From NCBI RefSeq assembly GCF_964188315.1, contig NC_135672.1, forward strand, positions 10,106,001-10,170,000: 64,000 bases of DNA, given 5' to 3'. The stretch is from Podarcis muralis (taxonomy: Eukaryota). The notes below the pieces were generated by a model, which worked only from the letters and a program-made list of their open reading frames with translations, was not told the origin of the DNA and did no database searches. Both the position numbers and the translations under genes were made by a program. Each line of letters starts with the position of its first letter. Within the stretch, counting starts at the first letter, position 1. Below are positions 1 to 64,000 of the stretch, piece after piece.

Positions 1-11953: not shown

Positions 11954-12606
11954 CCATACAGCATATATTCAACACACAAAAAACAGCGACCATTTGTTGT
12001 TGACAAAGGACAGCTGGACCTAGAAGGGGCCCCATTACCTTCAGTAGCTTAGGGCCTCCTCAAACCTAAATCCGGCCCTGGTCAGAGATGCCTCACTGAC
12101 AAAAATGCACGCAGGTCCTTTAATCTCAATGGGACTACTCAGAGCAGTACTAAAGTTGGATACTTTTTTCGGTAAGGGCTTCCAGGTGCAGAGAGACGTT
12201 TTGTGGGCCCCATCTCTGGAAATTGTCATGGAGACTTGAATCCTGACAGCTATTCATGCCAGCTGTCAAATGTTCATCTCGTCTCCATTGCAGTCATGTT
12301 CATTTGTTTTGTAAGCAAAGCTCCGTTAACTTTGAGAACATGTACATCCCTCTATTCCTTTTCATGTGCTAATTTTAACCGTGCCGTCTGTGTTTTTAGG
12401 AAAGTTTGGCCTGTGCTTCGTCGCTTCATCCCGCTGCGCCGCAAGCGCTCTTCTGTTCCGACTTTGGATGAAACGCACACACCTTCCAGCACATCTGTCC
12501 ACATCTGGACAGCTCATTTGAACTTCCTGGAAGAAATGTTCAGAAGCATTTTGGAAGCTTCCCAGCCCGTTGCATGGCTGCTAGCACTGCTGCATCTGAA
12601 GTAAGT

Positions 12607-12608
<2 letters not shown>

Positions 12609-12641
<33 letters not shown>
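12609..12641. repeat. (TG)n microsatellite
   Basis: Direct reading. Confidence 0.95.
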
Positions 12642-12642
<1 letters not shown>

Positions 12643-12722
12643 TTTAGAGGCAGCCATGTGGGCAAGATGGCCTCAGTAGGGCCCTCTCCCTAAGCATGCC
12701 CCCTCCTCCTTGACACTGTAAT

Positions 12723-13097
12723 AAATAATAATAATAATTTATTATTTATACCCCGCCCATCTGACTGGGTTTCCCCAGCCACTCTGGGCAGCCTCCAACA
12801 AAACACTAAAATACAATAACCTATTAAACATTAAAAGCTTCCCTAAACAAGGCTGCCTTCAGATGTCTTCTAAAAGTTTGGTAGTTCTTTTTCTCTTTGA
12901 CATCTGATGTGAGGGCGTTCCACACGGTGGGCGCCACCACCGAGAAGGCCCTCTGCCTGGTTCCCTGTAACTTGGCTTCTCGCAGGGAGGGAACCGCCAG
13001 AAGGCCCCCGGGAGATGGACCCCGGTGTCCGGGCAGAACGCTGGAGGTGGAGACACTCCTTCAGGTATACTGGACCGAGGCTGTTTAGGGCTTTTAG
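12723..13097 (-). mobile_element. L2 3' end with (ATT)n tail
   Basis: Matches the 3' ends of the 39046 and 46500 copies. Confidence 0.87.
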
Positions 13098-13323
13098 ATG
13101 AATTCGGCTGGATCAAACTTCATTACCCAGATCACTTGGGAAAGTGTGTGTGTGTGTGTGCGCACATGTGCATGTGAAAGCACCTCACAAATGGCTGTTA
13201 ATCACTGCAAACAACTGCCACCCACCCACTCAGGCAACAACAGCCCACATAGAAGCCACAACTTCCTCCCCAAGCCTTGCTCTTCTACCTTACAGGTAAC
13301 CACTCGGCGGTTCAACTACTCAC

Positions 13324-13434
13324 GTCTGTTTTTCAACCTCTGGTGGAAGGAGTAAGCTGGACTGGTGAATCGAGTGTAGTCGTGGTTGACAAACCCAACT
13401 GTGGGGGGCAAGGTGTAGCATCCTGGTCCGGGGC
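13324..13434 (-). CDS. CIMAP1D: CIMAP1D/ODF3L2 coding exon 2
   Basis: [30 protein letters not shown] resembles ODF3L2 [30 protein letters not shown]. Less common AAG acceptor after a long pyrimidine tract; donor C|gtgagt. Confidence 0.9.
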
Positions 13435-13499
13435 CTTGCATGGTAAACAAGGAGGGGGGGAAAAACATTTTAGAAACAAGTTTCAGTGAATAAGAATGC

Positions 13500-13742
13500 G
13501 CCCAGCTTCTGGCGCAACGGGACACCGTGACGGAAACCAGAGCGCACGGAGACACCGTTTACCTTCCCGCTGCAGTGGTACCTATTTATCTACTTGCACC
13601 GGTGTGCTTTTGAATTACTAGGTTGGCAGGAGCTGGAACGGGGCAACGGGAGCTCACCCCTTCGTAGGGATTCGAACCGCTGACCTTCCGATCAGCAAGC
13701 CCAAGAGGCTCAGTGGTTTAGACCACAGCGCCACCCGCGTCT
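13500..13742 (-). mobile_element. Sauria SINE, partial
   Basis: Consensus match, 5' two-thirds. Confidence 0.85.
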
Positions 13743-13749
13743 TTGGAAT

Positions 13750-14079
13750 GTTGCTGTTGTTGTTTAGTCGTTTAGTCGTGTCCGCCTCTTCATGACCCCC
13801 TGGACCAGAGCATGCCAGGCCCTCCTGTCTTCCACTGCCTCCCGCAGTTGGGTCAAACTCATGCTGGTAGCTTCGAGAACACTGTCCCACCATCTCGTCC
13901 TCTGTCGCCCCCTTCTCCTTGTGCTCTCCATCTTTCCCAACATCAGGGTCTTTTCCAGGGAGTCTTCTCTTCTCATGAGGTGGCCAAAGTCTTGGAGCCT
14001 CAGCTTCAGGATCTGTCCTTCCAGTGAGCACTCAGGGCTGATTTCCTTCCGAATGGAGATGTTTGATCTTCTTGCAGTC
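13750..14079 (-). mobile_element. Bov-B 3' fragment
   Basis: RREDSLEKTLMLGK; (AAC)n tail. Confidence 0.92.
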
Positions 14080-14513
14080 CTTCTTGCAGGGTATAAGAAA
14101 TTATTATTATGATTACCCAGTGTGTCATTACAGATTTAACCTGTTCATCTTTAGTCTGCCATTCCAGAAGCAAACTTTAAAACTTCTGAAATGCTGGACC
14201 AGCTGCCCATAATATGAGTAGGGAGCGCATAGTGCTCCTCTGCTGCCACGCAGCTTTCATCCTAAGCCTCTGCGGAGATCACTCTCCTCCCACGAAAGCT
14301 TGGGAAGGAAGCTGCACGCCTCCCGCCAGCCATATAGTTGGCGTGTGCAGCTGGCTGGCATGCAGGGAAAGGGGAGGCTGCCAGCAAAAGGCGCAACTCC
14401 CCCACTTGCTAGGGTGCCCCTGAGAGGCCGGCGCCCTGGCGCGACACACAACTAACACCAATGGGAAAGACGGCTCTGCTTAGCAGTTTAGTACGTTGCC
14501 ATGTTCAGTATAA

Positions 14514-14876
14514 GGGATGCGGGTGGCACTGTGGGTTAAACCACAGAGCCTAGGACTTGCCGATCAGAAGGTCGGCGGTTCGAATCCCCGCAATGACGGG
14601 GTGAGCTCCCGTTGCTTGGTCCCTGCTCCTGCCCACCTAGCAGTTCAAAAGCATGTCAAAGTGCAAGAAGATCAATAGGTACCACTCCGGCGGGAAGGTA
14701 AACGGCGTTTCCGTGCGCTGCTCTGGTGCGCCAGAAGCGGCTTAGTCCTGCTGGCCACATGACCCGGAAGCTGTACGCCGGCTCCCTTGGCCAATAAAGT
14801 GAGATGTGCGCCGCAACCCCAGAGTTCGCCATGACTGGACCTAATGGTCATGGGTCCCTTTACCTTTACCTTTACG
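14514..14876 (+). mobile_element. Sauria SINE
   Basis: Consensus match; lies just inside CIMAP1D intron 1. Confidence 0.9.
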
Positions 14877-14911
14877 TTCAGTATAAACAAATAAGCAACG
14901 GTCCTCCATAC

Positions 14912-14963
14912 CAGTCTCGCGAGCAGCAATCGCTGGCGTCTTTTTCAGTCCGGAGTCTTCCAT
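14912..14963 (-). CDS. CIMAP1D: CIMAP1D/ODF3L2 coding exon 1 (MEDSGLKKTPAIAARET-G)
   Basis: Good Kozak context (ccaagATGG), ODF3-family PxIAA motif, donor G|gtatgg, phase 1 matching the next exon. Confidence 0.8.
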
Positions 14964-15796
14964 CTTGGATCCACAAATATGGTGTTCGTCGGGGGTCAAT
15001 AATGCTTTCTTGTGTCTCTTCCTCCCAACCCAGGAAAAACACACACACTCACACCCTTCTTGCCAGTAAGACACAAATGTTTTGACGAGGGAGGGTTTTG
15101 CACACATAGGGAATAGTTTCTCTCTCTCTCTCCCCAGGTGGACCGGCCCGCGGCGAGGAAGAAGAGAAGAGAGTTTGCGCCTGCTCCCGTCTCGCTGTCA
15201 GGGACGGGGATATGTCATTCGGGTTGCCGGCGATCTGCCGATAAAAGGATGCTCTGAAACGGGATACACAGCAGGTGGCCAGAGCGAGATTGTCTCTGTA
15301 AATGTATCTTCCCGATCTTTCCGAAGAGAGCGATAGGGTGGCACAAAAGGAACGTTGGCGCAGACAGCTGAAATACCCTCGGGGAGCTGGGCCGCTCCGT
15401 GTTTCTAGACATTGCGCTCGTGAAATGCTTCTGCCGGGTGAGCGGCAGGTAAACAAAGAGAACGTCAAAAGAGCTCCCTGCTGGATCAAGCCGACGGGCC
15501 ACCAAGTCCGGCATTCTCTTCTCACAGTGCCTGGGGGGGAACCCACAGCAGGATTCGAACGCAGCTCTCGCCTCCTGCGGTTTCCGGCAACTGGGATTCG
15601 GAAGACTTGGCGCCCCCAACTGCGGAGGCAGAACAGAGGCGTCGGGAGGAAGTCCACAATAACTCGCAAGATGTCGGCGAAGTTAACTATTCAAAGAAAC
15701 GAAACAACTCAGAGCACGTGAGCACAGTGACTCTTCCCCAACGAGGCCCTTGCGAAGGCTGAAGGTCTCCGCCTTGCCACCGCTCTCTACGTCCCT

Positions 15797-16160
15797 TGGG
15801 ATGTGGGTGGCGCTGTGGTCTAAACCACTGAGCCTCTTGGGCTTGCCGATCGGAAGGTCGGCGGTTCGAATCCCATTGCTCTGTCTCAGCTCCTGCCAAC
15901 CTAGCAGTTCGGAAGCACACCAGCGCAAGTAGATAAATAGGTACCGCTCCGGCGGGAAGGTAAACGGTGTTTCCGTGTGCTCTGGTTTCCGTCACGGTGT
16001 CCAGTTGTGCCAGAAGCGGTTTAGTCCTGCTGGCCACATGACTCAGAAAGCTGTCTGTGGACAAACGCTGGCTCCCTCGGCCTGAAAGCGAGATGAGCGC
16101 CACAACCCCATAGTCGCCTTTGACTGGACTTAGCCGTCCAGGGGTCCTTTACCTTTTACC
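15797..16160 (+). mobile_element. Sauria SINE
   Basis: Consensus match. Confidence 0.9.
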
Positions 16161-16429
16161 TAAGTCCCTTCCTCCCCCAGTTCCTTTCCAAGAAATCTGA
16201 GGCTCCTTCGTCTTGTCTGTCTTTGCTCTGCCCTCTTCACCCCTCTTCTGATTCCGGGACACATGGAAGGGGGGAGAGCTGGTCATAGCAGGAAGAGGCT
16301 AACCACCCTGACCCATCCCTGCTTTGTAGCAGAGCTGCCTGCTCTTCATTTGACAGAAATGGACGCAAAACGGATTGGTGGTGTTCAGAGGAGACCTCGT
16401 TCTCTTTGAGCAATAAACCTGTGAGAGAA

Positions 16430-16560
16430 ATTGATTGGTTTCATTGATTATTGGCACGCCCCCAGTCTAGATTCGCATCTTGTCTTTCGAGAAAGTTTCA
16501 AGGCAGCTACCAATCAAATTCACATCGCGGCTATTGCGCTAAACGGGAGAAATCTATTTT
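16430..16560 (-). promoter_or_regulatory. Candidate CIMAP1D promoter (three CCAAT boxes)
   Basis: ATTGG at 16434 and 16450, CCAAT at 16510, about 1.5 kb upstream of the ATG in unique sequence. Confidence 0.35.
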
Positions 16561-17329
16561 TGTAATTGATGTCCACCTTTTCTTTAAAAAAAGAGGATTA
16601 TATCACATGTCCAGTCTTGTTGCACTAATGGAAGGATGCAAAGGTTCGGGGGAGACAAAAGGTTGTTTATTATCATCATCATTATTGATTGTATATAAGT
16701 CTCCATGGAAGCCTTGCAGCGTCGGGCAAAAACATAATTTCTGGCTTAGACCCTGCTCTGCCTTCATGAGGGAAGCCCAAAGAAAATTGGGAGTTGGAGA
16801 GTGGGGAATATTAACAAAGAATCAATGTTACTCAATGTAATCCAAGAGAGGCAGTGCTGCACAATGTTTGGAGCAGGGGTGGGGAAACTTTTTTCCATGC
16901 AGGGGCCATATTGTCTTGTATGGAACCTTCTGAGGGCCACATGCCCTGGTGGGTGGAGCCAGAGGCCAAAGGAGGCGGGCCAAAGGGTGTGGCTTTTGTA
17001 CTGTTCGACCAAAGTTGTTGAAGCTTTCGAGCTTTTTCTGAGCCATGTCTGGGAAATTTCAGACGTATGACAACCCTAGAGAGGAGGGGAGATTTCAGTG
17101 GGGGCCGGATTCAGCATGGATGACTCCTTACCTCGCTAGCTAAGACTCCAAACACCTACCCCCAACCCCAGGCCTGTGAAACCAAGCAATACGGTTCTGA
17201 GTTCAAGTTGCGGCAAACTGCATTAGGAGAGAGTTACTGGATGGCTACCGTGAGAATATGGTGGACTAGAGGGGCTTGTTTTCAGGTTTTTGTACATTCT
17301 TATATCGGCAGCCACCTAGCGCCCTAATG

Positions 17330-17682
17330 GGACACGGGTGGCGCTGTGGGTTAAACCACAGAGCCTAGGACTTGCCGATCAGAAGGTCGGCGGTTCGAAT
17401 CCCCGCAATGACGGGGTGAGCTCCCATTGCTCGGTCCCTGCTCCTGCCAACCTAGCAGTTCGAAAGCACCTCAAAGTGCAAGTAGATAAATAGGTACTGC
17501 TCCGGCGGGAAGGTAAACGGCGTTTCCGTGCGCTGCTCTTGTTCGCCAGAAGCGGCTTAGTCCTGCTGGCCACATGACCCAGAAGCTGTACGCCGGCTCC
17601 CTCGGCCAGTAAAGCGAGATGAGTGCCGCAACCCCAGAGTCGGCCACGACTGGACCTAATGGTCAGGGGTCCCTTTACCTTT
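17330..17682 (+). mobile_element. Sauria SINE
   Basis: Consensus match. Confidence 0.9.
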
Positions 17683-18329
17683 AGCGCCCTAATATTATTG
17701 ATACTGGGGTAGAGGCAGAGATTTTCCTCTTTATCAAATCGGATATTAACCGATCTGTGGCGCGGTCTCTTACGCCATTACTTCATTTATTTATTTTGAC
17801 ATTTACGCCTCCCTTGTTATGCCTAATGATTTCCTTCTGAAGAGATCTGCTCCTGTTTCAGCTCACCAACTGCCGGCGTGATGCCGCCCCAGCTCTAATT
17901 TAATTCTAATTACTGCTATTAATGCTAATTAGGACCACTAATACTTGGCACCGATATAGAACTTTTAAAAGTGCTTCGCATGCATTCCGTTATAAGGTGA
18001 CTGTTTCTCTTGCAAACGGGCAGCTGTGTGTTTTGATCTCTGCCTGTTTTAGGATCTCATTTGGCCGAGACCTTGTTGTTGTTGAGTCATTTAGTCATGT
18101 CCGCCTCTTCGTGACCCCCTGGACCAGAGCACGCCAGGCCCTCCTGTCTCCCACTGCCTCCCGCAGTTTGGTCAAACTCCTGCTGGTAACTTCGAGAACA
18201 CTGTCCCACCATCTCGTCCTCCGTCGTCCCCTTCTCCTTGCGCCCTCCATCTTTCCCAACATCAGGGTCTTTTCCAGGGAGTCTTCTCTTCTCATGAGGT
18301 GGCCAAAGTCTTGGAGCCTCAGCTTCAGG

Positions 18330-18462
18330 NNNNNNNNNNNNNNNNNNNNNNNNNNNNNNNNNNNNNNNNNNNNNNNNNNNNNNNNNNNNNNNNNNNNNNN
18401 NNNNNNNNNNNNNNNNNNNNNNNNNNNNNNNNNNNNNNNNNNNNNNNNNNNNNNNNNNNNNN
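18330..18462. other. Assembly gap (133 N)
   Basis: Run of N. Confidence 1.
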
Positions 18463-18682
18463 CGCTTTATCACTACCCGAAGGAGTCTCAAAGCGGCTAA
18501 CATTCTCCTTTCCCTTCCTCCCCCACAACAAACACTCTGTGAGGTGAGTGGGGCTGAGAGACTACAAAGAAGAGTGACTAGCCCAAGGTCACCCAGCAGC
18601 TGCATGTGGAGGAGCAGGGAATCGAACCCGGTTCACCAGATTACGAGTCTACCGCTCTTAACCACTACACCACACTGGCTCT
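18463..18682 (-). mobile_element. Squam3-type SINE inserted in Bov-B; its 3' end falls in the gap
   Basis: Reverse complement of the 11670 copy. Confidence 0.8.
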
Positions 18683-20190
18683 GAGTGAGCACTCAGGGCT
18701 GATTTCCTTAAGAATGGAGAGGTTTGATCTTCTTGAAGTCCATGGGACTCTCAAGAGTCTCCTCCAGCACCAGAATTCAAAAGCATCCATTCTTCAGCGA
18801 TCAGCCTTCTTGATGGTCCAGCTCTCCCTTCCATACATCACTACTGGGAAAACCATAGCTTTAACTATACAGACCTTTGTTGGCAAGGTGATGTCTCTGC
18901 TTTTTAAGATGCTGTCTAGGTTTGTCATCACCTTTCTCCAAAGAAGCAGGCATCTTTTAATTTCGTGCCTGCTGTCACCATCTGCAGTGATCATGGAGCC
19001 CAAGAAAGTAAAATCTCTCACTGCCTCCATTTCTTCCCCTTCTATTTGCCAGGAGGTGATGGGACCAGTGGCCATGATCTTGGTTTTTTTGATGTTGAGC
19101 TTCAGACCATATTTGGCGCTCTCCTCTTTCACCCTCATTAAAAGGTTCTTTTAACATCTGGGAGGAGCCAACACCAAAAAGGCCCTCTCTCGTGTCCCCA
19201 CCCAACGCACTTGTGAGGGTGGTAGGACTGAGAACGGTGTCTCCCCTGAAGATCTTAGAGCCCAGGCAGGGAGAATAACGGTCTTTCTGACAGCCTAGGG
19301 CCCGAGTGGTTTTTGGCCAAGCTAGCTGCGGTTGATGAGGAGTTTGGAGTCCGGCAAGATATGGAGGTGGGGGCACCGACTTGGGGAAGCCCGGTCAGCC
19401 CTCCTTCCCCACCCCACCAAACCTACCGAGCATCTTCCAATTAGCAGCTTCGTCAGCGTTGACGCCAATCTACTGAAAGAAAACCTCGCGCGGAGCCCTC
19501 GGAAACTTCACCCCCGGGGGCATTCATTAAAAGTTTTAAAACACCTTGCTCTAGTGGTGTGCTCCCCTCCTTTCTTCTCTCGGCTTGGGCTCTGGCACTG
19601 CTGCCAATTTAGCTAATTGGAAGGCTTGAGGCCTGACAGGCGGGCGACGTTCCTTATCCTCTGGCATTCTTTGTCCTGCGGGCCCTGTGGCAGATTCGGC
19701 AGCCAACTCCCATTGCCGCTGCTTTTACTGAAGTCAACTTGAAGCCACTCTGTGTGTGTGTGTGTTTTTCTCGCCTTGTTTACTTATTAAAGGGGAATAT
19801 AGGCAGCGGATCTTCCCCCGCTATTAAGCTGGAGTTGGGCGTTAATTTTGAGGTTAGACTCATCGCAGAGGCTGGCATAGCAGGTGGAATGGCGGCTGTC
19901 TTCAGGGATCTCCCTGCTGCCCACGAAACCTCTCAGTAACACCGTCACCCTCCAAATACAACATGGTTCAACCCCCTTCTCCTACAACGACCCTGCGAGG
20001 AAGGCGAAAAGGCTGTGACTGACTCATTCATTCATTCATTCATTGACTCCAAAGTCAGCCCCGAGAGCTTCAGGATGAAGTGGGGATTCGAACCCTGATC
20101 TCCCAGGTCCTAGTCCGACACTCTAACCACTACACCACCCTGCCTTCCTGGAGTCCAGCTCTATAAATGAAGTTAGGGACTCACGGTGGC

Positions 20191-20921
20191 TGTCACGGTC
20201 CGGTCTACGGGCGATCGAAGTCCCGGCTGAGGACGTCGGGACCGGGTGCAAGATGGCGGGGTGGGAGCAGGAACGAGAGTCCAGAAGGCAGGGGTCCGAG
20301 GGTCGGGAAGCAGGGAGTCACGAAGTCAAGGGTCCGAGGGTCGAGGAGCAGGGAGTCACGAAGTCAAGGGTCCGAGGGTCGAGGAGCAGGGAGTCACGAA
20401 GTCAAGGGTCCGAGGGTCAAGAAGCAGGGAGTCACGAAGTCAAGGGTCTGAGGGTCAAGGAGCAGGGAGTCACGAAGTCAAGGGTCCGAGGGTCGAGGAG
20501 CAAGGAGTCACGAAGTCAAGGGTCTGAGGGTTGAGGAGCAGGGAGTCACGAAGTCAAGAGTCTGAGGGTCGAGGAGCAGGGAGTCATGAAGTCAAGGGTC
20601 CGAGGGTCGAGGAGCAAGGAGTCACGAAGTCAAGGGTCCAAGGGTCAAGAAGCAAGGAGTCACGAAGTCAAGGGTCCAAGGGTCAAGAAGCAAGGAGTCC
20701 CGAAGTCAAGGGTCCAAGGGTCGAGGAGCAGGGAGTCACAAAATAAGGGGTCTGAAGGTTGAGAAGCAAGGAGTCAAACGCAGCAAGGCAGGGAACATGT
20801 TGCTGTGGCAAAAAGAGCCGAAGGGAAATGCTGACCTTATATCCAGAACAAACTTAGGAAGGCCCCAGTCCTGCGAAGCCCTACTGGTCACAGGGCCTAG
20901 CTCCTGCACGCACTCCTGGCA
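20191..20921. mobile_element. Putative Gypsy-type solo LTR inserted in a Sauria SINE
   Basis: TGTCACGG...CCTGGCA termini; flanks GTGGC/TTGGC form an imperfect 5-bp TSD; it splits the SINE head. Confidence 0.65.
20292..20775. repeat. 38-bp tandem repeat, about 12-13 copies, inside an LTR-like element
   Basis: Unit GGGTCCGAGGGTCGAGGAGCAGGGAGTCACGAAGTCAA. Confidence 0.95.
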
Positions 20922-22397
20922 TTGGCGCTGTGGTTTAAACCACTGAGCCTCTTGGGCTTGCTGATCAGGAGGTCGGCGGTTCGAATCCCTGTGATGGAGT
21001 GAACTCCCGTTGCTCCATCCCAGCTCCTGCCAACCTAGCAGTTTGAAAGCACACCAGCGCAAGTAGATAAATAGGTAACACTGCGGCAGGAAGGTAAACG
21101 GCATTTCCGTGCACTCTGGTTTCAGCCACGGTGTCCTGTTGCGCCAGAAGCGGTTTAGTCCTGCTGGCCACATGACCCGGAAAGCTGTCTGTGGACAAAC
21201 ACCGGCTCCCTCGGCCTGAAAGCGAGATGAGCGCCGCAACCCCAGAGTCGCCTTTGACTGGACTTAACCGTCCAGCGGTCCTTTACCTTTTTTATATATA
21301 AATGAAGCAGGCATTTATATAGTAGGCATTTAAAGCAAAATGTCACTCTGATATATTTTCCTTGAAGCTCTGTTTTGTTCCAGATTGCTTTATTTGAGCT
21401 TTTCATGTGCTGTAAACCGCCGTGAGATTTTTTTTCTTTAAAATATAAAACGGTATAGATATGTAATGAATAATAGCAGCAGCAGCAACAATAACAAAAA
21501 GTAATAAATGTCGCAGCAAAAAAAAAAGTTGCCTAGACATTTGCATTGTGGCTTAACAACAACAACTGTATGTACATGGGCATCATTTTTAATGATTTCT
21601 ATTTTGCAGTTTTACACAAATTTAATTTGGCAAGCAAAAGCAAATTATATTAATTATATGTTTTTTGTGGGTTTATTTTTATTTATTTTTTTAATTCCCA
21701 AGTCGTGTTACAACTTTTTAGCATTCGTTGTTTTTGGAATTTGTGCACTAGTGCCCCCCAGAGGACAGTTTGAGCATAGCCGCTCAGAAACTTGACAAAA
21801 CCTTTTGAATGGCAATAACCTTTTTTAATCACCGCAGCCCTAATAAATATAGATTTGATGAATCAGTTGGAAATGTTAGTTGGCTGAAAGCTGGATTTTA
21901 ATGAACCATACTGAGAGGGAGGGAGAGGGAGACACACGCAGAGAAACGTTTATGAAAAGCTTTAGATGGCATGATAGACTTCGTGATTAGTAAACTTTCT
22001 TCCTTCCTTCCTTCTTTCAGATATGGTGACCAGAACCTCACACAATGGATTGTCTCTACTCTTAGCCCTACCCGGAGTAGGCTTACTGAAAAGAACAGAG
22101 ATAGCTAACTTGAGCCCATTAATTTCAACAGGCCTACTTTGAGTAGAAGCGACATTACATACACCTCAGAATTTGTAGGAAGGGATTGCAATACTGGTAT
22201 GTATGTACGTGTGTATGTATTTATTTATATGCTTCCTTTCCCAATTATCCCAATTATAACTGGGAGCGGCTGCCAAGACCACATAACACCGGTCCTGAAA
22301 GACCTACTGTTATGTACTGAACTTCTCACCCTGGGATACTGTGGATAGTTTTCAGTGATTGGATAGTTACAGAAAGTTGTTACGGTTGCATGGTAAA

Positions 22398-22745
22398 AAA
22401 GTTAAAGGGACCCCTGACCATTAGGTCCAGTCGTGGCCGACTCTGGGGTTGCGGCGCTCATCTCGCTTTACTGGCCGAGGGAGCCGGCGTACAGCTTCCG
22501 GGTCATGTGGCCAGCAGGACTAAGCCGCTTCTGGAGAACCACAGCAGCGCACGGAAACGGCGTTTACCTTCCCGCTGGAGTGGTACCTATTGATTTACTT
22601 GCATTTTGATGTGCTTTTGAACTGCTAGGTTGGCAGGAGCAGGGACCAAGCAACGGGAGCTCACCCAGTCGCGGGGATTCGAACCGCCGACCTTCTGATC
22701 GGCAAGTCCTAGGCTCTGTGGTTTAGACCACAGCGCCACCCATGT
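22398..22745 (-). mobile_element. Sauria SINE
   Basis: Consensus match. Confidence 0.9.
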
Positions 22746-23294
22746 GGTACTGGAGCTCTATGTAAGCAGGCTGGCTGAACCCTTCAGTTCAGTCCTGTTC
22801 TGTTCTGGCCTGTGAATAAACAAGAGCTGTTTGAAGAATCGCTGTGTTGTCTGATATGTTCACCCACAACTTAACACCTACATTGGCTCCCAGGACGTTT
22901 CCGAGCACAATTCAAAGTGTTGGTGCTGACCTTGAAAGCCCTAAACAGCCCAGTATCCCTGAAGGAGCGTCTCCACCCTCATCATCCAGCCCGGTCACTG
23001 AGGTCCAGCTCCAAGCGCCTTCTGGCGGTTCTCTCCCTGGGAGAAGTGAGGTTGCATAATTCCTAGCAGGAAGCTTCAGGTTTTTTTAGGGGTAAACAGT
23101 TAAAATCGCTAGTAGGGTTGTAATATCACCTGTAGTTTAAGGCTGAATTCTGGACATAATGGAAGAGGCTAAAGGGTTTGGATTATCATAAAAGATGCGG
23201 GAGGAAAGGATTACTGTAATAATAGGACCTACGAAGGAGAGGATGGGAGTCCAGGAGATTCCTTGGAATCCTGTCTTTATGATTTATGTTTGAT

Positions 23295-23625
23295 AAAAGG
23301 TAAAGGGACCCCTGACCATTAGATCCAGTCATGGCAGACTCTGGGGTTGCGGTGCTCATCTCGCTTTATTGGCCGAGGGAGCCAGCGTTCAGCTTCCGGG
23401 TTATGTGGCCAGCAGGACTAAGCCGCTTCTGGCGAACCAGAGCAGCGCACAGAAACGCTGTTTACCTTCCCGCCAGAGCGGTACCTATTTATCTACTTGC
23501 GCTTTGACATGCTTTCAAACTGCCAGGTGGGCAGGAGCAGGGACCGAGCAACGGGAGCTCACCCCGTCGCGGGGATTCGAACTGCCGACCTTCTGATCGG
23601 CAAGTCCTAGGCTCTACCCACAGCT
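23295..23625 (-). mobile_element. Sauria SINE
   Basis: Consensus match. Confidence 0.9.
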
Positions 23626-24211
23626 GTAAAATCTTGATTTGAAAAACCAAATAAACAAATTTACGAAAAAAGAAGAAGTCGTAGTAGTTGGCCGTGGCGA
23701 AGCCAATGCTGGGAACAGTTCCATTCCCCAGGAAAACCACATTCCCCATCAACAAAAGACGCTTTTCCTGCAGCCGGAGTAAGGAAATCAAACTGCATTC
23801 ACGAGCGCCGTCGAGCTTAATGATAACTGGATGAAACGAAAGTTCTGCTCTTGGACAAGAAGCCCGAGAAAGCAAGTTTCGTTATCCAGGAATGCATTCC
23901 ACGTGGCCCTGTGCCATTCCTGCTTCTCGCTACCTCGTCTCCCCGCGCACAGCATGCGCTGTCTGTATCAACAAGACTTCCGCTCCCACTAGAGAGGCAT
24001 TGCGCTCAAAGTATCCATGCCATTTCCTTCTCTGTGGGGATTTTATAGTATCTGATTTCTCTGGTGGCAGGGGTAATAAACTTTTCGCCCTTGTTTCCTG
24101 GCAGTCTCTCAGAAGGCTTCTCACCAGTGGGTGACAACCAAACAGGAATTACTGGGGTTTTTCCATTTATTTGAGCAGCCAAAAAAAAACCCTTTAACCG
24201 AAAATGCGAAG

Positions 24212-24636
24212 TAATAATAATAATAATTTATTATTTGTACCCCGCCCATCTGGCTGGGTTTCCCCAGCCACTCTGGGCGGCTTCCATAGAAACCAAAAAT
24301 ACAGTAAAATATCACAGATTAAAAACTTCCCTGAACAGGGCTGCCTTAAGATGTCTTCTGAATGTCAGGTAGTTATTTATCGCTTTGACATCTGATGGGA
24401 GGGCGTTCCACAGGGCGGGCGCCACCACCGAGAAGGCCCTCTGCCTGGTTCCCTGTAGCTTTGCTTCTCGCAATGAGAAATCCGCCAGAAGGCCCTCGGC
24501 GCTGGACCTCAGTGTCCGGGCTGGATGATGGTGATGGAGACACTCCTTCAGGTATACTGGACCGAGGCCGTTAAGGGTTTAAAGGTCAACACCAACACTT
24601 TGAATTGTGCTCGGAAACGTACTGGGAGCCAATGTG
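24212..24636 (-). mobile_element. L2 3' end
   Basis: Same family, with tail. Confidence 0.87.
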
Positions 24637-24767
24637 TGTCCTTCTATTGAATTTATTTTTTAATCCTTCCTGATCATTAGCAGGGATGGGAGAATTTCAT
24701 GGGAGAATTTGCATCGGCCAAACGGACAGGTTTAGAGAGAAGTTCAGGGAAAGGTTAGCTGTGTGCA

Positions 24768-25175
24768 AGGCTGGGGTTAGGTTTGATGAGGCCCTCAGCT
24801 ATCGAAGGCAATGGGGCCCTTTCTATGTCCAGCTGTCCTTTGTCCACAACAAATTGCCGCTGTTTCTTTGTGTTGAATATATGCTATGTGGTCATTTATG
24901 CACCTCATAGGTATCTCAAGCCATTTGCGCATGTTGCCCTGCAACCAGTCCATGCAGAATGTCGGCACCCTATATATAAAAAGGAGCAAACCAGTGATAT
25001 TTTAGGGAGCAGGTGAGCAGGCGGGGCCCATGACTTACAACCTAGGAGCCTACACAACACAAAACACTGTTGCAGGATGTAGGTTTTATTTTATTTGTTT
25101 TTTATCTTATATTTTGGAAATGTACACCCAGTGGTTTTTTTCCTTTAAACTTTTTGGGGGCCCCCAAGAAATTGG
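24768..25175 (+). mobile_element. Dispersed non-autonomous element with a CAGGGCCGG-type end (also at 10905-12090 on minus and 27507-27645)
   Basis: Three homologous copies share GGCCCTCAGCTA...CCAGCTGTCCTTTGTCCACAACAAAT. Family name not recognised. Confidence 0.7.
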
Positions 25176-25184
25176 GGCTTGTTT

Positions 25185-25490
25185 AAAGGTAAAGGGACCC
25201 CTGACCGTTAGGTCCAGTCGTGGCCGACTCTGGGGTTGCAGCGCTCATCTTGCTTTACTGGCCAAGGGAGCCGGCGTACAGCTTCCGTGTCATGTGCCCA
25301 GCAGGACTAAGCCGCTTCTGGCGAACCAGAGCAGCGCACGGAAACGCCGTTTACCTTCCCGCCAGAGCGGTACCTATTTATCTACTTGCACTTTGATGTG
25401 CTTTTGAACTGCTAGGTTGGCAGGAGCAGGGACCGAGCAACGGGAGCTCACCCCGTCATCGCGGGGATTTGAACCACCAACCTTCTGATC
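25185..25490 (-). mobile_element. Sauria SINE, 5' truncated
   Basis: Consensus match. Confidence 0.88.
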
Positions 25491-26096
25491 GCCCAGTCTT
25501 GCACTCCAAATTTCCCTTTGCCAGCTGCAGACCTCAGGAAAGAGAGAGGGTGCCAAGCAGGGTTGGCGGCCACAGCGGTGGCTGAGGAGGATAAAGGACA
25601 CTTGACGTTCCAGACTGACATCTGTCACCCTCAGGTTTGAGAAGAACGGGAACTGGTGGCCTCAGCACTTTTCTCCCGAAGCGCCGAAGTGTCCAGAAAT
25701 AAGAGCCTGGCTGGACAGGAAAGGAAGGCATCCATTTCCCAAGAAGGGGACCGCCATCCCACTTGAGGGAAACAATGGGTTTGGAGGACAGGGTGAAGGG
25801 CAAATCATTCCAAGGCTGGAAAGTTTGCAGATATGCCAAGGCCAGGAGGACTGTGGAGGGGACCCAGCGCCGGGATTTGTGGAGACAACAGGAAACGTAT
25901 GCCTGCGCTTTCCTATGGTTGTCAAACATGGGGTTTTGAAGAGTGTGGCGCAGCAAAGCACACATTTTTTTTAAGAATCAGCAGCACCTCACATCCTTCG
26001 ATGTAAACATCCCTCTAGGGCTGAAGGACAGTTTGTGGCGAGGAGATTGAGAAGATGACCTCGTGACCGACTCTGGGGAAGCGCTGATCTTTACGT

Positions 26097-26459
26097 AGTA
26101 AGGTAAAGATAAAGGGACCCGTGACCATTAGGTCCAGTCGTGGCCAACTCTGGGGTTGCGGCGCTCATCTCGCTTTATTGGCCGAGGGAGCCGGCATACA
26201 GCTTCCGGGTCATGTGGCCAGCATGACTAAGCCACTTCTGGCGAACCAGAGCAGCGCATGGAAATGCCGTTTACCTTCCCGCCAGAGCGGTACCTATTTA
26301 TCTACTTTCACTTTGACGTGCTTTCAAACTGCTAGGTTGGCAGGAGCAGGGACCAAGCAACGGGAGCTCACCCCGTCATTGTGGGGATTCAAACCACCGA
26401 CCTTCTGATCGGCAAGTCCTAGGCTCTGTGGTTTAACCCACAGCACCACCCGCGTCCCA
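26097..26459 (-). mobile_element. Sauria SINE
   Basis: Consensus match. Confidence 0.9.
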
Positions 26460-26649
26460 ATAGTACAGTGGTACCTCGGGTTAAGAACTTAATTCATTCC
26501 TAACCTGAAACTGTTCTTAACCTGAAGCACCACTTTAGCTAATGGGGCCTCCTGCTGCCCCATTGGAGAAATGTTGGAGGGTATGCAGAACCGTACGTTT
26601 GTCCCTGTGGAAATTCACTGTGTTAATGTTGGCCCAGTTCCCTAGTCGG

Positions 26650-26757
26650 TAAAAGGTAAAGGGACCCCTGACAATTAGGTCCAGATTCGAACCGCCGACC
26701 TTCTGATCGGCAAGTCCTAGGCTCTGTGGTTTAACCCACAGCACCACCCGCGTCCCT
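26650..26757 (-). mobile_element. Sauria SINE with large internal deletion
   Basis: 3' end joined directly to the head (...TTAGGTCCAG|ATTCGAACC...). Confidence 0.85.
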
Positions 26758-27647
26758 CCCTAGTCTGTAGCTGACGTAAATTCATTGAGTACAATGGAGT
26801 TCCTAGTTAAACCCGCCCTTTGTGCAGAACCATGAGATCTAGAATCTTGGTCTCAGTGAGACACAAGGGCTTGTGGCTTTTTGAATACCTGTCAGCTCCT
26901 AAGCTCCTCATTCCATGATGGCAAACCTCTAAAAAAAGAAAACAAACTCCCCTGTTTAAAAACCCGCTTCCTAAACCAGTTAAAAACTGATTAGCTGATG
27001 ACCCGACGGATAAGACGACAGGAAAACAAGCAGCCTTAGCTAAACACCCAAGAGGGCTTTCCGGAATCGGCAAATTTTCAGACCTGCCTTTGTGCAGAAA
27101 AGCAAGGCCAAAGGTTTGGGTAGTTTGCTGGCGATGGGTGGCCGTCCAAAGAGAGAGGGGGGGACGCTCTTTGCTCCAGAGTGGGGACACCCCAGCCGAA
27201 AATATGTCCGCTAGAAGCTTAGACAATGCTGGGGATTTTTGTGGAGTGCTTGCTAGTGCATTTCCGAAGCGCCGCAGAACGGATTTTCATTGTTGTCGTT
27301 CCGTGGCTTGGATTCTCTCTGCCCTGGAAGCGGAGATTAATTTCTCTCCGGGAGTCAAAGGTGAGAGGAAAGCGCACTCAAATCAAGGGGTCAGAAGTGC
27401 AGCTTCCAAGAATGGGGAAAGAGGGGAATACCAGAAAGCCTTGAGTGTTCCTGTTGTGCTCTAAACTAAATCCATGCGCCTCCATGTGGTTCTCATTGGT
27501 CATTGCCAGGGCTGGATTTAGGTTTTGATGCGGCCCTCAGCTACGGAAGGGAATGGGGCCCTTTATATGTCCAGCTGTCCTTTGTCCACAACAAATTGTT
27601 GCTGGCTTTTTTGTGTGTTGAATATATGCTACGTGGTAATTTATGGA

Positions 27648-28056
27648 CCAAAAAGAAGGCTGATCGCCGAAGAATGGATGCTTTTGAATTCTGGTGCTGG
27701 AGGAGACTCTTGAGAGTCCCATGGACTGCAAGAAGATCAAACCTCTCCATTCTGAGGGAAATCAGCCCTGAGTGCTCTCTGGAAGGACAGATTGTGAAGC
27801 TGAGGCTCCAAGGCTTTGGCCACCTCATGAGAAGAGAAGACTCCCTGGAAAAGACCCTGATGCTGGGAAAGATGGAGGGGACAAGGAGAAGGGGACCGAC
27901 GGAGGACAAGATGGTTGGATAAGGTTCTTGAAGCTACCAGCATGAGTTTGACCAAACTGCGGGAGGCAGTGGAAGACAGGAGTGCCTGGCGTGCTCTGGT
28001 CCAGGGGGTCACGAAGAGGCGGACACGACTAAATGACTAAACAACAACAACAACAA
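27648..28056 (+). mobile_element. Bov-B 3' fragment
   Basis: Same peptide and tail. Confidence 0.92.
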
Positions 28057-28489
28057 TGGCTATCTAAAGCCATTTGCACATAAGAAAACATGTACTTTAT
28101 CAAAGTAATTGTTGAACTGAAATGCAATTAAGAAGGATATTAATAGTGAAATGCAATTAAGAAGAAGGATATTAATAGGGAAATAATTATTAAGCTCTAA
28201 CGTAGAATGATTTTTTTTATTCATAACAAACTTAATAGCGCAAACACATTGGCATTTGGTAATAACAAAAGTTCCTTTAGAAACACAATTGACAAAGACG
28301 GATACTCTAGTCTCTAGAAACTTGCTGTAACATGAAATGATAAGAGGTGTAAATATATGATGCAAACTACTAATAATTATAAATAACTTTATTAATATGA
28401 AGTTAACATGAAATTAAGTGTTATAGGTAAAGGTAAAGGGACCCCTGACAACTAGGTCCAGTCGTGGCCGACTCTGGGGTTGCGGCGCT

Positions 28490-28915
28490 CAGGTCAATTC
28501 TGTGTCCAGGGCAGCTCCATCTGGTACGCAGAATGAGACCCTACCTGCCCACAGACTGTCTCACCAGTGTGGTGCATGCTCTGGTTATCTCCCGCTGGGA
28601 CTCCTGCAATGCGCTCTATGTGGGGCTACCTTTGAAGGTGACCCGGAAGCTGCAATTAATCCAGAATGCGGCAGCTAGACTGGGGACTGGGAGCGTCTGC
28701 CGGGACCACATAACACCGGTTCTGAGAGATCTGCATTGGCTCCCAGTACGTCTCTGAGCACAATTCAAAGTGTTGGTGCTGACCTTGAAAGCCCTAAACG
28801 GCCTCAGCCCAGAATTGACCTGCGCCTCCATGGACAGCTGCGAGTCCAAAATGACTCCCAGGCTGCGCACCTGGTCCTTCAGGGGCACAGTGACCCCATT
28901 CAGGACCAGGGAGTT
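28490..28915. mobile_element. L2 fragment with internal inversion
   Basis: 28490-28810 is on +, 28811-28915 on -; the two pieces are adjacent in the L2 consensus. Confidence 0.82.
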
Positions 28916-29498
28916 TTTCCCCCAAAGATGCTGAACTTTAGGCCCTCCAGAAATTGCTGGCCATCCTTGCCTAAAACATTGACCATACTGGGGGAACTGT
29001 GGAGAGCTGGGGTGCAGCCTCTGCAGAGCCACAGCTTCCCTTGTCCTTGGCAGAAGTTTTATTTTATATTATTTTATTTCTTTTGGGAGGACAGTTCTAC
29101 TTAGAAGTAGTTCCAAGGCTGGCCGCGGCCAAGCCAAGGCCGGGAAGAAACTCCTTTCCCAGGAAGACCCACTTTCCCATAAACAAGAGGCAGTATTCCT
29201 GCAGCCAAGGCGAGGTATCTTGCGGAAATAAAACTGCATTAATGAGCGCCGTCAACCTTACCTCCTCCGATCTTCTTATGCCATTTCCCAATTTCTCGTC
29301 TTTCACGAACTTTAGGCTTTCTTCACTAAGTGCTTTAGCATCTCTTTTGCATGCAGAAGGTCGCAGGGGCAGCTTTTAATGTTCTGTTTCCTAGTTCGCT
29401 CCACATCCATTGCCAACTTTTTTAAAAAAGGAAATGTTGTGCAAAAGCCGGGCTGCCTGTTCCTGCCTTGCTTTTCCACCCAGTTTTACACTGTCCTG

Positions 29499-29550
<52 letters not shown>
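29499..29550. repeat. (ATT)n microsatellite
   Basis: Direct reading. Confidence 0.95.
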
Positions 29551-29551
<1 letters not shown>

Positions 29552-29611
29552 AGCAACTTACTCCCCTAATATGAAGCAATTTTGCACATTATTTTAATAG
29601 TAGTAGTAGTA

Positions 29612-29967
29612 AGGTAAAGGTAAAGGGACCCCTGACCATTAGGTCCAGTCGTGGCCGACTCTGGGGTTGTGGCGCTCACCTCGCTTTATTGGCCGAGGGA
29701 GCCGGCGTACAGCTTCCGGCTCATGTGGCCAGCATGACTAAGCCACTTCTGGTGAACCAGAGCAGCGCACGGAAACGCCGTTTACCTTCCCGCCAGAGTG
29801 GTACCTATTTATCTACTTGCACTTTGACGTGCTTTCGAATTGCTAGGTTGGCAGGAGCAGGGACCGAGCAATGGGAGCTCACCCCATCATGGGGATTCGA
29901 ACCGCCGACCTTCTGATCGGCAAGTCCTAGGCTCTGTGGGTTAACCCACAGCGCCACCCGCGTCCCT
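29612..29967 (-). mobile_element. Sauria SINE
   Basis: Consensus match; flanked by (TAG)n. Confidence 0.9.
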
Positions 29968-30481
29968 GTAGTAGTAGTAGTAATAATAATTTATTACCTA
30001 TATCCCGCCCATTTGGCCGGGTCTCCCCAACCACTCTGTGCGGCTCCCAACAGAACATTAAAAACACAATAAAACATCAAACATTAAAAACTTAAAACAG
30101 GGCTGCCTTCAGATGTCTTCTAGAAAGTTGCTTATTGTCGCCTGGGAGGAGCCACCACCGAGAAGGCCCTCTCGAGACAGACCGGTGCCAACAGCGAACT
30201 CTGAGTAGGACTAACATTGCATGATTTATTATCTATTTACTTATTTTTGTAATAGCACACTGCTTGATGGCAAGATAGAAAACCTCAAAGTGGTTGAGAA
30301 GAATGAAACGACCAATAGAATTTTTAATCTTTTGTTGGAAGCCGCCCAGAGTGGCTGGGGAAACTCAGCCAGATGGGCGGGGTATAAATAAAAATAAAAT
30401 AAAATAAAAAATGTTGTTGTTGTTTCTATGGGTGTAATTTTTTGGACATTGGTCTGCAGAGGCAGCAAGGCTGCCAATGTG

Positions 30482-30735
30482 AGCCAGTGTGGTGTTGTGG
30501 TTAAGAGCCGTAGATTTGTAATCTGGGGAACCGGGTTCGATTCCCCGCTCCTCCACATGCAGCTGCTGGGTGACCTTGGGCCAGTCACACTTCTTTGAAG
30601 TCTCTCAGCCCCACTCACCTCACAGAGTGTTTGTTGGGGGAGAGGAAGGGAAAGGAGAATGTGAGCCGCTTTGAGACTCCTTCGGGTAGTGATAAAGCGG
30701 GATATCAAATCCAAACTCTTCTTCTCTTCTTCCTC
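30482..30735 (+). mobile_element. Squam3-type SINE
   Basis: Near-identical to the 11670 copy. Confidence 0.8.
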
Positions 30736-31167
30736 CATGGGGCTACCCCAGTTTCCTTCACAGCCCCCGCCACCTTGGACTCCTTTGAAACAGCAAACCT
30801 TGGAAGGAAAAGGGTGAGGCCAGCATCAAACATAGCTGGCTGGGTTTCTGTTTGTCTACGAGCTGACCTTTTCATAAATCTGACAAATCTTTTGGAGTGA
30901 AAACAGACAGATTAGAAACTGGCAAGGCCTCCTCTGATTCTGTCCGTTTTTCAGTGGAAACGAGAAGGAAGCTTACGAATTTCGTTGGAAAAGCGATTTC
31001 AGTATGTGACATTGAGGCGGGTTTTCCTACCGCGCGTAGTGTCCGTTCCACCAAAGGCCAGAGGGTAGCGTAAGGCCAAAGGATTTCTGCATCTGTGAAA
31101 CTTTACCCCTTCCCCATGCCAATTTCATCGGACACCCCCCCTTACTCCTGTTAAGGTACACCAGAGA

Positions 31168-31636
31168 CACCACCTTGCCGACAAAGGTCCGTATAGTTCA
31201 AGCTCTGGTTTTCCCAGTAGTGATGTATGGAAGTGAGAGCTGGACCCCAAAGAAGGCTGATCGCCGAAGAATGGATGCTTTTGAATTCTGGTGCTGGAGG
31301 AGACTCTGGAGAGTCCCATGGACTGCAAGAAGATCAAACCTCTCCATTCGGAAGGAAATCAGCCCTGAGTGCTCACTGGAAGGACAGATCCTGAAGCTGA
31401 GGCTCCAAGACTTTGGCCACCTCATGAGAAGAGAAGACTCCCTGGAAAAGACCTGATGTTAGGAAAGATGGAGGGCGCAAGGAGAAGGGGACGACAGAGG
31501 ACGAGATGGTGGGACAGTGTTCTCGAAGTTACCAGCAGGAGTTTGACCAAACTGCGGGAGGCTGTGGAAGACAGGAGGGCCTGGCGTGCTCTGGTCCAGG
31601 GGGTCATGAAGAGGCGGACACGACTAAACAACAACA
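31168..31636 (+). mobile_element. Bov-B 3' fragment
   Basis: Same peptide and tail. Confidence 0.92.
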
Positions 31637-31925
31637 AGTGTTATGTTGGGGGTGGAATGAGGAACAGGACTAGGAGGGGTGCAAATATTGGAAAAGGAAA
31701 AAAAGGAGTCTTCTATCCTGAAAAAGATTACCGCCAGACCCTTGGCGGCATTGTCATTGTTTTGTTTGTTTCTGATATTTGTACCCTCCAACATTTCTCA
31801 AATGAAAATAGGGACGCCCTGTTCCATAATGATAATTTTGCTCTTTATACATCTTTTTGGGTTGCCCTGGCCACTCTGGGCAGCTTCCATGACCAGCATC
31901 TGGGGTTGGCTGCGGGGGGCAGGTA

Positions 31926-32184
31926 CCGTATTTTTTGCTCTATAAGACTCACTTTTCCCCTCCTCAAAAGTAAGGGGAAATGTGTGTGCGTCTTATGGAG
32001 CGAATGCAGGCTGCGCAGCTATCCCAGAAGCCAGAACAGCAAGAGGGATTGCTGCTTTCACTGCTCAGCGATCCCTCTTGCTGTTCTGGCTTCTGAGATT
32101 CAGAATATTTTTTTTCTTGTTTTCCTCCTCCAAAAACTAGGTGCGTCTTGTGGTCTGGTGCGTCTTATAGAGCGAAAAATACGG
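31926..32184. mobile_element. Tc2/pogo-like MITE
   Basis: TA|CCGTATTTTT...AAAAATACGG|TA. Confidence 0.88.
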
Positions 32185-32521
32185 TATCTTGTGCGCTAGC
32201 TAGAAAAGCACGTCAGAAGTGGGGAAGTGTGAGGTCTGGGAAGACTTCTCACCTGCAAACCTTTGCTTGGCTCCACGCTCATGGAGATCCCTCTGCCTGC
32301 TTTTCAGAGCCCGTAGAATTTTTCTGCTTTACTTTTTTTGCTGGTTGTTTTTGCTATACTTTGGAAAGCTCTGAGAGCTGAATTCTTGCGCATTCTGGAA
32401 CAAGGTGGTACGAACTTTGTTTGGCACAGAACAGGGGAAAGCCACGTAGGAAACTCCCTTAAGGCAGTTTATTTTTCTCCAGGTATTCCATATATTTTTT
32501 CAGTCTTCTTTCTATAATAAA

Positions 32522-32866
32522 CGGTAAAGGGACCCCTGACCATTAGCTCCAGTCGTGGACGACTCTGGGGTTGTGGTGCTCATCTTGCTTTATTGGCCGA
32601 GGGAGCCGGCGTACAGCTTCCGGGTCATGTGGCCAGCAGGACTAAGCCACTTCTGGCGAACCAGAGCAGCGCACGGAAACGCCTTTTACCTTCCTGCCGG
32701 AGTGGTACCTATTTATCTACTTGCACATGACGTGCTTTCGAACTGCTAGGTTGGCAGGAGCAGGGACCGAACAACAGGAGCTCACCCCGTCGCGGGGATT
32801 CGAACTGCTGACCTTCTGATCGGCAAGTCCTAGGCTCTGTGGTTTAACCCACAGCGCCACCCACGT
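32522..32866 (-). mobile_element. Sauria SINE
   Basis: Consensus match. Confidence 0.9.
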
Positions 32867-32924
32867 CTTCTTTGTATAGCTCTCCGTAAAAATCAACAAC
32901 TGCCTACATTATCAAATTTTGAAT

Positions 32925-33272
32925 TATGGTGCTGGTGCTGGAGGAGACTCTTGAGAGTCCCATGGACTGCAAGAAAATCAGCCCTGAGTGCTCACTGGAA
33001 GGACAGATCCTGAAGCTGAGGCTCTAAGACTTTGGCCACCTCATGAGAAGAGAAGACTCCCTGGAAAAGACCCTGATGTTGGGAAAGATGGAGGGCACAA
33101 GGAGAAGGGGACGACAGAGGACGAGATGGTGGGACAGTGTTCTCGAAGCTACCAGCATGACTTTGACCCAACTGCGGGAGGTAGTGGAAGACAGGAGGGC
33201 CTGGCGTGCTCTGGTCCAGGGGGTCACAAAGAGGCGGACATGACTAAACGACATCAACAACAACAACAACAG
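32925..33272 (+). mobile_element. Bov-B 3' fragment
   Basis: Same peptide; (CAA)n tail. Confidence 0.92.
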
Positions 33273-33992
33273 AGGAGGCTGCCCTGCACAAATCGCTGCT
33301 TTGGAGCTCGCCCAGATCATGGACTCTGACAGAGACACGACAAATAAACTCTTTTTAAATTTTATTTTAAGGGATGGTATTCCTGCTGTGGGTTCGGCTT
33401 GGGAGAAAATCAGCATTCTGAACTTCCGAATCTGAGCAACGCAGCACCATTAGTCGGCCGGTTTCTCGGTGACCACGTATCACGCAGAGATCCAGCAGGA
33501 AGGCTCCTTCGTTCAGGGTCCCAGTGGGATTCCCCCGGACCGCATTCACGTGGGAAACGGCTTTTTTCACTGTTTATTGGAACACCTCCAATAAACAGAA
33601 CGGGATTCGTCCGCTGATAAGCAAAGTTGAAGAGTTAATTGCTCTTCTTCGTTCTTTGATTAAAAGGGGGAGGGAAAGTATGTCTGGAAAAAAGGCTAAA
33701 TCCAGGATTCTAACATCACTTAGATTATGGGAAGAGGCAGGCTGTGAGGGGTGGGTGGATATTGTTTTTTAACGCCCCCCCTTGACACAGGGGTGGGCGG
33801 AGACACCCACCTTGGATTTAAGAGGTCCTGGTGTCATTGAATTTCGGGCAGACTTGGAAACTGCACCAGGGCGAGAGTGCCGTGAGGAAGGAAGGAAGGA
33901 ACTGCATTAATTAATTTGGAAAGAGACAGGCTGCTGCTGCTGGAATAAGTCCGTGTAACTGTAGGTAGAGATATAACTCAATTGCAAAGGGC

Positions 33993-34044
33993 ATGGCAGC
34001 CATCAACTTGGGACTCCTGTTCATTTTCGTCAGGTTTTGCTGGG
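33993..34044 (+). CDS. MADCAM1: MAdCAM-1 exon 1, signal peptide (MAAINLGLLFIFVRFCW-G)
   Basis: Hydrophobic leader, 52 bp, donor G|gtaagt, phase 1 fitting the Ig1 exon. Confidence 0.85.
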
Positions 34045-34250
34045 GTAAGTCGGATCATTCCCCCCTTCCAAAATGCAATTTTTACCTAGGATTAAACTGG
34101 AATTAAATTTATAAATAAGAAAATGTACGATAAGGAAAGTTATGCAACAGGATTAGGACTGTGATGTGGTATTTTGAAACACTGATATTGGAAACTGCTA
34201 CCTATAAGTACTAAGAAATTCGGATGGAAGAGATTCGAGGAAATCAAATA

Positions 34251-34509
34251 CCGTATTTTTTGCTCTATAAGACTCACTTTTTCCCTCCTAAAAAGTAAGG
34301 GGAAATGTGTATGTGTCTTATGGAGCGAATGCAGGCTGCGCAGCTATCCCAGAAGCCAGAACAGCAAGAGGAATTGCTGCTTTCACTGTTCAGCGATCCC
34401 TCTTGCTGTTCTGGCTTCTGGGATTCAGAATATTTTTTTTCTTGTTTTCCTCCTCCAAAAACTAAGTGCGTCTTATGGTCTGGTGTGTCTTATAGAATGA
34501 AAAATACAG
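34251..34509. mobile_element. Tc2/pogo-like MITE
   Basis: Near-identical to the 31926 copy. Confidence 0.88.
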
Positions 34510-35479
34510 TGCTATGTTTATGAAGATGGATGATATACTTAATTAATTAAGTGGTAATATGCTGTATGTATCTTTTTTCTCTTTTTCTTTTTCTTTTCTT
34601 TTTTTGTTTTTATTATTGTAAAAAAATCTTTACTATGTTTGTCTACTGAAAATGATAACTATTATTTGAAAAAAAAATGCATTTTTTTAAAAAGAGAGAA
34701 AAATAAATAAATGCTGTTCCCTCCGCCTTCCGCAACCTTCCCATTAAACAACAATAAAAAGGCAATTTCCCCCATGACCGTCCCAGCAGAAAAAATTGCA
34801 ACGTTTTCCATTAGCATCTCGGCAAATTGCCGTTTGCAAAAGGAAAAAGTGCATTGTTTGGTTTTGTTTCCCCCCAATTGTTATTTTTTTAAAAAGGAGA
34901 AGATTTCTTGCACGACTAAACAGATTTCGTTGGCTGCTTTCCTCCGCACCTTGCCTGAGCAAGTCGGCTCCCGGACCTTTTAATGGAACGAGGTTGCCCA
35001 GGGGTGTTGGGGTGACAGTGAAAAGACAAGTCAGAAAGGCAAAGTATCGCTGAAAGGATGCGGAATTCGCTTTGGGCGGGGGGAAGAAATACAAAAAACT
35101 TGGGGCGCCTTACAGAACCGATTGCCACTAGATGTGTGGGCCATAATAATAATGATGGTGATGATAATAAATTTATTTATACACCGCTCTCCCCGGCCAG
35201 AGCCGAGCTCAGGGCGGCTAACACCAGTAAAATTACAGTAAGAACATAATAAGTGGGGGGGGGGGGGACCAATTTAAAATACAGGTTAAAATGCAATTGA
35301 AAATGCAGCCTCGTTTTAAAAGTAGCCCATTATGGCACTGAACCTTCATAGTTTCGTTTTATCCTTATCTGAGAGCCACCTTGCGTGCATTTGTTGGCTG
35401 CATGTCTACGGAACTCCTTGCCACAAGATGTTAGCATGTCACCCGTTCAGAACTGGCTTCGAAACTGCCCTTGCAACGC

Positions 35480-36130
35480 CTTTTAAATCTAAGGCACTTC
35501 TAATTAATTACTCCTCACAAAACTTCTTGCAAACCTACAAACGTCGTCTGATCTTCACAAATACTTTTCAAATAGTCCGTAAATTTACTCCAGTCTTCCG
35601 TGAGTTTCTGGTCCCGCCGGTTTCGAATCCTTCCTGTTAGTTTATCTAGTTCTGCATAGTCTATTAACTTCATCCTCCATTCTTCAGTCGTTGGTAACTC
35701 TTCTTGCTTCCATTTTTGGGCCAATAATATTCTTGCTGCTGTTATTGCATATAAAAAGAGCTTACCTTCCTTTCTATTTATATCACTCCCAACAATGCCC
35801 AGTAAAAATGCTTCTGGTTTCTTTATAAATGTATATTTCAACATTTTTTTTCATCTCATTATGGATCATCTCCCAGAAGCATTTCACCTTTTTACATTCC
35901 CACCACATGTGATAAAATGTTCCCTCTTTTTCTTGACATTTCCAACATTTATTCCTGACTTTATACATTTTCGCTAACTTGTATACCATCTATACATCCT
36001 TTTCATCACATTTTCTTTTAGGGCATTGCATGCAGTAAATTTTAAACCTTCTTTCCATAATTTCACCCAATCACTCAGCTGTATATTATACCCAAAATCT
36101 TTAGCCCAGTGAATCATAACCGACTTAACC
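35480..36130 (-). mobile_element. L1-clade ORF2 C-terminal fragment
   Basis: CWKCQEKEGTFYHMWWEC zinc knuckle; AARILLAQKWK...EEWRMKL. Confidence 0.85.
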
Positions 36131-36158
36131 TCCTCATCCTTCAAATGCCATTCAACAG

Positions 36159-36425
36159 GTCTTCCCAGTTCCGTCCTGACCGTCCACCCTCAGAAGGCGC
36201 TGGTGGAACTGGGAGGCTTCGTCCGGCTGACCTGCTCCACGGACTGCCCTGGCGGCAAGGTCCAGTGGGAAGGCTTGGACATTGAGCAGGGCGAAGTCTT
36301 CTCCAACAAGACTCACAGCATCCTCACCATCGCCAAAGCCACCGTCAGCATGGAAGGAGCCAAATTCTGCACAGGACAGTGCAGGGGGACCTCCGGACAG
36401 AAGAAGGTGGATCTGCAGGTGTACT
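36159..36425 (+). CDS. MADCAM1: MAdCAM-1 exon 2, Ig domain 1
   Basis: caacag|GT; LTCSTDC...VQWEGLDIEQG...KFCTGQC, the 4-cysteine ICAM/VCAM/MAdCAM D1 pattern; donor T|gtaagt. Confidence 0.93.
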
Positions 36426-36681
36426 GTAAGTGCCGAGATGGAGGCGAAGGGGGTGGCCGGGGGGAACCTTCCACATGCCAAGCGCCCGCTCTGCCCCTGA
36501 GGTCACAGCTGCCTGCAGAAGGGGCCTCATGTGGTGTCAAGGACACCTGCTTTGCATGCAGAAGGTGTTCAGAGTTGAGGTGCACACTCAGCGTGCTCAG
36601 AAGGGTTTAAGGCAGCTGGTCTAGGAATCTGGACATCTCCGTCTCGTCCTTTGACATTAGGCTGTCAATCAGAATCTGAAC

Positions 36682-36786
36682 CATAGCTGTCAACTGTCCC
36701 TTATTTGGCGGGAAAGCCCCTTATCCCAGGGCCGTGTCCCGCTGCTGTCCCTTATTGATGATGTCCCTAAAATTTCCCGGGTTTCA
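36682..36786. mobile_element. Single end of the 43623 hAT family
   Basis: About 7 mismatches over ~105 bp against the reverse complement of 44045-44148. Confidence 0.85.
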
Positions 36787-37214
36787 TGTTCGCCCGGCTC
36801 GGGAGGGAAGCGGCGGCTCAGGGTCCTCCACCGCGAGAGAGAGAGCGTGCGCACGAGCTGCTGCGTCTCCATCTCTCCCTTTTCTCCCTCAGGGGCACGT
36901 CGTGAGGAGACGGGTGGCGGCGGGCGGGCAGGCAGCCCCTCTCTTGCGAGACTTCCGCCACACTGCCAGGGGAAGTCGGAGGCGGCGGTGGCTGAGGAGG
37001 CGACCTGAGGGAGGAGAAAGAGGAGGGGATGGGGAGGGACGCAGAAGGGCAGTGCTTCAGCAGCTGCCGCGGTGCCGCAACCGCCTCATGCCAGGCTCGT
37101 GGGCAGCGTGGGCGAGAGTCTCTCGGGCAGGGAAGGGCCGATGGAACTCCTCGCGCCAGGACGACGGCAGCCCCGACGTGCTGCTTAGCATCCCCTCCAA
37201 CCAGTGCAGCATCT

Positions 37215-37795
37215 TAATGTAGCGATTTCCCCCTCTGCATCCCTTTCATAACTCTGTTTTTATAAATCATTTGTCCATCCGTAGTTCAAATTTTTACTAC
37301 AAGTTTTCTGTCAATCCTACCAATGGATGTAACTCTTGACAATAGCTTTCCAACTAAATTATAAACTTCCCCCATTCTTTATTAAAGAGGTCCTCTTCCT
37401 GGTTTCCAATTCTGCCTGTAAGCCTGGGAAACCCAGCCAGATGGGTGGGGTATAAATAAATTATGATTATGATTATTTTAAAAATTTATTGATTTTCACA
37501 AAATTATAAACAAACACATGAAACAAACATAAATCATAACCTTCTTAACAATTACACTTATTAACATTGTTAAGTGACTTCCTCGCTTCCCCTCGGTTGA
37601 ATGTCAATGCAAATCCTTTTAACGGTTCTTACAAAACTTAACTTGGAACGTTAACATCCTTAGATCTTTCCATTTTGAAATTAAGCATATTAATTCATCA
37701 CTTAACTTATATAAAATCCTAAGCCAGTTAAGTATCTGCAAGCTGTTTCCGATTGATTTAGCTTGACATATTTAACTAAGTAATCATTAAATTTA
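37215..37795 (-). mobile_element. L1 fragments (ORF2 piece and 3' end)
   Basis: 37480-37795 is homologous to 51255-51600. Confidence 0.65.
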
Positions 37796-38157
37796 AAGGT
37801 AAAGGTAAAGGTACCCCTGCCCGTACGGGCCAGTCTTGCCAGACTCTAGGGTTGTGCGCCCATCTCACTCAAGAGGCCGGGGGCCAGCGCTGTCCGGAGA
37901 CACTTCCGGGTCACGTGGCCAGCGTGACGAAGCTGCTCTGGCGAGCCAGAGCCGCACACGGAACGGCGTTTACCTTCCCGCCAGTAAGCGGTCCCTATTT
38001 ATCTACTTGCACCCGGGGGTGCTTTCGAACTGCTAGGTTGGCAGGCGCTGGGACCAAACGACGGGAACGCACCCCGCAGCGGGGATTCGAACCGCCGACC
38101 TTTCGATCGGCAAGCCCTAGGCGCTGAGGCTTTTACCCACAGCGCCACCCGCGTCCC
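37796..38157 (-). mobile_element. Sauria SINE, same distinct subfamily as 11033
   Basis: Same diagnostic positions; 15-bp TSD TAATCATTAAATTTA; inserted in an L1 3' fragment. Confidence 0.92.
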
Positions 38158-38177
38158 TTAATCATTAAATTTAGTTG

Positions 38178-38223
<46 letters not shown>

Positions 38224-38243
38224 CCCCACGGGCTGTTTTCCAG

Positions 38244-38558
38244 CTTTCCCCGATGCCTTGCAACTGGACTCTGAGCCGAAGATTATGAGGACTGGGCAGC
38301 CCGCTCGTCTCGTCTGCTCCTTGAGCAAGGTGTACCCTCCGGGCTCTCTGACGTTGACCTGGTTCCGGGGAGAGGAGAGGCTGGAGGCTACGAAGGTGGA
38401 AGACGACATGGTGGATTTTGAGCAGCAGCTGATGTTTTATAGCTCCGTCCTTGAGGTCCCGGCGGCCGCAGAGGGAGCAACCTACAAGTGCGAAGCTACT
38501 CTGGAGGTCGAGACGGATACCTTCCGCCAATCCAGGGTGGCCGCCGTGAACCCCCAAA
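38244..38558 (+). CDS. MADCAM1: MAdCAM-1 exon 3, Ig domain 2
   Basis: tttccag|CT; SFPDALQL...LVCSLSKVYPPGSLTLTWFRGEERL with an acidic stretch and YKCEATL; donor A|gtaagc. Confidence 0.93.
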
Positions 38559-38658
38559 GTAAGCTTTGACCGTGTGTGAAACCCACATGGAGGAGACACA
38601 AGCCTAAGAGCAATGCTCCCCTACCTGCTTTCACGCCTACTAAGCCCCTGATTGCTTT

Positions 38659-39017
38659 AAGGTAAAGGTAAAGGGACCCCTGACCATTAGGTCCAGTCAT
38701 GGCCGACTCTGGGGTTGCGGCGCTCATCTCGCTTTATTGGCCGAGGGAGCCGGCGTACAGCTTCTGGGTTTTGTGGTCAGCAGGACTAAGCCGCTTCTGG
38801 CGAACCAGAGCAGCGCATGGAAATGCCATTTACCTTCCTGCCGGAGTGGTACCTATTTATCTACTTGCACTTTGACATGCTTTCAAACTGCTAGGTTGGC
38901 AGGAACAGGGACCGAGCAACGGGAGCTCACCCCATCGTCGCGGGGATTCGAACCGCCGACCTTCTAATCGGCAAGCCTTAGGCTCTGTGGTTTAATCCAC
39001 AGCGCCACCTGCGTCCC
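38659..39017 (-). mobile_element. Sauria SINE
   Basis: Consensus match. Confidence 0.9.
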
Positions 39018-39045
39018 TGATTGCTTTATCCTCCCTGAATTTGTC

Positions 39046-39875
39046 CCATCAGATTGAGGTTGAATCCTGACAAGACAGAAGTACTGTTTTAGGGGGACAG
39101 GGGGCAGGCAGGTGTGGAAGACTCCCTGGTACTGAATGGGGTCACTGTGCCCTTGAAGGACCAGGTGTGCAGCCTGGGAGTCATTCTGGACTCACAGCTG
39201 TCCATGGAGGCGCAGGTCCATTCTGTGTCCAGGGAAGCTGTCTACCAGCTCCATCTGGTACGCAGGATGAGACCCTCCCTGCCCACAGACTGTCTCGCCA
39301 GAATGGTGCATGCTCTGGTTATCTCCCGCTTGGACTACTGTCATGCGCTTTCCATGGGGCTGCCTTTGACCTGGAAACCACAACTAATCCAGAATGCAGC
39401 AGCTAGACTGGTGACTGGGAGCGGCTGCCGAGACCACATAACACTGGTCCTGAAAGACCTACATTGACTCCCAGTATGTTTCCAAGCACAATTCAAAGTG
39501 TTGGTGCTGACCTTCAAAGCCCTAAATGGCCTTGGTCCTGTATACCTGAAGGAGCGTCTCCACCCCCATCTTCCAGCCCAGACACCGAGATCCAGCTCCG
39601 AGGGCCTTCTGGCGGTTCCCTCCCTGCGAGAAGCGAGGTTACAGGGAACCAGGCAGAGGGCCTTCTCGGTAGTGGCACCCGCCCCGTGGAACACCCTTCC
39701 ATCAGATGTCAAGGAAATAAACAACTATCTGACTTTTAAAAGACATCTGAAGGCAGCCCTGTTTAGGGAAGTTTTTAATGTTTGATGTTTGTGTTTTTAA
39801 CATTCTGTTGGGAGCTGCCCAAAGTAGCTGGGGAAACCCAGTCTGATGGGTGGGGTATATATAATAAATCATTAT
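39046..39875 (+). mobile_element. L2 3' fragment in MADCAM1 intron 3
   Basis: LNPDKTE...RLDYC...; 3' tail present. Confidence 0.9.
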
Positions 39876-40337
39876 TATTATTAAAGCTCTCCGTGTTGAT
39901 GGCTGTCGCTGCCTCCTGTGGCAGGTAGTTCCACAGCTCAACTACATGCTGGAGGGAGGCTTTTTTTTTTAATCTGTCCTGAATCTTCCAGCATAGTATG
40001 CCTTGGGGGACAACTGCTAGCTCTATTCCTGGGTTGTAGATGCCACAACCTCTCACGCAGAGGGAAAACACCCCACCCACACAAACAGGATAGTACCTTA
40101 ACTCCCAGAAGGCCCCCATCAGCTCTGGATCATTTAGAGATCCAAACGCATAAATCGGCTTTTTCAAATCCGGATGCTTTGGACTACAAATCCCATCATC
40201 CCTTACCTTTGGTCAGGGCTGGCAGGAGCCGTGGCTCAAAGCATTGGAGGGCACTGTGTTGGGGGAAGGCTGGTGTTACATTAAAAATATGGCATCAATG
40301 CTCAGCCCTTGCTGATAAAAAAGAACTGGCCCAGATT

Positions 40338-41046
40338 AATCAACGGCTTGAGAGCAGTACATGTGAAAAGGATCTAGGAGTCTTGGTTGACCACAAACTT
40401 GACATGAGCCAACAGTGTGACGCGGCAGCTAAAAAAGCCAATGCAATTCTGGGCTGCATCAATAGGAGTATAGCATCTAGATCAAGGGAAGTCATAGTGC
40501 CACTGTATTCTGCTCTGGTCAGACCTCACCTGGAGTACTGTGTCCAGTTCTGGGCACCACAGTTCAAGAAGGACACTGACAAACTGGAACGTGTCCAGAG
40601 GAGGGCAACCAAAATGGTCAAAGGCCTGGAAACGATGCCTTATGAGGAACGGCTAAGGGAGCTGGGCATGTTTAGCCTGCAGAAGAGGAGGTTAAGGGGT
40701 GATATGATAGCCATGTTCAAATATATAAAAGGATGTCATAAAGAGGAGGGAGAAAGGTTGTTTTCTGCTGCTCCAGAGAAGCGGACACGGAGCAATGGAT
40801 CCAAACTACAAGAAAGAAGATTCCACCTCAACATTAGGAAGAACTTCCTGACAGTAAGAGCTGTTTGACAGTGGAATTTGCTGCCAAGGAGTGTGGTGGA
40901 GTCTCCTTCTTTGGAGGTCTTTAAGCAGAGGCTTGACAACCATATGTCAGGAGTGCTCTGATGGTGTTTCCTGCTTGGCAGGGGGTTGGACTCGATGGCC
41001 CTTGTCGTCTATTCCAACTCTATTATTCTATGATTCTATTCTAACT
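40338..41046 (+). mobile_element. CR1 LINE 3' fragment
   Basis: EKDLGVLVD...[10 protein letters not shown]...[17 protein letters not shown]; (ATTCT)n tail. Confidence 0.94.
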
Positions 41047-41124
41047 AAACTCTAGTTGATTAATCCGCTGGTGAAAATCTTGCGAATGCTTTTTTTTAAA
41101 GATGCAAAATCCTTTGGTTCACAG

Positions 41125-41838
41125 CCACACAGGTGCCCAGCGCTACAGAGGAGGCCACCTTTGCTCTCGTGACGGAAAGAACGAGCCACGTGGCTACTCT
41201 GGAGTCGGCCATCACCGAGCCGCCGGCGACCACCCAGGGCCTTCCCCTTCTCTCCACCGAGCCCCCGACCACAACGTCGACCGCTTTTCCCACCCCAGAA
41301 CCCCTTCCGGAAAAGAGTAGCCCTTCCCCGACAAGGAATCCTGTTGCGGAGGTGCAGACGAGCTCTCAGAATCCTGGGACCGGGGCCAACACCGTGCAAG
41401 TCCCTGTCTTGACATCGACGGAGACCCCAGCGACTTCGCAACCCCCTCGCTTGACAGATGAGCCACCTACCACCGCGCCCGTCCCCGCCACGGCCAGCAG
41501 CCTCGCCACTCGTTCCGCCGAAAAGCCACGCAGCTCCTCCGCCACTACGGACCCCTCCAGAGACCCCTGCCGCCCCGTCATCACCCCTGTCCCCACTCAA
41601 GGCAGCACGGGGGGCACCCTGCGGATCACGTGCCTCGCGGCCGACTGCGGCAAAGACGTCCAGGTCCGGTGGGTGGAGACGCCTGTGGCTAAGTCCCGGT
41701 ACCACCAGGAAGAAGCTGAGGGCCGGTCCACCCTGGTTGTGGAGAGCGTCTCCCTGGAGCATCAAGGGGTCTACCGGTGTGTTGCGATAGCCAGCCAGCC
41801 TCGCATGGCCAGCTTGACCATCTCCATCGTGCCTAATG
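41125..41838 (+). CDS. MADCAM1: MAdCAM-1 exon 4, Thr/Pro/Ser mucin stalk plus third Ig domain
   Basis: ttcacag|CC; T/P/S-rich stretch of about 155 aa, then DPCRPVI...LRITC...VRW...YRCVA; donor G|gtgagt. Confidence 0.92.
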
Positions 41839-41968
41839 GTGAGTACACAGGGGCTCCTTGTCGTTTCATTTTGGCCTCCGCAAAAGCCCTGCTGCCCATT
41901 GCGGGCCAACCGCCCATCATCGCCTAGGGGGTCCTCCCTTCTTGGCCTTTTGAATCCCTAGGGTCTCT

Positions 41969-42449
41969 GTGTTGTTGTTTAGTTGTGTCCGCCTCTTCGT
42001 GACCCCCTGGACCAGAGCACGCCAGGCACTCCTGTCTTCTGCTGCCTCCCACACTTTGGTCAAACTCATGTTAGCAGCTTCGAGAACCCTGTCCCACCAT
42101 CTCGTCCTCTGTCGCCCACTTCTCCTTGGGCCCTCCATCTTTCCCAACATCAGGGTCTTTTCCAGGGAGTCTTCTCTTCTCATGAGGTGGCCAAAGTCTT
42201 GGAGCCTCAGCTTCAGGATCTGTCCTTCCAGTGAGCACTCAGGGCTGATTTCCTTCCGAATGGAGAGGTTTGATCTTCTTGCAGTCCATGGGACTCTCAA
42301 GAGTCTCCTCCAGCACCAGAATTCAAAAGCATCCATTCTTGGGCGATCAGCCTTCTTTATGGTCCAGCTCTCACTTCCATACATCACTACTGGGAAAACC
42401 AGAGCTTTAGCTATACGGACCTTTGTCGGCAAGGTGATGTCTCTGCTTT
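41969..42449 (-). mobile_element. Bov-B 3' fragment in MADCAM1 intron 4
   Basis: Same peptide. Confidence 0.92.
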
Positions 42450-42589
42450 AGGGTCTCTGTACCAGAACTGGTTTTTATTCCACTGGCTGAGTCATGTAAA
42501 AACACCAGGCAGGCCCCACAAATAACCCAGTCCCAGCGAGCTGGACCAATGTTCTGACTTGGTATAAGGTGACTTCCTATGTTCCAGAG

Positions 42590-42843
42590 CAGGGATCGGC
42601 AAACTTTTTCAGCAGGGGGCCGGTCCAGAGTCCCTCAGACCCTGTGGGGGGCCAGAGTATATTTTTTTGGAGGGGGGGAATGAACGAATTCCTATGCCCC
42701 ATAAATAACCCAGAGATGCGTTTTAAATAAAAGCGCACATTCTACTCATGTAAAAACACGCTGATTCCCGGACCGTCCGCGGGCCGGATTGAGAAAGCGA
42801 TTGGGCCGCATCCTGCCCACAGACCTTAGCTTGCCTACCCCTG
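42590..42843. mobile_element. hAT MITE (same family as 3264, inverted)
   Basis: CAGGGATCGGCAAAC...TTGCCTACCCCTG. Confidence 0.85.
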
Positions 42844-42889
42844 AGTTAGATCATCCCTTATGGAAGATGCGCGGCAGACTTTCTGGCTA

Positions 42890-43131
42890 CAGTGGTACCT
42901 CGGGATACATACGCTTCAGGTTACATACGCTTCAGGTTACAGACTCCACTAACCCAGAAATAGTGCTTCAGGTTAAGAACTTTGCTTCAGGATAAGAGCA
43001 GAAATCGTGCTCCGGCGGCGCGGCGGCAGCAGGAGGCCCCATTAGCTAAAGTGGTGCTTCAGGTTAAGAACAGTTTCAGGTTAAGAACGGACCTCCGGAA
43101 CGAATTAAGTACTTAACCCAAGGTACCACTG
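42890..43131. mobile_element. TcMar (Tigger-like) MITE
   Basis: TA|CAGTGGTACCTC...AAGGTACCACTG|TA. Confidence 0.9.
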
Positions 43132-43273
43132 TATTTCTAAAGTGGAGGGGGGTGTTGGGGGGAGTTACTGCCTCGGCACCAGATTCGCCATAGATTGCGC
43201 CAGGATTCTTGCGGTTACGGGAACCGCTGAATTGTACACCGCTCACGCTGTCTCCCTTTCTGTCTCTCTCCAG

Positions 43274-43380
43274 CTACTTTCAGCACAGAAACCGCCGTCG
43301 CCATCGGAAGCACCGGCTCCCTCTTGGGGGTTGTCATTACCGGTTACGTGGCCCGTCGCTTGTGGCGGCGGCGCGGCTAG
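43274..43380 (+). CDS. MADCAM1: MAdCAM-1 exon 5, transmembrane segment and short tail
   Basis: ctctctccag|CT; TAVAIGSTGSLLGVVITGYVA followed by RRLWRRRG*. Joined CDS 1455 nt, 484 aa. Confidence 0.85.
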
Positions 43381-43622
43381 GATCCGGCGGCTCTGCTGAC
43401 ACCCGCCTGTTCCGGTGCTGTTCTCTCTGCAGCAGTTACCGTGTTTTCCCCCTGAATTTTTCTGGGGCGCCTCTCCTGCCAGCTGCTGCTACTAGAGGGG
43501 ACCCGCAGGACGACTCGAGAGGTTTCTTTCTGTGGTTCCTGGGGTCACAGAGAAGAGGCAAGTCCAGCAGAGGCCCCCTACCACCCCGGCGGAGGGTGGT
43601 CGACTCTCCCCACCCACCAATC

Positions 43623-44148
43623 CATAGCTGTCAACTTACAGATTTGAAAATAAGGGACCAGCAGCCTCGAAAATAAGGGATCAGCAGCCAAAATAAGGGA
43701 TTTTCAAAGCACAGGTATGTTCAACTTCTGAGCCCCTCCGAGCCAAAGGCAGAAAGCCCAGCCAGCAGCCAAACGGAGCCTCAAGCGGTGGTTCCCACAG
43801 CGCAGCAACCCGGCAAAGGGGATGCAGCAAGGGAAACCACCGTCCCCTCTCCGCTGGGAAGCGCTGAGCAAAGGCGAGTCCCCAGGCAACGCGGCCGATT
43901 TGATCGGCACAAGGCATGCAAGCTCCACCCCCCAGTCGTTCTTGGACTCCTTATTGGGTGAGCAACGCAGCCAAGCAACCCAGTTGGAGCCTCCCTCCTC
44001 CCTGGCCGGCAGGGAGGGAGGAAGGGAGAGGAGCTGCTTCCTTTGAAACCCGGGAAATTTAAGGGACATCATCAATAAGGGACAGCAGCGGGACATGGCG
44101 ATAGGATAAGGGACTTTCCCGCCAAATAAGGGACAGTTGACAGCTATG
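43623..44148. mobile_element. hAT (Blackjack-like) non-autonomous element
   Basis: TIR CATAGCTGTCAACT; perfect 8-bp TSD CACCAATC; subterminal AATAAGGGA repeats. Confidence 0.88.
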
Positions 44149-44566
44149 CACCAATCGACAGGAACAACTTCTGCCAAGACTGAAACCATACGCCGGAATC
44201 CTAAGGGGTTTAGGAGGTCATCCGAGTCTAGCTGTCCAGTCAAACACTGGTCCCTCCTTGACATTTTTTGAGGCCAAGACCCTAAGCACAGGTTGCTTCT
44301 GACTGCACTTGAAATTCAGCGAGTTTTGAGTTGGCCTTTTTTCAGGGCAGCGGGCAGAAGGCGAACAGTTGCTCCAGAGTTTTGAACACTGCAGAAAAGA
44401 GACTGGAGAGGAACTATCCTTAGAGGTGTGGGCCCAACATCTCCTCCATTTCTCCCTCTTTCCCAACTCTTGGGCTTGAGACGTCAATAGCTGGGTTTGC
44501 TGGCTGGCCAACAAATCCCCAAGCACAAATTAAATCAGGTATTTCTTTGTGGACTTTTAATTCTCA

Positions 44567-44892
44567 GGGACGCAGGTGGCGCTGTGGGTTAAACCACTGA
44601 GCCTAGGACTTGCCGATCAGAAGTTTGGCGGTTCGAATCCCCGCGACGGGGTGAGCTCCCGTTGCTCGGTCCCTGCTCCTGCCAACCTAAGCAGTTTGAA
44701 AGCACGTCAAAGTGCAAGTAGATAAATAGGTACCGCTCCGGCAGGAAGGGAAACGGCATTTCCGTGCGCTGCTCTGGTTCGCCACATGACCCGGAAGCTG
44801 TACGCTGGCTCCCTCGGCCAGTAAAGCAAGATGAGCGCTGCAACCCCAGAGTCGGACACGACTGGACCTAATGGTCAGGGGTCCCCTTACCT
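44567..44892 (+). mobile_element. Sauria SINE
   Basis: Consensus match. Confidence 0.9.
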
Positions 44893-44988
44893 TTTTTTAA
44901 TTGTCAGAGGTTGCGGCGATGACTACAGCCTTAGGCTGCCGAGCATCACAGAATCGTAGAATTGGGACATCTGTGACACGGGAATCTT

Positions 44989-45060
44989 ACTCAATGCGGG
45001 ACTCGAATCCACAACCCTGTGATTGAGAGTCTCCTTCTCTACTGACTGAGCTATCCCCCA
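44989..45060 (-). pseudogene. tRNA-Lys(CTT)-derived pseudogene or SINE head
   Basis: GGGGATAGCTCAGTCAGTAGAGAAGGAGACTCTCAATCACAGGGTTGTGGATTCGAGTCCCGC resembles tRNA-Lys-CTT. Acceptor stem does not pair, anticodon reads CTC, and a CR1-like ATTCT tail follows. Confidence 0.7.
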
Positions 45061-45449
45061 GGGCTCTTCTGGTCTTTTTTATGGAGGGCAGATGTGTCAA
45101 TTTGCTAGTGATGGAACCTCCACAGTCAGGGGAAGTCTCTCTGGGTTGTCCGATACTTAAAACAGAAGGGCGGGCGCTAAGCAAATTTTTGCTCCCATTA
45201 AGTGAGTTCATCCAGAAATGCCTTTGTCAACCGCAGCCACATCCATAAACGGATTGCTTTGTATATAAGTCATATCTATTGTACATACAGTTGTTTTTTG
45301 TACAGATTACCACCGCTGTAATTAAACAGGGTTCTTTTCCACATCCTGTCGGCTTTGTATGATCTTAACGAGCCTTAAACCTAAAGCAGCCCCATCTGTC
45401 GTGGGAAGACGGGATTCCTCAACTGCTTAGAGGACAGCTTCTTCTATTT

Positions 45450-45587
45450 CAGCGGTTCTCCACCTGTGGGTCCCCAGATGTTGTCGGACTACAACTCCCA
45501 TCATCCCTGAGCTCCGGCCTTGCTAGCTAGGGGTGATGGGAGTTGTAGTTCAACAACATCTGGGGACCCACAGCTTGAGAAAGGCTG
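45450..45587. mobile_element. Palindromic hAT MITE
   Basis: Long TIRs; TSD TTCTATTT. Confidence 0.87.
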
Positions 45588-45595
45588 TTCTATTT

Positions 45596-45887
45596 CATGG
45601 GTAGGCAAACTAAGGCCCAGGGGCTGGATCCAGACCAATCACCTTCTAAATCCGGTCCGCAGACGGTCCGGGAATCAGCGTGTTTTCACATGAGTAGAAT
45701 GTGTCCTTTGATTTAAAAGGCATCTCTGGGTTATTTGTGGGGCCTGCCTGGTGTTTATACATGAGTAGAATGTGTGCTTTTATTTAAACTGCATCTCTGC
45801 TTAAATAAAACACTTTTCAAAATATAGTCCGGCCCCCCACAAGGTCTGAGGGACAGTGGAAAGGCTGAAAAAGTTTGCTGACCCCTG
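45596..45887. mobile_element. hAT MITE (3264 family)
   Basis: CATGGGTAGGCAAAC...GCTGACCCCTG. Confidence 0.85.
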
Positions 45888-46054
45888 TAAATCTATTTCT
45901 TAGAGGAGGGGGGCTGCGCTACGTGACAGAACCCCTGCTTTGCATCCAGAAGGGCCCAGCTCCAATCCTTGGTCCCGCCAGTTAATAGGATCAGGGAGGA
46001 GATACAAGGGGCAGGTGATGGATCTGAAAGACCAGGCACTGCCAATCAGTGCTG

Positions 46055-46381
46055 GCTAAACCACAGAGCCTAGGACTTGCCGATCAGAAGGCCGGCGGTT
46101 TGAATCCCTGCGATGACGGGGTGAGTTCCCGTTGCTCGGTCCCTGCTCCTGCCAACCTAGCAGTTCGAAAACACGTCAAAGTGCAAGTAGATCAATAGGT
46201 ACCACTCCGGCGGGAAGGTAAACGGCATTTCCGTGCGCTGCTCTGGTTCACCAGAAGTGTCTTAGTCATGCTGGCCACATGACAGCTGTACGCTGTCTTG
46301 GCCAATAGAGCGAGATGAGCGCCGGAACCCCAGAGTCGGTCACGACTGGACCTAATGGTCAGGGGTACCTTTACCTTTACC
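46055..46381 (+). mobile_element. Sauria SINE
   Basis: Consensus match, head truncated. Confidence 0.88.
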
Positions 46382-46483
46382 TAATATGGGGATTAGCAGC
46401 TAATAAAAGTTTGGGGGCTCTTTTGTTTGGAGCTTCCAAAGACGCAACCGTCTTCCATAAAGACCAAGCCTACTGGCTGCTGT

Positions 46484-46499
<16 letters not shown>

Positions 46500-46527
<28 letters not shown>

Positions 46528-47780
46528 TTATTTATACCCTGCCCATCTGGCTAAGTTTCCCCAGCCACTCTGGGCGGCTTCCAATCAAGTGTTAAAAACA
46601 ATACAGCATTAAATATTAAAAACTTCCCTAAACAGGGCTGCCTTCAGATGTCTTTTAAAAAGAAGATGGCTGCTTATTTCCTTCACATCTGAAGGGTGTT
46701 CCACAGGGCAGGCGCCACTACCGAGAAGGCCCTCTGTCTGGTTCCCTGTAACCTCACTTCTCACAATGAGGGAACCGCTAGAAGGCCCTCGGAGCTGGTT
46801 CTCAGTGTCCGGGCTGGACAATGGGGGTGGAGACGCTCCTTCAGGTATACAGGACCGAGGCCGTTTAGGGCTTTCAAGCTCAGCACTGACACTTTGAATT
46901 GTACTGGGAGCCAATGTAGGTCTTTCAGGACTGGTGTTATATGGTCTTGGTGGCCACTCTCAGTCACCAGTCTAGCTGCTACATTCTGGATTAGTTGCAG
47001 TTTCTGGGTCACCTTCTAAGGTAGCCCCACAGAGAGCGCATTGGAGTAGTCTAAGAAAGAGATAACCAGAGCATGCACCACTCTGGCAAGACAGTCCGGG
47101 CAGGGAGGGTCTCATCCTGCGTACCAGATGGAGCCGCCCTGGACACAGAACTGACCTGCGCCTCCATGGACAGCTGTGAGTCCAAAATGACTCCCAGGCT
47201 GCGCACCTGGTCCTTCAGGGGCTGGACAATGGGGGTGGAGACGTTCCTTCAGGGATACAGGACCAAGGCCGTTTAGGGCTTGAAAGGTCAGCACCAACAT
47301 TTTGAATTGTGCTCGGAAACGTACTGGGAGCCAATGCAGATCTCTCAGGACCAGTGTTATGTGGTCTCGGCGGTCGCCCCCAGTCACCAGTCTAGCTGCC
47401 GCATTCTGGATTAGTTGTAGTTTCCGTGTCACCTTCAAAGGTAGCACCACGGACAGTGCATTGCAGTAGTCCAAGCGGGAGATAACCAGAGCATGCACCA
47501 CTCTGGTGAGACAGTCTGCGGACAGGGAGGGTCTCATCCTGCATGCTAGATGGAGCTGCCCTGGACACAGAATTGACCTGCACCTCCATGGACAGCTGTG
47601 AGTCCAAAATGACTCCCAGGCTGCGCACCTGGTCCTTCGGGGGCACAGTTACCCCATTCAGGACCATGGAGTCCCCCACACCTGCCCGCCCACTGTCCCC
47701 CCAAAAACAGTACTTCTGTCTTGTCAGGATTCAACCTCAATCCATTAGCCACCACCCATCCTCCAACAGCCTCCAGGCAC
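46500..47780 (-). mobile_element. Rearranged and tandemly duplicated L2 fragments
   Basis: The RLDYCN...HITPVL segment occurs twice with junctions; (ATT)n tail at ~46500. Confidence 0.88.
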
Positions 47781-47800
47781 CTTTTTGTCCAAGGGAGCCC

Positions 47801-48517
47801 TCAGATTTCTCCGTTAGCAGTGTGCACGTTCCGCATGTGCTTTAAAAGGTTGGACTTGTGATTGAACGCCTTGGAGCACTGCTCGCAGCCGAAGGCCGGC
47901 TGGGCCTGGTGGGTGCGCCGGTGCTGCAGGAAGGTGGAGCGGTGGGTGAAGGCCTTGGCGCACTCGCCGCAGCGGTGCAGCCTCTCGCCCGTGTGCACCC
48001 TCTCGTGCTCCTTGACCGAGGCCTCCCACTTGAAGCGCCGGGCGCAGTGGGCGCAGGCGAAGGGCTTCTCCTGCGTGTGGATGCGCAGGTGCTTCACCAG
48101 GCAAGAGGTGCGCTTGAAGCGCTTGGGGCACTGGTGGCAGGCGAAGGGAGCCTCGTCCGAGTGCACCTTGCCATGCTTGTCCAGGTCGGCCCGCAGCTTG
48201 AAGCGCTTCCCGCAGGTCCGGCAGCGGAAGGGCCGCTTGGCCGAGTGCACAAGGCGGTGCTTGATGAGGTCAGCGCAGCGGGTGAAGGTCTTGGCGCAGC
48301 GCTTGCATTGGTAGGGTCGCTCGCCCGTGTGGATGCGCTGATGCTCGCGGAAGTTCGTCAGGTACTTGATGTCCTTCTCGCAGACGGCGCAGCGGAAGAC
48401 GTCCACCTCGGCGGGAGCGGAGGGGGCCTGGGGGCGCCTCGACTTGCCCAGCCGGACCACCACCTTCCTCCTCTTCTTCCGGGGGCGGGTTTTAGGAGGG
48501 GCACGTCCAGCATCCAT
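47801..48517 (-). CDS. C2H2 zinc-finger protein, 7 tandem fingers, basic NLS-like N-terminus
   Basis: Intact 238-aa ORF with seven C-x2-C...H-x3/4-H fingers, TGERP-type linkers and GC-rich third positions. Acceptor ttgccag| at 48523, 6 nt before the ATG. Confidence 0.93.
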   Translation of the reverse strand: MDAGRAPPKTRPRKKRRKVVVRLGKSRRPQAPSAPAEVDVFRCAVCEKDIKYLTNFREHQRIHTGERPYQCKRCAKTFTRCADLIKHRLVHSAKRPFRCRTCGKRFKLRADLDKHGKVHSDEAPFACHQCPKRFKRTSCLVKHLRIHTQEKPFACAHCARRFKWEASVKEHERVHTGERLHRCGECAKAFTHRSTFLQHRRTHQAQPAFGCEQCSKAFNHKSNLLKHMRNVHTANGEI

Positions 48518-48644
48518 GAGTGCCTGGCAAAGATGGAGCAGAGGCTCTATGGGGGTGGTGGGGTAGATTTATTTATTCATTTCATAAAAGGCATGCACTG
48601 ATTTATTGCAAAAGGAAAAGAAAGATTACTGGGAAATGATACTA

Positions 48645-48859
48645 CAGTGGTACCTCGAGTTACAGACGCTTCAGGTTACGGACTCCGCTAACCCAGAAAT
48701 AGTACCTCGGATTAAGAACTTTGCTTCAGGATGAGAACAGAAATTGCGCGGCGGCAGCTGGAGGCCCCATTAGCTAAAGTGGTGCTTCAGGTTAAGAACA
48801 GTTTCAGGTTAAGAACGGACCTCCGGAACGAATTAAGTACGTAACCAGAGGTACCACTG
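48645..48859. mobile_element. TcMar MITE, same family as 42890
   Basis: Perfect CAGTGGTACCTC terminal inverted repeats (TIRs); TA TSD. Confidence 0.9.
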
Positions 48860-48962
48860 TATTCATTTCATAAAAGGCATACACTGATTTGTTGGAAAAG
48901 GAAAAGAAAGATTACTGGGAAATGATACTAGATTCAAGTAGGTAGCTGTGTTGGTCTGCTGT

Positions 48963-49181
48963 CATGGGTAAGCAAACTAAGGCCCGGGGGCCGGATCCGG
49001 CCCAATCGCCTTCTAAATCCGGCCCACAGACAGTCCAGGAATCAGCGTGTTTTTGCATGAGTAGAATGTGTGCTTTTATTTAAAATGCATCTCTGGGTTA
49101 TTTGTGGGGCACAGGAATTGATTCATTCCCCACCTCCCCCAAAGGCTGAGGGACAGTGGACTGGCCCCCTGCTGACCCCTG
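48963..49181. mobile_element. hAT MITE (3264 family)
   Basis: CATGGGTAAGCAAAC...CTGACCCCTG. Confidence 0.85.
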
Positions 49182-49989
49182 GACTCTGCCATAGTCAAAA
49201 TAAATTAAAACAATTCTTTTAAAAGATAGTTTAAAAAACTCTTCTTAAAAACCTAAAAAGTCCCTTAAAAGAATCAAATCTTCAAAAAAGTTATATGATC
49301 TAAGAAAGTATTTAAAAGAATCCTTCCAAAAGAATTTTATAATTATAAAATTAGAGAGCAACTGAGTCGTTTTAGGTATAAGCTTTCATGTTTGGTATAG
49401 GCTTCCAAATGAAGTGTGTTGTTTGTGTCAGTGTGTACCCCAGGCGTTCTGCTTTTAGTGCCGCTTCTCGATTTCATCCTCCGGACCCAAGCTTTGCAGT
49501 TTTGACTCTTTATTTCTCTATCCATTTTGATTGGGGGTAGAGGGAAGGAAAAAGAAGCAAACATATAAATAAACACAGGCACGTGCACCCAAGAGACAGA
49601 GATGCTCGTGGTTTCTCTGCCCCCACGCATGCTGGTTTTGCAACCAGGCTGAAAATTTAAATAAATTCTGGGGGGCGGGCAAATAGCAACAACACACAGG
49701 CTGATTAGCAACCCACACCCTTATTGATAAAGAAACAAATATCATGCAATCACTCCTGTGAGCATTGCAAAGCCCTTAATAGCTTTAAATTGTATTTCAA
49801 TCAACTTGTTTTTATTATTGGTTGTTAGCCGCCCTGAGCCTGGAATTGGCTGGGGAGGGCGGGGTGTAAATAAAAATTTATTATTATTATTAATATTATT
49901 ATTAAAGCCCTTAATAGCTTTGCAATGCTATTAGGCCCCCCCCCAAAAAATACCATGCAATCTCACTTTATGCAAACCCTACCACTTAC

Positions 49990-50072
49990 TGGGCTCCAGC
50001 AAGAGGAGGCTGGGGATCAAATTGCCAACGGAAGCAGATAAAACTCCCCCAAGTCACAGCTCAGCCGGTACA
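49990..50072 (-). other. Candidate 5'UTR exon of the zinc-finger gene
   Basis: Pyrimidine-rich acceptor ggttttgtttccatctctcttag| and donor |gtaagt, no ATG inside. It lies between the CpG promoter and the coding exon. Prediction only. Confidence 0.4.
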
Positions 50073-50099
50073 CTAAGAGAGATGGAAACAAAACCAGCC

Positions 50100-51130
50100 T
50101 TTTCTGGCATATTAAGGGTAAAGTCACGTTGCCCATACTAAAGATGGCTGCCTGCGCCTCACACCCGCCCAAACAGAACGCCTAGTTCGCCCTGCGAGTT
50201 GGCGCGGCGCTCTGATTGGCTGCTGTTCCAATTCTCGCGACACTTCCTCTATCCTGCAGTTTCGACGGAAATGGACTGCCATAGAGCAGGAAGGGATAGA
50301 CTGGCCATGGGGGGGGGAAACACACACACTCGAATAACTATGATTTTTAAAAATATAATAATACTGGATATCTATCATCGATATGTTGACGCAAAGCAGC
50401 GCTGCCTTATGCCTTAGCAACTTGATGGTAGAGCGCGGCCTATACTTCCGGTAATGATGGAGGGCGGCGCTCTAGCCATCTCCCTATCTTCATGGTGGAA
50501 GCTGGGTTAAAAACAAGAATGGCGGTCGCTTCCCTCGCCGGCTTTTGATTGGCTGCTCGTCTCAAGAGCTCGAGGCGCGGCCCTCACCCAAAATGGCCGA
50601 CGCGCGGCCCTCACTCAAGATGGCGGCCGTCGCTAAGCGGCGCCCTCAGACAAAATGGCGACCAGCGAGAAGCGGCGCTCGGCGGCGGCGGCCGGCGGGA
50701 GCGACCCGGCCCGGCCGTCCCTTCCCTCGAACGGCGCCCCGCCGGAGAGCGAGGCGGAGTTCCTCCTGCAGGCGGGCGTGAGCGACATGGTCCGCGAGGC
50801 CCTCCTGAAGGTGCTGGAGGCGCGGCCTGACGAGCCCGTCGGCTTCCTGGCCGGCTACTTCGAGAGGCTGGCGCAGGGCGGCCCTGAGGAGGCCGAGGCG
50901 GGAGAGGCCTTGTCGGCGGCCGACGGCGGCGGGGAGCCCCGGGGGCTGCTGCGGGGGCGCCTCGGGCGGGCCTTGTGGTACCTGAGCCTGGCTCACCACT
51001 CCCACAGGTGCGGCAGGTGGGAAGGAAGGCCGGGGCGGGAAAAACTACAGCGCCCAGAATGCACCGCGGCAAGATTCGGGGCTCTTTCGCTGTGCTTTGG
51101 CGCGCGGGGCCTCCTGGGACATGAAGTCTT
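50100..51130. promoter_or_regulatory. Bidirectional CpG-island promoter shared by the ZNF gene and TPGS1
   Basis: YY1-type AAnATGGC motifs (50141, 50515, 50589, 50616, 50651), CCAAT boxes (~50213, ~50547), ETS ACTTCCGG (50444), ZNF143-type AACTACAGCGCCCAGAATGCACCGCGG (51043-51069). Confidence 0.7.
50655..51007 (+). CDS. TPGS1: Tubulin polyglutamylase complex subunit 1, exon 1
   Basis: ESEAEFLLQAGVSDMVREALLKVLEARPDEPVGFLAGYF...ALWYLSLAHHSH matches TPGS1; donor AG|gtgcgg. Confidence 0.95.
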
Positions 51131-51254
51131 TCCCCCTTTACCGTTTTTTCAGAGGAAAAGCGAATTATTATTGTTAGCTGCCCTGAGCCCGGCTTCCGGG
51201 ATATAAATAAAAAAATATTATTTATTATTATTATTAGGAAGAGTGAACGCTTTA

Positions 51255-51700
51255 ATTTTTTTCAATTTTTTTTTGTTTTCGCAACATTATAAACAAACAA
51301 ACAAACACATAAGACAAACATAAATCATAGCCTTATTGAAAATTACACTTATTAACATTGTTAGGTAACTTCCTCGCTTCCCCTTGGTTGAATTTCATTG
51401 CATGTCCTTGTAACGGTTTTCCAAATCGCAGTTCTTGTAAAATTTAACGTAAACATTAACATCCTTAGATCTTCACATTAAGAAATTAAACATATTAATT
51501 CAACACTTAACATAAATAATATCCTAAGCCAATTAAATGTCTGCAAGCTGTTTTCAGTTAATTTAACTTAACGTATTTAGCTAAGTAATCATTAAATTTA
51601 ATCCACTCTTCCTGATACTACTCCTTCAGGACGCGGACTCTTCCGGTTAGGTTGGCTAGCTCCGAAAAATCCATCATCTTCATCTGCCATTCTTGTATCG
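51255..51700 (-). mobile_element. L1 3' end
   Basis: Minus-strand peptide QEWQMKMMDFSELANLTGR resembles the 35515 C-terminus; A-rich tail. Confidence 0.75.
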
Positions 51701-51715
51701 ACCTCCCCCCGCCCT

Positions 51716-51846
51716 CCCAAAAGCATCCATTCTTTGGCGATCAGCCTTCTTTATGGTGCAGCTCTCACTTCCATACATCACTACTGGGAAAACCATAGCT
51801 TTAACTATACAGACCTTTGTTGGCAAGGTGATGTCTCTGCTTTTTA
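51716..51846 (-). mobile_element. Bov-B internal fragment in the TPGS1 intron
   Basis: Near-identical to 18780-18905. Confidence 0.88.
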
Positions 51847-51986
51847 GTCAAAATGACTAGGTGGGAATTAATCATACCAAGGACAAAATTTCCTTACCGT
51901 AGCCAGATTATTCTCTCGCTCAATATCACTTAGGGCTCTGTCTAGTTAAATTGTCTGCTTTACCTGTTTTATGTTCCTTCCCGTAG

Positions 51987-52518
51987 GATGGCCTTTAACA
52001 ACAACGTCAGTGTGGCCTATGATTCCCTGTCCGCCGCCGGCAGGCGCAAGAAGCCCGGAGTCAGCGGGAAGCTCTACAGCGAGCTGCTGAGACTGATGTG
52101 CCAAGACAAGGGCACGCCAGAAGACATCGCTCTGCCCCTGCTGAGCAAGGTCGGCTGCCGAGACCACGAGGCGGTGCCCTTTGACATCTTCCGCTACGGC
52201 GTCCTCACCTGCCTGGTCCTCCTCGAATTCCTGGCCAAGGCAGACTTGCTTTTCAACGCACTGGGCGGCGGCTCGGGGGCGGCGGACAAACGAGTCTGTG
52301 CGGCGGTCCTGGGGACCCTGGAAGACGCCCTTTGCCCCGCCGAAGTCGCAGCCCCCATCCGCTTCCTGGAGGCCGGGTCCAAGCTTGGGCCGGATTGCTT
52401 GGCTTCGGCCATGGACAAAGCGCTGGGTGAGCGGAAACCAAGCGTGGCCATGAAGAAAGAGGAGTTCCTCCAGAGAGCCTCGTCCATCTTCGTGGCGAGA
52501 GTGAAACCCGTTGAATGA
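51987..52518 (+). CDS. TPGS1: TPGS1 exon 2
   Basis: ccgtag|G; AFNNNVSVAYDSLSAAGRRKKPG...CRDHEAVP...FLEAGSKLGPD...FVARVKPVE*. Joined CDS 885 nt, 294 aa. Confidence 0.96.
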
Positions 52519-53042
52519 GCTCTGAAGTGGGGCAGGTGGGTTTGTGTGTGTGTGTGTGCTTCGTCTGGTTCCCTGATCACCAACCTGGCGGTTCATCTAG
52601 GATAGAGAGACAATGCCAACTTCTTGTTTTGGGCCGGCGATGGAGAGAGATCGAAACGGAGCAACAATTTACCGACTTCGCTTTCTGAGGTTCAGTAGAG
52701 CTGCATGACTGATGTCCAAAACTGCTGCTCTTTTGTTGAGTAAATCTCATGTCAAACACTGGATAGGTTTGAAGGATGAAGGAGATATTTAAATTGGGTT
52801 ATTTATATTGCAAACTGTCTCAGATTTCTTTCTTTCCTCTTCTTTTATTACACCACACAAGTCATTGCACCAGTCCACACCTTTTCTGGGTGTGCCCAGA
52901 ATGTGGTCCCGGCTGCCCACCTTCCCCAGTCAGATTTTGGAAATTTGCACACAAGACCGGTGTTTTTTTACTGTGCTTTTTTTGCTCTCAATGCTGAACT
53001 GTGTGCTTAGACTTTTTAGATTTATTATTTCAGAACATAATA

Positions 53043-53295
53043 CAGTGGTACCTCTGGTTGCAAAGGGGATCCGTTCCGGAGCCCCCTTCGCAATATGAGC
53101 AGAATGCAATCTGCGCTTGCGCGGGTCGCGATTCGCGATTCGCCACTTCTGCACATGCGCGTGACGTCATTTTGAGCGTCTGTGCATGTGTGAGCGGCGA
53201 AACCCGGAAGTAACCCTTTCCAGTACTTCCAGGTTGCCGCGGGACGCAACCTGAAAAGATTTAACCTGAAGCAAACGTAACAAGAGGTATGACTG
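53043..53295. mobile_element. TcMar MITE
   Basis: CAGTGGTACCTC...GAGGTATGACTG. Confidence 0.82.
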
Positions 53296-53721
53296 CACAT
53301 CGCTTGGTTGTTTAAAATAAACCACAAAAAACTCAAAAGCTGTTTTTGAAAGGAATTAAACAATAAAATTTTCAGCCAAAAGGAAAAAAAGAAACAGCTT
53401 AGAAAACTGCAATTTAAAACATTGAGAATAAACTAAAAGCAGGTTAGAACACACTTAATCATTTCTAGATATATGGATGGGATTGTCTTAACAAAAGTGT
53501 TTTTAGCCCACACCAAAAATAGTGCAGCGAAGGTGCCTGCGATCAACAGGCAGGGAGTTTCAAAGTGTAGGTCATGCTGCTTTTTTTACAAATGCACTGT
53601 GGAACTCCCTGCCTATTGATGTCAAGTAGGTACCTTCACTGCACTCTTTTCGGCACCTGCCTGGTGCTCAGGCCTATTTCCAGGGTACATCTCCACACAC
53701 TCTTTGCCTGACTCGGATGTA

Positions 53722-54433
53722 CAGTGGTACCTCGGGTTAAGTACTTGCCGTATTTTTCGCCCTATAGGACGCACTTTTCCCCTTCCAAAAATGAAGGGGA
53801 AATGTGTGTGCGTCCTATGGGGCAAATGCAGGCTTTCGCTGAAGCCTGGAGAGCGAGAGGAGTCGGTGCGCACCGACCCCTCTCGCTCTCCAGGCTTCAG
53901 GAAGCTATCCGCAAGCCTTGGGAGCCCGCGGGAGTTACCACTGGGCTCCCAAGGCTTGCGGACAGCAGCCTGCCGCCCGAAACCTGGGGAGCACAGCGGA
54001 GAGCACCCCAGGCTTTGGGCAGCTCTCCGCAACCCTCAGGAGCCCGGCGCAAATTTGCGCCGGGCTCCCACAGCTTGCGGGGCGCTGCCTGTTCTGGGGG
54101 CTGGGGTTGAGGGAAGCTCGGGCTTCCCCCGCCCCAGCCCCGCGCCTGGGGGGAGGATTTTTTCTTTATCCCCCCCCCAAAAAACTAGATGTGCCCTATG
54201 GGGCGAAAAATACGGTAATTCGTTCCGGAGGTCCGTTCTTAACCTGAAACTGTTCTTAACCTGAAGCACCACTTTAGCTAATGGGGCCTCCTGCTGCTGC
54301 CACGCCGCCGGAACACAATTTCTGTTCTTATCCTGAAGCAAAGTTCTTAACCTGAAGCACGATTTCTGGGTTAGAGGAGTCTGTAACCTGAAGCATATGT
54401 AACCTGAAGCGTATGTAACCCGAGGTACCACTG
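53722..54433. mobile_element. TcMar MITE carrying a nested Tc2-like MITE (53748-54215)
   Basis: Outer CAGTGGTACCTCGGG TIRs; inner CCGTATTTTTCGCCC...GGGCGAAAAATACGG. Confidence 0.88.
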
Positions 54434-55036
54434 TATCTTTGAACTGAGAGAATGTCACTCGCTTGCCTGATGAGGGAATGTCTTTGTGCCTCTACAGAAA
54501 CCTCTTGACTTTTGCATAGCTGGGATAAGCAAAGGTAATTGTAGAGGAGGGGTCGGCCGGTTCACGGTCCTGCAGATGCTGCGGTGGGCCGGAGTGCACA
54601 GGCACGCATGCGCAAACTCTATTTCCTGCGCTCCTTTTGGCGCGGAGGAGGCGTGCGCAGCTTCCCATTGGCTGCAGGAACTTCCATAGGTTAAACTAAC
54701 TCCTTTCCAGCCCCGGGAGGAGCGTTCGTGTGACACTCCTACTACACACTGCAGCAGACACACTAACATGTCGCGACACGTGGTTTGGAAAGCTCTGGTA
54801 TAGAAAAAAAATACCTTTAAGGTCAGCCAGACACCTTTTATCCTGGTAAGATCACTGAAATCTTTGGAGAAATTACCTGCTGATCATTCCCCACAACCTT
54901 GTGCTCATCTGCGCAACCCATAAACTCCTAGAAGCTGTGCATTCACTGTAGTGAAGCCCCAAGGCTGTGCTCTCTTTATTATCTTCATTTTAACAGATTT
55001 CCATGGTGTTTTAATACTGTTACTGTTTAATTAAAT

Positions 55037-55326
55037 GTTGTTGTTTAGTCATCTTAGTCGTGTTCGACTCTCTGTGACCCCATGAACCAAAGCATGCCTT
55101 GGAAACTCTCACTTTCTACTCAAAGCTTCTCCTTTTTTTATGTCCATGGAGTTTTCTTCGCAAAATACTGGAGTGGTTTGCCAGTTCCTTCTCCAGGTGG
55201 ATCACATTTAGTCTGAACTCTCAGCTATGACCTGTCCGTCTTGGGTGGCCCTGCACGGCATAGCTCATAGCTTCTCTGAGTTATTCAAGCCCCTTCGCCA
55301 CGACAAGGCAGTGATCCATGAAGGGG
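55037..55326 (-). mobile_element. Bipartite non-autonomous Bov-B derivative (5' end fused to 3' end)
   Basis: RTE 5' motif CACTGCCTTGTCGTGGCGAAGGGGCTTG; 3' GGGGTCAC...GACTAAACAACAAC tail; 11-bp TSD TTTAATTAAAT. Confidence 0.8.
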
Positions 55327-55794
55327 TTTAATTAAATAGTAATTAAAATTGTTGAATATATATATATTACTTTTTAATTAAACAATAACAGTATTAAAAC
55401 ACCATGGAAATCGTTAAAATGAAGATAATAAAAAGATAATACTAAAAAGAACACACACACACACACACAAGCTTTCTGTAGGTATATTTATATATATATA
55501 TATATATATATGCTTTCTGTAGTTAGCTGGACTTTCTTATTTTTGTAAGACGCCTTTGAGCCCCAGTCTGGGGAAGAGGTGGATTAGACGAAATAATAAT
55601 AATAATTCATTTCATGCTATTTATATACAGCTTGATTGCAAAAAGGACGGTAGTTTATCTGGGCTTTAATAATTTTTGTAAGCTGCCTTTGAGGCCTAGT
55701 CTGGGGAAGAGGTGGATTTTGAAGAAGAAATAACGATAATGATAATAATTCCATTTCATGCAATTTAGATACCGCTTGATTCCAAAAAGGCAAG

Positions 55795-56110
55795 GATAAC
55801 TGTGACTTTAAGGATGAATGGGAACCCTTTACAAAGTACCTGAAGATGCAACAAAGCGAACTGGACTCTGGAAGTTTTTGAATAAACATTCACAAACTTT
55901 TTATTGATAATAATCAGCTAAATAGTTTGAGGATCTATACAACTTTGTAACATGCAGAAAACAGCATTCTCAGAGAAACCAAAGACTGGAACTGAGGGAA
56001 GTCGGGGGGTGGGGGCGGGAGGAAAAATGGGGGGCGGGGACCAAGGATGATATGTTTTTGGATAATATCTCTTGCTTTAATTTTGAATAAATAAACTAAA
56101 AAAAAAATTC
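55795..56110 (+). mobile_element. L1 3' end
   Basis: FKDEWEPFTKYL-like terminal peptide, G-rich 3'UTR, AATAAA and poly(A). Confidence 0.65.
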
Positions 56111-56299
56111 CAAAAAGGCAAAAAACCACACCCTCAAGAGCAGTTTACAAAAGCACTGAAATCGCCTGTAAAAAACAAAAAAAGATTTAAAACAGCCATT
56201 GAAAAGATGTAGGTGATTAAACACACAGATAGATAAGAGAGAAATTCACAAGACACTTCCCCGCTTATTTGTTTGTGTGTTCAATACATGCGGAAGGCG

Positions 56300-56930
56300 C
56301 TCCTCGCAAAGCCTCCTGGGAAATGCAGTCCTCGCCCTCCGGTCCCGCCCTCTCCCCCACCTCCAGAGACGCCGCTCATTGGTAGCCGCGCGTGATGGGC
56401 GGGGACGAGGGCGTGTCGCCGCCGCCGCCGCCTCCAGGGGAGGAACTACGCCTCCCAAGCGGCCCCGCGCGCGCTCTCTCTGTTGTTGTCTTCGCCGTTC
56501 CAGCGGCTCGAGCCCCTCCGCGGCGCTCTTTCGGGTCCGCAGCGGCCTTCTCCCTCCGCGCGCGCCTCCCCCTCCGCCCGCCGCCCTTTCCCCCCTCCCC
56601 TCCCCGCCACGCTCCTCCTCTCCCCCGGCCTCGCCGCTCACGCGAGCCCCCGGCTTCACCCGAGGCCTACCCGTTCCCTCCGACCATGGCGCGGCCGTCC
56701 GTGCCCAGCTCGCAGAAGGCGCTGCTGCTGGAGCTGAAGGGGCTCCAGGAGGAGCCCGTGGAGGGTTTCCGCGTCAGCCTGGTGGACGAGGGGGACCTCT
56801 ACAACTGGGAGGTGGCCATCTTCGGGCCCCCCAACACCCACTACGAGGGCGGCTACTTCAAGGTGAGACGGCGCAGGGGGGAGGCTGGGGGTCGCGGGTG
56901 GAAAAACACACGGGGGCTGGGCCTTACTCC
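56300..56930 (+). promoter_or_regulatory. CDC34 CpG-island promoter
   Basis: CpG-rich; ZNF143-type ACTACGCCTCCCAAG at 56445; GC boxes; CCAAT (ATTGG) at ~56378. Confidence 0.75.
56686..56862 (+). CDS. CDC34: Ubiquitin-conjugating enzyme E2 R1, exon 1
   Basis: MARPSVPSSQKALLLELKGLQEEPVEGFRVSLVDEGDLYNWEVAIFGPPNTHYEGGYFK; donor AAG|gtgaga. Exon 2 was not found in the window. Confidence 0.97.
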
Positions 56931-59275
56931 AGAGGAGACCCGCTTTAAAGTAGAAGGAAGTGGCTGGGTTGGGTCCTTTGGCCTCCAAGAGGGTCTACTG
57001 TGAAGCAGGGCGAGTTTTACTCCAGAGGAGACCCACTGAAAGTAGAAGGAAGTGGCTGGGTTGGGTCCTTTGGCCTCCCAGAGGGTCTGCTTTGAGGCAG
57101 GGCGGGTTTTACTCCAGAGGAGACCCACTGAAAGTAGAAGGAAGTGGCTGATTTGGGTCCTTTGGCCTCCAAAGGGTCTATTCTGAGGCAGGGCGAGTTT
57201 TACTCCAGAGGAGACCCACTTTAAAGTAGAAGGAAGTGGCTGGGTTGGGTCCTTTGGCCTCCAAGAGGGTCTACTGTGAAGCAGGGCGAGTTTTACTCCA
57301 GAGGAGACCCACTGAAAGGAAAAAGATATGGCGGATTTGGGTCCTTTGGCCTCCAAAGGGTCTATTCTGAGGCAGGGCGAGTTTTACTCCAGAGGAGACC
57401 CACTGAAAGTAGAAGGAAGTGGCTGGGTTGGGTCCTTTGGCCTCCAAGTGGGTCTACTCTAAAGCAGGGCGAGTGTTAATCCTGCTCTAGAGGAAACCCA
57501 CTTTAAACTAAAAGGACATGGCTGATTTGGGTCCTTTGGCTTCCAAGAGGGTCTGCTTTGAGGCAGGGCGAGTTTTACTCCAGAGGAGACCCACTGAAAG
57601 TAGAAGGATGTGGCTGATTTGGGTCCATTGGCCGCCAAGAGGGTCTACTGTGAAGCAGGGCAAGTTTTACTCCAGAGGAGACCCACTTAAAGTAGAAGGA
57701 AGTGGCTGGGTTGGGTCCTTTGGCCTCCCAGAGGGTCTGCTTTGAGGCAGGGCGGGTTTTACTCCAGAGGAGACCCACTGAAAGTAGAAGGAAGTGGCTG
57801 ATTTGGGTCCTTTGGCCTCCAAAGGGTCTATTCTGAGGCAGGGCGAGTTTTACTCCAGAGGAGACCCACTTTAAAGTAGAAGGAAGTGGCTGGGTTGGGT
57901 CCTTTGGCCTCCAAGAGGGTCTACTGTGAAGCAGGGCGAGTTTTACTCCAGAGGAGACCCACTGAAAGGAAAAAGATATGGCGGATTTGGGTCCTTTGGC
58001 CTCCAAAGGGTCTATTCTGAGGCAGGGCGAGTTTTACTCCAGAGGAGACCCACTGAAAGTAGAAGGAAGTGGCTGGGTTGGGTCCTTTGGCCTCCAAGTG
58101 GGTCTACTCTAAAGCAGGGCGAGTGTTAATCCTGCTCTAGAGGAAACCCACTTTAAACTAAAAGGACATGGCTGATTTGGGTCCTTTGGCTTCCAAGAGG
58201 GTCTGCTTTGAGGCAGGGCGAGTTTTACTCCAGAGGAGACCCACTGAAAGTAGAAGGATGTGGCTGATTTGGGTCCATTGGCCGCCAAGAGGGTCTACTG
58301 TGAAGCAGGGCAAGTTTTACTCCAGAGGAGACCCACTTAAAGTAGAAGGAAGTGGCTGGTTTGGGTCCTTTGGCCTCCAGGAGGGTCTGCTTTGAGGCAG
58401 GGCGAGTTTTACTCCAGAGGAGACCCACTGAAAGTAGAAGGAAGTGGCTGATTTGGGTCCTTTGGCCTCTAAAGGGTCTATTCTGAGGCAGGGCGAGTTT
58501 TACACCAGAGGAGACCCACTTAAAGTAGAAGGAAGTGGCTGGGTTGGGTCCTTTGGCCTCCAGGAGGGTCTGCTTTGAGGCAGGGTGAGTTTTACTCCAG
58601 AGGAGACCCACTTAAAGTAGAAGGAAGTGGCTGGGTTGGGTCCTTTGGCCTCCAAGAGGGTCTACTGTGAAGCAGGGCGAGTTTTACTCCAGAGGAGACC
58701 CACTGAAAGTAGAAGGAAGTGGCTGGGTTGGGTCCTTTGGCCTCCAAGAGGGTCTACTGTGAAGCAGGGCGAGTTTTACTCCAGAGGAGACCCACTGAAT
58801 GTAGAAGGAAGTGGCTGGGTTGGGTCCTTTGGCCTCCAAGTGGGTCTACTGTGAAGCAGGGCGAGTTTTACTCCAGAGGAGACCCACTTAAAGTAGAAGG
58901 AAGTGGCTGGTTTGGGTCCTTTGGCCTCCAGGAGGGTCTGCTTTGAGGCAGGGCGAGTTTTACTCCAGAGGAGACCCACTTAAAGTAGAAGGATGTGGCT
59001 GGTTTGGGTCCTTTGGCCGCCAAGAGTGTCTACTTTGAGGCAGGGCGAGTTTTACTCCAGAGGAGACCCACTGAAAGTAGAAGGAAGTGGCTGGGTTGGG
59101 TCCTTTGGCCTCCAAGAGGGTCTACTGTGAAGCAGGGCGAGTTTTACTCCAGAGGAGACCCACTGAAAGTAGAAGGAAGTGGCTGGGTTGGGTCCTTTGG
59201 CCTCCAAGAGGGTCTACTGTGAAGCAGGGCGAGTTTTACTCCAGAGGAGACCTACTGAAAAGAAAAGGATATGGC
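56924..59275. repeat. 92-bp tandem satellite, about 25-26 copies, in CDC34 intron 1
   Basis: Unit TTTTACTCCAGAGGAGACCCACTGAAAGTAGAAGGAAGTGGCTGGGTTGGGTCCTTTGGCCTCCAAGAGGGTCTACTGTGAAGCAGGGCGAG. ORF-track offsets of 92 and 650 confirm the periods. Confidence 0.97.
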
Positions 59276-60396
59276 CGGCATGTGTGCCTTGATTTCAGTG
59301 GTTCCACGATGGAGCAGGATGATTTGTAACCCTACTCCAAAGTAATAAATGGGCATGACTTGGTGGGCTACTCTGGAGTATTAAGTTTTGCCTTCATGTT
59401 CCCATTGCAGTTGTGGCTAAATTGGGACCACTGTCCTCAACTGAGTCTGCCCTAAAGCGGGGCGGGTTTTAGCCAGTGTTAGTCCTACACCAGAGGAGAC
59501 CCATTGAAGGTAAAAGGACGTGGTTGCCTTGGGGCCCATGGACTTCAGCTAGTCTGCTGTGACGGAGAAGTCCTACCCAGTGTTAGTTCTACCCAAGACC
59601 CCTTGAAATTAAACAACAAGGGTGACTTGGGTCCACTGACTTCAGTGGGCCTACTTTGGAGTAAGACAATATGTACCCAGAGTGGAGCCATTGTGGTTAA
59701 TGGACGTTGCTGGAGTTTAGACAAGTTTCTGGACACAGGACACACCTTTTTACGCTGTGTTTTCAGGATCCACCCCCATTCCCGTGACTGTGATTCTACT
59801 CTGAAGTAGGACCCGGACAGATACGACGCTTTGCCTTGAAATAGGGGCAAGAGGGAATCATTTCTATCCTTGTAACAAGAGAATAAACTTCTTTTCCTGT
59901 CTCTCCCCTCCTCCGTTTAAAACGAAGGCAGTAAATCGCTTAAGGCGGTATCCAACCTACATTATACTAAGCCCTTTGAAAGCAATGGTGTTAAAATTAT
60001 CTCTAACCTAAGAGTTGTAGCCAGTGTTAGTCATGTTCAGAGCGGAGTGCCATGGAAATCAAAATTATGAGCAACAGAAGAATGGCGTGAGTTAGCAGAG
60101 CTAATGTCCCATCTAATTTAAGCATCCTGTTTTTACAATGAGCAACCAGGTGCCCGTTTTGGGAAAACCACAAACACAACAGCAACACTTGCAGTTCCCG
60201 ACACCCGGCGTTCAGAACCATATTGCCTCAACTGCAGAAGTAGAGCATAGCCATGAGGCATTGTAATCCTCTATGAATTTGTCCAGTCCTCTTTTAAAAC
60301 CCTCTGAGTCTGTGGCCACCACTGTCTTCCGCAGGAGCGAGTTCCATGGGTTTACTCTCTGGTGGGTGAATAAGTCCTACTTATAAGTAAGTAGGA

Positions 60397-60748
60397 GGGG
60401 ACACGGGTGGCGCTGTGGGTTAAACCACAGAGCCTAGGACTTGCTGATCAGAAGGTCGGCGGTTCGAATCCCCGCGACGGGGTGAGCTCCCATTGTACGA
60501 TCCCAGCTCCTGCCAACCTAGCAATTCAAAAGCACGTCATGTGCAAGTAGATAAATAGGTACCGCTCAGGCAGGAAGGTAAACGGCGTTTCCGTGCGCTG
60601 CTCTGGTTCGCCAGAAGCGACTTAGTCCTGCTGGTTACATGACCCGGAAGCGGTATGCCGGCTCCCTCAGCCAGTAAAGCGAGATGAGCGCCGCAACCCC
60701 AGAGTCGGCCACGACTGAACCTAATGGTCAGGGGTCCCTTTACCTTTA
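60397..60748 (+). mobile_element. Sauria SINE
   Basis: Consensus match; TSD-like ATAAGTAAGTAGG. Confidence 0.9.
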
Positions 60749-61583
60749 TAAGTAAGTAGGCGTTCTAAAATGTTTTTTCCCCTCCTTGCCTACTGCCAAA
60801 AACCTAGGATGGACTTATACAAGAAAGATAAAATTTATACCCTCCTGAGTTTACGTTTTCATAATAAAGGTTTGGCTCGATGTAAGTGTACAGAGTTTTG
60901 AAGATCCGAATATTGCAGATAAGATCTGAACATGACTGTATTCATGACTGATGAGCTTTCCATTGCTGCTGTTAATAATTTTATACTATCCTTTTGATCC
61001 TTTATAAATGAAGCCAAAATGTGGGCAACTATATCTGTTGCCCTGTTCAAGTTTTTAATGTGTGACGTTTTAATGTATTTTTAATCTTTGTTGGAAGCTG
61101 CCCAGAGTGGCTGGGGAGGCCCAGCCAGATGGGTGGGGTACAAATAATAAATTATTATTATTATTATTACTTTTTGTCTGTCCTGAATCTTCCAACTGTT
61201 CAGTTTCGTTGGAGTTTTAGCATTAGGAGGAGGGGGGAAAATATCTGTCTACTTCCTCCATTCCATGCAAAATTTTTTACAATCTTGAGTCATCTCTCGT
61301 CTTGCTCACCTTCTTCCTAAACTTGAAAAGTAAATAAATCAGGTGTTGTAACCTTTCCTTATTAAACTTTACAAGTGAAGCTCTGAATAAATTCTAAACT
61401 TAGGCTTTTGTCCAACGAGACTACACTTGGAGGAGACCATTTGAAAATAATTGGCCGAAGTTAATTGGGTCCGCTTGGGGTAGGACTTAATAGGATGGCA
61501 ATTTTAAGGATATAGTCATACTGTTGAGTAGAACCATTAAACTTAATGAATAGGGCCAGGTCATTCTCAAGGTAGACCTGGAA

Positions 61584-61950
61584 TCATAGAGTTGGAAGAG
61601 ACCACAAGGGCCATCGAGTCCAACCCCCTGCCAAGCAGGAAACACCATCAGAGCACTCCTGACATATGGTTGTCAAGCCTCTGCTTAAAGACCTCCAAAG
61701 AAGGAGACTCCACCACACTCCTTGGCAGCAAATTCCACTGTCGAACAGCTCAGAAGTTCTTCCTAATGTTTAGGTGGAATCTTCTTTCTTGTAGTTTGGA
61801 TCCATTGCTCCGTGTCCGCTTCTCTGGAGCAGCAGAAAACAACCTTTCTCCCTCCTCTATGTGACATCCTTTTATATATTTGAACATGGCTATCATATCA
61901 CCCCTTAACCTCCTCTTCTCCAGGCTAAACATGCCCAGCTCCCTTAGCCG
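61584..61950 (-). mobile_element. CR1 3' fragment
   Basis: [19 protein letters not shown]; near-identical to the 40338 copy. Confidence 0.92.
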
Positions 61951-62191
61951 CCGGAGTTGCCGCCGGGCTCGCAAGGCTTGCGGGCAGCAGCCTGCAGCAC
62001 GGGGCGCCCTCCGGAGGCTCGCAAGGCTTGCGGGTAGCAGCCTGTTCTAGAGTCGGGGGAAGCTCGGGCTTCCCCAGCCCCATGGCTGGGGGGGAAATAA
62101 ATTTTTTTTAATTGATTTCCCCCCCCCCCCCCAAAAAAAAAAACGAGGTGCGCCCTATGGGCCAGTGTACCCTATAGGGCGAAAAATACAG
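61950..62191. mobile_element. Tc2-like MITE, partial
   Basis: Right end GGGCGAAAAATACAG|TA; interior similar to 53950-54215. Confidence 0.75.
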
Positions 62192-62829
62192 TAATTTCTT
62201 CCTGGTGTTTAGTCGGAATCTCCTTTCCCAGCAAGCGACATTCAGAAACGAGCTTCTTCCTGGGACACTGAACTAGGTGTCGGCATAGCTAAATAGGAGT
62301 GGCGGTTATCCCCATAAATGAATAGGCACGTAAATAATCCAAACAGGAAGCACGTGAGTACAGAGTTGATTGCATAAATAGGAGATATATTTTTTGCACA
62401 TGATTAAAACATCTAGGCTGTTTCCCCACCCTGTGAGCCTTCCAGGCAGTGTACGAAAAGATTCATTAAAAATAAACAAACATTAACCCTCACCGTTAAA
62501 AACAACGAAGGCGCAGGATCGGTTTTATTTTATTTATTTATTTTGTTCTGTTTGCGATCAACTTCTCACGAACGACCTCAAAGCGATTTCGCAGTAAAAG
62601 CACTGACCTTTTATTTCTTTTTCTTTAAAACTGTATGTAAAAACGGTTAGGCAATTCCATTCATAAAATAATTTAAAAGGTTGCTGTCCGTCGAAGCGAT
62701 TTTGCACCTGATACGCAGAGTGGACAGGGGGGGAAGCAGACAACAGAGGCAGCAATCTCAGTAAAACAGAGCTAGTTGCTTAACCAGTATTGAAGGCCCA
62801 TTCAAATATAGAAGTAGAACGGTAAACAG

Positions 62830-63181
62830 TAAAGGTAAAGGGACCCCTGACCATTAGGTCCAGTCGTGGACGACTCTGGGGTTGTGGCGCTCATCTCGTT
62901 TTATTGGCAGAGGGAGCTGGCATACAGCTTCCGTGTCATGTGGCCAGCAGGACTAAGCCGCTTCTGGCGAACCAGAGCAGCGCACAGAAACGCCGTTTAC
63001 CTTCCCGCTGGAGCGGTACCTATTTATCTACTTGCACTTCGACGTGCTTTCGAACTGCTAGTTTGGCAGGAGCAGGGACCGAGCAACGGGAGCTCACCCC
63101 GTCACGGGGATTCGAACCACCAACCTTCTGATCGTCAAGTCCTAGGCTCTGTGGTTTGACCCACAGCGCCACCCGCGTCCA
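62830..63181 (-). mobile_element. Sauria SINE
   Basis: Consensus match. Confidence 0.9.
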
Positions 63182-63754
63182 AAGGTAAATATAGAAATGT
63201 CTAAATATGAACAGTGTTGTAAATAGCCACACGCTGTGAAGTGAATATCCAGATGGGAAATATATTAAGTGTAGGAACTATAAAGTGTGCCAGTATAGAG
63301 GTAAACAGACTTTGGGGCTGCCAATCCATGGGCATGGATCCCTGCCAAGTATGTCTCTGTGAATTCCTGTTCTAAGTATTTCAAACTCTAATAATAAGCA
63401 GTCCCTTGGGTACTCAAGGATGTGTTGCGAAGCCTGGTTTTCTCGCCTTCCAAGGTGACCTAAATAATAGGTATATAACAGGAAGTACCCCATGGCAATG
63501 CCAAAAATGGAGATCCGTTTCACGGTTCCTGAAGAGTCATTGCTTTTTGTTAGTGTCCCAACATGATTCATCCCCTAAAGGCCTTACTCAGTGGCCTTTT
63601 CTACAGGAAAAAAAAAGAGAAGACAAGAATTAATAAACACTGCTTAGAACTCGTTTTAGAAACGATCTGCAAAGCCACAAATAAAACCCTGATTTTCTCC
63701 ATTCCCTCATCAACGTCTTTCGCATAAAAACTTACTAGAAAACTCCTACCAAGG

Positions 63755-63928
63755 AAGGTAAATGGCGTTTCCGTGCGCTGCTCTGGTTTGCCAGAAGCGG
63801 CTTAGTCCTGCTGCCCACATGACCTGGAAGCTGTATGCTGGCACCCTCAGCCAGTAAAGCGAGATGAGCGCCGCAACCCCAGAGTCGGCCACGACTGGAC
63901 CTAATGGTCAGGGGTCCCTTTACCTTTA
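63755..63928 (+). mobile_element. Sauria SINE, 3' half
   Basis: Consensus match. Confidence 0.85.
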
Positions 63929-64000
63929 ATTCACCCCTTGCCGAAAACTGGGCAGAGGCTTGTTTTTTCCTTCTTCCTGGGTGTACGTTTAGTAGGTCAT

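What the first reader, a model, noticed from the sequence alone, without database searches (positions are those of the whole stretch)
47801..48523. Extra 7-finger zinc-finger gene inside the conserved SHC2-ODF3L2-MADCAM1-TPGS1-CDC34 block
Seen: an intact ORF, all coding in one exon, with RPRKKRRK NLS and no KRAB/SCAN/BTB sequence in that exon. Contact residues (-1,2,3,6): YTNE, RADK, LADK, RSCK, WASE, HSTQ, HSNK; Tyr, Leu and Trp at -1 are unusual. Known: I recall no gene between MADCAM1 and TPGS1 in human. Inference: either an ancestral amniote gene lost in mammals or a squamate insertion that captured the TPGS1 promoter. It is the best candidate here for an uncharacterised gene. An upstream phase-0 coding exon cannot be excluded.
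Basis: partly seen in the sequence, partly recalled or inferred. Interest (0 to 1): 0.7.

Follow-up and report, generated by a model that had tools for sequence, protein, structure and literature searches.

The report
Ancient unnamed zinc-finger gene beside TPGS1
The ORF is a real, selectively constrained seven-finger DNA-binding gene that has sat between MADCAM1 and TPGS1 since at least the frog-reptile ancestor, has close relatives in gar and arapaima, and is missing at that position in the rabbit, two birds and Xenopus, which probably explains why it has no name.

Summary
Minus strand 47801-48517 holds an intact 238-codon ORF: a basic N-terminal patch followed by seven C2H2 fingers.

The window is Podarcis muralis. 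The gene is not a squamate insertion. Orthologues of 55-95% identity lie in the same slot, head-to-head with TPGS1 and with MADCAM1 on the far side, in P. lilfordi, Crocodylus porosus and the frog Ascaphus. Gekko and the snake Pantherophis show the TPGS1 adjacency only. Gar, Arapaima, seven frogs and two turtles have clear orthologous proteins.

The base-contacting residues of fingers 2-7, including the odd Leu and Trp at position -1, are almost invariant from gar to lizard. Against P. lilfordi, dN/dS is about 0.1 in the fingers and about 1 in the first 40 residues.

Nothing is left of the gene within 10 kb of TPGS1 in rabbit, emu, falcon or Xenopus tropicalis.

Sauropsid copies are a single coding exon without the long acidic N-terminus. 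They also lack the intron after finger 1 seen in frog and fish. The upstream exons of the P. lilfordi model are 5'UTR.

My verdict is an ordinary kind of gene (a C2H2 transcription factor) with an interesting history: ancient, unnamed and repeatedly lost.

The parts
47801..48517 (-). Complete coding sequence of 238 aa plus stop, in a single coding exon. It encodes a basic N-terminal patch (aa 1-40, with RPRKKRRK at 11-18) and seven C2H2 fingers (aa 43-232).
   Evidence: 95% aa identity to the same ORF in P. lilfordi L005:11805-12521
48518..48523 (-). Six nucleotides of 5' leader (GCACTC) between the splice acceptor (...ctttgccag|) and the ATG.
   Evidence: The acceptor is the one used in the P. 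lilfordi model. The leader is 13 nt in P. lilfordi, so no frame is conserved across it.
49990..50076 (-). Probable non-coding exon 2 (5'UTR), approximate limits. Its acceptor (tctcttag|) and donor (|gtaagtgg) are conserved with P. lilfordi.
   Evidence: a 2-nt indel between the two species inside it shows it is not coding
50165..50282 (-). Probable non-coding exon 1 and core promoter, approximate limits. It holds a CCAAT box (CAGCCAATCAG) and is 96% identical to P. lilfordi against about 90% for the surrounding DNA.
50200..51200 (.). CpG island shared by the divergently oriented ZNF gene and TPGS1 (TPGS1 ATG at 50655). Inferred to be a bidirectional promoter.
   Evidence: CpG o/e 0.8-1.2, GC up to 0.76; gene orientation

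Best explanation
This is the Podarcis muralis copy of an old, unnamed, single-copy vertebrate gene for a sequence-specific DNA-binding protein. It encodes a short basic (nuclear-localisation) N-terminus followed by seven tandem C2H2 fingers.

Shown here: the ORF is intact, and its fingers are under purifying selection. The gene has kept its place next to TPGS1, head-to-head, with MADCAM1 on the other side, since at least the frog-amniote ancestor. It has orthologues in gar and Arapaima. The base-contacting residues of fingers 2-7 have hardly changed across these species.

Inferred: the protein enters the nucleus and reads one conserved, roughly 18-bp target through fingers 2-7. By the textbook recognition code the target is probably GC-rich, with RADK-LADK-RSCK suggesting a core like GNG-GCN-GCG. 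The gene is transcribed from the CpG-island promoter it shares with TPGS1, through one or two short non-coding exons spliced to an acceptor 6 nt before the ATG.

The sauropsid form has no effector domain. It would therefore act by occupying its sites or by recruiting partners through the finger array. The frog and fish forms carry an extra acidic N-terminal region of 110-200 aa in the same exon as finger 1, which may be an activation domain, and they have an intron after finger 1. The single-exon croc, gecko and lacertid copies lack that intron, and all sauropsid copies seen lack the acidic region.

The gene is missing at this position in rabbit, two birds and Xenopus, and no orthologue turned up among mammal, bird or most teleost proteins in the one word search that could have shown it. 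It is thus absent, or unseen, in the main model vertebrates, which is the likely reason it has no curated name.
For: ORF and domains.

Orthologues: P. lilfordi 92-95%, Gekko 72-86%, Crocodylus 69%, turtles 59-65%, seven frogs 57-66%, gar 62%, Arapaima 58%. Generic ZNF hits reach about 35-47%.

Synteny: TPGS1(-)/ZNF(+)/ICAM_N-Ig(-) in Ascaphus and P. lilfordi. TPGS1/ZNF in Gekko. MADCAM1/ZNF/TPGS1/CDC34 in Crocodylus. A 230-aa gene about 9.7 kb upstream of TPGS1 in Pantherophis.

Selection: against P. lilfordi there are 30 differences in 717 nt. Overall omega is 0.07 (ML) to 0.28. Fingers give 0.10 and the first 40 aa give 1.0. Against Gekko and Crocodylus, ML omega is 0.01-0.05.

Fingerprint: mean identity at the 28 contact positions is 0.83, against 0.58 at other non-structural finger positions, across 13 species. 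Leu (F3), Arg (F4), Trp (F5) and His (F6) at position -1 are invariant.

Upstream exons are non-coding. No Pfam domain is found in the 2.1-kb spacer or in the frog and fish N-termini.

Losses: no tblastn or orthologue-HMM signal within 10 kb of TPGS1 in rabbit, emu, falcon or X. tropicalis.

Nearest solved structures are DNA-bound tandem finger arrays: ZFP568, Aart, PRDM9 and CTCF (queried with the crocodile orthologue).
Against: The word search returned no protein identical to this ORF, which suggests that the P. muralis annotation does not carry it as a 131-416-aa product.

The only lacertid model, from P. lilfordi, has N- and C-terminal extensions that are not conserved in P. muralis. That pipeline mixes RNA evidence with ab initio calls, so the model is only a hint of transcription.

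No AATAAA or ATTAAA occurs within about 1.2 kb downstream of the stop. DNA binding, the target motif, nuclear import and the shared promoter are all inferred, not shown. The Gekko japonicus assembly carries a 10-nt tandem duplication that breaks the frame. A relocated or much longer mammalian orthologue is not formally excluded (one search was swamped by poly-ZNF proteins). Linkage to TPGS1 could not be shown in fish.
Confidence: 0.8

Rival explanations
1. The ORF is a squamate-specific or lacertid-specific insertion (a retrocopy or dispersed ZNF duplicate) that landed next to TPGS1 and borrowed its promoter.
For: The gene has a single coding exon with no effector domain and is flanked by LINE and SINE fragments. 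The sauropsid copies lack the intron present in frog and fish.
Against: The same gene is in the same slot and orientation in a frog, a crocodile, a gecko, a snake and another lacertid. The fingerprint is shared with gar and Arapaima. The flanking repeats lie outside the ORF.
Confidence: 0.02
2. The ORF is a silent relic: an ancestral gene no longer expressed in lacertids, still open by chance and on its way to the loss seen in birds and mammals.
For: There is no RNA evidence here. It is apparently not annotated as a protein in P. muralis. No nearby polyA signal exists. The gene has been lost repeatedly elsewhere. The Gekko assembly carries a frameshift.
Against: Omega is about 0.1 in the fingers between two Podarcis species, while the N-terminus evolves at omega about 1 and the flanks differ by about 10%. 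Start, stop and length are the same in both species. The promoter and 5'UTR exons are 96% conserved with their splice sites kept. CpG o/e is 0.7-1.1 inside the ORF against 0.2-0.5 in the flanks.
Confidence: 0.08
3. The gene is real, but the fingers mainly bind RNA or proteins, or it has a named orthologue in mammals that moved elsewhere and diverged or grew longer than 416 aa.
For: Three of the six linkers are non-canonical (SDEAPF, QAQPAF, SAKRPF). Leu, Trp and Tyr at position -1 are rare in DNA-reading fingers. There is a weak zf-C2H2_jaz hit. The search for longer relatives was uninformative.
Against: The invariance is concentrated at the canonical base-contact positions. The best solved relatives are DNA-bound arrays. 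No mammalian or avian protein above 48% identity appeared in either word search, while true orthologues score 55% or more.
Confidence: 0.1

Closest known systems
Deeply conserved 'ZNF-only' polydactyl C2H2 transcription factors with rigid fingerprints (the class described by Liu, Chang and Stubbs 2014, PMC3971581)
   Same: It has a tandem Krüppel-type finger array, no KRAB, SCAN or BTB domain, and is single-copy. Its DNA-contact residues are preserved over hundreds of millions of years, which that paper takes as the sign of a fixed regulatory role.
   Different: That catalogue is built around human genes. This gene appears to have no mammalian or avian member at all, and it is absent from Xenopus tropicalis, so it falls outside that catalogue.
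Automatic database names of the orthologues: 'zinc finger protein 79-like' (P. lilfordi), '792-like' (Gekko), '682-like' (Pelobates), '436-like' (Pseudophryne), '501-like' (gar), '13-like' (Arapaima)
   Same: These are the same gene as the window ORF by sequence, with synteny shown for the P. lilfordi and Gekko copies.
   Different: The names are best-hit labels that disagree with one another. The mammalian proteins that surfaced in the word searches (for example ZNF784, GLI4, ZNF7, ZNF180) share only about 30-48% identity, the generic finger level. None of these names implies orthology.
Solved DNA-bound finger arrays: ZFP568 (5v3m), Aart (2i13), PRDM9 (5v3g), CTCF (7w1m, 8ssq)
   Same: They share the fold and the mode of action expected here: each finger's helix lies in the major groove, reading about 3 bp through positions -1, 2, 3 and 6.
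   Different: The similarity is generic and there is no orthology. Those proteins have effector or partner domains (KRAB, PR/SET, the CTCF termini) that the lizard protein lacks.

Membership tests
Krüppel-type tandem C2H2 zinc-finger proteins | Repeated C-x2-4-C-x12-H-x3-5-H units with the conserved hydrophobic core (Phe and Leu) | tested here: met
   Seven units are found by pattern. Pfam zf-C2H2 scores 88 bits against a cut-off of 25.2, and zf-H2C2_2 scores 108 bits against 40.
Krüppel-type tandem C2H2 zinc-finger proteins | TGEKP-like linkers of 7 residues between fingers | tested here: met
   All six linkers have the canonical length. TGERPYQ, TQEKPFA and TGERLHR are close to consensus. 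SAKRPFR, SDEAPFA and QAQPAFG are divergent (read from the translation).
KRAB-, SCAN- or BTB-zinc-finger subfamilies | An N-terminal KRAB, SCAN or BTB/POZ domain in the same gene | tested here: not met
   No such Pfam hit occurs in the ORF. None occurs in any minus-strand open segment of 35 aa or more between the ATG and TPGS1. The upstream exons are non-coding.
The TPGS1-adjacent seven-finger ZNF orthologue group (unnamed) | Position between MADCAM1 and TPGS1, divergent from TPGS1 | tested here: met
   Seen in the window, P. lilfordi, Ascaphus and Crocodylus. Gekko and Pantherophis show only the TPGS1 adjacency, because MADCAM1 was not in the fetched flank.
The TPGS1-adjacent seven-finger ZNF orthologue group (unnamed) | Shared fingerprint across seven fingers (xxxE / RADK / LxDK / RxCK / WxSE / HSTQ / HSNK) | tested here: met
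   fingers 2-7 are identical or nearly so in 13 species.
The TPGS1-adjacent seven-finger ZNF orthologue group (unnamed) | Transcribed and translated in the animal | not testable with these tools
Only an evidence-mixed P. lilfordi gene model exists.

The most novel reading that the evidence does not exclude
This is a transcription factor with a frozen DNA-reading surface that was part of the ancestral bony-vertebrate toolkit. It was discarded independently in both warm-blooded lineages (mammals and birds), and in pipid frogs and most teleosts. In sauropsids it was also stripped of its acidic N-terminal domain and its intron, perhaps changing from an activator into a bare site-occupying factor. 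If so, it marks a conserved regulatory circuit that no standard model organism can reveal. The repeated losses would point to a function tied to something those lineages gave up.
Probability: 0.2. Interest if true: 0.6.

Novelty: new member of a known kind. Interest (0 to 1): 0.42.

Why it matters
The gene belongs to the best-known family of animal transcription factors, so the kind is not new. Three things make it worth noting.

First, it is a single-copy regulator. Its DNA-reading residues are almost unchanged from gar to lizards, a split dated at more than 400 million years by established phylogeny. That is the signature of a fixed and probably important target set.

Second, it is missing from its slot in the rabbit, two birds and Xenopus tropicalis, and no orthologue appeared among mammal, bird or most teleost proteins. 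It has therefore never been studied or named, and annotation pipelines give it contradictory names or miss it.

Third, its position beside TPGS1 gives a simple anchor for tracing each loss.

It is a concrete candidate for work on gene loss in endotherms, and for reptile or frog functional genomics.

Tried and rejected
I also did not look for the ORF's product in run assemblies with another tool. The solved-structure search used the crocodile orthologue, and everything else on the ORF was local computation.

2. A search for longer relatives, using the frog protein's finger region and candidates of 222-705 aa. Poly-ZNF proteins of 40-48% identity out-scored true orthologues: 592 bits for a ZNF7 against 451 for the query itself. 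The search therefore says nothing about absence.

3. For the same reason I did not spend the large representative search. A top-150 list ranked by summed finger scores cannot show that mammals lack the gene.

4. Upstream coding exons. tblastn of frog, fish and turtle N-termini against the window found nothing. The one exception is the Chrysemys model's N-terminus, which matches the antisense of TPGS1 exon 2 and so is a model artefact, though it is also a sign of adjacency in the turtle. Pfam on the ten longest of the 17 minus-strand open segments in the spacer found nothing.

5. Relics of the gene in emu, falcon, rabbit and Xenopus. tblastn and an orthologue-HMM search of six-frame translations gave only chance-level hits.

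6. Synteny in fish. The gar protein is not on record. The Arapaima locus has no TPGS1, CDC34 or MADCAM1 within 10 kb.

7. The Chrysemys TPGS1 look-up failed.

8. Literature searches for a name found none.

TPGS1 was searched by exon 2 alone, by reference.

Full report
**1. The observation**

The minus strand of the window carries an ATG-to-stop ORF of 238 codons at 47801..48517. An in-frame stop lies 21 codons upstream of the ATG. Pfam scores the product well above the gathering cut-offs for zf-H2C2_2 (108 bits) and zf-C2H2 (88 bits) and finds no other kind of domain.

A pattern scan finds seven C-x2-C-x12-H-x3/4-H fingers. The basic stretch RPRKKRRK is at residues 11-18.

The stated neighbourhood is also there:
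- MADCAM1-like immunoglobulin and mucin exons lie on the + strand at about 36.2-41.9 kb.
- TPGS1 exons lie at 50655-50870 (RIIa) and 51988-52515 (TPGS1_C, 3e-71).
- The first CDC34 exon (UQ_con) lies near 56.7-56.9 kb.

TPGS1 exon 2 is 100% identical to Podarcis muralis TPGS1, so the window is from the common wall lizard. The ZNF gene and TPGS1 point away from each other, with 2.1 kb between their start codons.

**2. What it is**

The word search gave one near-identical protein, P. lilfordi 'finger 79-like'. It also gave a distinct set of hits at 57-72% identity: seven frogs, gar, Arapaima, Gekko and two turtles. Ordinary zinc-finger proteins stop at roughly 35-47%. The alignment shows all seven fingers in register in every complete sequence.

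Fetching the DNA around these genes shows the same arrangement everywhere it could be seen:
- Ascaphus truei: TPGS1 (-), ZNF (+), an ICAM_N/Ig gene (-).
- P. lilfordi: the same order.
- Gekko japonicus: TPGS1 and ZNF head-to-head.
- Crocodylus porosus: MADCAM1, then a 235-aa single-exon gene on the opposite strand, then TPGS1 and CDC34. That 235-aa gene is 69% identical to the lizard protein.
- The snake Pantherophis: a 230-aa gene about 9.7 kb upstream of TPGS1, whose visible first 87 residues are 63% identical.
- Chrysemys: the Ensembl model begins with a translation of the antisense strand of TPGS1 exon 2. This is an artefact, but it shows that the turtle gene also abuts TPGS1.

The gene is therefore ancestral to tetrapods at this position. 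Because of the gar and Arapaima orthologues, it is ancestral to bony vertebrates as a gene. Whether it is linked to TPGS1 in fish could not be seen. The gar protein is not on record, and the Arapaima locus has none of the neighbours within 10 kb.

**3. Constraint**

Against P. lilfordi the ORF differs at 30 of 717 nucleotides, 16 of them at third positions. It keeps the same start, stop and length.
- Overall omega is 0.22 (NG86) or 0.07 (ML).
- The fingers give 0.10.
- The first 40 residues give about 1.0 and hold 8 of the 12 amino-acid changes.
- The surrounding aligned DNA is about 90% identical.
- Against Gekko and Crocodylus the fingers give ML omega of 0.01-0.05. Synonymous sites are saturated, so NG86 values are higher.

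Across 13 species from gar to lizard, identity to the lizard residue averages 0.83 at the 28 base-contact positions. It averages 0.58 at other non-structural positions in the fingers. In fingers 2-7 most contact positions are invariant.

Only finger 1 varies, with Tyr in squamates and mostly His elsewhere. A basic patch just before finger 1 is present in every orthologue.

**4. Gene structure**

The P. lilfordi model has four exons with canonical sites: two short 5' exons next to the TPGS1 island, the finger exon, and a small 3' exon.

In the window the first two exons and their splice sites are 96% conserved, and they include a CCAAT box. The acceptor ...ctttgccag| sits 6 nt before the ATG. 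However, the two species differ by a 2-nt indel inside exon 2. They also differ by 7 nt between the acceptor and the ATG. The 76-residue N-terminal extension in the P. lilfordi model therefore cannot be conserved coding sequence.

The true start is the MDAG methionine, shared with Gekko (MDAG) and aligned with a turtle methionine (MEAG).

The model's alternative C-terminus uses a weak donor inside the last finger and an acceptor that is missing in P. muralis. The conserved end is the unspliced one.

No Pfam domain is encoded in the ten longest of the 17 minus-strand open segments of 35 aa or more in the spacer.

In frog and Arapaima the first coding exon holds a 110-200-residue acidic region with no Pfam match, plus finger 1. 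An intron follows finger 1. The croc, gecko and lacertid genes read through that point in one exon, and the turtle proteins likewise begin about 40 residues before finger 1. The sauropsid lineage therefore lost the acidic region, and at least croc and squamates lost the intron.

**5. Where it is missing**

Using TPGS1 proteins as anchors, I fetched 10 kb on each side of TPGS1 in four species:
- Rabbit: MADCAM1 ends 739 bp before TPGS1.
- Emu: 2.6 kb gap.
- Falcon: 1.3 kb gap.
- Xenopus tropicalis: 4.4 kb gap.

I then ran tblastn with lizard, crocodile and frog proteins, and an HMM of the orthologues' fingers against six-frame translations. Both gave only chance-level matches in all four species. 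The same HMM scores 299-360 bits on the crocodile, frog and Arapaima loci.

So the gene is gone from its slot in a placental mammal, in a palaeognath and a neognath bird, and in Xenopus. Rhinophrynus, traditionally placed as sister to pipids, keeps it. No mammalian or avian protein above 48% identity appeared in either word search.

The second search was swamped by poly-ZNF proteins, so a relocated, longer orthologue is not strictly excluded. That swamping is why I did not run the large representative search. From memory only, human has no gene between MADCAM1 and TPGS1. I did not look at human sequence.

**6. How it most likely works**

Shown: it is an intact, constrained gene for a protein made almost entirely of a basic patch and seven canonical fingers, kept next to a CpG island (CpG o/e 0.8-1.2 at 50.2-51.2 kb) that it shares with a divergent housekeeping-type neighbour.

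Inferred from established knowledge of C2H2 arrays, and from the nearest solved structures, which are all DNA-bound arrays (ZFP568, Aart, PRDM9, CTCF): the protein is nuclear and reads a long site, with fingers 2-7 contributing a fixed specificity. By the simple recognition code the middle fingers (RADK, LADK, RSCK) suggest a GC-rich core of the type GNG-GCN-GCG. This is a low-confidence guess, especially for the Leu, Trp and His fingers.

Lacking any effector domain, the sauropsid protein would act by occupancy or through partners bound to the fingers. The acidic N-terminus of frogs and fish could be an activation domain. Transcription from a promoter shared with TPGS1 is inferred from the geometry, the conserved 5' exons and the P. 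lilfordi model. That model comes from a pipeline that combined RNA-seq and Iso-Seq with ab initio prediction (PMC10214862), so it is only a hint.

**7. What could not be done**

This is the main gap.

The word search returned no protein identical to the ORF, which suggests the species' own annotation does not list it. No AATAAA or ATTAAA lies within about 1.2 kb downstream of the stop, so the 3' end is undefined.

The Gekko japonicus assembly has a 10-nt tandem duplication (CATCCACACA twice) that shifts the frame after finger 4. The downstream part is as constrained as the upstream part (omega 0.03-0.16), so this is either an assembly error or a very recent change.

**8. Comparison and verdict**

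The gene is a member of the Krüppel-type C2H2 family. It is not a KRAB, SCAN or BTB member. It fits the class of deeply conserved 'ZNF-only' factors with rigid fingerprints discussed by Liu, Chang and Stubbs (PMC3971581), but has no human counterpart.

Its orthologues exist in databases only under automatic, mutually contradictory names. Literature searches found no study or curated name.

My verdict:
- The 'ancestral gene lost in mammals' reading is right, and the gene is older than proposed.
- The 'squamate insertion' reading is wrong.
- The kind of gene is ordinary. Its history (ancient, fingerprint-frozen, unnamed, repeatedly lost, restructured in sauropsids) is moderately interesting.

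Noticed in passing
L001:10415-10435 (Gekko japonicus KQ749667.1): A 10-nt tandem duplication (CATCCACACA twice) frameshifts the gecko orthologue after finger 4. NCBI's 215-aa 'ZNF792-like' model reads on in the wrong frame. The true downstream frame is intact and constrained, so this is an assembly error or a very recent lesion.
   Followed up: partly
window 52197-52358 (-) versus protein P0015: The Ensembl Chrysemys picta model of the orthologue starts with 54 residues that are 59% identical to the antisense translation of TPGS1 exon 2. This is a model artefact that incidentally shows the turtle gene lies next to TPGS1.
   Followed up: partly
window 48563-48644 and 48860-48927: Two copies, about 70-80 bp each, of the same sequence (tcatttcataaaaggcat.cactgattt.ttg.aaaaggaaaagaaagattactgggaaatgatacta) flank a SINE-like element (48645-48860) in the ZNF gene's 5' intron. 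The same arrangement is present in P. lilfordi.
   Followed up: no
window 46056-47760: Directly downstream of the stop codon lie nested, repeated fragments of a LINE reverse-transcriptase C-terminus (ORFs with ...LQLIQNAAARLVTG...DHITPVLKDLHWLPV...). Many copies occur elsewhere in the window and in L005. Any 3'UTR must run through them.
   Followed up: no
window 47858-48601 (+): A 247-aa open frame lies antisense to the ZNF coding sequence. It is Gly/Ala/Leu-rich with no domain, and looks like the usual mirror ORF of a GC-rich CDS rather than a gene.
   Followed up: no
window 56850-59330: A tandem array of roughly 90-650-bp units just after CDC34 exon 1 produces repeated 75-aa and 128-167-aa ORFs on both strands. 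The scan already holds a note on it (s1-153203).
   Followed up: no
L010 (Xenopus tropicalis CM004443.2) versus protein P0007 (Rhinophrynus dorsalis): Xenopus tropicalis has no trace of the ZNF gene between its MADCAM1-like gene and TPGS1, while Rhinophrynus keeps a 378-aa orthologue. This points to a loss within or at the base of Pipidae.
   Followed up: partly
window 47801-48400: The ORF is a local CpG-rich patch (GC 0.64-0.67, CpG o/e 0.7-1.1) set between CpG-poor flanks (o/e 0.2-0.5). It is separate from the promoter island at 50.2-51.2 kb.
   Followed up: no
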